The notes below the pieces were generated by a model. That model did not search any database. It saw nothing but the letters and a program-made list of their open reading frames with translations, and had not been told where the DNA came from. The translations under genes and the position numbers were made by a program. This document shows positions 1 to 64,000 of a stretch of 64,000 nucleotides of DNA, piece after piece. Positions within the stretch are counted from its first letter, which is position 1, and each line of letters begins with the position of its first letter. The stretch comes from Chlorokybus atmophyticus (taxonomy: Eukaryota; Plantae; Mesostigma and Chlorokybus algae): positions 653,412-717,411 of the forward strand of contig RHPI01002402.1 in NCBI GenBank assembly GCA_009103225.1, given 5' to 3'.

Positions 1-33
1 GGGGGGACATACTTCCCAAAGCGTCCCCTCAAC

Positions 34-3000
34 ATGCACGTGTGATGAGTCATCGTCAATACCAAGCTACATGAAGCAACACGCCATTACAGTCGTCTGC
101 ATCTCCAAGCCACACACTCAGGTTACAGACATTTTTGCGCTTGCAGGTGTCACTCAGCAAGTTGGACAATACTGCTCGGAGCATGCGTCGTCTTGCGCTA
201 TGCATGCGCACTGGACACTGGTCCACAGCCAAGTTCTGGTAAATGTCACGGCTACGAGAGCGCCATTTGCAGCACACAAAGCAAAACGATGGCAAGCTAA
301 TCACGTACCTGCTTCGCAGATGTACAGCGCAATGTGGCAGTCACCATTTCGCCAGCATTTCGCGGCATCATCCTGCTCGCTGGACTGCAGTCACAGCAAG
401 TGCCAGTCACGCTAAGTGACCCATCAGATGTTACGCTGACATTCCGCGGACAGCACAGCAGCAAGTTGCCTGGGAATGATCTTGTGAGTGCACGAGTACC
501 AGCAATTCAATATGCACTCATTGCACAAACGACAAAACCTCTTGTAGTGACTGACCCGGTAGGTACGGCTGGCAGGTGTTTGACCCACCGGAACTTGATT
601 TCCGCCGAGATGGTCCCAACACACTGTACTTCTCTGTCACAGCCACGGCCCCTGGGCAGTACACCGTCAGTTATGTGATCAGCGGTGCTGATGCTACAGA
701 CATAAAGTGGCCGCTCCAAGTAAGCTCAACTGTTGGGCTACCGTTCGATTGTCAAGCTGCTGATGCTTTGTCTTTCTCTCATAACGGAAGTCGTTGCCCA
801 GTGCATGTCTAACTACAGCATGATGCCAGGCTAGCATCATAAGAGTGAAGCCAAGGGAGATCTTTGCCATGAGGCCTCGCCTGGACGTTGCATACATCGG
901 GCGACCGTCAAGAGAAGTAAGAACCCTTCCTCACGAGCATATCACTCAACTACTTTGCACTAGTAGTTGTGCGATGACCTGCGGTTTGCTACAGTATGCG
1001 GTGTCCCTTTCCAAGCCCAGCAATGTGATGCTGGTTCCCCAAGCTGCTGGGGTTAGCTTCATACCAGAGAGCCTAGTCTTTCAGCGGAGTCTTCCACAAA
1101 CTGCCAGCTTCCAGCTGGTGGCTTCTGAGGATGCGGTAAGCTAGTTGACTCTGGCAGCATGCCAACAGCTGGATTGGCATGTAAGTTACAATGCTGCATT
1201 GGCAGGCTGAAGCGGGAAATGTAACAGTAACATACAAGGTGGAATGCTTTGACGACCAATGCGATGCTATGAACTTTGTGACACCGACACCACAACACCT
1301 CGTTGTGAAGGTAGCTAAGCTGTTCCTGCCACTGCCATGCCGCCATGCCACCTTGCTACTTGATACTGTGTCTACTTCGAACATTATTGATGCTGGTTGA
1401 GTTGTTGCAGAAGCGGATACAGTTGCACGTGCCTGCGCAGCTGCAAACTCGCATTGGCATGATCACACCGATTGCTGTCAGCTTGTCCTCTGCCTTTGAC
1501 GTGGTGGTAGGCATAAACGCCCCCAAGGTTAGTCCAATCACATGCGTTTGTCACTAGCGTTGTGTAGCTCACGCTCTCACAACTCATGCGCTTACACTGT
1601 GCTGGTGTTACCAGTTGCAGTTGAACAATACATTTCTGCGCTTTACACGAAGTGACGACATCTCTTATGTTGTCGGTGCTACTATGCATGATGATCACGC
1701 CAGTACCTGTCGCAACGAGACATCCGCATGCATATTTGAAGTGGAGTTTGTTGTGTCGGGCATCGACCGTGACTTGTTTGAGCAGCGCCGGTTCACCACC
1801 ATCCTGACCATTGCACCAGTGATATCTTTTGAGGTGCCTCCCCTGGACACCATCCTGTTCATAAACACCACTGCACCCGTCAGGGTTACACGCCCGACGC
1901 TACCAACACAACTGCATGAAGGCAATGAGTTGGAACAAGACGCGTATGTGAGAGTAAACATGACATGCAGCAGCAGCAACATCAACATTGAGCCTGCTGA
2001 TGTGCTATTCGGGCCAAACGACTATGAACATTTCTTCAATGTTACCGCTGCGGCTGTTGGTGAATACAGGTTGAAATTTGCACTGAGAGGTCCTGCTGCA
2101 CCTCAATATGACATAGTCGAGGAGCTGAAGGCTACGGCTCACCTGCCGCTTTTCAGTAATTCATTTGACTTTGAAGAGCTTGGAGTCGGCGGTCTTGATG
2201 AAGAGCTTAGGTCCATTGCTCGCAGAGCGTTTCTGAGTCACGTGCTGCCTGCCTCTGTTGTGGAAAACATTGGCATTACGCATGTACGCGGCATACTGCT
2301 ATACGGCCCACCTGGCTGTGGTGAGACAACCGGGTCATCAGCACATACCTTAATTGGAACGTTTGTCGGTGTAGATTTTGAGGCGCTGTATTCTGTCAGT
2401 CATTTCAATGATATTTGCACATTGTTATATCACTGCAGGAAAGACAACCATGGCGCGCCAAATAGGCAAGATGCTCAACACTCACCCTGCAAAGATCATC
2501 AATGGGCCGGAGATCATGAGCAAGTACTTGGGAGAGTCTGAGACAAAAATGCGAGAGCTGTTTGCTGAGGCGGAAGCTGATGAAAAGGCTGGGTCAGCTG
2601 GCAGTGGCAAGGTGCACTTAATTATCTTTGATGAGATCGACTCTTTGATGAAGCCACGCGGGCGCGGAAGGGGCGAAGCAGCTGATCAAGTGTATGACGG
2701 TGTCGCCAACACGCTGCTGTCTAAGATGGACGGCATGCAGAAGGTGTGGTAATGTTGTGTTCGTCAGGGATGTGCGTGCTTGAACACAATGTTAGAGTAA
2801 GCATCAACAAATAGTAGATAGGCATTGGTGTATCGGAACATTCATTCAGGAGTAACCTTTGACAATGCCAACAGCTGAACAACATTCTGGTGATTGGGAC
2901 CACAAACCGCAAGGAGCTGTTAGACTCTGCTCTTCTGCGTCCAGGGCGCTTTGACGTCCAGGTACGAGTTATCATCAACCTTCGTACATATGTGCAGACA

Positions 3001-4484
3001 TCACGTGCTGCAGCTGTCTTGCACGTGTGATGCTCGCAACGCCCAAATCAACTGAATTCAATATGCGGTACACTGCAGGTCAAGGTGGCTCTCCCTGACT
3101 TCAGAGGACGACTGCAAATTCTCCGCATACATACACGTCAAATGTTGAGGCATGGACACCTTGCAGCCGAAGTGGTATGCAGCAGCAGCAGCTATGGCAG
3201 CATTTACAAGAATTGCATGTCTCATTGTGAATCATTGGCAAACAGGATTTGGATGTGCTAGCAAACAAAACCGAAAGCTACACGGGCGCTGAGCTCGAGT
3301 CGCTTGTGAAAGGCGCAACATCATATGCAGTGAAGCACGTGTTGGAGAACGCATCTATTGGAGCAATGAGCAAGACCATAGAGGTATGGGAGTGATGGTT
3401 GCAGGGCAACCAACTGCCCTGTGACCGATGTGTGTATCATTGATACAGGTTGCTATGGATGACTTCCTGCAAGCTCTTGAAGAGATAGAGCCCGCCAATC
3501 GCAATCTCTCTGACCAGCTGTCAGCGCTGCTGCACAGCGGCATAGTTCATTATGGTCAGCACTTCAGTGAACTCGTAGCAACCCTGCAACGCATGGTAAC
3601 TCGAGCACAGGGCACTTGTCAAGATGCAACTTGGCCTCGCACAGCGTTTTCTCTTTTGTTGTACGGTCAACCTGGCAGCGGCAAATCCGCGTTAGCCGCG
3701 TACTTGACTCAAGAGTCTCAATGGGACTTTATCAAGGTCATCTCTGCAGAAGACCTGCTCGAGAGTACGGGTGATGCGCGCACAGATATGCTACAAGAGG
3801 CTTTTGCTGACGCATACAAAGGGAAAAAGAGTTTCCTGCTTCTTGACGACCTTGATGGGATGATCGAGCACGTGCACAACTCTGGTGCGTTGAGTTCCGC
3901 TTGAGTGGACCTCCTCACGACTGTACTGATGTGCTACATTCAATGTTGACTTCACGTGCATGATCACCTTACTCATCTGACCGCTACGTATACTGTGTCA
4001 GTTGTTGATCGCCTAATGTCTAGCAGGTGGTTCTACCGCTTGGAACAACGTGATGCTGAACACGCTGCGGCTGCTGTTGAAGCGGCAGCCGCCATCAGGT
4101 TGCCGTTTGTTGATTGTGGGAACAGCCTCGGCAGCCGTTCATATGCACCTAGCACAACTGTCAGAAGCTTTCGATGCATCAGTGGAAGTCCCTCAAATCG
4201 ACCAAAGAGATGACGTACGCACTGTACTGCATTCCACACACGCCTTCACCTCTCCACAAGAGCTTGACAAGAGCTTGGATCACATCGATCGTGGTATCAG
4301 CATAAAGATGCTGTTAACCGCTGTGGAGCTTTCGCGCAGCGCAAAGAATGCCTCTGCAACGGCGACTGACTTTAGGGAGCAACTGAAACACGTGGGGTAC
4401 TATCATCGCACGGGGCTGGCACCTGTTACACACGGCCCAGGCGGAAATGCCACTTATCAATACAATCCTGGCCATTGGTGGTGA
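34..4484 (+). CDS. NSF/Sec18-like AAA+ ATPase (D1-D2) with N-terminal signal-peptide-like segment and Ig-like repeats; about 15 exons
   Basis: Spliced D1: [23 protein letters not shown]...[11 protein letters not shown]|[12 protein letters not shown]...[14 protein letters not shown]...IIFDEID...[30 protein letters not shown]2: [16 protein letters not shown]...LLLDDLD...[20 protein letters not shown]. These follow the NSF consensus. Phase-compatible exons include 147-238, 341-483, 576-719, 830-916 and 1615-2321. The start exon 34-41 is tentative. Confidence 0.85.
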
Positions 4485-5640
4485 GATCTGCAGAATTTGT
4501 CTAGGCAGTGTACCTGTAGCCAATTATTGCACCATTGATTTAGTTTGATAACATTGCTCGCAGTTGAGTTAGCGCTTTACATTAGGCAGGCTACTTACAG
4601 TAGCCATTCTGCTGTTCAATGCCTTTGTTGCTGTTGCAAGGCTTCATGCTCAGTCATGATACTGGGTGCTGGAAACACTAGGTGCTGACAATGTGTCGTA
4701 CTCGCCATGGACATCTTCAGCCACTGATTCCCGGTACTTCCTTCACAATAATTGCAAAAACCCTGGCCCACAATCGACCTCCTCAATGTCTTGTAATCAG
4801 GGTTGCATTGTACGATGATGCTGGACACTTGATGCAGTCTGGTGTACGCACTAGCATGTACTCAGGACTGGTAATTTCTGTGTTTGCCATGGTGGTGATT
4901 TTGTGTGCTAATGGCCTGTTACTGTTGGGTACGTTGGAGGGTAAGGGCATGGCTGTACTGTTACTGGCTGCCCAGAGAACCAACTGCGAGTTAATAGAGC
5001 AATATGAGATCATGAACAGTTCGCACAGCACAAGCAAGCAGACTTACGCAACCCACACACACCAGATTAAGTTGGCCCAATGTGTGGTAGTGTACAGAAA
5101 ATGCAAGTGATGTATGCCAGGTGCATAGAATGTGGCATGCAATGGCGCATGCATTCTGCGCGCAAGGAGTGCAGCTAGCACACAGCATGCAAGCAAGTCA
5201 TGAACTACTGTATGTCAACTACCACTACCATTAACATTAACAACCCCCTTTGACATGCAAAGCAGCGTGTGGATGGCAATGGCATGCATAGGCAGTACTG
5301 AGTAACTGACTGACTCACATACCCTGCATGCATATCACAATGGCACCATCATGCACAGCCACATATATCCTGTGCATCATGCACATACCATAAAGGTGGG
5401 CACAAACCTTCGGACCATGCAATGCATGTACTTGGTAACATAAGACAGACACCGGCACGAGGCGGAGAGCATGGCCTTGGTGCAGCAGCACAGCGGCGGG
5501 TGTGCTGCCTTGCGCACATGCCAGTGGCTCCAAACCAGAGCTGTGCTGCTGGCCCGCAAAGTGCCCAACGATTGCCACGAACGACTACATTACGCAAACC
5601 AATAGCAGACTTGTCAAGTTCCAAGAGCAGCATAGCAAGT

Positions 5641-7565
<1,925 letters not shown>

Positions 7566-7732
7566 TTAAGCTTTGGGATATGCCTTCCACAAGTCATTCC
7601 GTTTGCGACTGCCATTGCCACTGCGTCCAGGCCCGGGGTGCTGGTGGCGGCGGCAGAGTGTTGCGGAGCTCGTGTAGTGGGGCCCAGCTCTCACAGTCGT
7701 TGGTGGGTCAGAAGTCGTGTATTGTGCGTGTA

Positions 7733-10409
7733 ATGAGGCGGCTAGGCGTCAGCACCGCCGTGCTGAAGCGTCAGGAGGTGTTCTTTCAGGAGTGGCTGCA
7801 GCTGCCTCTACGGCAGCTGCTTCTTGTGCTCCTCCTGCTTATTGCTGGACATCCTAGTTCTGCTCTTACTGAGAGTGAGAGCGCCGACGCGCCTGCGGCA
7901 ATCTCCCTGACGCCCGAGAACTGGGACGCCGCCTTCGCCTCCTGCAACTCCTCCTTCGCCATCGTGGAGTTCTTTGCTTCTTGGTGCCCAGTGTGCATAA
8001 GGTTCAAGGTTCGTCTGCCTACAGAGTAATTGTGTGCATAGTGTGCATATAAATACGCGCAATTGAAAATCTACTGTCGGGTTGCCAAGAAACCGTGCAT
8101 GCGCTCACCACCAGCGCATGCATGAGGTTGGGGCCTGCTCTCATTTTGGGAAGGCACATTACTTTACCCCGCCTTTAAGCAGTGCTGTCTAAACACGCTG
8201 TACCAATCTTCTCAGCTTCACTCATAATATGCGTCATGGTACTGTAAAGTTGTGGCTTGCCTGCTAGCTACTAACACCTACCTGCTCAACAGCCTCAGTA
8301 TGAAGTGGTGGCAAAGCGCTTCAACTTAGGTCCCCAAACCAACCCATCCATAAAAATTTTCAGTGTGGACTGCATGTCGCAGGTACCGTGCTCAGCATGA
8401 ACTATGAGAGTTCGGCTACGTTGCTACAGCCGTAATTGGACATTGGCTCATCACAGCACAACAACTGCAGGGAGAGCTTTGCCATCAATACAATATCGCA
8501 CGCTACCCCACTATGTATTGGGGAAAGCCCTCCACGTTTCTAAGTGAAGCCAGGGCTCGCAACGAGTTTGAGGTGCTGTACATCGAGGAGCGCACCGCGG
8601 ACGCACTACTTAAATGGATTAATGACAAGCTCAGCACGTATGTCATTGTTGTGATTGGTGCTGTCTCCCCTCATGGCAAGTAGTCGTATCAACATTGCTT
8701 GTGCAGGCAGTTCACTCTCAGCACCCCAACCGCTGCAGCAAGTTTGCCACCTGCAAGCAGCAATGCAACAGCAGTGTTGCCCAGCACGCGAGCGGATAAG
8801 AAGGTGCTTGCCCTTGCCATGCTCATGACAACACGCCTTGATTCGCCCATCACCAATTTCCTGCGCACATCTGCAGGTGGACTTGGTGGACATAGAGCTC
8901 GCCACCATTCTCAGCATCCAGTATCCGTTTGCAGGCCAGGTTGGTGCATGGCAACTTGAGTATATGCACTGTCGTACTCAGTCCGCATGTGTAGGGGCTG
9001 GGGTTGATTCGCTGCTTGCATGCGTATCAGGGCATAGACGTTGCAGCTTGAGCTGGTTCGGCTTTGTTGTAACACTTGTTGTGACAGTTTCCTCAATCTG
9101 CATCTCGCAGCAGCCTTGTAAAGTACCTGCACCTCCTGGCCTACCACCATCCCGTTGGCAGGTGCTGGACATGGTCATCAACTGGTTGGTGTTGTTGCTT
9201 CTTGCTTGCTTTTTATGGAGGCAGTTGCACAATTAGGTGTCGAGTTGGTAGCAAGCTATTGCTGGACACGCTGCCATCAGTATGGCCGCGTGGACGAAGG
9301 ACTGGACCTCGAGCTCAAAGTATGCTGCAGAGCTGGCGTGTTTGCGGAGATCGAGAGACCAGCGGCAATTGGGTATGAGAACCTGCTGTTAGATTTGTTT
9401 CATGTCCGATGACACATACAGCTTGTTAACACATGTGCTTTCTCATATAGAGCTCATGCCAAGGTAGCGTGCCAAACTCCAGGGGATTCAGGTATACTTG
9501 AGCAACTTGAGATCAAGAGTTGTACACAAACAATTGTTGGCTACACGCAGTTCAGCTTAGGTAATAGGCAGCGAACACAGTTACTGGCTTTGTATGCTTA
9601 TGTCTGCCTTGCTTGCAGCTGCGGACTTTGGCTGCTGTTCCACTCTCTTGCAGCACAGCTGGAAGATGGTGCGGACGGTACTGGCTTTCTGGATGCTGTG
9701 AAAGCATATGTACAGGACTTCTTTGTATGCGAGGACTGCAGCAGGCATTTTGTGCAGATGGCGTCTGAGTAAGTTGCACTGGTTTATGCATGTTTACAGC
9801 TCTACCAAGCTAGCCAACCCAGCAGCAGAAGCACCTTGCATTACTTACACTGCCTGCATGTACACAGTTCACTGTGCATCTTTAGGCTTGTTTATGCTTC
9901 ACTTAGTAGTGTGGTAATCAAACTCGAGCCAATGGCAGGCCAGACGCTCTGACTGTTAAAACCAAGGCCAATGCAGTCCTATGGCTATGGCGAGCTCATA
10001 ACCAGGTGTGTGCAGTATTGGTATTTAGTCCTCACACCTAACACCAGTCGGTCATATAACTGAAGATGCCTGTACACAGGTGAACGAGCGCCTGGCGAAA
10101 GATGACATGTCTATGGGTGCGCCGGATCCCGAGTTTCCCAAGCTGCAGTGGCCTACAGCAGATCTGTGCCCCCAGTGCCACACAGGGTCTGAGTGGAATG
10201 AGGTAGCTACCTACAACTTCTTGGTAGACTACTATGGCGCATCTGAACCCCAGGCAGCAGTGTTTTACCCAAGAGGCGGGCTGTCGTATTTGTCGACAAC
10301 AGACGGTGTGCCCCCAATGACAGCGCTCTTGCTGGTTGCGGGGATTGTTGTGACTGTTGTGGTGTTGGCAACCATCCAGTTACGGGGCACGCCTTCTAAG
10401 CTTAGGTAA
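7733..10409 (+). CDS. QSOX: Quiescin sulfhydryl oxidase (thioredoxin plus ERV/ALR domains), multi-exon
   Basis: Hydrophobic signal segment; VEFFASWCPVC thioredoxin CxxC; SRGFSCGLWLLFHSL; FFVCEDCSRHF ERV CxxC; LWLWRAHNQVNERL; WPTADLCPQC; C-terminal TM helix. Confidence 0.93.
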
Positions 10410-11329
10410 CAATTGAGTCATCCAGCAGCTGAGTGTCTTGGTATCATTATGCAGTAAGTATACATTGTTCTTATGGTGCTGATAGTTGTTGCTATGATGC
10501 AGTTCAAGAGCACGGCGTTTGTTCTGACGATTTTGCCCATGGGCTCCGCGAGCTCCGATCGGGCTGTTCCATGGGCGACGATCTAGTCAGATACTGAAGC
10601 GGTATTGACAACGACAATAGTGCAAGAGCGTAGTCAGCAGTAGTTGTTACTAGTACTTTACATTTGTAACCTAGTGTACAGTGTTGATCAGCAGGTTGGC
10701 TCACGCGTCCTCACGTAATGGCAGTGCATTTGATGCGCTGCAATGCATGTAAGCAGTGTGCACATTGCAGCAGCGTATGTTCCCTGATTGTTCTGCATGA
10801 TGCGGTGTTCCTAGTGCAGCCATCGCAGCGCTTGGGTTAATGGCGTAGCTCACACCAGCAATGTGTCCTGGCGATGCATTTGCCAAGGGCCAAATTGGTA
10901 TATGCATTGCTGCTGCGCTAGTCAGTTTGCTCTACGCCTGCTTTGTACCACAGTGATCAGATGGCGGGGGGGAGATTGTTGCAGCACAGTCATATTATGA
11001 GTATCTCGCGTATGGCCTGCCATATGCGACGCATACCCTATGCCTCGAGTTGGTTGAGTTTTGCGCAAGTTGTGTGCATGCTTGTGTCAATGCGCTCTGG
11101 TGCAAGTGGAGCCATGGTTGCAGTTGTGCCAGTATGCAACATATGGTGCACGCTTTGCACTGTATATACACATGTACAAGGTACGTGCGGTCCCGCACGT
11201 CAAACTAACAACGTCACACCACATCCCAGCGTCACTCCTGCCTACTCTTGCTGCCATAAAGGCTGTTCCAAGCACCATATTGACGTGTATAATCAACATC
11301 TGCATCTGCCACGCGCAACCGCAAGCTGT

Positions 11330-14300
11330 GATCACGTCTGCGCTTAGGTTAGAGCAGCATAGTACCATGAGCTGCGCTTTGGATCAATACACGAACTTGC
11401 ACACGCTGACAATCACGTCGAGGGCAACAAGGATGCTTGATAAATGCCGCACCCTAGTCACCGCTGCGAAATCCACATCAGAAGTGTGCATGGCAAGACC
11501 TTGGAGCCATGACGACAACACGCACCTCATCCACGTGTATAGACTTGCCTTGGCCGACGCCAATGCTGCTAAGGGTTTCCCTATCATCTGCTAGCTGTTC
11601 CTTCTGTCCCGTCTCCTGGTGCGATTGGTCAGCATGTAAATTACCGCAAGAGGGTGTGCAAGCTGGATGGCCTTATCTTACATCTTGCAGAGAGAGGATT
11701 TGCGCTGATGCCTTGATGCGAAAGAGACGCTCACAGAGCAACTTCAGGTTGCGTAGCGTCATTGAGCAGGGAAGTTTCTTGACAACAGATGTGCTTGTTG
11801 ACCGCTGAGCAGCCATGCAAACCAGTGTGACAGCTGCATAAGCAGAATCAAGCTTAGCGAGGTAGTTGGGTATTGTTTCATTGGGCAGGTAGCAAAACTA
11901 GGCAAGAGACACCACCCCTACCTAGCAGGTTGTCAGCGAGACTTCGCTTGGATGTTGAAAGAGGCTGCACTATGCCTGTTGTTACCTCGTGCAGCTGCTG
12001 CAAGTGTTTCAACCTGCAATCTCACATCAGCGAGCAGCAAGTGTTAAGGAACAGGACCTGCTGATTTCATGCACACCCACTATCGCGTCACCTGGGATGC
12101 AGCCGGTCAACTTCCTCTGCATCCTGTCCCACAGTACTGGCCAATAAAGACTTGACATACCTGGCTCACTCGTGATTAATCAGTTTGCACCCAATTGGTC
12201 AGTTGCCAGCTCAGGATGTCACTTACCCAATCTCAGCATCAATCCTTTCCTGTACTCTAACCTGCTGACCAAGAGCAATTACGCCAAACGGAGCAGTTGT
12301 AATACTCAGGGAAATCGTCCTCTGCACAAACCTCACTGCTGTTCAGTAGCTTCAGCTTGCCAACTTGAGCTATGATCCAAGCGCGCGCACCCTTGTGTCC
12401 ATCCGAAACCGGGTTCCCGGTGAGGCGTGTTTCCTGCAAAAGCATGGGCTGAAGGAACCGAAGGCAGCACACGTCCAGTGACGATTGTTCTCACACTACT
12501 GTTGTGAACAGCAGATCCCACCTCCAGGCATGGCAGAAGGTCCAGCATATGCAAGAAAGTCCAGTCCTCCAAGCAGTTGTTGGCTGGCACATACAACTGG
12601 CGTTGACAACCAACACATATTGGCACGATCCTTGCAGTGAAGTGCAGCGCGACTCACCCAAAAGCATGCAACTCAAGGATTGAAAACACCCTCTCTTCAG
12701 AAGCTCGTCCGAAATGAACATTTTTGGCAATCTGTTGTTGCTCATGTACAGCCGTTGCAGCCTGCATTGCAGTGCTTTGGCATTATAAGTGCATCGCTCT
12801 ATGTACGAGACATGGCTTTGCCACTGTGTACGTGTTGTGCAGGCATGTGGGTGCATTGCATCACGTTGATAGACCTACCTTGGCAAACGCGAAAGCACCA
12901 TCAACTCCTCCCAATCTGTAATCTGGTTGTCTTCAAAGTTGACCAGGGACAGATTGGGAAACTTCTCACCAAGTGCTTCAGGTGTGGTGGCTTCATGTGC
13001 GCTCTGAGTTAATGGTGTCACACAATAGCGCCACGCCAAAGGGCACCTCAAGTAATGTGAACTTACTTGTATTCGCTTGAGATCGTTGTTGCACAAATGC
13101 AACTCCTCCAATGCCGGAACATCCCGCGCGACTTCAAGCACCTACAGGTGCATGGGTATGCAGCAAGAGACTTGACTGCCATCTGCGCTGTGCTTACATG
13201 ATGCCGTCTGTGCGCAGCACCTGAGGCCAGGTGACCTTGCAGCTGTTCAGAACCAAAATTTTCAAAGCTTGAAACACTGGAGCCGGGGAGGCAGGCGCCC
13301 ACTCCTTGAGCCTATTTCGGCTCAGGTTCAAAGAGCGTAAGCCTGGAAGCTCGATGCCAAAAGCATCCGCAGCCTGATAAGCCATGATACTGTTAAGTTA
13401 TTGCAACAATCACTTGCTTCAGCTAAGTCATATATCCCATACCTTCCAGTCGGCAAGTAGATTGCCCGACAGGTCCAGCTCAACAAGCTCTACCGTCAAG
13501 CAAGAGATCGTTTCGTCAAGGCAGAACCCGCACAACAGCTGACGTGCACAGATTGCCACGAGCGAGCAATGCACCAAAGGCAGGTTTCTTGCAATACGTG
13601 GTTTCAAGAGAGGATACTGCGCGAAGTTGACGCGATCTCCCCGGGCGACCCTGCTGTTGCAACGGCGCAGTCCTCAAGGAAGACGCGCTGCAGCTGGTCG
13701 AGCTGGCGTTGCTTTGCAGCGATCTTGCCAAACCCGACGAGCTCCACTTGTACATGCTGCTGGCGCGAGGTAAGGACATACAGTTCGCCGTCATCTGCAG
13801 CAAGACAGCGTGGCACTAGTGCATGATAGCAGACTGCATTCTATGGCATGGCGTCACTGCACAGCCCATGCCACACCTGCGCGTTGTGAGTCTTGCACTG
13901 TGTCGGTTGCATACTTTAGGCGCAAGGCTTCAACAAACGTGACCTGCATCAACGATCACCGTAACCAGTGACAATCAATATGCAAGCTGCTGCTGGAGTG
14001 GTTGCACTAACGCTGTAACTAGTTTGCAACATGAACAGCATGCAATGCGCGAAGAACCTCCCGCAAAGGATGAGCTGAGCAAGAAGCATGCTTGACTGCA
14101 GCCGATGACACGTGCATTGCAAGCAGCGTGCATGCATACTCTGTTCAACATGGCTGGCCTGGCTGCATGCACGGGCTGGCAAAACAGAGAGAGCTTTACT
14201 CACCCCCGAAGTGATCTTGTGCAGCCTGACGAATGAAGCACCGGTAGGGTGCGCGCTGGAAAAGTAGCGCTGGCCACCAGTCGACCCGTTGTGCTTGCCT

Positions 14301-14521
14301 CTGGAAGGGTCGTCCCACTCCACCCCGACCCAAACCCCCTGCTGGCCAGCAACGGGCCCAACATACCGCACAGTCCCAGCAGCTGCAGCTGCTACTGCTG
14401 CAGGATCTCTGCTTCCGCCATCACCACTGCCGGTCAGCGCCACCCTCTGCCCCACCACAAACCCCGCTCCCCCTCCCCCTCCTTCTCCTCCTCCTTCGCC
14501 TCCTTCTTCCCCTGCCGCCAT
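11330..14521 (-). CDS. TBCE: Tubulin-folding cofactor E (CAP-Gly, LRR, C-terminal ubiquitin-like domain)
   Basis: GTVRYVGPVAGQQGVWVGVEWDDPSRGKHNG CAP-Gly motif; LRR exons (LRSLNLSRNRL, LEELHLCNNDL, LSLVNFEDNQITDWEE); C-terminal exon ...DDRETLSSIGVGQGKSIHVDE. The 3' end is approximate. Confidence 0.9.
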
Positions 14522-14736
14522 GCGCAACAACCACCCGCACAGCAACACCGAAAGCGGCAAATGGCGAGCTTGCAGCTTGCAGCCAAGGGCTGTGCAGTTC
14601 AACGCATCATCTATTGGCGTTGCAGACTTGGTTGTCGCCGGCGGCGGCGGTGGGCTTGCTGCAGGCGTGATTGCGGTTTTGGTTGCGGGTGTGGGTCGTA
14701 TTGCAGCCTCTGTAGCTTGGATGCTGGTCACTCTCC

Positions 14737-17644
14737 ATGTCAGGGGTCGAGAGTTGGCCTGAGGAGGCTGCCGCCTACGAGCTGCAGGAGCAGGTCGGGC
14801 GTGGCCGACACTCCTCTGTCTGGCGTGCCCGCTGCCTTGCTAACGGCGCAGAGGTTGCCGTCAAGGTCACGCCTTCCAGCTTCGCCACCTCAACAGTACG
14901 CGATGTTGTCCAAAGCGCTTATCTTGCCCATGTCTTGTGGATTAGAGATTGCATGCTGTCTTTTATAACAACAAGCATCCGCTTGTCAACCATGCTTCAA
15001 TGCGTTGTGCTAGCAATTGCGTGGTTGTCTGCAGGTTGACAGGACTGGCCAGAATGGTGGCAAGCTGTTGCCGGTGTATGCGCGCTTCACTTCCGAGCAG
15101 CAGACATGGGTGGTTGCACAGTACGCGGCCGGCGGCTCTTGCAGGGACATTCTCCGTGCTGCATTTCCTGAGGGCATGGACGAAGCGATGATCGCGGCAG
15201 TCGGTTGTGAAGTCCTGCGCGCGTTCGAGAGCCTGCACAACCTCAATAGAATGCATGGGCACCTGTCGGTGTGTACTTGTGTTGTTTGTCAAGTATGGAA
15301 TGGTTTACTGTTGCTGACATGCAGCAATATGAACTCATGGACGAATAGTAGCATGCCAGCCTGGCTGTCAACGTTTTCGCTGCGACAATCCACAGCAGCT
15401 CACTTTTGCAACACTGCATGTTAATGACTGGGCTCACCAGCTTGTCACTGTGCAGGGCAGCAACGTCATGGTGGGAGAAGATGGCCAAATCTGGTTAGCT
15501 CCCTGCAATGCAATTGGTAGGTACAAAAGAGTGTGGTCACTGTGTGTGCGCGCACGGTAATGGTTAAGGAACAACTGACTTGTTGCAGGACAGATAGTCG
15601 CAACATGAAAGCAACAGTTAACGACCATCAAGGCTGCAGGTACGTGGAAACTGGTATGCGGGGGGGCATTTGGTAGAGTTTTGCTTATCAGACAACACTC
15701 TTTGTGCGTCTGCAGTGCTGATATATACCAGTTTGGCATTCTCTTATTGGAATTGAGCCATGGACAAGTACCCACTGCCGACTCAGAAACACAGCCGAGC
15801 ACATCTGGGACAAAGGTATGCCAGTAATCAAAGCTGAGAGCACGCAACATGCATTACCCTTTCACGGAATAAAACATATACCCACAGCACATAGATATTA
15901 TTGCTGGTGTCTACAGGAGTTGGTGGTACACTTGGATGCATCCAGGTTCAGTCGGGTAAGAGTGTTTCACTTTGCACGTGCCACTTTCCATGTACTTCAT
16001 TGACACGTGTGCCTGACAGGAGTTTCAGCACCTTGTCTCAGCAGCTTTTCATGCAGACGTAGTCCGTCGCCCAACAGCATCACAATTGTTGCGCCACAAG
16101 TTTTTCAGGGTACGCTTGTAGACTTCATCTCTTGTCTAGGCAATGCAGTGGTGGCCTTTGGGACTCAGCGTGTGACACATGCTGAGATCAGGACACCAAT
16201 GAGCATGCCTCGCTGTTTGCAGGGAGCTTCAAGTGCGTCTGCAATGCTGGCGCCTGTATTGTCAAAGCTGCAACCTTTGGGCATGCGCTTTCAGCGACTG
16301 CAGGTAGCCGCCTTCATGCAAATGCTGACAGGCCAGCTAATAACTGGCAGGGTGCAGCAGCAGCTTGTTGTGGCATTGTAGTCAATGTTATGTTGTAGGC
16401 AGCCGCCACGCTTGAGGTAGTGCAACGCCCTTGCTGGGGTTGCGGTTTGATGTTGGATGTCCCGGGCAACTTGGCATGTTTCAAATGCGGTTGGTGCGGC
16501 GCTGTGACGTATGGTGACCATCAGCGTCAGCGGCAGCAAAGGTGCTGCGGTTTTATGCCTTGGTTAAGCGCAGCAACCAAAGTTCTACTGTTCTTGCTAA
16601 TGACGGCCATAGCAGGTGCGCCTCATGGCGTTGTTTGGCTTGCAATGTGGCACAACAGATCTCATCACTGGCTGATTCTCTTACGCAGGGGGTGGTGTGT
16701 ACTTCATATTCCCGCTGCTATTCAAGTCTAACTCCTTGCCACAGATGTTCCATGCCACAGTCGCTGCTGCCCTTTTCTTCAATGTCACCTTCCACTATGT
16801 GTTTTGCGCATGGGGTGATCCAGGTGCGTGCAGTTTGTTTAACGTAGAGTACATACTTATGTAACAACATCGTTGATCATGCAGGAGTTTGCAGCGTCGG
16901 TCATGTCATGGCGATGTGTGCGCAGGTTTTGTAAGGCCCATGAAGTATGGCTCGACATCCGTCGTGTCCAGAGGTGGCTTGGAAGGCATGTCGATGTGTT
17001 CAACATGCCGTCAACCAAAGCCGCAGAATGCTCATCACTGCAGTGCTTGCGGGCGATGTGTGCTTGACATGGACCATCACTGTCCTTTTGTAAGTGTCAC
17101 ATGGTGCTTGTGCAAGTGGCTTGGGTATTCCACAGGTGATGTGTGCTGTCTCCACATGTTGCTTACCCAACCTCAAGTGCAGATTGGCAACTGCGTAGGC
17201 GGTTCAAACCTACGGCACTTCCTGCTCTTCCTGTTGTATGCTTGCGTTGGCCTCCTCTACGCCCTTGGGATGTCCCTAGCTGCGGCGTCCATGCACAAAC
17301 GGCGGTTGTTTGGGCACATTGCATGGTTCCGCTCCATTTTCTCCATCATGTTCTTACACGACTTTGCACGCGCCTTTATGCGGGCGGAGGTGCCGGTTGA
17401 AGGTGAAGTGGTGGTGTTTCTAGCGGTTCTCTCTGCGGTGCTGACTTTTTGCCTGGCTCTGCTGCTGTTAACCACCTTGCGGCTGGTCCTCGCTGGGGAC
17501 ACGTACATCGACCGCGTGAAGGGCAAACAAGCAGGCACTTGGGCCAACTGGATTGTCAATCTGCGCGCTGTGTTCGGCACAGGCCATCCTGTGTCATGGC
17601 TTTGGCCTCAACGCAATGCAGAGATCATGCTACCACCAACATGA
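14737..17644 (+). CDS. STE20 (OSR1/BLUS1-like) pseudokinase fused in frame to a PAT11-like DHHC S-acyltransferase
   Basis: Kinase exons: YELQEQVGRG...VAVK, QYAAGGSCRDILRAAFPEGMDE, ADIYQFGILLLELSHGQVP, RRPTASQLLRHKFFR. A phase-0 exon at 16399 continues into CWGCGLMLDVPGNLACFKCGWCGA, CVLDMDHHCPF|IGNCVG and TM helices; stop at 17644. Confidence 0.8.
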
Positions 17645-18956
17645 TGCAGGCCTTAGTGGTGTGGTTAAGGTGAATGTCGTCAGCTTGTGCATTGACATTG
17701 TAGGTCAACGTAAAGATTCTTGCTGAACACGTGCTTGCATTGTTAAGGCATAAATGGTAGCATGTACTTGACATGAAGTATACTCTAGTAATGCACTTTG
17801 CAAGCTTGTGCGAACACGTGTTGACTTGCACAATGTTTGCCAATGCGAATCTGATCATCAGACAATGTGCATTGCAACTTTTGTTGATGACACATCAATC
17901 GACACATGTTCAATAATTGGTATGTGCTTTGTACGTGATATGTACGTACGCAAGCAATGAAATGTTTATAACACATGACCCATATGTAAACCATGCAACA
18001 TGTAGTGTCTAGTGTCTGGACTCATAACCCAAGTTGAATGGTTTTGAACACCACGGGTCATGTGTTAATGGCAAATATGTCACATGTGTATATACTTAAT
18101 GTGCATATGCTCCTTGCGCTCTGCAGGTTGTTATTGTTGCGTCTTATTAAGCCTGCTGCCTACTCCCACGTCCTTGATGGTCTAGATTGGTGTCTCGCTG
18201 CCTTAGATTGGTCTGATTGCAAAGGTTTGTCTTGACAGAGCTTGTACAAGCTTGATCCCGCCTCATCTATCATTTGCTTTGTTTGATGATATGTGTGTGT
18301 GCATTTTGCGTGTGTCTACACCTTCGACCCCTTTACGTTTGAGCTTTGATGCGAGTAACACATGGCACAAGCAAATATTATTAATACATGACACGATATT
18401 AGTAAAAGCTCCTCACATACAACGTCTCATTGCATATCTTGTGTATATCGTATTCCCTTGAATACCCCACCCCCCCCCCTCTCCCATTTGACAACCCCCC
18501 TCCAAAATCGGGGGGGGGGGGTAATCCGATAGAATGCGGTAGTCTTTTCGGTAGATTATAAATGTGTATTTCGTACTCGTGCATGTGTGCAACATACACG
18601 AGTGTTGTGGTTGGTTGTGTTGGCGTTAAGGGGAGAATGCTACATTTTGGGTAAGTCTGTCATGTGCTTCATGTTATGCATGTGGTGCATGGTGCATGGC
18701 AACAACTATCTCACACATACATTACTTTGCGTACACACAAGCACGCACGCACTCGCGCGTGCGAGCACCGTATCTATCAATATGTGTGTCATTGTTACCC
18801 ACAACAGCATTTAATGGCATTGTGTGTGGCATGGTAGGAGTGGGAACAAGGTGGGAACAGATACTGCAGGTGGTACGTGTAGTAGCACATAATATGCGCC
18901 ATGCTTGTCATGCACATTGTGGATTGTTGTGTTCAAATTGTATTTATGCATTTGAG

Positions 18957-18959
<3 letters not shown>

Positions 18960-19017
<58 letters not shown>
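18960..19017. repeat. (CT)n microsatellite, about 29 units
   Basis: Perfect CT run read directly. Confidence 0.98.
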
Positions 19018-19019
<2 letters not shown>

Positions 19020-19845
19020 GTGTGCCACGCAGTTATGCATACCGCGATTGACCGCGATTGATATTATTACACACAATCACACGCACACAAAGTACTTTGT
19101 AGGTCATAAACTTCCAGCTATGTTCAATCAAGCTTATATTCCAACATGCTTTGTTGTTACTAAAGTTGTCACATCATCCTAGTAACATTTTATCATCTTA
19201 TTTCGCTCAAGTTGCTTGATAATTGTTTGTAAGCACTCTCAAAACAGAACAAGCTGCAAAGTGCTAATTTCGTCAATGTGAATAGTGTATACATGCCATG
19301 TACATGGCCGAATGTTTCAAACCTATCATTATCAATTTCTCCTCTGTTGTAGATTATTGTCAGACTGTTTGCCCGACATAAGCATGCACTTTTAGCATGT
19401 ATTGTGCTAATAACCGCCGCATGAGTTGTTACGCCTTTCGCCTCTTTATATTGTAAATGGTCCACAATTCTCATTTTTAAGCTGGCCATCATCAATTATC
19501 TTGTGTTTGTGCATTGATTGAAGATTACTAGGCATCTACCCCACATGCAATTGCCAATTGCATGCATGTTTGTAACACGTGACATCATTCATTTTAAATA
19601 AAAAGTTAGGCTATTGTTTGATACGCATTGACACGTTAGCCTGGGCATCACATGGAAATGGAAAACCATTCTTGCATGCATTTGATTCACATGCGTATCG
19701 TAAAATATTACGTCATTAAATCAATGGTGCCATAATTAATTCTAATATGTTAAGTTAACATCCAAGCGCATTCTATAGCTATATAAATGATAGTTACCTT
19801 ACCGCTTTTTATGCCACGTAAATTTGGATCAATTCAAAATCGCTC

Positions 19846-20271
19846 ATGTAACGGGAAGGTACATTAAATAACCACAAATCGACAATAAAAGCACCAAGTC
19901 TTTTATGGTCGAGCGGGCTGTGACATTGGTCATCGGAGCTTGAGACCCGGCTTCAATTCCTGGCTTGCACACGAATTCCGCGGTCGTTGTTTCTCGATCC
20001 AGTAACACCGTAAATGGTCACTTCATAAGTGTCATCATCGATGGGTCGCGACTTGCCTAATGGCAGTCGCGCCGAAATGAGCACTTCAGTCGGAGCGGCA
20101 GGACGCGACCTGACTATCGCGGCGATGCGACTTGTGGGCCAACAAAGACGCGCCTGGCACGCAGTTGACCGGAGGACGTCAGCTTATTTAAGCGGGAAGG
20201 TACATTAATACAAACAAATCGACAAAAAAGCACCATGTCTTTTATGGTCGAGTTGTACCTTCCCGTTACAT
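19846..20271. mobile_element. Putative non-autonomous element bounded by 18-bp perfect inverted repeats
   Basis: ATGTAACGGGAAGGTACA (19846-19863) and its exact reverse complement TGTACCTTCCCGTTACAT (20254-20271); internal imperfect direct repeat of about 65 bp; no TSD seen. Confidence 0.5.
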
Positions 20272-21762
20272 TCCCCCCACTTTTATGGTCGAATGGGCTG
20301 TGACAGCTTAACGATAAGCAGTTTGACTCCTTTGCAATTGCAATGCATATGGATGTTGTAAGCAAATGATATATCGTAATAGCTGCTCATTAATTTCGTA
20401 TATGATTAATCTAATATGTGAGGGTTGGCGATTGGTCGATTGATGACATGTCACTTCTGCGGTTGTAGTTTGGTAATTGAAATGAACACGATTTATATAG
20501 TAATGTTGTAAGGTATGATGTATACACCCTAACATGGTGCACATTGCATATAACATGAAGTCGGATAGGTAATGCATAATCATGCACAGATATGCACACA
20601 CCCACGCATACAATTGCCAAGACAACATGAGCAAGCTCTATTTCACGCATGGTCTAGTTCAGGTGCTCTAAATGTGCTACATGCAAATGCAAGGCGGGCC
20701 AATGAGCAGGCAGCACAATTAATTAATCAACCAACCTGTTGTTACGAAGGCATGTTGGCCCCCCTCTTATCAAAGGGCATTGTGGCCCAAAGTGTGTTAA
20801 CAGTTTGTGAGCAAAAACATGGGCAATCTGAGGTGAATACGGTAGGCCTGTTGTTATAGCTGCCATTCTGCCTCATTGGCCTAACCATTGCAATGCCATT
20901 TCGGCAGGTTGGCGCTTTGAAACCCTTGGGCCGACAGGTTGTGGCGCAGCACATGGGCATGCATGTTGCGAATGGCGCCATGCGTGTGCGAGGCCGTGCC
21001 AATCCACGTGGCGGCCACTTTTGGCGGCAGCGGCCCGCGCATGCAAACTTTGGAGTCCCGCGAAAGCAAGGGGGGAGCGCTGCCAGATTCCAAGTCATGT
21101 CAGCAACGGCTCGGTGCAATGCAAAGGCCGCGCGACGCTGCAATCGACGGTCGCGATGCGACAAAACCAGCAGGCATTGGAATCCTGCTAAACCGAGCAC
21201 TTTTTAGGCCTACTGCGATTCCCTGCCGCAAAAAAACGGAGTTGCTGACCTGCACGGAATCCATCGCCAGCGGGCGGCAGGAATCGCCGCTGCCGTCCAT
21301 TGATGGGGTCATCCGCTATCTCGTCTTCACACTGTTCAATGAACGGTGTTCAGCATGGGAGGCAAAAACCCACCCGCGGTCGGTGCCTTGGCGCTTTATT
21401 CGCAATCCGACAAGCCCGTCGGACGTTCGCCGAAGACCTGGCCCTTTGTTCAGTCCTAACAACGTTAGTGTACCCGCGTATCTTTGTGCAATAATGCAGT
21501 AAATAACGTTCCTTGACAACTTGGACGGCAGATGCTGCGTGGGGCTTTATCAACAAATTGATAAAGTGCCAACTAGGCAAATGCGCCAACTTGGCGCAGG
21601 CGGGCCGATAACGCGGGCGACGGAAGCGGCGGCGAGGGCGTCGTAGTTGTTGGGGAAATCCCCGGCGTCGTCGTAGACGTGTGTATGCGCCTGAGGTGAT
21701 ACTCTGCCGCCGTCGGCAGGTTGGCTGGGCCCCTTGAGAAGTGGCCTGGAGGGAAGCCAGGT

Positions 21763-21771
21763 TTAGGGTTT
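21763..21771 (-). promoter_or_regulatory. Telobox (TTAGGGTTT) with flanking TGGGCC site-II-like motifs
   Basis: Lies about 60 nt upstream of ATG 21829; TGGGCC occurs on both sides. Confidence 0.45.
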
Positions 21772-21828
21772 GGTGGTCTGCCATGGAGCTGGCCTGGGCC
21801 TAAGCCTAGGCCTGGGTGCTATTGGAGC

Positions 21829-24232
21829 ATGGAGCCGGTGCTGAGCAGTAGCCTAGCCGGGGCGCCGTGGCTGCAGACGCGGCCGTCGCTGGACCTTCTG
21901 CGGCAACGGGTTCAGCATGACGGACCATCACGGGCTGTGCACAATGCCCACAGGACTCGGTCCGCTGTGTTGTGCACCCTTGAGATGCCCAGGTATAATG
22001 ACATTTGGAGCATGCCGCACGGTTCACCTTCCCCCCGCCCTCCTCCAAGCACAAAAGCTCCCAAGAAGAAGCTCCCAGAGCGTGCGTATTTTGGTGATTC
22101 GGCTATGCAGGAGCAAGAGGACCAGCACACTCGTCAGGTACGCTAATCTGACTACGAGGGTTTGTCGACACAGTTGTGAGCGTTGCAACCCATTATGAAC
22201 GCTAGGCAGGTAGTTTGCAGTCAGCTGACAGTTGCCTGCATAGGGTTTTGTATTATCTGTTATTTGTCGCAAGGTATTTCTTTCTGTTATATTTTAAGGC
22301 AAGTTGGGCCGAATCTGAGTATGCTATTGCCGTGAGCTGTTTCAGCACTCCACTTGCGCTGCATGTAAACGAGAGCACAGCAACAAAAGATTTCCAGTCG
22401 ATTGCCAGCAAGAATTCACTACTAACGGTGCTTACGGCAGGCAACAAGCGGGCTGGCGACCAGCTCTAGACCGGCAGACCGAGTGAACAGCAGAGGGAGT
22501 TGGGTGGGCGAGGGATATGTGAGATACGTGGAAGACTTGGATGACTTTTTTGCGCTTCCGTCTGTGGAAAAAGAGGCTCCTCCTGGGGAGAAGGAGCATC
22601 GTCGCGATAGACGAAGAATGGACTACAGCTCTGACCTGATAGCAGCGGCAAACGCAGCCACTCAGTTTAGGGAGATGGTGATGGAGGATCTCCGCACCTT
22701 TGTCAGTCATCATGCGATTGCCTTGAGGGGTTACATGCCTACGTGAGTGCCGCAGCCGCATGCATATCAAGATATCGCAGAGCATTCCGTTAGCAACCCT
22801 AACCCAACATGCATTGCATCTTGCAGGCGTGAGTATTTGTGTGATGCGGGTCGGACAGACCTGGTGAGAGCAATACGGCGATTGGGCGGTCCTCTGGTTG
22901 TGGCTACTGCGTTAGGGTTGCGCTGGAGTGCCAACATCATGGATGAAGTCGCCGAGTCAACATCAGGAGTTTGTCCACACCTTCCCACCAGCCATTCCAG
23001 AAGTCGGGGTTCAGGAAGCAAAAAGCCTAGCGTTGGCGCAGTGAAATGTAGAAAGCACACTGCAACAACTTCTGCTGTCAGCTTTACCCCTCAGCACTTT
23101 ACACCACCCACGACAGTGGAGACCATCCTGAGATGTGTGCAGGTATGTGACGCACGATGGTATTGCCACCAGCTGCAACTGTTCTTCTGTTGTGCATGAG
23201 GTGTTGTCGTTTGTGTAGCCTCTTGCTTAGGTGTTTTGCACCGCACCTTCCAACAGCCTGTACATGTTGTAGTGTTGCGGTTTACAACAGAATGTGTCAT
23301 CAACTCCACCTTAACGTGTTTATCTGATACTACTGTGCAGGCGTGCATAGATCAAGGCTTGGTATTCATGGTTGAGCACCATCGCACAATGGGTGCCACG
23401 GATCACTTCTGGACTTTGTGGCGGTTACCCTTGTACAGCGCTCATACAGCTGATGCAGTTATGGTTGAAGCAAAGTAAGTTGCAGGCCATGTATCATTGT
23501 GATGTCTGCCACAAGTTGCAGGGCACATGTATTGGGTAATAAGAAGCTGACACAACCGCATGCTGCAGCTCTTGTGCGGAGCAGTATCCTGACCACTTCG
23601 TCAGGTTAACAGCGTATGACATTGGAAGGCAAGCTCAACAGGTGACTAGCATTTTTTTCTCTCATGCAGATCTGTTGAGAGATATTCGTACCGCAGCATT
23701 TATGCATGCAGTTGCAGGTTCCTGACACAGCAATCTGGTTTAGGTGAGCTACTTGATCCACAAACCAGATGTTATGGATGCAACAGTGGAGGTAGCGGCC
23801 ACCAAGGGTCTCCCTGGCAGCCCTACTACTCCCATGTCACCAGCTATGGCTATCATGGACCAGCAAACCAAATCACGCAAAGATGCTTTGGAGGTATGCT
23901 TCTGGCTCAAAGTCCATACAACCTTGAGGACTGCAAGTTGGCCCTTTGTACACCTGGACCTCCTCACTTGCAACTCAGATAGGATGTTGCTTGTTGAACA
24001 GGCACAGCAGGCGGAACGAAGGAGAGAGGCAGAATCTGCGGCAATTGTGGATGCTGCAGCGTCAACAACTGCCAGAGCTGCAGAGAAATTGGCGTATGAC
24101 TCTGCAGGCAGCCCACCTTCGCCTACGGATGAAAACGGGTTGTACGGCGGCACTATCTTCGCCAACAGGAGGTTGTTGCTGCACGGAAATAAGCAACGAC
24201 GCAAGCGGCGAAGAAATGGACTGCTTCCATGA
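21829..24232 (+). CDS. Putative plastid protein: transit-peptide-like N-terminus, PTST2/3-like helical motif, RbcS-like domain and low-complexity or coiled tail
   Basis: Phase-compatible exons give ...GYMPT|REYLCDAGRTDLVRAIRRLGGPLVVATALGLRW...SAVSFTPQHFTPPTTVETILRCVQ|ACIDQGLVFMVEHHRTMGATDHFWTLWRLPLYSAHTADAVMVEAN|SCAEQYPDHFVRLTAYDIGRQAQQ|VSYLIHKP. This matches the RbcS consensus (WTMWKLP...EY...IR..GFD...Q..SFIVH.P). Confidence 0.8.
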
Positions 24233-25196
24233 GATTGGTGGCAAGGCAACGTTCCAATATCACCAAGTGAGAGTGCTGCAATAAGCTGTCTCCCAAGAAG
24301 ATACAGTTGGCCCGCCACTTTGTACTGTAGGGGGGTTTTGTTGGGTGCCTCCAGGGGTAGGCACACAAAGGAAACCTACCCATAGTTTTGTGTAGTCAGA
24401 TTCTGCATGCAAACGTGACAGCCTGCTGTACGTGCATTACGTACATGAAAGGTGCATGCGTATGTAGGTCATTGCCAGATGCCTGCATGGTTTTATGCAC
24501 GGCCGCTGGGGCACTATACCAAAAGATTTCTTGCAAATTGTATAAGCTGTTGTAAGTCAATGTGAAAGACAAATGTGTGTCGCGTAAAGGTGTGTAGTGC
24601 TCTAGTTTACAGGCATGGTGGAAGGTGAAGTAGTGCTTGTGGCGAGCTTAGCTGCACCGATTGCACAATCCTTGCATACTATAGTATACTACCTGCCAAG
24701 CCCGGCTTGGTAGTCATAGTAGAGTGACTACTGCAGCATGCGCTACCTTAACGCACATAGTGCACAGTGTACGGCTTGTTGAGATGGACCGCAGCATTGT
24801 AGGTACTGATGCCATTGATGCTGACTCGCCTCGACTGGCTCAAGTGACTCAACAAAGAACAAGGTGGAACTGATACTTCGCAGCTGCCTTCTTTGAGAGG
24901 ATGTGCTTACCTGTTCACCTGGCATTTGTGACATAGTGGCCATTGGGTGTAAGTCTGGTGGTGGTCCCCAGCGCCATTGCTCATGCTTGATTTTTTGTTT
25001 GGTTGAGTACAAGCCCATTGGGCGTTGGCAGTTGTGAGTTGCGTAAGAATACGCTAGTCTTCCAGTACTATTCTTGGCTGCCTGCAACCTGCAGCGCCAA
25101 CGTGCAATGCAATGACAATGGTGAATGACCATTCTCATGTAGAGCTATAATATCTGTACAAAGGTGTAGCCATGCATCGAGCTGGAGTAATGCATG

Positions 25197-27021
25197 CTAT
25201 AGCAATGCATCAATGATGTCTTCATCCTCCAGGCCCAACTCCTCAGCAGTCTGACTCGGTTTCAACAGAGCTCCGTCAAAACTAAACCTTGAAGCTTGCA
25301 TGGCTGCACTGCTGTTGTACGCAGCAAATAGCTTGGAAAGCGGATCCGTCTGCGACATGCCACGCAGTTGTCACCCAGCGAGCTGGCTGGTCTTGCTAAA
25401 CGCACACTGTGTGCGCAATCTTCATCATAAAACAACATGCCCACCAGTCTGCTGTCAAGCTTACCGTTCGTATAGAAAACTGCCTGCTGGTCTGGTTGTC
25501 CGCGCAAACTTTGATAATGACCTTCTTGCCACTGTCCACCACAGCATGGACCACATCCTGCGAAGTGAACCCCACCTGCAAGGGCGTCTGGCCAGCTGAA
25601 AGAGGCTGGTCCCTAAATGTGTAAGCAGCCTTCCCGCCGGACCCAAACATCTTCTCGTAGGCCTCCGTGGCTTTTGCAAAATGGTCGCCCTGCACACAAG
25701 CAGACAAGGCCACAGTTGCACACAACAGATCGTACACAACATGCACTGACAAACATGGACACAACACGAGACAAACGCGAACACAATACAGGCACGTCCA
25801 TGTGTTGCTAATGAGCGTTGGTACCATTCTGATCTTGAACTTCTTGCGTCCATGGACACCATCAATTGTCATGATGACTGGTGTGGTGTCCATTGCAGAT
25901 GGCTGCAGGTCTGCTGCAGGGGCAACGCCCGCTCCGCCGCCAGACCGGGCAGGTGCGTCGCAAACCGGAACCTCTGCCAGGGTTGCTCTAAGCAACTCCG
26001 CCGCCTGCTGGTTTCGCCTTCACCCAAAAAAAACGGCAAAACATTTGCACGCAGTTGACATTACAGACACGCTGCGCACAAGGAGCACGCATGCTTAGAT
26101 CCTGACCCACGCACATGCGCACGCACGCACACAGGTAACCTGCACCAGACCTTAGCAGTTCAGCGGCTTCTGGATCCATGTAGGCAGCTGGAGCAGCTAC
26201 AGCGCCTGGGCTCGAGGAGGAGAGGCGCCGTGTTGTTGGTCGCATCCCAACAGGCCCATTCGACTCACCATTGGACACCGGATTCCTATCACTGTCGTAA
26301 GGGGTGTCATCATCATCACCCTTATTGTCATCGTCGTCTCCTCTGCGTCTTGCCTTGGAGGATACGGGAGACCTCTCGGCCTTTGGCGGCCTGCCGCGCT
26401 TCCTCTTCGCTTGCTGAACCTCCAGGGGCGGCGTCAAGCGCAGCTCTTCCGGAATAGGAGGGTCGTCGTCATCTACCAATTGCAACAAACAACACAACAC
26501 AACAGTAAACAAGTAAATTAATGAAAGAGTTGTACATGTGCTTACTCCAGTAACTTCAAGAAACTCCTTGCTGGCAGTGACGAATGGCATAGACTGTACT
26601 ACACGCAAGCAGTAAATTCTCGCACTGAAACTATACCAAGACAACACAGCAACTATACTCACACCAACTAATACTACACAACATCGTCCTGGGTCAAAGC
26701 AGCAACATCTGCTAAAGCTGTCGCGAGAGGCGTCAGGACAAATAGCCACGGAAAGTCAGCTGGCTAGCAGGAAGCTCTCTGCCGACTGTGCTCATCTGTA
26801 AGGACATGCAAGCGCTGGACGCAACTGCTCTTGTGTATACGCCATGCAATCAAGCAACAGGTTGCAGGCATGTTAAAGTGTAAGAGCTTGGCTATGTGCA
26901 TGCAGTGGCAATGAAGACGTGCTGAAACTGTAGCAAGCAGCCGCACCTCACCTTCAAACAGCTCGTTGTTGACCTCGTACTTGAAGAGGCCGAGGTCATC
27001 GTCGTCGTCATCGTCTGCCAT
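25197..27021 (-). CDS. Rad60/Esc2/NFATC2IP-like protein with acidic N-terminus and two C-terminal SUMO-like domains
   Basis: MADDDDDDDLGLF...; SLD1 KKFKIRM|GDHFAKATEAY...FRDQPLSAGQTPLQVG; SLD2 TDPLSKLFAAY...FSFDGALLKPSQTAEELGLEDEDIIDALL*, with no terminal di-Gly. Confidence 0.75.
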
Positions 27022-27506
27022 GCCTCTTAAACACAGTGCCGCTACCACAGCGCTTGCGGCAAGAGTCTTGCCGCAAGACAGCACAAAGCTGCTGCTATAG
27101 ACCAGAGCACAGCACACGAGGCAGCTGCTGGCTTGCACGCAGCAGTATGCTCGGTCACAGCATGCCCGCAAGCAATGCAGGTCTTGTTGAAACTGTCAGG
27201 GTGTGGACGAGCAAACAGGCGTTCTAACACGAGTGTTTTCACAACAGCACAACCGCCTCCAAGCACAACGCCGCCGCCATGCACAACCCCGCCAGCAACA
27301 TGGCCACTCCAGCAGCGAGTGCCTTTTCTCCCGCCATTATTAGGTTTCAGCGCTGCGCCGACATTTACTCTGCCCTCGTATGCAGAAACTGTCGGCCCTA
27401 CAAGACGTTGCTGTCGGCGACCAGCAGGCGATTGACACGCACTGCGGCGGCGGCGGCGACGGTGGCGGTGGTGTAGTGGCTGGCATTGGCGGAGGTGAGG
27501 GCAGCA

Positions 27507-29089
27507 ATGGCGGCGATGGGGATGGTTGCGGGAGCGGGTGTCGTGGAGGTGTCGGCTGGCGCCACAGTTGCGTCTCGTCAGCCGAGCAAGACTGCTGTGC
27601 GGGCTGGCTTGAGGCCGGCGGCGACAGCTGTGCCGTCGTCTTCCGCGTCGCCGTCGTCGTCGTTTTCCGGCACGCAGCTGCGCATACGCACCTCTTCAGC
27701 TGATCGAGAGTGCCAAAGGCATAAGGCCGGAGCCCTCACAGTTCGCGCCGCTGCCAGGGGAACCGATGGAGAGCGCACTGTTCGAGGGCCTTGCTTTGTG
27801 GTTGACGACGTAAGCCACCAGCAATATGACATGCACTCCTGTGTGTGCATGCATGTGTGTGTGTATGTGTCGAACATGCAAAAACTTTACAACTCGTTGG
27901 CATGTCCTCAAGGTCTCAGAGCATCAGCGTCGTTCGTTGTGCCCAAACTGTTCACGCAATGTTAACGTGTAGAGCTTTGAGTTTGTGAGTAGGTTGCCTA
28001 TTTCGTGCACACGCTCGGTAAGAAGCGTATTCCCAATAAGACTTCATGTCAGCATTTGCTGTTAGGCACAAGTGCTTTGCACCACGACAGCAAGCTGGTA
28101 TGTGCATTGCGTTGGTGACCAAATGCTGCAGCTGAAGAGGAAGCTGTTCTCTTGTTTTAGAAGCTGTCCAGGGTGGCAATTCAAACTATTGCAATAGTTC
28201 TGTCTTGCAATGCATATTTAGGGCTGGCCACTGACAGCATCCTTGCCATGCAGAACATTGACACAGACCAGATCATCCCTGCAGAGTACCTGACACTGGT
28301 TCCTTCAAAGGTACACAACACACTCTTGTTAGAAGCCAGCTTACTACAGCCAAACAATGTTGCTGATGGTTGGTCGATGGCGCGCAGCCCGACGAGTACG
28401 AGAAGTTGGGTAGCTATGCCATGGCTGGCCTGCCCAAGAAGTTTGGCAGATACGTGGAGGAGGGGGAGAACAAGACCAAGTACCCCGTGATGATCGGTGG
28501 CCAGAACTTTGGGTGCGGGTCTTCACGCGAGCATGCACCCGTTGCCATGGGTGCCTCAGGTACACCTCTTGTTACTGCTCATTTTCATCATGAGCCTTGA
28601 CAAGTATCTGCATGCAGTGGCTAAGAAACTTGGTGTTTGCAGGTTGCCGGGTGGTGGTTGCAGAGTCATATGCCCGCATCTTTTTTCGAAACTGCGTGGC
28701 AACGTAAGCCTTGTGTGCGTTGCTATTCGATGCGCAGATGAACCATATCAATCCGCAAGGATGCTCTGATGTATGACGCTGACATCGCGTGCAATGCAAA
28801 CGCAGTGGCGAGCTCTATCCATACGAGACACCGATCCGTCTGTGCGATGAGATTGGGACAGGACATGAGGTTGAGGTGGACCTGAGCAGGGATGTGATGA
28901 TTAACAAGACCACTGGCAAGGAGTACCAGCTGTCACCATTGGGCGAGGTACAATCCCAAAGTGCACATTCAGGGGACTTGTCAGGAGCTGTGCGTCAACA
29001 ACATTCTCAACAACTCTCATGCGCAGGCCAAGCCGGTCATTGATGCTGGTGGCATTTTCAACTATGCGCGAGAAACAGGGATGATTTAG
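27507..29089 (+). CDS. leuD: 3-isopropylmalate dehydratase small subunit, plastid-targeted
   Basis: Ala/Ser-rich transit peptide; NIDTDQIIPAEYL; GGQNFGCGSSREHAP; VVAESYARIFFRN; IDAGGIFNYAR. Confidence 0.96.
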
Positions 29090-29196
29090 GGGTGGCAAGC
29101 GTGCTTTTCAGCCAGTGACGTTGCACATCACACGGGAGTGGACTGGCTCAGGTCATAGACCAAACACTGTGTGCGCGCTAGAGTATCTGCTGTATG

Positions 29197-30817
29197 TTAC
29201 ATAGTCATACTAGAAGGACCAGCGGAATCTGACTCTCTACCAGACTCGAGCGACTGCAATGCGGATTGCACAATGTCCATAGCCTCTTGTGTTTGCCTGC
29301 GAATGATGAAATGCCATGCTTAGGACGCTGGCACATCATTGCTGACATGGCATGAATGAATGATGCAGCTACACACCTTCGCACATCCTGCACAGCCACT
29401 CTTCTTTGTTGTATTTGCGTCTGCAGCATGTGTACCAAAGTGGCTCGTGCCTGCAACCCCAGCCAACATGTTTGCAGCATAGTTGACACACCTTAACATA
29501 GTTGTAGTAAGTGGTGTTTGACAAGCAAAAGCTGTGCGACAGATTTCACACGGCTCTCACCTGATGCGGGCGAAGGGCGTTGAGCAAGTGGTGCATGTTT
29601 CTCAAAATGAGTCCCATGTCTTCTATCCTGCGTGCGTATTGGGATGGGTGCTCCGCCAGCACCTTGATCAGGTCTATGAAGCTGAACAGAAGGCTCCTGT
29701 TCAAGCGATGAAGCTCGCCACGAAAATCTGTCCATAAATACACATACTTCAAGCAGATGCTTTGATTGATTGCAGTCTTGCCTGCATATCTGTCACCCCT
29801 ACAATATATGCATTCAACCAAAGAGTAGTAATGAACAGCCCACACCTACAGGCTTGTCTTTGGGATACAACTGCCTCACTCCTTGCTCTTCCAAATCAGG
29901 CAGCAAGTCGCCCGTCTGAAGGGGACAAGCGTAGAGCTGAGGTCAGCAATTATGCAAGCAGTCGCATGCGTAAGCTTAAATGATGAATGAATGCATGTCC
30001 ACGGCATTGCAGGTGTTGAGGTGCCATGCCATGCTATTGGCAGAAATGCTATTCAGCATTGCTGCCAACAACCTGCACCCCGCACATGCTTGCAGTGGTT
30101 TGTTCGTTGTTGGCGAAAATGAGCGCTACACGCGCACAAAAAGCTCACGCGCAGCCTGTGTTTCGCCAATGTGTGTGTGTGCGCGCGCGCGCGCACACGC
30201 GCACGCACATGGATGTGTGACCTCATGCACTGAGGCTATGATAGCAGCGAGTAGTGTGGTAGTAATTCTATTATCTGAACTCGGCAGCCCTGATCAACCT
30301 GAATGCTGATGACTGATAGATAATGTGCAAATCCTAAGTTCAACTTGTGCATGCTGCAACTCACGCACAAGCCATGACTCGACAGACATGCTCCACAAAC
30401 TACTTATGCGACGCATTGGCATCCGAGTTGTGTCCGTACAACGAGAACAAAGCAATTTTGCAGCCACGTCTTCCTGACGCCCTGACATGCTTATAACGTA
30501 TGCTGGGCTGTGCTGGACTGTGCAGCTATGCAATAGGTCGCTACAAGCAAGCTGTGCCCCACCGTGTAGATCTGCCCGAACATCTCGTACTCGCCCTCAA
30601 TGGGCGGCGGCGGTGGGAGGGCCTCCTCGTCCTCATCCTCGTCCTCCTCCTTCCCGTCATCCCCCTCCCCCGACTCCTTGCCCTGCTCCTCAGCCGCCTT
30701 CGCCTCCTCCTCCACCTCCTCCCCCTCCTCGTGCTCGTCCTCCTCTCTGTACCCGCTGTACAGCTTGTAGTAGGGCGGCGGCGGCGGGAACGCCGCCGCC
30801 GCCTGCGCCGCTGCCAT
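29197..30817 (-). CDS. MED7: Mediator subunit 7
   Basis: FPPPPPYYKLY; LPPPPPIEGEYEMFG; ELHRLNRSLLFSFIDLIKVL; RNMHHLLNALRPHQ|ARATL. Confidence 0.92.
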
Positions 30818-30938
30818 CAGCAGCCACCTCTCTAAAGCCGACTAAGCCCGACCACCACACCGACCACAACCCCAACGACGACAACCAGAGCAACAACACC
30901 CCCAACAACAGCAACAATCACTCGCTTTCAATTCCAGC

Positions 30939-33124
30939 ATGGCGCCCGCCGCCGCCGCCGCCGCGTCCTCCGCCGGCGTGACGGAGCAGCTGGTAGCTTA
31001 CTGTGTCTGCCTGGGGGCGGCCACAGCGGCGGCGGCGCTGCTGTTGCCGGGAGCTTCCCCGCTGAGACAGCCTCTGGCCACTGTCAAAGCAACGCTGGTA
31101 TGGCCAGTATGCTGTGCACTACACACTGTACGCAGATGGTAAAGGTCAGATTAGACAGTACAGCGCACGTAGTATGTTGGTTGTGTTAATTGTGCCAAGT
31201 TGCATACTTCTGCTTGGCACATCTCACACACGGCAACAACCGAGTGCATTTTGGTGCGTCTTGATGCACTTGGCTGGTGCATGCAAGCACGCGCACACAA
31301 TGCACGACGAACACCACTGTCTGGCATTGGGTGTTTGCCTGCCTTTCAAGCGTGTCAGCCTTATATAACACACATTACCTGCCGGGTTTGATTGTCAAGC
31401 ACGAAGCATGAAAAGTTTAAGTTTTGCGCGCTGTACATGTTGAGTGGCCACATCACGAATCATACGCACACGCGCTTGCTGATGACATCATGTACGCATG
31501 AAACTGGTACACAAGTTGTTACTGTCGCAATCAACACTATTCTCATTTGTGTTGTGTGCGTGTGCGTGCGTGGAGGCTACGTTGCTTCCTCTCCAGCTGC
31601 TGCTCCACTCCCTTCTGCCCGCCATGCGCCCTGCCAAAGGAACACCTGTAAGTGTGAGCTGTTGTCTTTGCAGGTTCACCTTACTGGTTGCTCTGGCCCT
31701 GGCTCAACTGATTGCTTACCACTCGTATTATCAGGGTGCCTCGTCTGTTTTGCACACATCTTCACACACCTCAACAACATGTTATCACTGGGTTGGTGTG
31801 CAGGTCTGGCAAGTTCCTGCCCGAGCAGCTGTTGGGTTTCCAGCAGGTGACTTGCTGTTGCTGTTGGTTGTTCATGCACGAGCAGAATAGTTGTATTGCC
31901 TCAACGATATGCTACTTACGGAGGCGTCACCTTACACATGCACGCGTGTGCACACACGCACAATGCGCACGCCTGCATGTACGCACGCACAGACACAAAG
32001 CTGTCCGCACTCACACGCACGCGCATGGGCACACACACAAAGCCACGTGCAATTCCTCCACAACATGTGACACGTGCACGGGCATGCACGCACGCAAACC
32101 GTCACTCTCTTACGCTTACATAGGCGCAGTTACACGCAAATCCTCACACTCTTACACAGGTGCAATCATGTGGCATCTTGTGGCTATGGCGTTTGGAGCG
32201 CCCATGACCAGGTGTGCAAGTGATTTCAATACTCCTCGTACCCACCACTGCAGCGCCTGCAACGCATAAGGCAACGAACAACTCACATGTGACCAATTTT
32301 GCAGTTCTGTAACGCAAACCTTCTACTTTGCGCTGTTGATGTCCGCGCTCACGGTAAGCACTGTTGGGTTTGGTCCACATGCAACCTCACATATGTACTT
32401 CCTATAAAGCGCGTGCTTCTACACACAAGTCCTGCTTGTGTAGGTGGCGCCTGCGGCCTGCGTGTTGGGACACGACGGTGATGCTTGGCAGCGCGTGTTT
32501 GCCCAGACGAGGTTTGTCGTTGGGGCCCAGCACTACTACTATATACTCACATAGACAAACATAATTCGTTACAAACTCCATGTTTGTACTGTATTGTATT
32601 GCAGGCCATATACTACAGCAGAGTTTGCGTGCTGCGTGCCCGCGCACGGCGCTATTGTTGGTGCATGGATCGGCGCCGTTCCCATCCCTCTCGACTGGGG
32701 CCGCTACTGGCAGGTGTGTATGTGCAACTGTGTGAGTGTACGTATGTGGTGTGCGGGGAACTCACGTCTTGGCTGAAAAACGGTTGGCTGCTGAGATGAA
32801 GAGAAGGTAGCAGGTTCACGTGTGGTACTCAGTTGTCTTGATGGGTATGCGGGTCAACTCAGCTTGACAGAAGCCTTTCAATGGTTGTACCAATTAGGGG
32901 TTACTTGTACTGGGTGCAAGCAGCTAATGTGTTATGTACTTCACAACGTGCGTGCACGTCGTCACAAGACACTATGTTGAGACACAGATAGCTTATCAAC
33001 ACTCTTCATGCAGGAGTGGCCGACCACGTGCGTTGTGGGAGCGCTCATTGGCTATGTGTTTGGGTTGTGCATAACACCGTTACTGTACTTGCTACCTACT
33101 ACGTTGAAGTTGAAACATGCATAA
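30939..33124 (+). CDS. PIGF: GPI biosynthesis protein PIG-F/Gpi11
   Basis: GAIVGAWIGAVPIPLDWGRYWQ|EWPTTC signature; hydrophobic exons. Confidence 0.88.
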
Positions 33125-33720
33125 TCAGGTCAACAATTGTTGTACACATTGTGCTTAACGCATTCCCTACTATGGTGTGCGTATGTTGGTGCATTCGAGG
33201 GGGGGGGGGGGGGGCTCTGCTCATTGTTGCACAAACTCGTGAACGATGTGTATGTTCTAGGAAGTTACACACATCACCACCCATATTCGTGTAAATAGTG
33301 AGACATGAGTTTTAAAAACCTAGATCAGGAAAGTGCATGCCAATGTTAATCGTGTATGAGATAAAACAATATTAAGCAATTCTCGCGAGAATGTTCGTGC
33401 AATGAGTAACGAGACCATATATCTGTGAAACTTTTTAACACAACTTACGTACAATGTTTGCGAATTTCAATCGTTATCGTTGGCACCGTGCAATTCCACA
33501 TAACACGCCATCCCCCCATTTGACGTTATGACAGACGATGAAAAGGCTTTATGTATATTGCAATTCACTTGAGTGCTTTGTGCACATAAAAAGCCAAAAT
33601 TAACAATATATACTACAATAGTACTGCAACCCGCTCATTATGTGGTTTTTGATAGTTTTCCTAAAATATGTGGTTTTGCGCGCACGCGTTTCACTACACA
33701 GAAGTGAACTTGTCGCCGTA

Positions 33721-33982
33721 GGATTTATACGCCGGTGAGGGTTTATACTCTATGTCCAATGTTTGACGGTTGCTGAAGCAAGCTTGTCCAAAAAGCGAGC
33801 AACGGCGCTGCTGTTACTGTGCTGATGTAACATCCTCTCACTACACAAAAGCCAACGTGTCTCGCTAGGATTAATGCGCCGGTGAGGGTTTATACTATAT
33901 GCCATGCGTTTGACGGTTGTTGAAGCAAGCTTGCTTTTAAGAAACGAGCAATGGCGCTGTTATTGTTGTGTTAATGTAACAT
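33721..33982. repeat. Imperfect tandem duplication, period about 147 bp
   Basis: GCCGGTGAGGGTTTATACT...TTTGACGGTTG.TGAAGCAAGCTTG...ATGTAACAT occurs at 33721 and 33868. Confidence 0.9.
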
Positions 33983-34959
33983 GTATGTCTCATTAACATG
34001 CTACATAAACGCTACGTTTTCATACCGCATACTACTACCATGGCCTTGCGGCTCAGCACAGCCGAACACCTTCAGCCTTCAGATTGCAGTGACTTTGACT
34101 ACATTTTGCGTAAGGCCTATGGTTGTCGCCCTTGCAACAACGCAATTTTAGTAACGCACATAAAGGGTTTTCTCGCCTGTAATAAAAGTCGTGTTTTGTT
34201 GCACTCACTAGTTTACTTACAGCTGTACGCATGACTGTATAACTAGCCTTCTCCTCTTGCCCTCCTCCGCCTTCAGCCTCACTACTTTTGCCGCTTGGCA
34301 TGCTGCTGCTGCATGCACTATGTGCAGCACATGTTGTACAATGCAGACGCACAATGCACTGTGACGCATTGTGCATTCTGTGCCGCAAATGAACGCATGC
34401 GTGCTGCGCGTGCGTGCTGATTGTGCAAATGTGCATCGAACAGACATGCGAGTGGGACAACTGCCGAAGTCAGGTGTGTAAGGGAGAGACTTGTACAAGC
34501 ACTTGTCGGCGTGAAAGCGCACATAAAACAGTCGTGCGCGTTCTCAATGACACGTGTTAAGTTAATAATGTTTAAATGTTTAAATGTTTAAATAGATATT
34601 GTTAATATCATATTTACTTATGCGTGCATAAACAAGAGCGGTTGATGTTACTGTCTTTGAAATAACGCTTGTGCATTCTCGTTGACGCATAGTTGTATAA
34701 GTCAACAATAAAGTCGCATGAACAAAGACTTGTTCTAAAAAGCCCTATACAGAACTTTGTAACAATAGAGACTCAAAGTGTGCAAAGTGTGCAAAGTTTA
34801 TATGTTGATGGTATAATAATGTTTCCGTAAAGGCGACCTTGTTTTACATGTTGCAACATGGGTTGACGAGGTTAAATGTTATTGAAATATTATCATACTG
34901 TTGTTCCTCCTCTTGTTTACATCATCATCAAGATTGAAAAAAGGAACTTCGTTGCAAAT

Positions 34960-35621
34960 TTTACACGGTGACTAAACAGGGACTAAGGGACAGACGAGTG
35001 CCTGACCCTATCTGACCGTACCTAACCCTGACGATTTGGGCTATAAAGGGACTGACTGGGTTGCCGGTGTATATTGTGGATAACAATCAACGGCCGATGG
35101 CCTATCATACAGTATAGTGGACTGCTGCCTGCCTGTCATGACCTGCTTGTAATATATGTCGACGGCCGACCGCCGGTCGTACATCACCCGCGGCGGCGAC
35201 CGACTTGTTATGGCAATAAAGTCACCTCTCAGTCCCCTAATTTTAATAAATGATACGGAATATTTACGTAATAAATACGACCGACCGCCAGTCGTATAGC
35301 ATTTTGCGACGGCGATGTATCACAAATGGCAAGCAAGTGACTTACCACTAAATGGCAAGCAAGTAACTTACCGGTACCTACTCATCACTAACGGTACTCT
35401 AAGGTACCGTTAGTCATAACCAAGTACCTGGCAGTTAAGGACAGTTACCACAAGATTGCCGATACTCAACTGATAAGTACCGGTTAGATACCTGTTTGTT
35501 AGGCTAAGTCACCTTTGCTTCACTGATAGGTACCGGTTAGTTAGATTTATTAAGCCCCTTTTGCTTAACTGATAAATACCTGACAGGTACCTGTCCGTCT
35601 AGGTCAGTCCCTTTGTGTAAA
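34960..35621. mobile_element. Palindrome-rich putative non-autonomous element
   Basis: TTTACAC...GTGTAAA ends; 12-bp IR AAAGGGACTGAC (35045) / GTCAGTCCCTTT (35603); 10-bp hairpin CTAACGGTAC/GTACCGTTAG; 23-bp direct repeat AAATGGCAAGCAAGT.ACTTACC. Confidence 0.35.
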
Positions 35622-37831
35622 CGGCCGGGGACGGCCGTTATTCTCAGGTCTCTGTATCAAGATTACAGGTGGACTGAGCCACGACAGTCCAAATGAGTAT
35701 CCTCAGGTGCACGGCCGTTACCAGTATCTAATCGGCCGGCAGGGGAAACATTTTGCGACGTTAAAAGCTCACAAACGTAAAAAGTTACATTAAATAAGAA
35801 CGCCTTGATGCAAGTAGCCAAAACCCTTAACATGGATACTTTGCCGTAATGGCATGCATTGGTAGAATATCGGCAAGTGTTGCTACGGTTCGCAACGCAC
35901 TTAGCATGTTGGCAGGTCATAAGAGGTGTAAAATTGCGGTGATGGGGTGGCGGCAACAGGAGCAGCATTATATAGCGCCGAGAGGCCGAATGCAACCGAC
36001 GTGTGTGTGCATGCACGTCTGGAGGTCCCTCTATGCACAACAACGCTGCTCATCAAATGTTACAATCCGGGGTTAAGCTGTCAAAGCTAAGCGCCTGATA
36101 ATTCCAAAGTTAATCTAGACCCCATCCAATAATATGCTTTACTATTGTATGCCACATTGCACATTGCCCGTTCAATGGATGGCTCTCAAGAGATACGCAT
36201 GTGGCTGTTTTGCTCATATGCTAAACAGTTAACTAATAATCACGAAAATTGCTCTTTTATTTTTTTATAAATTACAGTACAAACCCTTAAGTTGTAAGTA
36301 CGCAACTTGACACTATGTTACACACCATGTTACGGCACAAAGTGTTGATAGTTGTGACTTTCATGTGACTATGGATATTGTTTCAAAGCCACCGTTGAGT
36401 CAGTGCAATTTGCTTAACAGAAACACTCCTTGCCACATTGCATGTCTCATTGTCCACCTTTAAACATGCAGCCGCTCGATTAAGATTCGTGCGTGCCAGC
36501 TTAGCTTTATGTACGCTGCTGCGCATCAGCCGCCGCGGCATACTGGGGATCGCATCCCACGTGCCGCGGCCGTTGGCAAATGTGCATTTGAAACAAAACC
36601 TTAAAATCAAAACGCACCACATCGCATGCAGCAGTGGCCAGCACCGTGCGCTTGCGCCGCCGCCGCCGCCGCCGTAGCAGCAGCAGGAGAACTGCCATAG
36701 CTACTGTCTAGAGTCCTCTTCTGACTCTACCCTTTCTAGAGGCATCTGTCATTGGCAGGGGTGGTGTGGGGTTTGTAGGAGCGGACTGGACCAAGGCAAG
36801 GAGGAGACACAGGGACGGGAGGCGGCAATGCGGCTGTGCAGCGGCCTCCGCTTGCTGCTGCTGCTGGCCTGATGTCAGAGCATAGCTGTGGTGGCTCTAG
36901 GTGCGGCTGGTGATAACGTCACGAGACTTCAGAAGGGGTCCCGCAACAGCAACTTTTCTTGTCGTCAGCGATGGTGGCGTCGGTGTACACGCCCGCCTCA
37001 AAGGGCACGCCGCCGGCGCAGGTACAACACTGACATTGCTGACATCTTCTTTGATTAAAAGAACCGAAAAGACAAAACACCAAATTGTTTCCGTATTTTA
37101 TGAATGTACGTAGGAGGTCGACGGGATGCCAAACAGGCATCAAGGTTTCAACTCATCCACTGAATACGACCGATCTACACTATATCATCGTGCACCGGCC
37201 TAGCAGTGTCTGCAAGCGTAATAATGTTTAGTTCGTTTCATCGATTCATTGTTCATCAGCTCGTAGTCTGACTGCGACCTTAGTCCTCAACTTGTACGCC
37301 GGTTCATGCTTTGGAGGCTAGAGTTTTCTGTTCGTTGGTGACACTCCAGCAGTGTGGCGACTTGAGTTTGCAATTGTGATCAGCCTGTCGAGCCATGCCG
37401 GCTTGCATGCTGACTAGTGTTTCACGCATTTTTCCAGCAATGTGGCGACAGCCATTCAAGAAACACGATCAGTTGCTTTTGCGACCATGATGGTATTTGT
37501 ACTCATCATAACTGAGCGCATGCTTTCTTTCTTTTGCACTCTTCAATGCACACTCCTGCGCTGAAATATGGCCAGCATAGTCCAATTCGTAAGGGCATGC
37601 AGGCTGAAGTTTTGCAAAAACAGGTGACCAAGTGAAAAAACCATTGGTTATTCGTGGCACATCTGCAAGGCAGTTATCACCGTGTGCGATATGCAGTGTC
37701 AGATTGCGTCGTAAGCAGCATGTGTAAATATAATGCATAGACTACGGGTGATTGAGGTGAACAAGTTACACATGATGTTGCAAGTACAGCTGTGTATATA
37801 TGTGTAAACACCAACACTTGCTCGAGTCAGC

Positions 37832-40391
37832 ATGATAAGCTTGCTTGTCTGCTGCTGGCAGGCCGAAGACCCCACTTTAGAGCGTTCCTTCCGCGGTCAC
37901 CGCGACGCCGTGTCAGCCGTCGCGTTCAATCCCAATATGCGCCAGCTCGTGTCCTCCTCCCTCGACGGCGCGCTCATGGTCTGGAACCTCAAGCCGCAGT
38001 TGCGTGCGTACCGCTTCGCAGGACACAAGGCGAGTACCTCTGTTGGCGTGTCATGCAACACTACGTAGCTCCGGCGTGCGCGCGCGTGACGAGTATTGTT
38101 CATGTGTATGCGTGCGTGTGCGCGCGTCCAATGTTGGGTATGTTGCGTATGCAGGCAGCTGTGCACTCTGTGGCGGTGTCCCCCGCCGGCGGCCTGGTGG
38201 CATCGGGCTCGAAGGACCGCACCGTACGGCTGTGGTTGCCCACCGTGTAAGCACAGTACCTCCTGTGTCGAAGACTTCGCATTGCACACATGTTGCGCTT
38301 ATTAACTCGCGACCCTCTGGAGTCAACGATATACCACAATCAACAACGCGTATTTCATTTGTCACAGGGAGGGGAAGTCGACGGTGCTCAAAGCGCACAC
38401 CGGCACGGTGCGGTCGGTGTCGTTCTCGCGTGACGGCCGCCAACTCCTCACCGCATCGGACGACAAGACGGTGAAGGTAAACAGACAGCTGCATTGCCTC
38501 CATGACTTGCAATGTTGCGGAATTGATGATGCTTATACTTATCTTTCATTATCTATCGTGTGTACTGCAGGTCTGGTCACTACCCACGCAGAAGTTCCAG
38601 TTCAGTCTCAGCGGCCACTTGAATTGGGTGCGATCAGCAGAGTTCAGCCCAGACTGCAGGTAGCTATTGAATACTGCGTTTTTAGCACTTCTTTCGCCAG
38701 GTAAAAGTTGCATCTGCTTCAAGATGTTGTGACTGTGCTTAATGAACAGAGTCGTGGCGTCTGGTGGAGATGACAAGACGGTCAAGGTGTGGGATGTACA
38801 AACACATCGACTGCTGCACTCCTATGATGATCACAACGGGTATGCAACTACAAGTGCAGTCACTGCCGCAGCGTACAGCGCGTGCGCGCACGTGCGCACC
38901 CACTCAATATTTGCATCACACGCGCACATAAGCGTACACGCAAGCGCATAGCTGTGCATGTTCGTAACTAAGTGTGTGTTGTGCGCAGAATTGTAAACTG
39001 CGTCCAGTTCCATCCAGATGGCACGTGTGTGGCGTCCGCATCAGCAGACAACACCATCAAGGTACCGTTTACAATTGCATTCAAGCACTTGAAGCAGTAT
39101 TCTTACACCAGATGTTGCATCTCCTCGCAGATCTGGGACACGAGGTCAAACACCTTGGTACAGCACTATGCGGGTCACTTGGGAGCTGTAAACTCTGTCA
39201 GCTTCCACCCCTCTGGCAACTTCTTATTGTCTTCGTCAAACGACACAACTCTGAAGGTATGTGTTACACAGCTGAAACCTATCCTCGCCTCCACGCTGAG
39301 ATTTGTATCTGTGCACAGGTGTGGGATCTTCGAGAAGGCCACCTCTTTTACACGCTTCATGGACACGAAGGTGCAACGACCTGCGCCGTGTTCTCTCCCA
39401 ATGGAGACTACTTCGCTTCCGGCGGTGCTGACGAGCAGGTGTTACATGCTCACAGCAGTTGCATGCACACACTTGTGGTAGACTGCGATAGCAACTTGCA
39501 CACTGATTTTGTTTCCCCTTTGCTTGCAACTGCAGGTCATGATATGGAAGACCAACTTTGACCGTGATCTAGGTACACGATTGGCAGTTGTCTTCAGCCT
39601 GTTGTGCTGCATTGTAAACAGCACTTTAACTAACTGCATGTGCTTGTGCAGATAAGTACGTGCAGTCGAACGCAGCTCAGCAGGCTGAAGCCCTGCAAGC
39701 CACGATAGCACGGGAAAGGGGGGCCGCGGCATTGCCAGTGTCTTCTCCTCCATCACCAACTCCCTCAAGACCAAACTCCGCTCGCACTCGACAAGCGTCC
39801 CCCTTGCGCTCATCGCAGCAGCGCTCCATGTCTGCGGGAGCTAAGGTGGGTCGTTGACTTTGAGCTTGTTTGTGTTGCACGCGCGAGCATGTTGACGTGC
39901 GATTGCCAATGCTGTGTGGTATTTGTAGATTGCGGCGACGTTACCAACGCCGCAGCCGCAACCGGTGCCGGCTTCCATTGCGCGCACGGTGGATGCGAAT
40001 GCGAATCCGGGCATGGTGGAGTTTGTTGCGGAAGAGAGCGCGCCCACGCCGATGACAGAGCTCGAGTCAATGGCAGGCACTCTGCAGGTATTGGAAAGTC
40101 AACATGTCACATCTTGGTGCTTGTGTGATTGAGCACGGTGTGTACTCCATGCTCATATGCCTCTGTGCAGCACATTGTTGGGCAGCTGGATGTCATTACG
40201 CAGACAATGACGTTGCTGGAGCAGCGGCTTACGCTGACTGAGAACAAGGTGAATTACCTTGAAATAGAACTGTTATTGCACACCTGTCGCACATCACTAT
40301 GCATGTGCTCATGCACCGTTGCCGTATGTAGGTGAAGCGAATAAGTGATCAACTAGATCAGAGGAGTGATGGCCCTCCAGCTGCCAGCTAA
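37832..40391 (+). CDS. POC1: Centriole/basal-body WD40 protein POC1
   Basis: [17 protein letters not shown]...[13 protein letters not shown]; seven WD repeats; C-terminal coiled coil [28 protein letters not shown]. The start is uncertain. Confidence 0.93.
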
Positions 40392-40832
40392 CACGGGCTG
40401 CCGGAACCAGGTTGTTCCATGTCATGCAATGAATTTCTTATCGCGCTTCTCTGCAACATACAATGTATGTGTATATAATATTGGACAGTCGGCACTGACC
40501 AGTGACTTGACCATAGTGTACCCTTACAGCCATGCATGTCAACAAGGTCAATAGCTCGATGCTTGGTCGAGCAGTGTGCACCTCAAATCGAGATTCTCCT
40601 GCAAGATGCTGATGACCAAGGCAATGCGTCAAGAATGGGCAATGCATCCTCCTTTGTTAACAAAGCGAGCAAACCCACAAGTGCTGGTGTTGGTGCGTAA
40701 GTTACCAACTCACCAGAAGGCAGCGATGAGGCAAGTGACCACACAGCGATACTTGTGGTGCAAAACAGCATCAATCAAACAACCAATGTCTCTATTTAGC
40801 GTGCAAAGCAAGAGGAACTGCTAACAACAGCG

Positions 40833-42648
40833 TTATGTAGTTTGTACTGCTTCTTGTGCAGCTCTAACAGCTGAAGGTATTTCGCCATCAGTCACCTTGA
40901 AGAATGTGTAAGAAAGCGTGAGGGTGTCAATCCCATCGCATTTAGGGTCGGTAGCAAATTCGGGATCCACATAGAAAAACACCGGCATGTCAATCTTCTC
41001 ACCCGGCAATAGCCGCTGCTCCTCAAAACAAAAGCACTGAATCTTGTTGAAGTACAATCCAGCCTGCCACGGCATCACGGTCTCAACAACACGCTACAAG
41101 ACTTGATGTGTGTGATGTCCGCACGACCAACAAGAGGGGTACTGACATGGTGTTTTCTGCTTACCCGCATTGGACTAACATTGTAGGTGGACACGCCTGT
41201 TACGGGCTCCTGGCTGGTGTTCTCTACAGTGTAAAATGCAAGTGTGCTATCACCGGGTCGCAGACGAACCTGAAAACACCAGGCATAATCAGACTGGTAT
41301 GCGCTTTATGCACAGTATCGCACGCATGCTGAGTATGATAGATACACACCTCGCGCTGTGTTGGCGTGAACTTCCAAGGCATGCCGTCCGCAACATCGGC
41401 ATTAAACTGGACCGTAAGTTCGCGCAACATGCTGCAATATGGACGTTAATCACCACGACGTTGCATGCACAGCTACTGCTACTTGAAATGCAATGTGCAA
41501 CTGCACCATAACAGCACGTTGTCACAAATCAAAGTACAAAACCATACTCCAAATCTTCCTGTGCGCACCTTTTGTCAACGGGTTTCGTAGCTTGCTGGGC
41601 TATCTTCTCTTCCAATGTCTAAAAGACGCGCGTGTGTGTGTATGTGTGTGCGCACGCGCGCGCATGTATGTTTGTCCCAACACCCACATGCAACAGTAAC
41701 AGTGCAAGTTGGATGTTGAACACCGGCATACCTGTTTTCTGCGCACTGTGCCGCCGTATCCCGTAGCCTGGCAGAACAATCTGTACAATGGCACGGCCGC
41801 GTACGTGGCGCCAATCATGCCAGCTGTTAGCGCCAACAGATACAGCAGGCCCGAGCGATTGCTGCGTTGTGTTGACGATGAGTCCGGGCGAGGGCGCCGC
41901 CCTGTTGTTGATGATGATGCCGTTGAACAAAAGCGCCTTAGCGGGTAGTCAGCCTGTGCAGGAAGGATTGAGGCATGCTATTGGCTGCGTCTACACATTG
42001 CTGGCAACTGCCGCACACATGAATGCAAACATAAACGGACCAACATGACAATGAATGCAGCCATGCTGTGAAGTAGTTAACTGCGCCAAGCACCGGGCAC
42101 AGTGCATTGCAGTTGAATAGATTTGCAACATACAACTACACTGTTATCAAGTGTTACCCAACTTGCAATTGACCAGTAAACTAATACAGCAGGACAAAAA
42201 GAGATGATATGCATGCAACAGCAGCGTAACAATCGTTACTACAAAAGATTACATGGCGGTTGACGCTGGACTGCGGTCTGGACGACGCAGCGACAGCAGT
42301 GTTGTGCACAGTGCTGCCGCTATGCGAGCCGTAGCTTCGCACGGGTTGCAGACATGCGCTACCTGTAGCTGATATGTTCATGCATGCTCGTACAAGAGGA
42401 GACGAGTGACGCAGTTTCTCTGCTCTCACAACTGCTGCTGCTGCCGCTGCGGACAGCTGCTGCCATGGCGACAACGATGACAACGACGACGACGATGACG
42501 TGGACGCCGCATGGCCTGAGGCCAGGCGCATGTGCTCGTCCAGCGTCAGCCGCTGCAGGCGTGCTGTCGGCCATTCCACCCAGGCCAATGCACTCGCGCT
42601 GGATGCTCGCCTGCCGCCCGCGACCACGGCGGCGGCGACGCTGCGCAT
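40833..42648 (-). CDS. COX11: Cytochrome c oxidase copper chaperone COX11
   Basis: TYAAVPLYRLFCQATGYGG; VQFNADVADGMPWKFTPTQRE; YFNKIQCFCFEEQRL; Arg/Ala-rich targeting peptide. Confidence 0.96.
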
Positions 42649-43286
42649 GTCGGTGAGCTACACGAATGCCACTGGTCGATGGCTCCGAATTATAACAGCC
42701 GAACAGCAACTTCCTATGCACACACAAACAACAAAGCTGACAAAGCTAATGGTGAACATAGCAGGCCTAGCGAATCCTTCACCAGTGTGCAACTTGCACC
42801 GCAAAGGAGGGGACCACATTGGACCCGGAAATTGGTTTACTTTGAGGGCTGCATCCATTGACACCATACGGAACAGTTTAAACCTGTACTTCATGTTAAA
42901 TTGGAACAGGAACTTGTGCTAAATTGTTTGCAGCAACAATCAACCCCTTGTCATTATATAATTACGTTTCATGCAACTGTAGACAAACCGTGCTACCACA
43001 AGTTCCTTGTAACACCGCACCTCATATAGCAAGCTATGGCAGCAAAGGTTGCTATCATGCGAGAAGCTACATATTTTATTGATGTGATTCAACATTTACA
43101 AGTTGTATACAGTGCATATTTCCGACAATATGTGATCATCAGCAACTAACTTGACACAATAATAATCTGTACAATGCAGCGAACATATTCTCAATTGTAC
43201 AAGTAAAGCATATACATCCATCCGTTAAAAATAATATCGTGAGCACCGCTTCATGCGAGTACTCTTGACGCAATGGTCGTTGGGTG

Positions 43287-43580
43287 ATCACCCCACTCTG
43301 ATAGTCACTCACTCTGGTCGTACCGATACCGACTTGCAATTTGATTTGCAAGGTGCAACTTGTTTCAGATTATCAACTGGTCCACTGTAGCTAACAGCTG
43401 AGAGCTATTGAACTTCAAACCGACAACCGTAACACATCACCCCACTCTGATAGTGAATCGCTTACTCACTCCGGTCGTATCAGTAGTGACTTGCAAGTTG
43501 ATTTGCAAGGTGCAAGTTGTGTCAGATTGTCCACCAGTCCACACTAGCTAATAGCTAGTGGCTGTTGAAACTCACATCAT
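43287..43580. repeat. Imperfect tandem duplication, period about 149 bp
   Basis: ATCACCCCACTCTGATAGT...GACTTGCAA.TTGATTTGCAAGGTGCAA.TTGT.TCAGATT occurs at 43287 and 43436. Confidence 0.9.
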
Positions 43581-43811
43581 GTGTCACCTTAAAACATCCG
43601 CAGCGTATGTCACTTAACACGGTGCTGTCTGACTTAAATGGTGCTGGTTTTCGTCGCGATTTGTGACTCGTGTTTCACAAGTCGTGAACAGTCTTGATTC
43701 ACTTTGATTCACGACTCTCCACTCGCAAACAACAGTACACGTGGGCCAAGCGTCCTAACTGAAGTCCCCACATGCCGGCAAACTTTGCTGTGCCTGGCGC
43801 GCCTTTCCAGC

Positions 43812-44572
43812 ATGACGATGACCGGCTACACGTTGCCCTCCGCGTCCACCTCCACGGCATCGCCCACCATCGAGTCGCTGTGGGAGGGAGCGATCGCAGC
43901 GACCGAGGTCAGGGAGCACCCGCAGGAGGTGGGTCAATTGTACAGCGACGATGCTGCGCAGATGACGAAGCTAAACAGCCACAGCCACAGCCACAACCAC
44001 AACCACAACCACAGCCATAGCCATAGGGATAGCCACAGCCATCATCACAACCAGCACAGCCAGCCCAACTCCGGCGGCAGCGACCCGGACGACCCCCTGC
44101 ACGACAACGACGAGCGGCGTGCCAGGCGCATGCTGTCCAACCGCGAGTCCGCCCGTCGCTCCCGCCAGCGCAAGCAGCAGCACCTGGACCAGCTGCGCAC
44201 GCAGGCGCAGCACCTGCGGCTGGAGAACGCCACCATCCTGAACAAGCTGCACTTCGCCGCCCGACACTACGGCACCGTCACGGAGGTGCGTCGTTGATAT
44301 CAGCGCAACTGTCCGAGCTTAACCACTCTTTGCGCGGTGATGTGTTGTTGGGCTCAATCGGGCAAAGAGTTGCCTAAGAACAAGCAGCTGCGGTGGTCCA
44401 GCTGCGTGCGCGTTATCAAAGCTATATACGGCGTCAGGTGTCTCACACTACTTTGTTCTCTCAGGAAAACAGGCAGCTGCGGGCCGAGGCGCTGGAGCTG
44501 CAGCACCGCCTACAGTGCCTGAGACAGGCGGTTAATCTGCCAGTCAACAACAAGGCGGACGTCGCCTGCTGA
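43812..44572 (+). CDS. bZIP transcription factor (plant group S/C-like), 2 exons, with a His-rich tract
   Basis: DERRARRMLSNRESARRSRQRKQQHLDQLRTQAQHLRLEN...|ENRQLRAEALEL; intron 44286-44464. Confidence 0.93.
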
Positions 44573-45571
44573 GAGGGTAGAGTTCGATGGTTAGGGGTAT
44601 CCTCCTTTACTCCAGCATACACATACACAGGCACAAGTCAGAGTGTAGTGCGCCTCTCCCTTGGTGCTGCTAGAACTAGTCAGCCTGCATTCCACCCTGC
44701 ATGCGTGGCGACGGAGCAGATAGTATGGCAGATGCTAGTGTTGGGCTTCTTTCTCTGTTTGCACATTGTTAGACAGACCTTCATGGAGCCATCATGCACG
44801 CCGCCACCCGCATGTAGCACGCAGACAAGTTGTTGTAGAGTGTACATGAGGCTTGCTAGCCACAAGTAGCAGCAAGTACCTAGCTTCATGTAAATAGACA
44901 GCTCAATTTGAGCAACACATGCGTATTTCTTCTTTGGCACTACAGAGTGGTAAAACGCTGCTGGCTTCACGATGTGCTCAGGACCTGCTCTGCTGCTGTA
45001 TATTTTTTATCAACCTGGATGCTGGATGGTGCTCAGTGTTGGGACATGCATCGTTTTTGCTTATGCATTGCTGACGGCCTCAAGGCAGTGGCGCGCTTTC
45101 ATTTGCACATTCTTTGGTACATGTTGAGGTTGGTGCATGGCCCGCAAGAGAACATAGTATTTAAACGCACTACTGCTTGTTGCTGACATATGCACACAAA
45201 CAGTTTGTATTTGTAGCAGTGAGCAAGTGCCAACACAGAGAGCTTTGTGCCTGCCTAAGGTCAGTCCCGTGCGGCATACAGTGGCAACACGTATGAGCAA
45301 TACTCCAATACAACCATTGTGGCAGCCAGAACTTGCACAGCTCTCTGAGCAGCTTTCCACGAACATCAAAGCCAACTACCGCACCAACCGGCAATGCACA
45401 ACATGCTGCCGCATGCTGATTGGTGCGCGTGCAATGTTCAGCCTACGGTATGTACCAACCATGTTTGGTTGGTAGATACATGTTTTAGGCTCCCAATAAC
45501 ATTGCATGCTTTTACTGGGAGCCTATGCAACACGAGCAATGTATAATACAATTTCGGGTGGCTGGGTGGGG

Positions 45572-47633
45572 TCAAAACAGCTCTATGCGGCATTTGCTTG
45601 CCAGCTGAGCAATCTTGGCGTTGCTGTCCAACCTGTAAGGCAACCACTCTTCCAGCTGCTTGAAACCGAGCTTCTCGTAAAACTTGCGCGCCGAGTTCCA
45701 ATGCAGCACCGCCAGGTCTATCCTCTGACATGATCGATCCAGAGCTATGCGCGCAATACCTGTTAACATGTGTACGCAGAAAACATTGTCACTTATGTGA
45801 CTTGGACTGTATGCGTGTTTCATTGCCGTCTATGTTGGCTAATTGCAAACAGGGAGAGAATTGTGGGATTGCAGCACAGAGTGTGTCACTGTGTGCTTAC
45901 GTGCTAGCAAAGCTCGCCCCAAGCCGAAACCTCGCGCCAACTCCTTCACAAATAAGTCCTCAACATAGATCCCAGGCCGCCCTGCAAACCAACCAAAACC
46001 TATCAATGGATGATGAACAGAGAAGTATGACACAGACTGATTCAAACGAGAAACATTGCCGATGCGAGTTCAGTCATGAAGGCAGGACAATGCTGCTTGT
46101 GCATGACCACCTGCAAGTGAAGACACAAAATCTCAGATCCCTGCAGTGAGGTCATTGCCAGCGGCATGACTTCAGCATTTCAATGATAGCCCACTGCCGG
46201 ATTCGATGTCAATCGCAACGCGCATGACGGTATGAGTTAGTGTGTGTGTACCTTTCCAGGTGCTGTAAGTGTGAAAGAAGAGGGCGAAGCCAACAGGCAC
46301 GTTGTCCAGCTCCGCGATGAGCACTTCAAAGCGCGGCGTTGGGCCAAAACCGTCCCGCATATAGTCCGCCTCTGACATCTGCACCGTGCTCAGCGGCTCC
46401 TGCATATGTGCACGCATGCAGGCAGACTTGTCAGTGCATGCTCTCAGGCAATCAATGACCGATTGGGTGAGATTGCTGGTGAGTTAAACAGCAGCATGTG
46501 CATAGCAGCAACCATGCACCAATAACGCGCATGGCCTGTTTAAATGCTCAGGAGAGTCAGCTTCACGGGACAACTGACCGATAACGCTCGGCTGCGTTGT
46601 GTAACCAGAATTATAAGCTTCCAACATGCTAAGAGATTTCGTTGACGGTGTTCTCCTGTTTCCTCATGCATGCAAGCTGTCAGCAGCACCAAACACGACT
46701 CATCTCTTCAGGAGTTGCCTTGATGCAGCAGCGAGTGGCTGACACTGCTGCACAGGTCTGTGCTTCTTAGGTACAATTTTGTTGAAACAAGGGGACCAAG
46801 CCTTGAAGTCGCATCCTGCCTAGCATGCATGCACCACACAAGGGCATACCAACAACGTGTGCTGTGCATACTAAGCCACACATAAAGGACACGTGACTGA
46901 GCTTGATACCATCAACTGGTCCATAACAACTTGGATGTGGCTAACTGCTGCAGGAATTGGTGCAGAAACGCAGCCTGTTGACTGATTCGTGTAATTGTAC
47001 GTCACATTGTGTGCAAGCGCAACCCACCTTCTCAAAAGTAGCAAGCGCTTTGACGAGGTCCACAACGACGTGGCCATCCTGCGTGCAACCAGGTTGCTTG
47101 CTTTAACTTCATGCAACGACTGTCACGTGTGTTCAAGCGAGCGAGAAGTAAGCAAGAACTTGCAGACCCAAAGACCCAAAGACCCAAAGACAGGGCAGAG
47201 GTTGCGCGTTAGACAAGTCTGCAGGAGTAGGCACACTTCAGCACAATATAGAAGGGCATAGCTGCTTGGATGCAGGCAGCAGTGTGCTTGTCTTGGTTGT
47301 GAAGCCAGGCACTAAAGGAGCACAGTGGCAAGCGCCGACAAGAAGGTTATCTGAGGATCGTGAACAAGCATGTACCCAACTCTGTTTGTGCATTGTGTAA
47401 CGGCTGAAGCATGCTGAGTGCGCTGCGCCTCATACGCAGTCGTACCTAAGCTCACGCAAGCACACTGCAGTTGTAAACAGTAGTTGACCAAAGCGCAGCA
47501 CAGCAGGACTGGACGGCGTCGCTCCTTCTCCTACACGCACCTCACGTGTGGCTTCCCGGACGCGCGTCCTGCCAGCGTCGGCCCACGTTTCCAGGTTGGC
47601 CGCCGCGGCGGTTGATACCGGCGAGGCCGACAT
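45572..47633 (-). CDS. GNAT N-acetyltransferase (SSAT2/NATA1-like)
   Basis: RVREATRE|DGHVVVDLVKALATFEK|EPLSTV...VGFALFFHTYSTWK|GRPGIYVEDLFVKELARGFGLG...VLHWNSARKFYEKLG. Confidence 0.88.
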
Positions 47634-48448
47634 TGCCAAAAAACTTTGTACGCCTCCTCCTGCTCCTGCTCCTGCGCCCCCGCCCCCGCCTCCGCCTCCG
47701 CTGCGTGCAAGTGGCTTGCACTGTGATCGTTACTGGATCGATCCGCCGGATGGTTGGGAGAACGTTGCGTAACTAAGCTCTGAAGTGCACTTTAACCGCA
47801 CTTGAAGCCAGCCTGCGTGTAAAGCAGCCCAAATACACTTTTGCTTGCAATGTTTATTGTAGTTATGGCTGCTCATCAGAGCAGTGGCAATGCGTGATCA
47901 AACTACTGTCATGGTTGGGTCCAGTGTTTCACCAGCAGGCAGTTCAGGCCCCCACAGGTTGTGTGTTTTCGCAGCAACTGCACAGTTGATGCAGAGATGT
48001 CCAATACATATCGAATATATCCTCTATGATCGTGGTTCCACACTTTTGAGCTCACGTATAGGCATGGACTGTGGACAGACTGTGGCATAGGCAAGCAATG
48101 TGACCAAGCAACAAGCAACACCAACAGCAACAAGCAACCAGCAAGCTAGCTAGCAGCGGCAGCGAACAGGCCAAGTTAGCGGTAGCACAAGGCACAGCAG
48201 GTAGCAGCAAGTACGATAGCAGTAACGCGCTGGGCCCTCAGCAGCGCGTGAAGCATAGCAAGGCAGCAAGCAACGTATAGACAGAAAAGAGAGTTGGGCA
48301 TGACACTTCATTGTTACGTGCGTTGCATGCCAACGCTATGCAATCCGTGCAAACTGAGTATAGAGGGACAGAATTACAGGTGCACCTAGCTGGGTGACAA
48401 TGACATTCCGCGAACGGGCGCATGCAGAAACTCTACAACATATCTACA

Positions 48449-50467
48449 TCAACTGTTCTCCTGTAGGAAGAGCATGGCTTGTGGGTGGAGTCCACTGTGC
48501 TGCAGGGTTTGTGCGCGTGTTTCCGGGCCGTACACTTTGCGAGGAAAGTTGGTGGCCAGGCTGTAGTCATCTACCTTTACAAAGTCTAATGAATCAACAA
48601 AATCGTACACAGTCTGCACAGTGGCGGAGGCGGGGAAGCGCCTGCTCACGCGCTGGCCGTCGGGAAGACGGATGAGCAGCTCCGACGTCCCGGCGGTGCC
48701 TTTCTCGGGTTCGGGAGGCAGCGACGCAAGTGCTTTCCGCCGCCTCTCCTCGCGTGCTTGCTCACGTAGCCGGCCCTGCTCCTGCGCAGCTTCTACTTCG
48801 GCCTTCGCACGGGCCTCTGCGGCGGCTTGCGCTTCGACCTCTGCGCGGACACGTGCTTCAGCCTCAAGGCGTTCACGCTCTCGCGCACGATCGACCTCGA
48901 GTGAGGCGTGATACGCAGCGTCCTGCTCCTCTCTCAACCGGCGGTTGAGGTCTCTCTCTTCGGCATCAAGGCGTGCTGCGGTGAGTGCAGCACCATGCTC
49001 ATTGACAGCGTGCGTGAGCGTGGAGATGAACTCATCCACAGACACGGGCCCTTCAAGGCTTGTAACCAAGGCGGCTGTGCCGCCCCGGCTCATCAGCACT
49101 GCCACGTAAGGGAACGTGGCTGTGCGCAGTATGTTGGCAAGCTGAAAGGCGTCGCTGTGCCGCACATCGCCTGCCCACACCAGAAACTGGCTGTTCAGGA
49201 AGTCAATGACAGCTTGTGAGGACAGAACGCGGCGGCAGAAGTCTGGCGTATTGACGTGGTCTCGCGCATGCAGGTATACACAGAGGAATCGATGGGAATC
49301 ACGCGCGAGCTTCAAAGCGTCCGTGTATGGCATGTCCACGAATGCAGGGTGCTACGCGACAACATAAGTCATTACCCTAAGGCAGCATACACATTGCATG
49401 GTCCTCAATGTAAGAGAAGTTAGCACGTATAGGGTTCCGCACAAGCAAAGCAAGACACTGCATAGTGCACATGAACGAGATATGCACCTGGCTGCCATAT
49501 GTAGCCTCATACTCGTGCAAGAAGGAGCGTGTGGCAGAAGTTTGATTGTCGGTGCCTCCCCCCAGAGCCTGCGTATTTCCCAAGTGTGAACTAAGCTGAC
49601 ACCTCAAGCAACATCACAGCACACAGAATGCAGGAGAGCTGTACCTGTAAACCAGCTGGCAACAGACTTAGTGCCAAACCCGCAACCCGCCAACTCAGTA
49701 ATAGTGCGCCGGACACCAGGCCAAATCCGGTGCGTAGAATGGCCTCAGGCACACCAAGTATACCCCTGCTGTAGTATGGCCTAATTATCGCACCAGCGGC
49801 ATTGTGAGCGTTTGCGGCGCGACTACTGCTGCCTGCTTGATTACGTCTGTCGGGAACCAGCGGCGCCTCATCGCCATAGTCACCAAAATCATTGTTGACA
49901 CTGAGAAAAGCTGTGACCGCTGCTTCAACATTCCAGCTGTGCGCATCCAGAACGCTTTTGCTGAACTCTGTGTCACTTACACCTGCATTGCAATTGTTTA
50001 AGCTCATTCTCATTCCATCGCCGCGCACGTGAGTCAACAAGTGAGGGTTGTGTCAGCAACGCAATTCAAGCGTATGAGGCTATGAGCAGCATCTGCCATG
50101 CACACAACTGCCTGACGGCAGCAACGAGATGTGCAGATGGAGGTGCGTGACGGTTGACTGTTTCTCAACTGCCTGACTATACACTACTGCACGGTGGTTG
50201 ACTGAGCAACTGGCGAACTGGCATGGCCTGAGGCGCAGACCACGATTGCTTCAAATACTGACAGCAACGGTTGTTGGGACAGTGCAGTTCACACAGTGGA
50301 GTGAGCTACAATTAGGTTATCAATCTAGCTAACTGCATGCAACAAAATGCAATGCAGGTAGAGGCGCAAGTGTGCCGGGTCCAGACAGAAAGTCATACTC
50401 CCTGCATACCTGTAACAGACTGAAAAGACGCCAGCTTTTCATCTGCCGAGACATCGGCGTGCGCCAT
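48449..50467 (-). CDS. PUX10: UBA-UAS-UBX Cdc48/p97 cofactor (PUX10/FAF2/Ubx2-like)
   Basis: MAHADVSADEKLASFQSVT|GVSD...SWNVEAAV (UBA); hydrophobic hairpin; FLCVYLH...TPDFCRRVL (UAS); coiled coil; IRLPDGQRVSRRF...TNFPRK (UBX, FPR motif). Confidence 0.9.
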
Positions 50468-50605
50468 GCCGACACCAGCCCATACAGCGCAACACACCAG
50501 ACGCAACGACCACCGAAACGACAACGACGACAGCAGCAATACCGCCGCTACTACCAGGCACACTGCTGCAAAGTCGAAGTTGTGCCCGGCACAAAACGTT
50601 TTGCA

Positions 50606-50626
50606 AAACCCTAACCCTAACCCTAA
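50606..50626 (+). promoter_or_regulatory. Telobox extended as (CCCTAA)3 in the PUX10/UFD2 divergent promoter
   Basis: AAACCCTAACCCTAACCCTAA read directly. Confidence 0.6.
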
Positions 50627-50700
50627 CTCTAGAGCGTAGTCTAACCCACTTGTTGGCCTGAAAGGTCGCAGTGGCGGAGGCGATAGCAGGGGAGGCGGCG

Positions 50701-53700
50701 ATGGCGATGACGCCTCCGCGCAGCAGGGAGGTTGCTGTAGATTCTGTTCTGAGGAGGGTGTTCAATGTTTCTCTCACTGGTGACGACGGTGGCCCCGGTC
50801 CTGGACCTGGCTCCGGACCAGTGTTCCTGGAAGGCCTGGCGCAGGAGCTGCTGCTGGAGGGAGCTGTGCCGCCGGTCCTGCTGTCAAAAGACATTCTGGA
50901 AAGGCTAATCATGGAGAGGTTGTCAATTGCGACCCCCGAGCCACCACACAGGTGAAATTAGTTTCTTACCCTCTGCTTAGAGTCTGTCAAACTGAGCTTA
51001 CTGCATTGTCTCAATGGCAGTGGTGCTTCGAACAACCCTATTGGTAAGTTGATGGTAATTGAGCTGCTTTGGCCAAGCTCTTCGCATTATGCTTGTCGGT
51101 TCGTGATTGTTTTCGATGGCACGTGGTGTAGATAGAGTCAGCAGGATGACTGTTAACCCGCTTAGGCAAAGTTGACACCGCGAGACAACGTGTCGAGCAC
51201 ATTGTGATGCATGCGTGAGGCTGTAGTGTGCCCCACTACGTTTATCATCGGCCTTCGCACTACGTTAAAAACACTGGTTGGCTTGTTTGCAAGCGTTGTT
51301 GCAAAGTTTGTTGCATGTATTCAACCTTCACAGATGGTTGACAGTACATTCAACTGCACATTGCCGTCTCTGCGGCTGCCACAGTTGCTATTGCTGTTGA
51401 TCTTGTCTTTGGGTTTCTGTGGTGCGGAGATTCATCGCATTGGTTTCATACTACAGCACAACCGGTGTTTGCAGTAGGCAAGTTTAGGTTACATTTGCTC
51501 CGACCACTCAGCGTCTTATACTGCAGGAACTTCATAGCATCTAGCAAGTGCATAGTGTCACTGTAATGCTTTATGTAATGCTCTCTGCATTGTGTTAAGT
51601 CACTTAACCTGGAAGTAACCTGTCAATCTGCATGTGCTAGTCATACCGTTGCTTACAATGTGCCGCATGCATGCATTGGCAGGTACTTGCTGAATGCGTA
51701 TAAGGTGGCTGGGGACGAGTTGCGCAGGGCGACCATGTTGAAAGACAAGGACCTTGGAGCACAGCTCAATGACCTCCTTGTTTTTACGCGGGAGCTGATC
51801 ATCTCGTACATTGGCCTACTGCTTCTGAACCCGGACATGTTCCCGCAAGCATCCACAGACGCGGGCCTGCAATTGCTTCACGCAGTGGAATCTGGAGACG
51901 CACCTGTTGCGCTGTTGGAAGAGATGGCCATCAACCGCGCAGCTGCAGGTGATCATTACATGTGCAAGCGACCTCTCTTGTGGGCAATGCAGTTGCATGT
52001 CGACAAGTGTTTAGACTGCTTGGTCCACATTTCACCATGGCATTTGGCAGGCGATGATGATGACTTGCGAAGGCTTTTTGAGCCAATGTTTTTGGAGCTT
52101 CAAAAGCGCGCAGTGACGGTTTCAGTGTTGGGACCATATGTAGACATATTACGCACGTTAGTTGCACTGGTTAGCTTGCCATCAATCGCTAGCGTGGTTG
52201 TTGGCCTTCCAACCTGGCTGCCAGCTGAAGGCGATGGCAGGATTGTGGCGCACTTGTCTCTTTTGGGAGCCTTTTTCGCTGTCAGTTCACTCTCTGATTC
52301 TGTAGAGGATCGGTCACCAAACGTCAGGTGTGTCAACTTGTTGATGCTTGCTCTTCGTATGGTCGGCAACACTTGTGCTGAGCTTTCCGGTGGCTAGGGA
52401 CCAGTTGTTTTCCAACTACGAAAGCAGGAGGCCTGCTGAGGTCAATGCATCCATACTATCTCTACGCTCTTCACTAAGCATGCTCTACACTGGCCTGCAC
52501 GAAGCCTTGCTGAAGTTTCTGAAGCCACAATCAACAAGAGACGCAGCACTGCACTGGCTCGGCACGGTGATCGACAAGAACAGCGCACGCGGGAAAATGC
52601 ATTATGACCCCAAAGTGGTGGCGAGTGATGGCTTCTTTATGAGTTTGAGTGCTGTCATGCTGCGGTAAGACTTGACAAGTCATGCTCGCAGCGCCCTGCA
52701 TGCGTGCTGTTTGCATTTTGCTTCTTATGGGCTGCTGTGGCCATTGGTAGGTTGTGCCAACCTTTCCTGGCTGCGTCTGCAACAACACTGTCTCGCATCG
52801 ATGCAAACTACATTGCGGCCAATGCAAGGATCGCTCACAGGTTCGTGCAGCCTGTTCCAACAGCATGCATTCAGGCTGTCATGCCGGCGTGTTCAGCTCG
52901 GGTTAACGCGATCATGATGCAGCGAGGTGACAAAGATAGCAGCATCATCTGATGAGGTGGCGTCTTGGGTGGACAAGCGCAATCTAGCCCGGGAGCAGCA
53001 GTTGCGCCAAGAGCAAGCGTATATTGAGCGGTTGGAGTACGAGCGCGCAGGTGTGCAGAGGCAGAATGCGCCAAGCACAAGTAATGGAGGTTCAGCAATG
53101 CAAGAGCAGAGTGATGCAAGCACCCTGAGAACAGCGGGTGGTGCCGGTCCCAGCCTCAATGTGGACAAGAAGAGCTTCCACTTCATCTGCGAGTGCTTCT
53201 TTTTGACAGCACGTTGCCTGAATGAAGGCATGCTGCGTTTAATATCAGAGGCCTTGACTGGCGAGGATGAGAGGGTAAGCATGCTGTTAACGTTCCAGTC
53301 TGCAATCTTTCGCACATCCAGCAGATAACAGGTTGCAAGTGCGACAACACTGCTAATATCGTTACTAAACTCACTGTATTTGTAGCTGTTGGGCAGGTAC
53401 AAAAAGGAAATAAAGAACCTTGAGACTCAGCTGGAGCAGTTTTCAGGCATCCAGCGAAGGCTCTTAGAAGTTAGAATAGAGAAAATGAAACAAGCCATGA
53501 ACGAGCTGAAAGAAGACATTATGTGCAATCAGGCCACACTACAGGTCTGTCGGCTGCATTGACGCAATGCGGTGCATGAAACTTCTTCAAGTTTATGAGA
53601 GATTCGTTTTGCTTTGTAGGACCCAGAAGTCCTGCAACTCGCTTTGGGTTACTACAAGCTGATGGCGCTTTGGCTGATCAAGCTTGTGGGAGGCCTTCGT

Positions 53701-55145
53701 TTCCCTCTGCCAGTCCCTGCACCCATGGAGTATGCAGCACTGCCAGAGTATTTTGTTGAAGACATGCTGAACCTTGTGTTGTACATTAGCGCATCAACAC
53801 GGCGATCAACATCAATATTTGACGCTGCCACTCTAAACGACTTGACGAGTTTCATGATAGTCTTCATGGGAAGCCCCCTGTACATAAAGAACCCTTACCT
53901 GCGCGCAAAGATGGTGGAAGTGCTGAGCTACTGGCTGCCTGAGCACTGCCACCCATCGCTGGCATCAATAACAACGGCATTGTTTGAGGGGCACAGCTTA
54001 GCGGTGCAGTGCCTGGTCCCGAACCTGTTGCGCATCTATGTAGATATTGAGTTCACTGGCAGTCACACGGCGTTTTACGACAAGTTCAGCACAAGGCGAC
54101 ATTGCTCAGAATTACTGGACTACCTCTGGACAGTGCCAAGCCACAGGCAAGTGTGGAAGCAAGTCGCAGCAGATAATAGCGGTGGCTTCTACGTGCGCTT
54201 CCTGAACATGCTTGTAAATGATGGCATTTATCTCCTGGACGAGTCGTTGAAGAACCTCCCAAAATTGAAGGACCTGGAACGGGAGATGGCAGACGCCAGG
54301 ACTTGGGCTGCACAGCCCGTCACAACACGAGCTGAGAGAGAACAAGACTTTTCCTCGACAGAGCACCTGGTAAGGCTTGTTTGTGCAACCCGTTCCTTGT
54401 AAAGGTGTGCCATGCCCAAGTGTCAATCAGTGGTTTTCATGCCTTGATTTATGCGCAGGTCAAGTGGCAAATGCAAATGGCGGACTATTACATCCGCATG
54501 ATGCAGTACACGACGACAGAGATCACTGCACCATTTCTGCTACCGGAGATGGTGGATCGCGTGGCAGAGATGCTTAACTACTTCCTGCTACAGCTGGCAG
54601 GACCGCAGCGCCGGGACCTAAAGGTGCAGGACCCTGAGAAGTATAACTTCCGGCCAAAGGAACTGCTTGCGATGATAGCGGACATCTACTTGCACCTGGC
54701 TGTGGGAGACTCCAACGGCAGCTTTCCAGCAGCCATTGCCAGGGATGGCCGCTCGTATCGGCCAGAGAACCTGCCCAGCGCTGTTAGCATCTTGAAGACG
54801 CTTGGATTGATGTCGGAAGCCGAACTCCTCCGCCTGCAGGAGCTTGGTACGAGGGTGCAAGACTGTGCCTCCAGTGTCATGGATGTGGAGCAGGCCATGG
54901 GTGAGATACCGGAGGAGTTCACGGATCCCATTCAATGCACCCTGATGACAGATCCCGTAAAGCTCCCTACCTCCGGGGTAATTTGTGACCGCGCAACCAT
55001 CCAGCGCCATCTGCTCAGCGAAAACCGCGACCCATTCAACCGCGCGCATCTCACGGCAGACATGCTGGAGCCGGAAACGGAGTTGAAAGCACGCATCGAT
55101 GCGTTTGTTGCTGCAGCCAAAACCAAAGCCAGAGCTGGGTCATGA
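50701..55145 (+). CDS. UFD2: U-box E4 ubiquitin ligase UFD2/UBE4 (PUB1-like)
   Basis: LRRVFNVSL...LSKDILERLIMERL; FHFICECFFLT; YIKNPYLRAKMVEVL; EFTGSHTAFYDKF; U-box IPEEFTDPIQCTLMTDPVKLPTSG...DPFNRAHL. Confidence 0.96.
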
Positions 55146-56823
55146 CCCATACTGGAAAGATAGCTACCAACGCCTTTGTCCAATGTAGGGCTTGTGGACT
55201 GCCAGAAGCCTGCATGCCAGCACCTCTGGGCCAGCTTGCAGTTGTCTTGCTCAGGATGACTGATTGTGTATAGCTTCTGACCTTTCTGTTGCTGTAAAGA
55301 TTTGCTAGCATTGGCATAGTTGTGCACAAGGTATCTCACCTTGTCCTTTGTCAGGCTATGCTCTTTCTTGCCTGCTGTTCTGTGCGCTGTTCGGGTTTAG
55401 AGCGTAGGATGTGTGATTGTGGACTCGCTTGTGTTGTTGCACTTTGCCATGCATCAGACATTGGTACTTTGGCATTATGTACACAAGAGCTGCATGTAGC
55501 AGACTCTGAGGTAGGTAGCAATGCAAGCAGAAACAGGCAAGCCTCAACAGGGGTAGGTAAAAGCTACATGGGCATATGCAATATCTCTTCGGACATGATG
55601 TATGCATGGCACAGCAATTGTTTATCTTGATATTTTGATGTTTTAATGCAAGTGCGATGCGGCTGCTTTGCAATGCAAGGGGCATTTACAATTGTTGCGT
55701 ACGTTGCACAGATTGAAAGCCCTTGATTCCTTATCTACCTTCTAATGTTGTGCATCGTAATACTTCAATATCTTTGTGAAAAGCTTGCTATAATGTGTAA
55801 CCATAATTTTTTAATAACCTGCCAACATACGCACTTCGATCCCATAACCACTAAGTGCCTAAGTTGATACAAATTATAGTGCCCTACCGCAGTAATTCTT
55901 TTACCAGAACTACGTAGCACTACGACATTGCTGCTTTTGATTTTGTCTGGCTCTTGATTGCCGTGCATCTGATGCTGCTTGTTGGTAACGTGATTGAGTC
56001 ACAACAATTATAAGCACATTATTGTACACATGTGTTCCCTTTTTTTGTTTTTGCTCGCAAGTTGCTAACATATAATACGTTTTTGACAACACTTTTGTGT
56101 GATACATCGTAATGCGTTAGGAGGCATCCAAAACATTCGTTCGTTACAAGGCATGCACCAAAAATGTATACTGTAAAGAACACAAGCTTTCATTCAAGAG
56201 GGGGGGTGGGGGGTAATTCGTGATTTTATGTATGCTATCCTGCAAAAGGTACTCTATTTGCATCCATGTTCGTTTGCGTAATTGTGTTCAACCATATTTT
56301 GCCTAGCACAGCTTAGCAATACCTTTGAATCGTGATACTATAGTTCTAAAAGATATGCATAGCGCTTAAATAATCAGGTACCTTGATAAATCCTGCTTGT
56401 TATCAATCACGTAGTGTGCTTGATAGAACCTCTGGCCATGCTCTTTGAATTGGACCATTCTCATCCATGATTATTATGGTTCGTGATAAACCAGTTTCTA
56501 TAATGCAAGCAGTGACGATTGCAAAGGACAAGATTACCGCCGTCGGGATCCTTACATCGAGGTCAGGCATCTTCCACGGAAGCTTCCGCTACGCTGCTGT
56601 TAGGGTTTGCTTCGGCGGCATGCATCTCTCGCCAACGCCAACGCCAACGCTATCGCCGCCGTTGTGGACGCCGCTTTGAATAACTACCACCACAGCATTC
56701 TTGACGTGCATTCGTTCCCAGTATTCTCAGCTACCGCGTAGTAGCAGGAGCATCAACAGAAGCATTGGGCAGCACCAGCAGCAGCCTCTCCGTCACACTC
56801 CACACCGTATCACACACATCACA

Positions 56824-57715
56824 ATGAGGTAAGCCTTGACCACTTCAAAGGCAAGCGCTGGGTTTTCAGGCTGACGAGTGTCGTGGTTGGGTGAGTTTAT
56901 CCAAGCTGCTTGGAAGGAGCATGTCACACACTGCTCTCATCTGTTGCACTGCGCAGCGGTCGTGCGCCGATGGTTACGGATGGCGAAGCTGGGGCTGCGG
57001 AGAACACGGGGGAGGCAGACGCCTTCAACACTGGCCCGCTTTCGGTACTCACCGCCTCCGTCAAAGCCAACACACAGGTGTGTGCAGCTGGTGGACTTGT
57101 GTCCATCTACAACCAGCTGTTGTCCATTCGGTCGCATAGCTTATGTATTTGTCAATAGCAGCTTAAGAAAAATGTCTTCCTTAAATATGGAAGTTCAGAT
57201 ACTCGAATTGACTCAGCACCATAATCAAGCCTTTGTGTGTGAACTGCAAGCAGAAGGCACATGCGCAAGCGGTTTTCTGTTTACTTGCATACGCTGTGCA
57301 TGTCACAGCACTCCATCGTCAATACACATCTTCTGTTTCGTCCTGCTTCATTGCTATCTTGCTGAGTTGTTGGTTGTTCGCATGTTTGCAGGTGTTGATA
57401 AATTGCAGAAACAACAAGAAGCTACTAGGGAGGGTCAAAGCCTTTGACAGGCATTGCAACATGGTGTTGGAGAATGTGAAGGAGATGTGGACAGAGGTAC
57501 GCGTCCCTTCTGCTGAGTTTGGTGCTAGTGTTGTTACGGTTGGTGTTACACTGTGTCATGTCTGTTGTGAGTCAACACCCAACTGTCATTGCGTGTAGGT
57601 ACCAAAGTCAGGGAAGGGCAAGGCAAAGGCAAAGCCAGTCAACAAGGACAGGTTTATCAGCAAGATGTTCCTTAGAGGTGATTCTGTCATCCTGGTGCTC
57701 AGAAACCCTAAGTAA
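56824..57715 (+). CDS. SNRPD2: Spliceosomal Sm core protein D2, 4 exons
   Basis: [18 protein letters not shown]|[35 protein letters not shown]|VPK...[22 protein letters not shown]. Confidence 0.97.
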
Positions 57716-58553
57716 GAATATCAACCGTGTTTTCGCTTTTTGAACTGCACGCGCGGCATTGATGACACGATCATGAACACATTGCCAAGTTCATACGGTG
57801 GCGTGTGTTACGAGTGGCATACCAAGCGAGTTTCTGCGAGTGATGTGTGCTGCATGTTATCAAGTGGCGGTGGCAGCATGTGGACAAAGAGCACGGCGAC
57901 ACAATGCTCGCTGGGCGAGCGGCCTGGTAGCCCCTTAAGGCAAAAAAGAGCTGAAGGGGAGTTGCCGGTACGCGTGCCAATGCGCTGCACGCTGGGCGAT
58001 TTTAGTTTTCAATCTGAATGCCACCAGCCTAGAGCAGTACTACAGTAAATCAGACGACTGCTTGCACTGCTGTGATGGCTTCGGCTTGCACAGGTTTCTG
58101 ATGGGTTGCATGGTTCCTTCACTTGTTGCATTGCTGTCGTGTGGTAATGCAACCCCATACATGTGTGGATAGCAGACTTTCCAGCGACACTAGGCTGCAC
58201 TACGCAAGTTTCTGCCGATTCATGGCTGTGTCATTTTTCCTTTTGGGCTTCAAGTCCAGTGCATGTCCCTGTGTTGACAGACTTGTAATGCTGAGCGTTT
58301 GTGCGAGTTTGCACGGCAGTACAAGCCGTCTAAAGCATGCCAAACCACCACAGTCACTTTAGTTTCCTTGCGTATTGTTGTTTTATGTTGTGGGATGTGC
58401 CACACATGATGTCTACCATGCCGTACAGTTAGCAGTGCATTACAGCACATGAAGCCGCTTGCACCTACCAATCCAAGCACAATCGCAACAACCTTTTCAC
58501 ACTGAATTGCAACCTCACGCTGCACCCAAAGTATATATAGAAACACAGTCCTC

Positions 58554-61500
58554 CTAAGACACCGACCACCGCCTTCCTGCTGACGGCCGCTGCAAGTTTG
58601 TCTGCTTCAAGCTCCCTCCATTGCCAACATGCTGATGGTCACCTTGCGCTGCCCATAAGAACGCCGGCTCTGCTGGCCTGAAAGCCTCCTGTTGCGTCGA
58701 TTGAGACACACGCGTGCTCCGCCTGGCAAGGCATTGGTGAGTCAGACTGAGAGAGCATGGGCATGTGACTGCTGCTATTGTGTGTTGAGTTTGTAAGCTT
58801 CTTATGTTCGTGCAATAAGTGACCCAACATTTTTGCATGATGGAGTGAAGTTGTGACCGTCATATGCCAGCGTGCTGAACAGTGTGGTAAAAGGCATGCT
58901 GCAGGTCTTCAGTTTTGATAATACCTGGAAGTGCTGTGCCCAGACTCGCTTGCTCGTCGCTCTTGTTGCTGCTGCTGCTGCTGTTGTTGTTGTTGTTGAG
59001 GCAGCAGCAGGTTGGACTGGCTGCGCCATCTCACCGGCTTAGCCTGCAGGCCACCAACACGAGTCACTTCTCGACACCCAAAGACACATATGCCAGCCAA
59101 CGCGCAGAACGCAAATGAGACACAACACCTTGTGCTTTCCTGCCATCCATCCCCCACACTGGGTATGACCAGCACAGGTGTCACCAACCATACACATGCC
59201 CAACCTGTTTCTCTCACTCTCACCTGAGGCGGCCTAATCCAGCTGCTAGAAGCTGAAGCGTGAGCGTTGGAAGAGGACGACTGCTGTTGGTGCTGTTCAC
59301 GCACGACGGCCCTGCGCACGCTGTCCAGCAGCTCGTCCACGCTTGGCAACGATGACGATGCTCCCGCCGATCCCCCTGGACTCGGCCCGGCCTCACCCTG
59401 CAAACCTGTGAACGTCACAGGCGTGAACACACGCAGAGTCACACGCACATGCACATGCATACGCATTACCAGCTTCCAGCTCCCCGTCCAGTTCCATCAG
59501 CGTGCGTCTTCGGTCCCGCGCCCGCACCGCGTCCACGCCGGCCGCGTCCGGCGTTGCTACGACCGCCACGCGCCGCGCTGATGTTCCCGCCGACGACGAC
59601 AAAGGCGGCCTCTGAGACGGGGCCGACATGCTCGACGCACGCAGGGTACGCGCCCTGCAAACACGTACACGTACAACGCGTTGTTGTTGTCACCGTTATC
59701 CCGACAACTTGCATGTATGGCACTACACGCTCTTCTCCTACCTGCGTGGCATTGTGGTTTGAGGTCTCTGTTGGTGTTGTTGTTGGTGTTGGGTGCTAGT
59801 CGTGGCTCGAGGTGGGGTTGGAGGCTTCCCTGAGCTTGTTGGCTTTGTGTTTGTGTTTGTTGGTGGTGTTGGTGGTGGTGGCGGTGGCAACGGTGGCTTC
59901 TGTGACGATGACACAGGTCCCGACAACGACAACCAAAAGGAGTCCTGAGGGATCACAACTTCACCTTAATGTGCATGACACCACGTTGTTGGTGTCGGTG
60001 TTGTTCATGTTCTGTCCCTTACCAGTTGTGGCATTGACGTGGAGGGTTCGGGAATCGGCTCGTCGTTGCGCTCTTCCTGCTGGCGCTCAAGCGCGCTCTC
60101 AGCAAACCGCTCTTGCATCGCCTCGAAGAAACGCTCGATCCTCATGTTCGCCAACTCTGACACACACAATCAGCCAGTCAAGAACAACAACAGCAGCAAC
60201 AACAACAACAACTACAGCAACAACAACTACATCCATATCAGCAGCAGGAACGGCAACAGTGATAACAGCCACGGTAACAACAGTAACAGCAAGGAAACAA
60301 AGACATCAACAACAACAACAACAGAAACGTCAACAACAGTACCAACTGCTACCACAATAATCAGGAATATTACTCACCCTGCTGATGTTGTGCCTCGCTG
60401 CCGCGTGGCAAGTCCGCGCTGCTTGGGCGCGAAGCCCGCGTGCGCTGAATCACTTGCGCAGCTTCCCTGTTGTTGGTGGTGCTGCTGTTGTTGCTGTTGT
60501 TGTTGGTGGTGGTGGTGGCGGTGGTGATAGTGGTTGTGTTGTTGATCGTGCGAGGGCGCGCCCACGTCTTCAAGTCCAGCGGCGGCACTCTCGGCTGCAC
60601 ACACGCGATTTGGGACAACACACACACATGAAGGCCATGAAGCGCATGTCTCAATGGTAAGGTTGGTTCGACTCTTGGTTAAATTTGAATACAACCCCAT
60701 GTGGCACACACACACCAACACGATTCCATGCCCCACCTTGTCTTGTTTTGTGGTGGCGGCGGCGGGGATTGGGGCTGATGATGAAGGAAAAGAAGGTGTA
60801 TGAGGAGGAGGAGGAGGAGGAGGAGGAGATGGAAGATAGGTAGGAGAAGTAGTCGGATGGCTGTGACTGTCGTTGTTGGAGCTCACAGCTGTCGTGCAGG
60901 TGCAGTCTGCAACAAAAGGACACACACACATGCACGCATGAGGTGGCTGTTTGATGCTACTTGTTTGAGACAGGCAGCGAAATAGATGATACCGTGTTCA
61001 ATGCTGCTCTCGTTGTCCGAGCGAGCCATATGCGTGCTTGGTGGGGACTTTTTGGTCTGGATGTGCAACGGTGCATGAGTAGGCAGGGTAGCAGTGCGTA
61101 GATGCGCGTGCGCGTGCACAAGTGCGTGTGTATTGTAGCTTAAAAGACTTACCCTGGTAACCTCTTCCTCGAGTGCTTGTGCTTGTTGTTGGTCTCGTCT
61201 GACTTCCTCTTCCCGCTCTTGGTTGTCCTCCTCTTCCTCCTCCTCCGCATCCACGTTCCCAAAGCCCTTCTTCCCAAGCAACCTCTCCCACCCTGCATGC
61301 ACAGATCCACACACCATCACCCACCCACGCACGCGCACACACACGCGCGCACGCACGCAAACACGACACACACACGTACAGACACACACATGCCTTGTAT
61401 CTTTGAGACGATAGCGCAGAACCCCCCGAAATCCACCCTCCCGCTGCCGCCGACATCCCGGCCGATACCCCCGCCACGTCCACCATATGTTGGAGGAGGA

Positions 61501-62431
61501 GGAGGGGGGGACAGGACCTCTCGTAGCACGCTCGCAAGGTCGTCAGGCTCAACAAAACCTGGCGTGAGATGAATGAAGAGACTGAGAGAGTGCAGTAGCC
61601 GAGGACAACACGCAGCACTACTACTGTCTATTATCATCGTGGTCTCGGAATGTTCCGTTGCTTACAGCGCTTGTAGGCTTAGATGTTGCAAGGCAACAGT
61701 CCTTCCGGCAGCAGAGCATGACGGTACACAACTTGCGCTTGTTCGAAACGCATATGACCAGAGTGGTGACGTATGTCACGATCCACACCAATCAGTGGAC
61801 GACAGGTGCTCAATAGTCTCTCTCAAAACACACACACACAAAACCGATCAGCTGTCCTCACCGCTTCCTGCTGCGTCTAGTGCTATGAACAGTGATCTCA
61901 TCCTCCGCATGGCGTCCAGAGGCAGGGCGTGAGGCACGAAACGACGACGACGACCGAGCCAGCCAGTCACGTCCGCCATCTTGGCCAAACAACCAACCAA
62001 CCAACCAACCCTACTCAACGTTGTACTCGACCTAATCGTTGTCCTGATTGGACTCCTCCTTTCCCGCTGCCACGTCTGCTACGTACGCCTAGTCGTACTC
62101 CGCCGCCGCCTCCTCCTCCTCCTCCGTGCCTCTCGCTCAGCCCTTCACAGCAACACTCTTGATTGGTGTTGATCTATCACTCTCACTCACGCTCTCGCTC
62201 TTGCATCCAGATAGATAGAGGACGGTCTGCTGCGGAGTGTGTCTCCACGCCGCCGCCGCCGCCGTGGCCGTGGCCGTGGCCGGCGATGTCGTCGGCGGCG
62301 TTGGTGATGGTGTGACACAGCCACGTGACGTCGCTGCTCGGGATCAGCGGGTTCACCTGGCTCGCGACATCTGTGTGCCAACAAGGTGATCCGTAGTGAT
62401 CCAGAGTGTGCAGTGTGTTCACTGCCACCAT
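58554..62431 (-). CDS. Orphan multi-exon protein: EF-hand pair followed by long low-complexity (poly-E/P/T/Q) regions
   Basis: MRSLFIALDAAGS|GFVEPDDLASVLREV...DVGGSGRVDFGGFCAIVSK; about 11 phase-compatible exons from 61979 to the stop at 58554. The upstream extension to ATG 62431 is tentative. Confidence 0.6.
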
Positions 62432-63006
62432 GGCGGCGGCGACGGCGGTGGCGGTGGCGGCGGCGGTGAGTTCGGGGCCTTTGGTGCGGACGGGAACGCA
62501 GTCAGGGTTGGAGAGGAGGAGAAGTCACGCAGGTGACGCCACTGTTTGCGCATTTCTTATCTCCTGAAAGGGCAAGTACTTGCAAGCCTGTACTGCCGCT
62601 AGGCTGAGGCATTCAGGGGAGGTGTTGTTGGTGCTGTAAGCTAAGAACTGAGTGCAATACAAGCTTAGTATACGAGCGTCTTGTATCAAATGCTTAACAT
62701 ATATAGACTTTAATAGCAGCATTTGGTGCGTTGCCGTGTCTGGAGGTTTTGGCTTGTCCATGAACACCTCTAGCATGTTGCATTGCCCGCAGGGGCGTTC
62801 CACTTTCTAATGTTCCAATAGTAACCTGTGAAACACAATTGCCAGTCCGCAGCACAGAGTAAGACATGCATGCCAAGCTCAAGAATTTGTGAAATCGGCC
62901 TTGTGTCAGATTACCAGCTTGCAGGCATGGTTTTCTGCTGTCATCAACCGCAACAAAATCGCCACAATATCCTTTCTGTACATGTGTAGTAATGCACAAT
63001 CTGCAG

Positions 63007-64000
63007 GTGCTGTGGCATCCTCCGCTGCCTCGCAGTTTTCGTCTTCGCATACGCACGCACGACTCAGGTAAGCAAACATGCCATGAATTGCAAGCACCTT
63101 GTCTATCCCACACCGTTGTGACAACCATTGTGTAGTGTGGGCCTCAGTATATTGATGGAATCTAGTTCTAATTATTCCCCTTTTTTGCCTCAGGTCCCTC
63201 GCATCCACCTTTGCTCGCGGCACACTTCCAGCTACAAACTCATTGTCGTTGTCGACAACGAGACGGAAACACCGCAGTTGCAGCAGGCGGTCATGCAATC
63301 AGCGTTCCGGCGATGCTGTTGCACTCTTCACAGGTAGGGCGTGTGCGTGGTGAGAACATATAACCAAGAACGACAAATCAGCTGGCTGGGAAACATATGG
63401 TGATAGCCATGAATGGTTGCGCTGTGATGATCATGTCTCACAGGCATAGTGGAGGAGATGGGCAGCGTGCGCGAGTTGCGTGAAGTGGATGGCGGCTGGC
63501 TGCTGACAGTCGAGGCGCAGGAAGTACTCGGCGGAGTCAAGGTGAGAGAGCAGTTTTTATTGATGACTTCTGGTGCTTGACTTTGTTGTCCATCCATATC
63601 ACTTTTGTCAATGACGACGAGAGTGCGTGAGGGCGGGCGTGGGTGCGCGCGTGCGTGTATGTGCGCCATGCTGCGCATGCAAACTGCCACGCACATAGCC
63701 CATGCGCCAATATGTCCGCGTAAACTACATATACGTTATAACAACTACACATGTGCGCAGTTGGGCGACAGCATTGCCGTCAACGGCACGTGTCTCACCG
63801 TCACGCGCTTCGATGAAGACTCCTTTGATGTCGGTGAGTGAGAGCATGCACGCTGTCAAATCAATCATGACTGTGTGAATATTGTGCTCTCATCCATGCA
63901 CACACTACAACAACAGCTTGTGTGTGCATGCGCAGGGCTCTCGCCAGAGACGTTGCGCAAAACTTCCCTCGGCGAGCTTGAAAAAAACTCACGCGTCAAT
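63007..64000 (+). CDS. Riboflavin synthase, plastid-targeted (runs off the window; first exon not located)
   Basis: Ser/Arg-rich transit peptide, then ALFT|GIVEEMGSV...|LGDSIAVNGTCLTV...|GLSPETLRKTSLGELEKNSRVN. Confidence 0.93.

Follow-up and report, generated by a model that had tools for sequence, protein, structure and literature searches.

NSF/Sec18, which among the type II AAA proteins belongs to the NSF branch of the Cdc48 family, carries two ATPase modules in tandem (D1-D2) and is regarded as a motor of the cytosol that is present in a single copy and serves one purpose, the recycling of SNAREs. The protein described here is encoded by a 64,000-nucleotide stretch of the genome of Chlorokybus atmophyticus (the window); it has the same D1-D2 tandem and shares with NSF the NEM-type Cys, the pore loop K-Y-[VL]-G, the RPGR motif, and an NSF-like D2. 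However, it lacks the NSF N-domain, in place of which stand an N-terminal signal and four beta-sandwich repeats, and in a tree with NSF fragments its D1 occupies a long branch outside the canonical cluster. It probably lies on the opposite side of the membrane from the SNAREs and SNAP. To our knowledge, no characterised member of the NSF/Cdc48 family works outside the cytosol, the nucleus, and compartments derived from the cytosol, and we count this against a lumenal location.

Three other kinds of AAA+ proteins invite comparison. Torsins are described in a review as the only AAA+ proteins that reside in the NE/ER network (PMC7175109). Like the Chlorokybus protein they are AAA+ proteins that begin with a signal or hydrophobic segment, and the ER lumen, where torsins are located, is also the predicted location of the Chlorokybus protein; the two are nonetheless unrelated within AAA+, and no torsin chain occurs among the best 60 matches of each of the PDB searches with the D1, D2, and linker exons. 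Torsins form a single ring and have no Arg finger of their own, whereas the Chlorokybus protein has two NSF-type rings and has kept RPGR. The symbiont-specific Cdc48 (SELMA) of algae with complex plastids is a Cdc48-family double ring that gained a signal peptide (PMC5070193). It differs from the Chlorokybus protein in that it belongs to the Cdc48 branch and retains its N-domain. Its destination, the periplastidial compartment, is a reduced cytosol and not a lumen, and the plastid of Chlorokybus is primary. Finally, Msp1/ATAD1 and other N-anchored AAA proteins share with the Chlorokybus protein a hydrophobic N-terminus followed by an AAA module; they are single rings with a true span of ~20 residues, a proven cytosolic orientation, and no beta-sandwich repeats. 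We found no description of this NSF derivative in the literature.

The gene has 14 exons at positions 147-4484 on the + strand (as are all features given below), all of which are joined in a single spliced transcript contig. The positions of the introns were first predicted by eye and then compared with this contig (3,467 nt, run X1); all 13 introns have GT..AG sites, and all are spliced out. Because the 13 introns are skipped in the same contig, the repeats and the ATPase are encoded by one mRNA and belong, as the sequence-only reading had held, to one gene rather than two; this gene is expressed. A skeptic could argue that the fusion is an artefact arising from two adjacent genes or from an unused reading frame, and could point out that the transcript support is one assembled contig and that an orthologue (L008, described below) has a stop at the junction of repeats and ATPase. 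For the window, this explanation is refuted by 13 exact GT..AG joints in one contig; also, the repeats of the orthologues L003 and L004 enter D1 without a stop, and four taxa are colinear. We regard an artefact as barely credible.

The start of the gene had been placed at position 34, which proved wrong: the window opens within intron 1, the 3′ part of which (1..146) ends with ttgcag, and the loose end of the contig falls before 147. The 5′ leader exon is upstream of the window and has ~284 nt (the length of the contig minus the placed exons); it ends ...TAGGATAGAAGCACACCCAACAT, and its AT together with G147 forms a start codon, AT|G, that is split by intron 1. An in-frame TAG is located seven codons 5′ of the split start codon. 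Because of the split AT|G and the upstream TAG, the hydrophobic exon is the true N-terminus. This exon (147..238; joint 238/320 in the contig) is the second of the mRNA and the first with coding sequence; the transcript contig, used as an RNA check of the first exons, reads it right after the initiator Met and in the frame that had been claimed, although the exon has no ATG of its own. A start at one of the ATGs of the window was rejected, as the frames opened by ATG 34 and ATG 45 end at stops and ATG 71 belongs to a different frame. The 3′ UTR extends from 4485 to 4590, the reach of the contig pieces from runs X1 and X3. The encoded protein has ~1,025 residues, in which a signal-peptide-like start is followed by the four repeats and then by the NSF-type D1 and D2.

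The N-D1 linker, D1, and its lid are encoded by 2149..3383, that is, by the end of exon 1615-2320 and by exons 2439-2743, 2875-2961, 3079-3174, and 3246-3383, all placed by the transcript; Pfam identifies AAA and AAA_lid_3 in this part. The D1-D2 linker, D2, and the C-terminal tail with the stop follow in 3449..4484 (exons 3449-3884 and 4027-4484). In phmmer searches of the PDB, NSF/Sec18 is at the top among the solved AAA proteins for D1, D2, and the N-D1 linker (best 60 matches each): the E-values are 7.6e-27 for NSF/Sec18 vs 2.6e-19 for Cdc48 with D1, 1e-17 for NSF vs 5e-12 for VAT with D2, and 6.4e-16 for NSF/Sec18 vs 1e-6 with the linker. An NSF/Cdc48 N-domain (CDC48_N, CDC48_2, or any Pfam model) was not detected at E-values up to 1 in exons 148-2148, nor in the first 460 residues. 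All searches used individual exons as queries. Judged by these matches the NSF ancestry is clear, and the derivation from NSF without its SNAP-binding N-domain, which had been suggested from the letters of the sequence, is borne out. In a tree of 97 columns of D1, taken without any other AAA outgroup, the Chlorokybus protein and the sequence P0008 pair with 99% SH-aLRT support; the stem of this pair measures 1.03, and 66 canonical NSF fragments lie apart from it.

Direct reading of the exon translations locates every D1 motif that had been described as intact: Walker A (GPPGCGKT; 2305-2320 + 2439-2446), the pore loop KYLG (2522-2533), the DE of Walker B (in IIFDEID; 2630-2635), the sensor-1 N (in TTN; 2905-2907), and the Arg fingers (in LLRPGRFD; 2938-2940 and 2947-2949). 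D2 has a Walker A (GQPGSGKS; 3665-3688) and a Walker B with DD (in LLLDDLD; 3845-3850). The Walker A of D1 carries the NEM-type Cys (GPPGCGKT); in an oxidising lumen this Cys would be a free thiol, which we count against a lumenal location.

The four repeats precede the ATPase. Repeat 1 (320..720) is encoded by exons 320-483 and 576-720, repeat 2 (830..1310) by exons 830-916, 995-1135, and 1206-1310, and repeat 3 (1411..1824) by exon 1411-1527 and the start of exon 1615-2320, in which repeat 4 (1825..2148) follows; the joints between these exons are those of the transcript. The repeats resemble one another weakly (best pair within the protein, E 3e-5). A search of the full library of 1.84 billion representatives with HMMER found one relative of the repeat part, P0005/P0006; the Chlorokybus protein was absent from its own result, so the library does not contain this gene. 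P0006 (JGI 3300011120, metagenomic) is 3,286 residues long; it opens with a classic signal peptide, contains 31 repeats, and closes with a hydrophobic tail that is GPI- or TM-like. Its repeats belong to the same family of ~100 residues (...P..L.F....F.V.A....Y.V.Y.[LI]SG.DA) as those of Chlorokybus; however, P0006 has no ATPase, the identity between the repeats is ~15-23%, and those of P0006 lack the conserved Cys pairs. With an HMM built from the 31 repeats, three Chlorokybus exons reach 42.9, 32.1, and 20.7 bits, of which the 32.1 bits fall on 576-720 (repeat 1) and the 20.7 bits on 995-1135 (repeat 2); in exon 1615-2320 its domain 1 is repeat 3 and its domain 2 (32.4 bits) is repeat 4. These scores are well above the top score of 8.6 bits in a control of 200 shuffles per exon, and across all six frames of the window the HMM matches this gene only. 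By this evidence the repeats are a real family, and the three repeat strings that had been called Ig-like are read in the exon translations. No Pfam family covers them: in a search with the translations of all 14 exons, the N-terminal exons drew no hit. In a PDB sequence search with exon 1615-2319, its NSF part alone was matched.

An AF2 model of repeat 4 is a beta-sandwich (pLDDT 83.6), in agreement with the Ig-like description. Foldseek relates this fold to HYDIN, MSP, FaeE, and the N-domain of cystinosin (E 1e-4, TM ~0.5), and VIA-align (Z up to 9.3) finds it common to transglutaminase, complement MG, and S-layer domains; a feature search of the ESM Atlas gave weak leads only (≤0.88: Calx-beta, LapA, Big_2, and a CTNS fragment). 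The matches include cytosolic domains (MSP, ASH/HYDIN, and the Calx-beta CBD) as well as lumenal or extracellular domains (the cystinosin N-domain, pilus chaperones, and complement MG), and the searches of three libraries for the fold assign the repeat to no single family or compartment. As modeled, the fold is generic and occurs on both sides of membranes, which we count against a lumenal location.

Three further taxa, known from metagenome contigs of unverified origin and probably green algae, keep the fusion of repeats and ATPase, so that it is known from four taxa in total, with a colinear architecture in all four; we count this small number, and the unverified origin of three of the four, against our reading. 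In L003, one uninterrupted ORF runs from the repeats into the start of D1. L003, L005, and L008 retain Walker A and B as well as the pore loop, sensor 1, and the Arg fingers. L005/L007, which has a divergent gene ~180 nt upstream, starts with MALHHRPRRFTR, followed by a hydrophobic stretch of ~19 residues (15 uncharged) and then by a linker of ~190 residues that is acidic and rich in Ser and Pro; type II Golgi proteins are built in this way. L008 starts with MRERCSRVLR-VALAFALASSL, is colinear over 478 residues, and scores 32.2 bits with the repeat HMM; it has an in-frame TGA precisely between the repeats and the ATPase, which may or may not be an assembly error and which we count against our reading. 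Selenocysteine at this TGA was rejected, the aligned Chlorokybus residue not being Cys. Thus the survey of orthologues added three taxa with the fusion, and both of the N-termini that are visible among them (L005 and L008) have a hydrophobic signal. A word search with exon 1615-2320 recovered four fragments, one of them a true orthologue (P0001), and one with the first exon of L005 matched nothing but itself. P0125/L009 was rejected as an orthologue despite 71% identity: it is a canonical NSF with an NSF-type N-domain, and therefore identity over short segments cannot separate the paralogue from canonical NSF.

The third base of the start codon and the predicted signal peptide occupy 147..210. 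The hydrophobic core of the Chlorokybus signal starts at residue 7 and has 11 residues with a mean Kyte-Doolittle value of 2.42; small residues at −3 and −1 (A-C-A before L23) predict cleavage after ACA, between 210 and 211. The uncharged cores have 11-17 residues in Chlorokybus, 15 in L005, and 13 in L008, all within the first 30 residues. The signal, its orientation, and its cleavage were judged by a rule-based check. The charge difference across the core, Δ(C−N), is −1 in Chlorokybus, −7 in L005, and −5 in L008; by this rule the charges around the core favor translocation of the C-terminal side. The Chlorokybus difference is small, and we count this against a lumenal location. Past the first exon, no 19-residue window exceeds a Kyte-Doolittle value of 1.78, and the best one falls in beta-strand sequence of repeat 3; no TM helix separates the repeats from the ATPase, and the C-terminus reads NPGHWW, with no KDEL/HDEL, both as had been noted.

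The same segment could instead be an uncleaved N-terminal anchor, with the repeats and both rings in the cytosol, on the ER or on the outer membrane of an organelle; the protein would then be a membrane-tethered, NSF-like remodeller for which the N-anchored AAA proteins of the Msp1/ATAD1 type are the model, and anchors of the P450 type have the same placement. This is the main alternative. The supply of ATP and the cytosolic location of every known relative agree with it, as does the occurrence of the repeat fold in cytosolic trafficking proteins (MSP/VAP, ASH, and TRAPPII), and the sole charge near the Chlorokybus core is the Arg after it, which gives the difference of −1. However, the cores of Chlorokybus and L008 (11-13 uncharged residues) are short for a membrane span, the flanks in L005 and L008 (+5 and +4 before the core, −2 and −1 after it) predict the opposite orientation, and the sole sequence relative of the repeats has a signal peptide. 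A targeting signal for mitochondria or plastids, with the protein at work in a subcompartment such as the intermembrane space or the thylakoid lumen, would be in keeping with the abundance of Arg, Ala, Leu, and Ser in the N-termini of L008 and L005 and with the presence of AAA proteins of this layout in mitochondria; but the Chlorokybus core begins at residue 7 with no basic presequence ahead of it, and the cores are unbroken hydrophobic runs and not amphipathic helices.

Sequons and Cys pairs bear on both alternatives. All six N-x-T sequons that had been listed are read in the exon translations, NVT in repeat 2 (1218-1226, exon 1206-1310) and the others in exon 1615-2319 (1615-2320 with its last base), namely NNT and NET in repeat 3 and NTT (1864-1872), NMT, and NVT in repeat 4. 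By shuffling, 1.2 are expected in the repeat region (P ~0.0002); the same test found no enrichment of N-x-T in the ATPase part, which has five sequons. The NTT/NRT sequon of repeat 4 is strictly conserved across three taxa. In L008, 478 residues contain a single sequon, and on this count the enrichment is not general among the orthologues; the few sequons of L008 and the ATPase part with its lack of enrichment speak for a cytosolic location, whereas neither the enrichment nor the conserved sequon would serve a purpose in an organelle. The two close Cys pairs reported earlier are also present: pair 1 in repeat 2 (codons 1245-1247 and 1260-1262; both Cys invariant in three taxa) and pair 2 in repeat 3 (codons 1708-1710 and 1729-1731; aligned in the orthologues). 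Both are conserved in all taxa, with spacings of x4/x6/x12 and x6/x5/x4, and the mature N-region of L008 has no other cysteines. Conservation with variable spacing fits disulfide loops and not metal sites, and it suggests that the two pairs form disulfides; this is hard to explain in the cytosol, although disulfides form in the intermembrane space and the thylakoid lumen as well. On balance we consider an anchored cytosolic protein unlikely, if worth keeping in mind, and an organellar one quite improbable.

Our preferred reading is that the protein is an active, NSF-derived hexamer, predicted to lie in the lumen of the ER or Golgi; we give this a probability of roughly 60%. An N-terminal ER signal and four repeats stand where NSF has the domain that binds SNAP and SNAREs. 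The signal would direct the entire chain into the ER, with no further membrane helix, and the protein, either soluble or tethered in type II fashion, would remain as a hexamer in the lumen of the ER/Golgi. Six repeat arms may then grip lumenal clients, which may be large, beta-rich repeat glycoproteins bound for the surface, and the KYLG pore loop of D1 would pull on these clients with lumenal ATP, resulting in unfolding or in the disassembly of complexes. As with the two rings of NSF, the D1 ring would be catalytic and the D2 ring would serve assembly.

The sequence-only reading had placed the protein in the secretory pathway or the cell wall. The former is favored by the signal, the homology to P0006, the orthologues, and the Cys pairs; the cell wall is the weaker half, because the conservation of the ATPase motifs points to a compartment in which ATP is present. 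At the cell surface or wall ATP is scarce, and a protein secreted there would have mainly a structural or binding role, with its ATPase rings as an assembly hub. Such a protein would account for a signal that is not accompanied by KDEL/HDEL and for repeats like those of P0006, with its signal peptide and hydrophobic tail. The catalytic motifs are, however, kept across Chlorokybus, L003, L005, and L008, which implies selection for ATP turnover, and the type-II anchor and stem of L005 are typical of Golgi residents; we therefore consider secretion to the surface improbable.

If the lumenal reading is true, a strong double-ring unfoldase has been moved across a membrane, as a conserved NSF derivative with a signal and surface-type repeats. 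It would raise the questions of which lumenal clients in algae need ATP-driven unfolding or disassembly, where the lumenal ATP comes from, and how a hexamer with a free thiol in Walker A fares under oxidising conditions. Expression of the gene and the available orthologues make assays of localisation, glycosylation, and ATPase activity feasible now. For research on AAA+ proteins, the gene offers a natural swap of the N-domain on an NSF chassis. At somewhat less than even odds, we propose that it represents an old NSF paralogue inside the secretory pathway, kept by green algae of both the chlorophyte and the streptophyte lineages; among the NSF/Cdc48 double rings it would be the first with a lumenal location and, after the torsins, the second lumenal kind of AAA+ protein, and it may provide ATP-driven unfolding or disassembly of secretory cargo, for example giant beta-repeat surface glycoproteins, before export.

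Direct reading of positions 1–5400 of the window and translation of the open stretches place the NSF-like gene on the plus strand, with short GT..AG introns separating 14 coding exons (147–238, 320–483, 576–720, 830–916, 995–1135, 1206–1310, 1411–1527, 1615–2320, 2439–2743, 2875–2961, 3079–3174, 3246–3383, 3449–3884, and 4027–4484). All 13 introns are absent, at exactly the sites that we read, from a single 3,467-nt contig of X1, a public transcript run from the same organism; these exact GT..AG skips mark the contig as a product of splicing. The repeats and the ATPase are therefore encoded on one mRNA, in line with the single gene, rather than two, that the sequence-only reading had supposed. 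For the window, an artefact of the gene model can be ruled out. The 3′ end of the gene is also covered by a second study, X3. At 1611–1620 there are two acceptors in tandem, ccag|ttgcag|, with an in-frame spacing of six bases; the X1 contig takes the first, so that the exon starts at 1615. A 276-residue ORF on the minus strand (5641–6471), convergent with the NSF-like gene and ~1.1 kb past its stop, resembles, as judged by eye, part of ribosomal protein uL3.

The X1 contig also reaches ~284 nt further 5′ than position 147; this part is not found in the window and represents a 5′ leader encoded upstream of it. This sequence ends ...TAG GAT AGA AGC ACA CCC AAC AT, which with G147 completes an ATG, and the TAG is in frame seven codons 5′ of that split start. 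The initiator codon is interrupted by the first intron (AT|G at 147), and the first base of the window falls within intron 1. The split ATG and the upstream in-frame TAG establish the hydrophobic exon as the real N-terminus; the frame proposed for it is the one used, although this could not be seen from the window alone.

In the ATPase exons, Pfam matched AAA and AAA_lid_3. Against all solved structures, NSF/Sec18 was the top match, above Cdc48/VAT, for D1 (E = 7.6e-27), D2 (E = 1e-17), and the 57 residues ahead of Walker A (E = 6.4e-16). The NSF similarity begins at about residue 179 of the translation of exon 1615–2319, aligned to NSF residue 211, just past the end of the NSF N-domain. The D1 motifs described earlier as intact are all read in the translation (Walker A, GPPGCGKT; pore loop, KYLG; Walker B, IIFDEID; sensor 1, TTN; and the Arg fingers, LLRPGRFD), and both Walker motifs are present in D2. 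In a tree built on D1 fragments, the window protein and its metagenomic orthologue P0008 join as a pair (99% SH-aLRT) whose long stem separates them from 66 canonical NSF fragments; this placement argues that they are a separate NSF subfamily and not a recent copy.

The proposal that repeats replace the SNAP-binding N-domain held: no Pfam model matches the N-terminal 460 residues, in which four repeats of ~100–110 residues each are recognized by eye and by profile. In a full HMMER search of 1.84 billion representatives, the only protein found with the last 178 residues of this region was P0005 (E = 2.9e-4, seven stretches), a fragment of the 3,286-residue metagenomic protein P0006, which contains 31 repeats. 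Against a profile of these 31 repeats, three exons of the gene reach 42.9, 32.1, and 20.7 bits (200 shuffles of each exon gave ≤8.6 bits); in a six-frame scan of the whole window, the profile has no match elsewhere. The first residues of P0006 are a textbook signal peptide, MARSTVTLLVCLCLLVSVTNA-Q, and its last ones form a hydrophobic tail, features seen in secreted or surface proteins. It is encoded by one unbroken ORF on a 9.9-kb JGI contig, and its repeat family has no Pfam model. Aided by the P0006 alignment, AlphaFold modeled repeat 4 as a confident β-sandwich (pLDDT 83.6); its structural neighbors include the cystinosin lumenal domain, pilus chaperones, complement MG and S-layer domains as well as MSP, ASH/HYDIN, and Calx-β. 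These Ig-like neighbors occur on both sides of membranes, so the fold is uninformative about compartment.

Word searches and one metagenome scan located orthologous loci in three further (inferred) taxa. The first is represented by five contigs (L001 and L004–L007; GC 57–67%) whose exons are 93–97% identical; in L004, repeat 4 continues into D1 within one ORF. The second (L003; GC 64%) encodes part of repeat 3, repeat 4, and the start of D1 in one unbroken ORF. The third (L008; GC 59%), a compact, gene-dense contig, encodes a 478-residue N-terminal ORF colinear with the Chlorokybus N-region, with NSF-type D1 and D2 downstream. We analyzed these as two separate pieces, divided by an in-frame TGA (L008:9896–9898) exactly where the last repeat gives way to the NSF-type linker; the TGA is flanked on both sides by conserved in-frame coding sequence, has no GT..AG intron around it, and might reflect an error of assembly, read-through, or a broken or split gene. 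A transposon-like intron with terminal inverted repeats (CAGGGGCTTACACTCGT ... ACGAGTGTAAGCCCCTG) occurs at least 14 times in the orthologous gene of L005 (1100–8700). Several of these copies are missing from L001 despite the 93–97% exon identity, so intron presence differs between close relatives. Introner elements have been reported in Micromonas, and the L005 introns resemble these. Another observation is a plant-type telomere repeat, (CCCTAAA)n, within an intron of the orthologue (L005:5605–5709).

A hydrophobic signal stands at the extreme start of all three visible N-termini. That of Chlorokybus is built like a eukaryotic signal peptide, as judged from its ~22 residues, 11-residue core (mean hydropathy 2.42), and Ala at both −3 and −1. 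L008 begins MRERCSRVLR-VALAFALASSL. The L005/L007 protein, whose first exon has its ATG ~180 nt from a divergent neighboring gene, starts MALHHRPRRFTR, followed by a ~19-residue hydrophobic stretch (15 uncharged), KR, and ~190 acidic and Ser/Pro-rich residues ahead of the repeats; type II Golgi membrane proteins are laid out in this way. The charge differences across the cores (−1, −7, and −5) favor an N-end left in the cytosol and translocation of the C-side. Targeting to an organelle is very improbable. Two cysteine pairs align in every taxon with variable spacing (x4, x6, and x12 in the first; x6, x5, and x4 in the second) and no other cysteines occur in the mature L008 N-region; loops closed by disulfides show this pattern. 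The six N-x-T sequons noted in Chlorokybus are present and exceed the 1.2 expected (P ~0.0002); one is invariant in three taxa, and L008 has one only.

As had been claimed, the exon translations contain no membrane helix between the repeats and the ATPase, nor anywhere after the first exon of the Chlorokybus protein. Because there is no later helix, the whole chain would enter the ER. The main rival, an uncleaved anchor with the whole protein facing the cytosol, agrees with the supply of ATP and with the habits of the family, but it is a poor match to the short hydrophobic cores, the charge pattern, and the cysteine pairs, and we consider it unlikely. The sequence-only reading had allowed for either the secretory pathway or the cell wall; the former stands as a prediction, and the latter, that is, secretion to the wall without use of ATP, is improbable, since conservation of the ATPase motifs points to a compartment that contains ATP, such as the ER or Golgi lumen. 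The simplest account, to which we give a probability of roughly 0.6, places the whole chain in the ER or Golgi lumen, where it would assemble as an NSF-style hexamer whose repeat arms would hold lumenal clients.

According to a Cdc48-family survey (PMC5070193), NSF is mostly a singleton, and term searches of that survey returned no such signal-bearing, repeat-fused variant; a review states that no AAA+ proteins other than torsins reside in the NE/ER network (PMC7175109). Full-text literature searches returned no published description of such a protein; subscription journals lie largely outside their coverage, so novelty is unproven. On a further JGI contig (9,437 bp), the 410-residue protein P0004 has an NSF-like D1 start (GGLDNQLDAIARRV...GPPGCGKT) preceded by a different N-region of ~330 residues whose N-terminus, MKNQLHMMIFFQFMGTIPMIHCF, is hydrophobic. 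Other lineages, too, may have motors of the NSF type that begin with a signal-like stretch.

Follow-up and report, generated by a model that had tools for sequence, protein, structure and literature searches.

Results

A complete RbcS-type domain lies within a larger expressed protein

In the 64,000-nucleotide stretch of Chlorokybus atmophyticus DNA analyzed here (the window; contig RHPI01002402.1, positions 653,412 to 717,411), four short exons had been proposed to join into a domain resembling the Rubisco small subunit (RbcS), raising the questions of whether such a protein is made and what its function might be. We found that a complete, divergent RbcS-type domain, split over four exons, is part of a larger expressed, nuclear-encoded protein of this early-diverging green alga. 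Two spliced transcript contigs from separate studies, X1 (2013; 2101 nt) and X2 (2021; 2109 nt), match the window with 0 mismatches and define a transcribed unit at 21585-24590 (this and all features below are on the + strand) with an mRNA of ~2.1 kb in 7 exons (21585-22137, 22441-22742, 22827-23142, 23341-23474, 23569-23641, 23744-23893 and 24002-24590). All six introns are spliced out in both contigs, and checking of donors and acceptors showed that every joint is GT..AG. The exons of the RbcS-domain region end at 23142, 23474 and 23641 and resume at 23341, 23569 and 23744 in agreeing phases, the three introns between them measuring 198, 94 and 102 nt; three further introns in X1 and X2 occupy 22138-22440, 22743-22826 and 23894-24001. 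The contigs from the two studies join precisely the exons, with canonical and phase-matched GT-AG junctions, that the initial annotation had proposed and left to RNA-level confirmation, and the joined exons give its peptide letter for letter. The longest ORF of the spliced mRNA is a 7-exon coding sequence of 504 aa (21829-24232) that starts at the first in-frame ATG past a stop and ends with a stop codon at 24230-24232; a TGTAA is found at 24551, ~30 nt upstream of the transcript end. Its product is identical to database protein P0001 (jgi/Chlat1/7821/Chrsp66S07265; JGI Chlat1 model 7821). Transcript word depth, a poor measure of abundance, was moderate (30 and 82 vs 245 for the neighbouring gene), lower than might be expected of a stoichiometric Rubisco partner. 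Runs X3 and X4, holding 9-17% of sampled words, gave no match at 95% likeness.

Examination of the 504-aa protein with Pfam placed RuBisCO_small (PF00101) at aa 294-386, where profile positions 5-97 of 97 align at 80.3 bits (E 1e-22). This single stretch was the only Pfam or NCBIfam domain found in the protein. Even exon 4 by itself (44 aa) scores above the PF00101 gathering score (32.1 vs 27 bits). Based on the Pfam match, phmmer against PDB, an AlphaFold2 (AF2) model and Foldseek, the RbcS-like domain spans aa 286-388 (23071-23773; exon parts 23071-23142, 23341-23474, 23569-23641 and 23744-23773). The top PDB matches were cyanobacterial RbcS chains (70-78 bits), that of Nostoc aligning over 94 aa without gaps at 77.8 bits; the end-to-end RbcS alignment claimed earlier is thus borne out over the full profile and against a small subunit of cyanobacterial length. 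AF2 pLDDT is ~80-92 over aa 300-385, and each of the best 50 Foldseek matches was an RbcS chain, TM by target reaching 0.88 at an rmsd of ~2 A (TM 0.75-0.88 to RbcS of 6lrr, 2ybv and 3zxw). As modeled, the domain has the RbcS alpha/beta fold, in which two helices pack on a four-stranded sheet. With ~285 residues ahead of it and 116 after it, the domain lies deep inside a larger protein with a C-terminal tail, as had been noted; it is internal to an ORF unbroken across the spliced exons rather than a free-standing subunit of 100-140 aa.

The invariant blocks of canonical RbcS (E-H after betaA, W-T-L-W-x-L-P, C..P and R...Y-D..R-Q.Q..S....P) are retained in this domain and in that of the single orthologue described below. 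The loop between betaA and betaB (23380-23409) has 10 residues between V-E-H and W-T-L-W, equal to Nostoc RbcS in the gapless alignment, and the extended green-type loop (~20-31 residues) is absent. The N-terminal arm, in canonical RbcS a main contact with the large subunit (RbcL), is degenerate, with HFTPPT in place of SYLPPL. In register with the conserved arm motif E-T-[FL]-S-Y-L-P-P-L, Chlorokybus has H-F-T-P-P-T and the orthologue E-R-F-H-L-Q-P, each retaining a different part, and only 2 of 20 residues of the arm and helix A are identical between the two.

The 504-aa protein holds no internal repeats and its RbcS-like domain is single-copy; therefore the protein would be monovalent unless it self-associates. 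A search of the protein for EPYC1-like repeats found none. The Chlamydomonas-type Rubisco-binding motif W-[RK]-x-x-[LIVA] matched solely within the RbcS core and was not considered meaningful. As the RbcS-like domain occurs once and repeated sticker motifs were not found, a multivalent condensing scaffold is unsupported, and the scaffold first envisaged for this fusion becomes less likely.

The RbcS-like core is paired with a conserved three-helix module

An exhaustive phmmer search with exon 4 against 1.84 billion representatives returned only two real matches, P0001 and P0005; four others (P0002, P0003, P0004 and P0006), which consist of tandem repeats or low-complexity sequence and match in a few residues, were rejected. 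Word-indexed protein searches with the whole protein, with aa 286-395 and with a two-sequence profile recovered, apart from the query protein, the P0005 cluster and a single bacterial RbcS and nothing else. A scan of bacterial and archaeal genomes gave no match. Five loci from a metagenome scan were all GC-rich bacterial rbcS genes and none a family member; L004, the one inspected, lies directly downstream of a 470-codon ORF of rbcL size. Searching AFDB clusters and the ESM Atlas by shape gave RbcS, CcmM and Rca-SSUL but no protein that combines the two modules in this way, and no published description of the RbcS-fusion protein was found in the literature. The search for orthologues, suggested together with the original proposal, yielded one (P0008/L008), in a second green-lineage eukaryote that is GC-rich and was seen in assemblies only, under SRR13221995 / ERZ27237470. 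Like the Chlorokybus protein, this orthologue joins a three-helix module through a disordered linker to an RbcS-like core, both modules falling within one tblastn HSP (E 1.8e-29). The architecture is, to our knowledge, previously undescribed and common to one other green-lineage organism.

Comparison of the two proteins revealed 56% identity in the three-helix module, 53% in the RbcS core and 22-25% elsewhere, along with family-specific signatures common to both (VFMVEHH, TAYD and QQVSY). Because the pairing recurs in a distant organism while linkers and tails have diverged, we conclude that module, linker and RbcS core are under selection. Intron positions differ between the two genes. The very small number of relatives and the disorder predicted for much of the protein could point to an annotation or assembly artefact, or to a decaying, functionless chimeric gene; this explanation, already largely refuted, is extremely improbable given an intact 504-codon ORF in two independent spliced transcripts and 53-56% conservation of the two modules in a distant orthologue whose introns lie elsewhere.

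The conserved module (aa 200-238; 22729-22929, with intron 22743-22826 inside) is helix-turn-helix-like and shares 22 of 39 residues with the orthologue, whose module is modeled by AF2 as three short helices with pLDDT of 76-89. It had no sequence match in Pfam, NCBIfam or PDB, and aa 1-290 and 390-504 matched no Pfam or NCBIfam family. The only language-model lead was PF18780 (HNH_repeat, a homing-endonuclease-associated repeat) with similarity of 0.73-0.81, under the tool's 0.9 reliability line, and hmmscan for it at E up to 10 was empty on aa 198-240 and 150-250. A CdiA chain, the sole PDB sequence match of aa 150-255 (E 0.87), and an Endosulfine match at aa 79-112 (14.5 bits vs a cutoff of 29.8) were attributed to chance. 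The resemblance, in language-model features, to nucleic-acid-associated three-helix repeats would fit a Rubisco biogenesis or quality-control factor, in which an RbcS mimic caps small-subunit sites of unassembled RbcL oligomers and the helix-turn-helix-like module couples them to plastid gene expression or assembly. Retention of the RbcS core motifs is consistent with such a role, and a monovalent, moderately expressed protein is more in keeping with a factor than with a structural component. However, the nucleic-acid link derives from sub-threshold scores and HMMER finds no family, so narrow a distribution would be unexpected for a core role in biogenesis, and we know of no Rubisco assembly factor with an RbcS fold; we regard this explanation as improbable.

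The flanking regions diverge between the orthologues

The N-terminal ~50 aa (21829-21978), a putative transit peptide with charge +3, 18% Ser/Thr and 6% acidic residues, are by composition only compatible with plastid targeting. Further along, a helix predicted by AF2 at aa 156-199 (22597-22728; pLDDT 58-71) shows weak similarity to an upstream exon of the orthologue; an Arg-rich run, the second beside that of the tail, is found at aa 157-162. The linker between the two modules (aa 239-285; 22930-23070) is disordered (pLDDT <50) and rich in Ser/Thr (33%) and basic residues (charge +7); it is 24% identical to that of the orthologue, which is longer and Gln/Pro-rich. Downstream of the RbcS-like domain, AF2 predicts a long helix of 52 residues (aa 411-462; 23840-24103, with intron 23894-24001 inside; pLDDT 81-96) that is Ala-rich and charged, with a heptad score too weak to assert a coiled coil. 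The remaining residues (aa 463-504; 24104-24229) form a disordered basic tail (21% Lys/Arg, charge +7, pLDDT <50) carrying an NLS-like Arg/Lys run. The orthologous ORF ends 8 codons past its RbcS-like domain, without this helix and tail, and the long helix is by this comparison apparently lineage-specific. The absence of the tail from the sole orthologue found weakens the analogy with a C-terminally extended hornwort RbcS that had been drawn.

These regions bear on two other explanations. The NLS-like tail and the second Arg-rich run, together with the decayed RbcL-contacting arm, the helix-turn-helix-like features of the N-terminal module and an N-terminus that, because of its acidic residues, is not a clear transit peptide, might indicate that the RbcS fold was recruited to a role that has nothing to do with Rubisco, perhaps in the nucleus or cytosol. 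This is unlikely, as the basic tail is unconserved and the residues retained in both orthologues are those invariant in RbcL-binding small subunits; nor do we know of any RbcS-fold protein with a non-Rubisco role. Alternatively, the protein could be a genuine small-subunit variant, taking the place of RbcS in L8S8 and cross-linking Rubisco by means of its extensions, a self-contained pyrenoid matrix linker like hornwort RbcS-STAR (Robison et al. 2026), which, according to its description in a review, condenses Rubisco via helical C-terminal extensions (PMC13655443). In agreement with this, the domain is much nearer to RbcS than to the small-subunit-like SSUL domains and its match extends over the full profile, part of the arm included, a 52-residue C-terminal helix is confidently predicted after it, and pyrenoids are present in Chlorokybus (PMC8611356). 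Yet that helix is missing from the orthologue and shows a weak heptad pattern, the arm motif has degenerated and differs between the orthologues, transcript depth is moderate, and the green-type betaA-betaB loop, which lines the solvent channel, is missing (PMC9833052), making a variant subunit of this kind rather improbable.

Discussion

Our tentative prediction, which we put somewhat short of an even chance, is that the protein acts as a monovalent adaptor of Rubisco. Its RbcS-like core would dock on the large subunit, either by occupying a small-subunit site that is vacant or by a derived mode of binding, the latter being considered because the N-terminal arm has decayed. The three-helix module would then connect the docked Rubisco, or an intermediate of RbcL assembly, with another partner, for which a nucleic acid, a membrane or a starch-associated protein are candidates, and the extra C-terminal helix in Chlorokybus may contribute self-association. 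Since the three-helix module is conserved together with the RbcS core, an adaptor is favoured over a matrix linker. Counting against an adaptor are the degenerate arm, which is not conserved between the orthologues, the moderate transcript depth, the NLS-like tail, a three-helix module without a recognised family and a family of only two known members. Chlorokybus has two pyrenoids (PMC8611356), and a Rubisco-organising context therefore exists in this alga; the pyrenoids are of two kinds, starch-sheathed and naked.

A broader proposal, to which we give a small chance, is that the protein is a eukaryotic counterpart of CcmM and RbcS-STAR: an old RbcS paralogue with ancestral short loops, kept in early-diverging green algae, whose three-helix module would anchor Rubisco to a pyrenoid-associated structure or plastid nucleic acid. 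If true, this would be a third independent route to an RbcS-fold Rubisco organiser. Such organisers are known in cyanobacterial carboxysomes (CcmM and Rca-like proteins), and for the earliest-diverging streptophyte algae we know of no pyrenoid component. Since 2026 a hornwort RbcS isoform, as the review describes it, has also been known to act in this way (PMC13655443). The conserved fusion of an RbcS core with a separate small helical module would provide a concrete, clonable candidate for Rubisco tethering or handling in Chlorokybus, its cyanobacterial-length loops bear on the timing of loop expansion in green-type RbcS, and if plant-like Rubisco is bound, it would be of interest for engineering Rubisco condensation into crops.

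Among known RbcS-fold systems, the cyanobacterial small subunits (Nostoc PCC 7120, 6lrr; Thermosynechococcus, 2ybv) resemble the Chlorokybus domain in fold, every loop length and core motifs, with 37-40% identity over 94 aa without gaps. Unlike them, the Chlorokybus domain sits at aa 286-388 of an intron-containing eukaryotic protein of 504 aa, and its SYLPPL arm motif is degenerate; the signatures VFMVEHH, TAYD and QQVSY are specific to the family and shared with the orthologue. The SSUL domains of CcmM and Rubisco-activase-like proteins, which organise Rubisco and bind it at the groove between RbcL dimers with RbcS left in place, likewise carry an RbcS-like fold within a larger protein. However, the CcmM SSUL chains 6hba and 9fwv_A match at only 15.9 and 15.3 bits (E 0.11 and 0.17) vs 77.8 bits for RbcS, SSUL occurs in 3-5 tandem copies as opposed to one, and RbcL-binding motifs missing from SSUL are mostly retained in Chlorokybus, whose protein, in a eukaryotic host, lacks the gamma-carbonic-anhydrase or AAA+ partner domain of SSUL proteins.

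Small subunits of the green lineage (plants, Chlamydomonas) belong to the same domain family and are likewise encoded by nuclear, intron-containing Viridiplantae genes, but they stand alone, score lower than cyanobacterial RbcS (~55-58 bits for plants, 43 bits for Chlamydomonas) and carry betaA-betaB loops of ~22 residues in plants and 20-31 in green algae (PMC9833052). Hornwort RbcS-STAR, as far as its published description allows comparison, shares with the Chlorokybus protein a streptophyte RbcS-type domain, an added helical C-terminal region and a pyrenoid in the organism; by that description alone it is set apart as an otherwise canonical, abundant RbcS isoform, (PMC13655443). In the Chlorokybus protein, by contrast, 285 N-terminal aa that include a separate conserved module precede a divergent RbcS core, and the C-terminal helix is not shared by the orthologue. 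The RbcS polyproteins of Euglena and dinoflagellates, of which Euglena P16881 was among the structure-library matches, also place RbcS domains in a long nuclear-encoded precursor, but their units are tandem, canonical and cleaved apart, whereas the Chlorokybus protein fuses one divergent unit with conserved sequence unrelated to it.

Expression and structure of the gene

The exon boundaries proposed in the initial annotation proved base-exact. The donor sites after 23142, 23474 and 23641 are GTATGT, GTAAGT and GTGACT, respectively, the acceptors CAG, CAG and TAG lie directly before the exon starts at 23341, 23569 and 23744, and joining the pieces in phase gives the identical peptide. RNA evidence agrees: two transcript sequencing runs of separate studies, X1 (2013) and X2 (2021), with 61% of the region's sampled words, yielded a single contig apiece (2101 and 2109 nt, 0 mismatches) in which the same exons are joined and six GT..AG introns, three of them within the RbcS-like domain, are spliced out. 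The spliced contigs define a transcript of seven exons from ~21585 to 24590, with TGTAA, the usual green-algal polyadenylation signal, ~30 nt upstream of its 3' end. Once the introns are removed, the longest ORF (start 21829, stop 24232) encodes 504 aa and equals P0001, the protein jgi/Chlat1/7821 (Chrsp66S07265, EP00898_Chlorokybus_atmophyticus), at every residue. This identity assigns the window to Chlorokybus atmophyticus, a streptophyte alga of an early-diverging lineage. The domain described as hidden is thus real and unseen in the ORF track, but the existing gene model already bears a precomputed PF00101 tag. That the gene is an artefact we consider exceedingly improbable.

The 5' leader is 244 nt long and carries upstream ATGs at 21685 and 21783, which are possible uORFs; the ATG at 21685 is in frame with the main ORF, with a stop codon in between. 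Runs X3 and X4, which share their organism code and study with X2, contained 17% and 9% of the gene region's sampled words and had no matches to it at 95% likeness; they may represent diverged Chlorokybus strains or cryptic species with a related transcript. The downstream neighbour gene on the minus strand (25197-26000) has exon ORFs that by eye are ubiquitin/SUMO-like, with the terminus ...RFSFDGALLKPSQTAEELGLEDEDIIDALL, and its transcript contig, from 24979, reached a depth of 245 in X2. Elsewhere in the window, positions 18000-20000 are low in GC (41.7%) with strong negative AT skew and include a perfect (CT)29 microsatellite at 18960-19017.

The internal domain is an RbcS domain

The match of the internal domain (aa 286-388) to RbcS is beyond chance. 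The whole protein scored 80.3 bits (E 1e-22) against PF00101 over aa 294-386 and profile positions 5-97 of 97, placing it in this domain family; exon 4 alone (44 aa) exceeded the Pfam gathering score (32.1 vs 27 bits), and exon 5 matched profile positions 66-88 in register. Among all PDB sequences the best match was Nostoc RbcS (6lrr, 77.8 bits), followed by Thermosynechococcus 2ybv (71.2 bits) and 8uhi (70.1 bits). All three are cyanobacterial Form IB small subunits and aligned without gaps over ~94 residues, bearing out the end-to-end alignment claimed earlier. Ancestral small subunit reconstructions scored ~63 bits, plants ~55-58, Form IA ~50-53, Chlamydomonas 43, red-type sequences ~26-34, and the SSUL (RbcS-like) modules of CcmM 15.9 and 15.3 (E 0.11 and 0.17). 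The AlphaFold2 model, for which the input alignment had 7 rows, reached pLDDT ~80-92 at aa 300-385, and the best 50 Foldseek matches in the PDB were all RbcS chains (TM by target up to 0.88, rmsd ~2 Å). The betaA-betaB loop is prokaryote-like with 10 residues, compared with ~22 in plants and 20-31 in green algae (PMC9833052).

Outside this domain, P0001 had no Pfam, NCBIfam or PDB sequence matches. AlphaFold predicts aa 48-155 to be mostly disordered and aa 156-199 to form a helix (pLDDT 58-71). With low confidence it models aa 200-248 as helical; aa 249-294 are a disordered basic linker rich in Ser/Thr. Beyond the RbcS fold, the model has a 52-residue C-terminal helix at aa 411-462 (pLDDT 81-96) followed by a disordered basic tail. 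The Arg/Lys run ending this tail looks like a nuclear localisation signal, and the first 50 residues (18% Ser/Thr, net charge +3, sparse acidic residues) are compatible with a putative transit peptide. The C-terminal helix is charged and Ala-rich; we did not call it a coiled coil because its heptad pattern is weak. A sub-threshold Pfam Endosulfine match at 22063-22164 (aa 79-112; 14.5 bits vs a cutoff of 29.8), surrounding K-K-K-L-P-E-R-A-Y-F-G-D-S, is probably due to chance.

A small family with a conserved upstream module

The searched collections contain very few members of this family. When exon 4 was compared exhaustively by phmmer with 1.84 billion cluster representatives, a search in which the 44-aa query needed ~35 bits for detection, the only matches besides P0001 were a single true relative, P0005 (116 aa), and four repeat proteins that are not relatives. 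Word-indexed protein searches, which require shared exact pentapeptides and covered restricted length ranges, added one bacterial RbcS only. Absence of the family from other algae is therefore weakly supported. P0005 derives from a Logan contig (SRR13221995), at whose first base its ORF is still open. Its 90% cluster includes the longer P0008 (238 aa, the last exon only, as called by the metagenome gene caller) on an 18.6-kb contig, L008, of the ENA metagenome assembly ERZ27237470. By its 62.6% G+C, introns, gene content (RPN5, FAM183, RUS (UVB_sens) and MFAP1) and the affinity of its RPN5 fragment, whose nearest clusters are of Streptophyta and Chlorophyta, L008 belongs to a green-lineage eukaryote.

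A single tblastn segment linked aa 202-390 of P0001 to L008 (E 1.8e-29). Two parts of P0008 are conserved, the RbcS-like core and, 90 residues upstream, a stretch that shares 22 of its 39 residues with Chlorokybus aa 200-238. This 39-residue module (22729-22929 in the window; 8019-8130 in L008) shares the pattern P-T-R-x-Y-L, G-R-[ST]-D-L, I-x-R-L-G-G-P, L-G-L-x-W-S, and the orthologue's AlphaFold model folds it as three short helices (pLDDT 76-89). Two further exons upstream, placed by eye with GT..AG borders and matching phases, carry the resemblance on into the helix before the module (F-V...L-[KR]-G), giving a predicted three-exon, 356-aa model, built by eye from the sequence, at L008 7340-8717. 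Identity between the two proteins is 56% in the module, 53% in the RbcS core (aa 315-388), 22-25% in the N-terminal region, helix and linker, and 10% (2/20) in the RbcS arm and helix A (aa 295-314). The RbcS-like domain has no introns in the orthologue vs three in Chlorokybus, and the module-adjacent intron is offset by four codons. The two genes are old orthologues, with no recent transfer between them. The orthologue's ORF stops eight codons past the domain, indicating that the C-terminal helix and basic tail of the Chlorokybus protein are specific to its lineage.

Proposed role

We tentatively propose that P0001 is a monovalent Rubisco adaptor, whose RbcS-like core would keep recognising the Rubisco large subunit (RbcL) and whose N-terminal module would link that core to another partner. 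In support, P0001 is an expressed fusion with a complete RbcS fold, and a small helical module is co-conserved with this fold. Residues invariant across RbcL-binding small subunits are retained in both orthologues; a function not related to Rubisco is unlikely in our estimate. The SYLPPL arm reads H-F-T-P-P-T in Chlorokybus and E-R-F-H-L-Q-P in the orthologue, each keeping a different part of the motif. This apparent decay would speak against a canonical position as a stably bound small subunit and in favour of a derived way of binding, although the domain is far from SSUL in sequence. Chlorokybus has two pyrenoids, one starch-sheathed and one naked (PMC8611356), so a pyrenoid context exists in this alga.

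The scaffold first suggested for this protein is made less likely by its architecture: P0001 contains a single RbcS-like domain and lacks repeated motifs, and the multivalency that a condensing scaffold needs could come only from self-association. The C-terminal helix is the obvious candidate, and through it P0001 could link to itself like RbcS-STAR, described in a review (PMC13655443); because this helix is not conserved, we think such self-linking improbable. By language-model features, 81 of the 100 nearest named Atlas clusters of the module carry PF18780 (HNH_repeat), and the module weakly resembles these homing-endonuclease-associated repeats and unnamed eukaryotic clusters; HMMER gave it no family matches, PF18780 included, leaving it without a Pfam family. 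A biogenesis or quality-control factor capping RbcL intermediates would fit this nucleic-acid-like lead, the moderate transcript depth and the monovalency of P0001, but the lead scores only 0.73-0.81 and lacks an HMMER match, and we regard such a role as doubtful.

Comparison with known systems

Full-text literature searches on green-algal RbcS-like/SSUL proteins, PF00101, RbcS-STAR and Chlorokybus pyrenoids gave no account of P0001, and Rubisco, RbcS and pyrenoids all go unmentioned in the paper on the Chlorokybus genome. Unlike the canonical small subunit, the P0001 domain is not free-standing; unlike green-type RbcS, it lacks the extended betaA-betaB loop; and it differs from SSUL modules in sequence, copy number and partner domains. 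P0001 resembles RbcS-STAR only in that both are RbcS-type proteins of streptophytes that carry an additional helix. P0001 is thus an RbcS-fold module within a larger protein, a kind already known, of which it is itself a new variant.

Follow-up and report, generated by a model that had tools for sequence, protein, structure and literature searches.

A single streptophyte algal protein combines a helical unit of the PTST2/3 type with a complete RbcS-like domain. The Chlorokybus atmophyticus gene lies at 21829–24232 on the forward strand of the window, the 64,000-nt stretch of DNA that was analysed, and its 7 exons encode one protein of 504 residues. The product is C. atmophyticus Chrsp66S07265 and is identical to jgi/Chlat1/7821 of eukprot. 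Since two transcript contigs of 2109 and 2101 nt, taken from two studies and covering 21585–24590, both show all six predicted GT..AG junctions, the helical motif and the RbcS-like exons belong to one transcript, which rules out that the RbcS exons are transcribed separately. From the N-terminus, the protein consists of a transit-peptide-like disordered region, the helical unit of about 60 residues, a disordered linker, the RbcS-like domain, a long helix and a basic tail (Table 1). It was judged to be plastid-targeted from its composition, and the full-length AF2 model is of low confidence (pLDDT 46).

Table 1 Features of the Chlorokybus gene and its product (positions in the window).
Feature	Position	Strand	Evidence
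mRNA (5' UTR, 7 exons, 3' UTR)	21585..24590	+	Two transcript contigs, six GT..AG junctions
Exon 1 CDS, aa 1–103, transit-peptide-like, predicted disordered	21829..22137	+	Gene model; identical to database protein P0001; pLDDT <50; no Pfam match
Exon 2 CDS, aa 104–204: disordered, then predicted long helix aa 154–193, the first helix of the module	22441..22742	+	Gene model, transcripts, AF2
Module, first part, aa ~178–204: helix 1, short helix 2, 'GYMPT'	22663..22742	+	Unit HMM from aa 183; AF2
Intron 2, 84 nt, GT..AG, splits the module within the T204 codon	22743..22826	+	Gene model, transcripts
Module, second part, aa 204–239: REYLCDAGRTDLVRAIRRLGGPLVVATALGLRWS, helices 3–5	22827..22932	+	Unit HMM, AF2, six-frame scan, orthologue conservation
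Ser/Thr/Lys-rich disordered linker, aa 240–293	22933..23094	+	pLDDT <50; no conservation among orthologues
RbcS-like domain, aa 294–386, exons 3–6 including introns	23095..23767	+	PF00101; PDB match 6lrr
Predicted long C-terminal helix, aa 411–462, intron 6 included	23840..24103	+	AF2 full-length model
Basic tail KQRRKRRRNGLLP and stop codon	24191..24232	+	Gene model

The sequence-only reading had pointed to the peptide GYMPT followed by REYLCDAGRTDLVRAIRRLGGPLVVATALGLRW, and this peptide is present as described. It is encoded by 22729–22926 and interrupted by the 84-nt intron: the codon of G200 begins at 22729, that of T204 is split by intron 2, and that of W237 ends at 22926. The folded unit exceeds this motif and begins in exon 2, at about residue 178 (nt 22663). 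The motif forms the core of a unit of about 60 residues with 4–5 helices (residues ~178–239), and AF2 of residues 174–241 predicted a compact fold with a pLDDT of 94. Residues 183–238 scored 56.7 bits against an HMM that was built from 208 units of other proteins, with the query protein left out. The only significant match of the unit HMM in a six-frame scan of the window was the exon 3 half alone (30.8 bits, E = 5e-11), and by HMM scans neither the protein nor the window as a whole has more than this one copy of the unit. A candidate second unit in exon 1 ('EMPRYNDIW…') had no HMM signal and was rejected.

The unit is also the best-conserved block of the protein among the orthologues P0028, P0052 and P0049, which likewise contain RbcS by Pfam; about 25 of its positions are invariant over the three orthologue lineages. 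One orthologue cluster derives from MMETSP transcriptomes, which to our knowledge include chlorophytes and no streptophytes. Pfam gave no match to the motif, whether as single exons, as the joined 59-aa motif at E ≤ 10 or as part of the complete protein. Neither exon 3 nor the unit profile had a significant sequence match in the PDB, and Foldseek of the unit against the PDB gave no match. A wide VIA-align search of the PDB reached at best Z = 4.8 (Slx4 CCD, TetR and winged-helix types), within the noise for small helical domains. When the motif region of P0001 was used as query in a word-indexed protein search, P0001 itself was the only match, and Atlas feature searches yielded sub-threshold leads only.

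Two plant proteins with a central part in starch granule initiation, PTST2 and PTST3, each have a single N-terminal unit to which the algal unit is homologous, as judged by comparison with sequences from the supplement of PMC11772324 (compared segments of at most 64 aa). In hhalign against the unit profile, AtPTST2 reached a probability of 97.9 % (E = 6.5e-13) and AtPTST3 97.1 % (E = 7.8e-11) over 45–47 columns. A unit HMM without algal sequences scored AtPTST2 at 41.6 bits, OsFLO6 at 46.7 bits and AtPTST3 at 30.9 bits, and 0 of 2000 shuffled controls exceeded 11 bits. Direct BLASTP against cassava PTST2 gave 13 of 24 identical residues (54 %, E = 4e-8), and the Atlas fold search matched a streptophyte AMPK1_CBM/CBM48 cluster at TM 0.70. 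That this similarity is a chance likeness of short helical segments, as the 24-residue span of the direct pairwise match might suggest, is very improbable, since it is contradicted by the hhalign probabilities, the independent fold match to the CBM48 cluster and the shuffle-controlled HMM scores of 31–47 bits.

The resemblance to PTST2/3 proposed in the sequence-only reading thus holds for a homologous module, supported by hhalign, HMM, BLASTP and fold, but not for repeats: land-plant PTST2 and PTST3 have one copy in the aligned regions, at the mature N-terminus directly after the transit peptide. The consensus then quoted for PTST2/3 (MP…, VAxxLxL) fits bacterial array units better, whereas PTST2/3 read FP(S/T)… and GGWxSxGW. 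The conserved PTST2/3 unit to which the algal unit corresponds has the pattern …EIxxFMxxxxxPxxFP(S/T)xxELxxAGRxDLVxAIxxxGGW…. The matches of the motif include both PTST2/3 and HTH-type families.

In overall layout, PTST2 (FLO6/BGC1), PTST3 and the Chlorokybus protein each have one unit of about 50–60 residues followed by a disordered region, and both types are likely plastid proteins of streptophytes. The C-terminal part of PTST2/3 is a coiled coil and CBM48, while that of the Chlorokybus protein is an RbcS-like domain without any CBM; its predicted long helix (residues 411–462, from the low-confidence model) sits after the RbcS-like domain. The last helix of the PTST2 unit is shortened (GGWxSxGW), whereas the algal unit has the canonical VAxxLGL helix. 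As had been noted from the letters, no CBM48 is visible: Pfam gives RuBisCO_small as the sole domain of the 504-residue protein, and a C-terminal CBM48 (AMPK1_CBM, PF16561) is absent from it and from all 50 phmmer matches. The portions of the PTST literature searched assign no role to the N-terminal unit of PTST2/3 and describe PTST2 only as a transit peptide, coiled coils and CBM48; one recent FLO6 study appears to express FLO6 truncated inside the unit. No mention is made in this literature of an N-terminal unit in PTST2/3 that is conserved, well folded and related to bacterial ones.

In bacterial proteins the unit forms tandem arrays. An exhaustive phmmer search gave 50 matches, most of them arrays with 3–11 matched stretches at a period of about 61–70 aa; outside this pattern were the query's own protein, three single-copy matches (P0028, P0037 and P0049) and orthologues. 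The algal unit is homologous to the units of these 3–11-copy arrays, at the edge of the Pfam family HNH_repeat (PF18780, 'homing endonuclease associated repeat'), which is matched by 4 of 94 single units and 10 of 51 array proteins. The array proteins share the unit consensus W..F..L..EL..F....G..G.MPT..EL...GR.DL..AI..HGG...VA..LGL; they are mostly bacterial and metagenomic, with SNF2 or further DNA-related domains in some of them. The Chlorokybus protein differs in having a single copy, in being a eukaryotic plastid-type protein and in escaping detection by PF18780 itself. PF18780-bearing clusters were found in the Atlas fold search at TM 0.65–0.68 over 58–59 residues, and no solved structure of the unit family was found by PDB sequence and fold searches. 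A protein search with the array-protein alignment returned more array proteins only and no PTST, and the algal unit is no closer to PTST2/3 than to the array units, which it resembles more.

The unit fold also occurs in START/Polyketide_cyc proteins of plants and algae (Atlas fold search), which suggests a portable docking module, and the family reaches bacterial or phage proteins as well. With such a distribution the family is broad and the unit not starch-specific. The helical unit merits a family definition whichever partner proves true.

On the Rubisco side, the RbcS-like domain is complete and closest to true RbcS. It matches PF00101 with 80.3 bits against a cut-off of 27 (E = 1e-22, profile positions 5–97 of 97), and its best PDB match is the cyanobacterial RbcS 6lrr (E = 7e-21, ungapped). 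It is not a free-standing subunit of about 110–140 residues but occupies residues 294–386 of the 504. Cyanobacterial CcmM and the SSUL of an activase-like protein likewise place an RbcS-like domain inside a larger Rubisco-binding scaffold. In contrast to these, the Chlorokybus domain is nearest to genuine RbcS, single-copy, eukaryotic and joined to a different module, and no CcmM SSUL chain is among its 54 PDB matches. A Chlamydomonas-type Rubisco-binding motif was considered and rejected: the sole W[RK]xxL is 'LWRLPL' of the RbcS core, which lacks a preceding D or N.

We consider that the protein is best explained as a single fusion acting as an adaptor between Rubisco and the partner of the unit, and give this reading a probability of about one half. 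The RbcS-like domain would dock on Rubisco large subunits, and the helical unit would dock a second partner, possibly aided by the flanking long helices, so that Rubisco would be brought to whatever the unit binds. A candidate partner is one also used by PTST2/3 and by the START-domain plastid proteins that carry the unit; alternatively, the partner may be another copy of the unit, packed like neighbours in the tandem arrays. The RbcS fusion turns this into a testable hypothesis, that of a portable docking module with Rubisco among its cargoes.

That the protein is instead an unusual small subunit of Rubisco, or an innate linker in the manner of hornwort RbcS-STAR, seems unlikely. It would then occupy an RbcS site on the holoenzyme and cross-link Rubisco through self-association of its long C-terminal helix, with an accessory or regulatory role left to the N-terminal unit. 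The complete domain, with its gap-free alignment to an RbcS of cyanobacterial length, and the predicted helix of residues 411–462 are consistent with such a linker. However, the helix prediction comes from a 4-sequence alignment with a pLDDT of 62–75, and the C-terminal region is poorly conserved among the orthologues, in which the N-terminal unit is conserved best. A precedent is RbcS-STAR itself, whose C-terminal extensions are helical and condense Rubisco (Robison et al. 2026, reviewed in PMC13655443). Compared by description, both are streptophyte RbcS-type domains whose helical extensions provide, or would provide, Rubisco with a new interaction; in STAR an otherwise normal, abundant RbcS is extended at its C-terminus, whereas the Chlorokybus RbcS-like domain stands behind an N-terminal region of 293 residues that contains the PTST-type unit.

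Chlorokybus has a pyrenoid with associated starch. The sequence-only reading proposed a starch-initiation interaction module in the unit and a Rubisco-to-starch tether in the protein. As a particular form of the adaptor model, this would have the Rubisco matrix attached to the starch sheath via PTST2/3, SS4 or their partners, and we regard it as quite unlikely. The homology with the N-terminal unit of PTST2 and PTST3 and the pyrenoid starch argue for it, as does the parallel between the order of unit, disordered region, binding domain and helix and that of unit, disordered region, coiled coil and CBM48 in PTST2. Chlorokybus is moreover a streptophyte, the group to which PTST2/3 are reportedly restricted; PTST2/3, SS4 and MRC are all reportedly missing from chlorophytes (10.1101/2024.10.03.616402). 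The same distribution weighs against the tether through the orthologue cluster from MMETSP, as do the lack of a CBM of any kind, the occurrence of the unit in START-domain and bacterial or phage proteins, and the lower similarity of the algal unit to PTST2/3 than to array units. The likeness to Chlamydomonas SAGA1/SAGA2 at the pyrenoid–starch interface lies in the proposed role of linking matrix and starch alone: SAGA proteins own CBM20 and Rubisco-binding motifs, whereas by Pfam and sequence inspection the Chlorokybus protein has neither CBM20 nor [D/N]W[R/K]xx[L/I/V/A] motifs.

A starch-related partner would explain how the starch sheath is placed around the pyrenoid in the lineage leading to land plants, and would offer a compact part for pyrenoid engineering. 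In a more specific form, which we hold to be still more doubtful, the unit would be a self- or hub-docking module common to PTST2, PTST3, START-domain proteins and the RbcS fusion, and in early-diverging streptophyte algae the fusion would physically couple the Rubisco matrix to the PTST2/3-based machinery of starch initiation and seed the starch sheath of the pyrenoid. Such coupling would be a solution unrelated to SAGA1/2, and the undescribed N-terminal unit of PTST2/3 would gain a function.

Since the bacterial relatives occur in DNA-related settings and show weak HTH-family Pfam matches, the partner of the unit could also be a nucleic acid. The unit would then be a helix-turn-helix that binds DNA or RNA of the plastid and ties the RbcS-like domain to it; Rubisco, or RbcL not yet assembled, might for instance be coupled to the nucleoid or to the expression of rbcL. 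Such a partner would connect Rubisco with plastid gene expression. We consider this improbable, to the same degree as the starch tether. Array proteins match HNH_repeat, P22_Cro, YdaS, HTH_50, LysR-HTH and ARID models in Pfam, and bacterial relatives show SNF2 helicase fusions and neighbouring methyltransferase and Tn7-like genes; for most HTH-type Pfam matches, however, no single stretch passes alone, few single units match PF18780 (4 of 94) and Pfam has no model that matches the algal unit. The segment 'hGGfaaVAerLgL' weakly matches a LysR HTH, but the position of the recognition helix is taken by a small, hydrophobic helix (VVATALGL). Weak fold matches to TetR and winged-helix domains have Z-scores below 5, the noise level for small helical domains. 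The net charge of the algal unit, +3, is compatible with nucleic acid binding, whereas the units of PTST2 and FLO6 are acidic (−1 and −4).

P0001, a 504-aa Chlorokybus protein with a ~60-aa helical module (hereafter the unit, aa ~178-239) and an RbcS-like domain, is encoded in a window of eukaryotic DNA with a GC content of ~51 % and short introns with GT..AG ends. Translation of 21800-24300 with the obvious splice sites joined gives a CDS of seven exons. The motif peptide noted in the sequence-only reading is present, with GYMPT at the end of exon 2 and REYLCDAGRTDLVRAIRRLGGPLVVATALGLRW at the start of exon 3, and the T204 codon is interrupted by the 84-nt intron 22743-22826. Two runs from two studies contained 61 % of the words sampled from this locus, approximately the exonic share, and each run gave one contig (2109 and 2101 nt) over 21585-24590 with exactly the six predicted junctions. 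Since both contigs show all six junctions, the motif and the RbcS-like domain lie on one mRNA, which removes the objection raised beforehand that the RbcS exons might belong to a separate transcript. An exhaustive protein search also recovered P0001 at 100 % identity (eukprot jgi/Chlat1/7821/Chrsp66S07265) from Chlorokybus atmophyticus, a streptophyte alga of early divergence.

Exons of the P0001 gene and predicted regions of the protein
Feature	Position	Strand	Basis
exon 1 CDS	21829-22137	+	translation + splice sites
exon 2 CDS	22441-22742	+	translation + splice sites
exon 3 CDS	22827-23142	+	translation + splice sites
exon 4 CDS	23341-23474	+	translation + splice sites
exon 5 CDS	23569-23641	+	translation + splice sites
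exon 6 CDS	23744-23893	+	translation + splice sites
exon 7 CDS	24002-24232	+	translation + splice sites
disorder	aa 1-153		low-confidence full-length AF2 (pLDDT 46)
helix leading into unit	aa 154-193; unit ends 239		low-confidence full-length AF2
disordered linker	between unit and RbcS-like fold		low-confidence full-length AF2
RbcS-like fold	aa 301-383		low-confidence full-length AF2
long helix	aa 411-462		low-confidence full-length AF2
basic tail, disordered	C-terminal to aa 411-462 helix		low-confidence full-length AF2

RuBisCO_small is the only Pfam family in P0001 (80.3 bits, aa 294-386), in agreement with the earlier remark that no CBM48 is visible. The RbcS-like domain (23095-23767) aligns without gaps to an RbcS of cyanobacterial length (6lrr, E 7e-21), and its nearest solved structures are the RbcS of Nostoc and of Thermosynechococcus; CcmM SSUL chains were absent among its 54 PDB matches. 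The full-length model behind the table was built from a 4-sequence alignment. Near the C-terminus, ENGLY (24134-24148, aa 473-477) recalls WDNGLYASRP in the orthologue P0028, so that (D/E)NGLY is perhaps common to both C-terminal regions; MAFFT did not align it, these regions are otherwise unconserved, and the likeness could be chance.

No Pfam family matched the motif when single exons, the joined 59-aa piece and the whole of P0001 were searched. An exhaustive phmmer search with exon 3 against 1.84 billion representatives (E<=0.001) matched 50 proteins, three of which are P0001 and its orthologues P0028 (562 aa; MMETSP transcript, JGI copies), which also contains PF00101, and P0049 (a 173-aa fragment from an NCBI assembly). 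Apart from P0037, which has a single matched copy, the remaining matches cover only the initial ~35 query residues and fall in 3-11 separate stretches, by inspection tandem arrays with a period of ~61-70 aa and the consensus YWxDFxNLxxELxxFxxxxGxxGxMPTxxELxxxGRxDLxxAIxxHGGxxxVAxRLGL. An HMM of 208 array units, with algal proteins left out, scored 56.7 bits against aa 183-238 of P0001 and 43-49 bits against the orthologues; the motif thus makes up the last two-thirds of a unit of ~60 aa that starts in exon 2. A six-frame scan found no second copy in the 64-kb window. In the AlphaFold2 model (aa 174-241, unit alignment A3), one long helix and four short ones pack into a compact bundle (pLDDT 94). 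In another genome assembly (GCA_024449875.1, contig JAANSZ012852940.1, L001:703-1224), a single uninterrupted ORF runs from the unit into the beginning of the RbcS-like domain, and the intron inside the Chlorokybus unit is absent.

The motif had been likened to PTST2/3. CBM48 occurs in 0/50 phmmer matches, and word-indexed protein searches yielded no PTST. In the alignments of the PMC11772324 supplement, from which the PTST sequences were taken, the conserved region of every PTST2 orthologue opens with a unit-like block (containing DLETEILEFMKNSEKPGMFPSKKDLIRSGRFDLVERIVNQGGWLSMGWD in Arabidopsis PTST2 and EDLEEAIYEFMRRSDKPGAFPTRAELVAAGRADLAAAVDACGGWLSLGW in rice FLO6), as does every PTST3. With hhalign, AtPTST2 matched the unit profile at a probability of 97.9 % (E 6.5e-13), and AtPTST3 at 97.1 % (E 7.8e-11). 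The HMM of array units only scored 41.6 (AtPTST2), 46.7 (OsFLO6) and 30.9 bits (AtPTST3), with 0/2000 shuffles of each PTST segment above 11 bits, and in a BLASTP comparison the algal unit and cassava PTST2 were identical at 13/24 residues (E 4e-8). Independent of these tests, several ESM Atlas clusters matched the unit model in shape (TM 0.65-0.78 over 58-66 residues), including a streptophyte AMPK1_CBM/CBM48 cluster, bacterial and phage HNH_repeat clusters, a 92-aa streptophyte family, and START/Polyketide_cyc (PF03364) proteins of streptophytes and chlorophytes (TM 0.73-0.78). Since the sequence tests and the Atlas fold match agree, PTST2 and PTST3 carry the unit, and the likeness first proposed was right in substance. 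Its details fared less well: the aligned regions show a single copy per protein instead of repeats, and the quoted consensus fits array units better than PTST2/3. By BLOSUM62 local score, the algal unit is further from the PTST units (48-60) than from most array units (median 75), a comparison biased because the array units were chosen by similarity to the algal unit.

In the literature searched, PTST2/FLO6 is described with a transit peptide, coiled coils or IDRs, and CBM48, with no mention of the unit, and no paper was found on the unit in PTST2/3 or on its fusion to an RbcS-like domain in an alga. The conserved N-terminal helical unit shared by land-plant PTST2 and PTST3, akin to bacterial HNH_repeat-type arrays, is apparently undescribed. 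A 2026 study expressed FLO6 "without signal peptide (1 to 91)" (PMC13475482); by alignment numbering, the expressed protein would lack helix 1 of the FLO6 unit (~aa 79-128).

Several plant and algal protein families seem to share the unit as a portable module, and its occurrence alongside CBM48, START and RbcS domains speaks for a generic role in docking. Tandem packing in the arrays suggests that units may also associate with each other. We consider P0001 a putative adaptor, with a probability of about one half, in which the RbcS-like domain would engage RbcL and the unit would dock a second partner. It is rather unlikely that P0001 is instead an innate linker driven by its C-terminal helix, like RbcS-STAR, a hornwort RbcS with a helical C-terminal extension (PMC13655443). 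In favour of this reading, the model places a long helix after the RbcS-like fold; against it, the orthologue alignment shows the unit as the best-conserved block of the whole protein, above the RbcS-like domain. The Rubisco-to-starch tether first proposed, a special case of the adaptor, is improbable. The layout of P0001 resembles that of PTST2 (unit, IDR, coiled coil, CBM48), with a Rubisco-type domain in place of the glucan-binding end. Against the tether, P0001 is without any CBM, the unit occurs beyond starch proteins, one orthologue comes from MMETSP, probably from a non-streptophyte alga, and PTST2/3, SS4 and MRC are reported missing from chlorophytes (10.1101/2024.10.03.616402).

A nucleic-acid-binding HTH role of the unit is similarly doubtful. 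In its favour, many array proteins have weak summed matches to HTH families in Pfam (YdaS, P22_Cro, HTH_50, LysR HTH, ARID), and two have SNF2 domains. In PDB fold searches the unit resembled small HTH-like domains no more than weakly (Z 4.8 at best), and sequence searches of solved structures found no match to the unit. PF18780 HNH_repeat ("homing endonuclease associated repeat") matched 10/51 array proteins (best E 6e-35) and 4/94 single units alone, with no match for the algal unit alone; the unit family lies at the edge of this model. The array proteins are chiefly metagenomic, with one named Chloroflexota and one Galdieria phlegrea. The latter, P0064 (eukprot jgi/Galph1/85), whose 746 aa are made up of tandem units and score 564 bits with the array profile, is an array-type occurrence in another eukaryote, a red alga. 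Both bacterial array genes viewed in context (L003:554-5579 and L004:8001-13284, one SNF2-fused) are adjoined downstream by a Methyltransf_8/11-type gene of ~175-181 aa, and NmeDI_C and Tn7-like (TnsA, TniQ) genes close to one of them suggest a mobile or defence-type context for that array gene.
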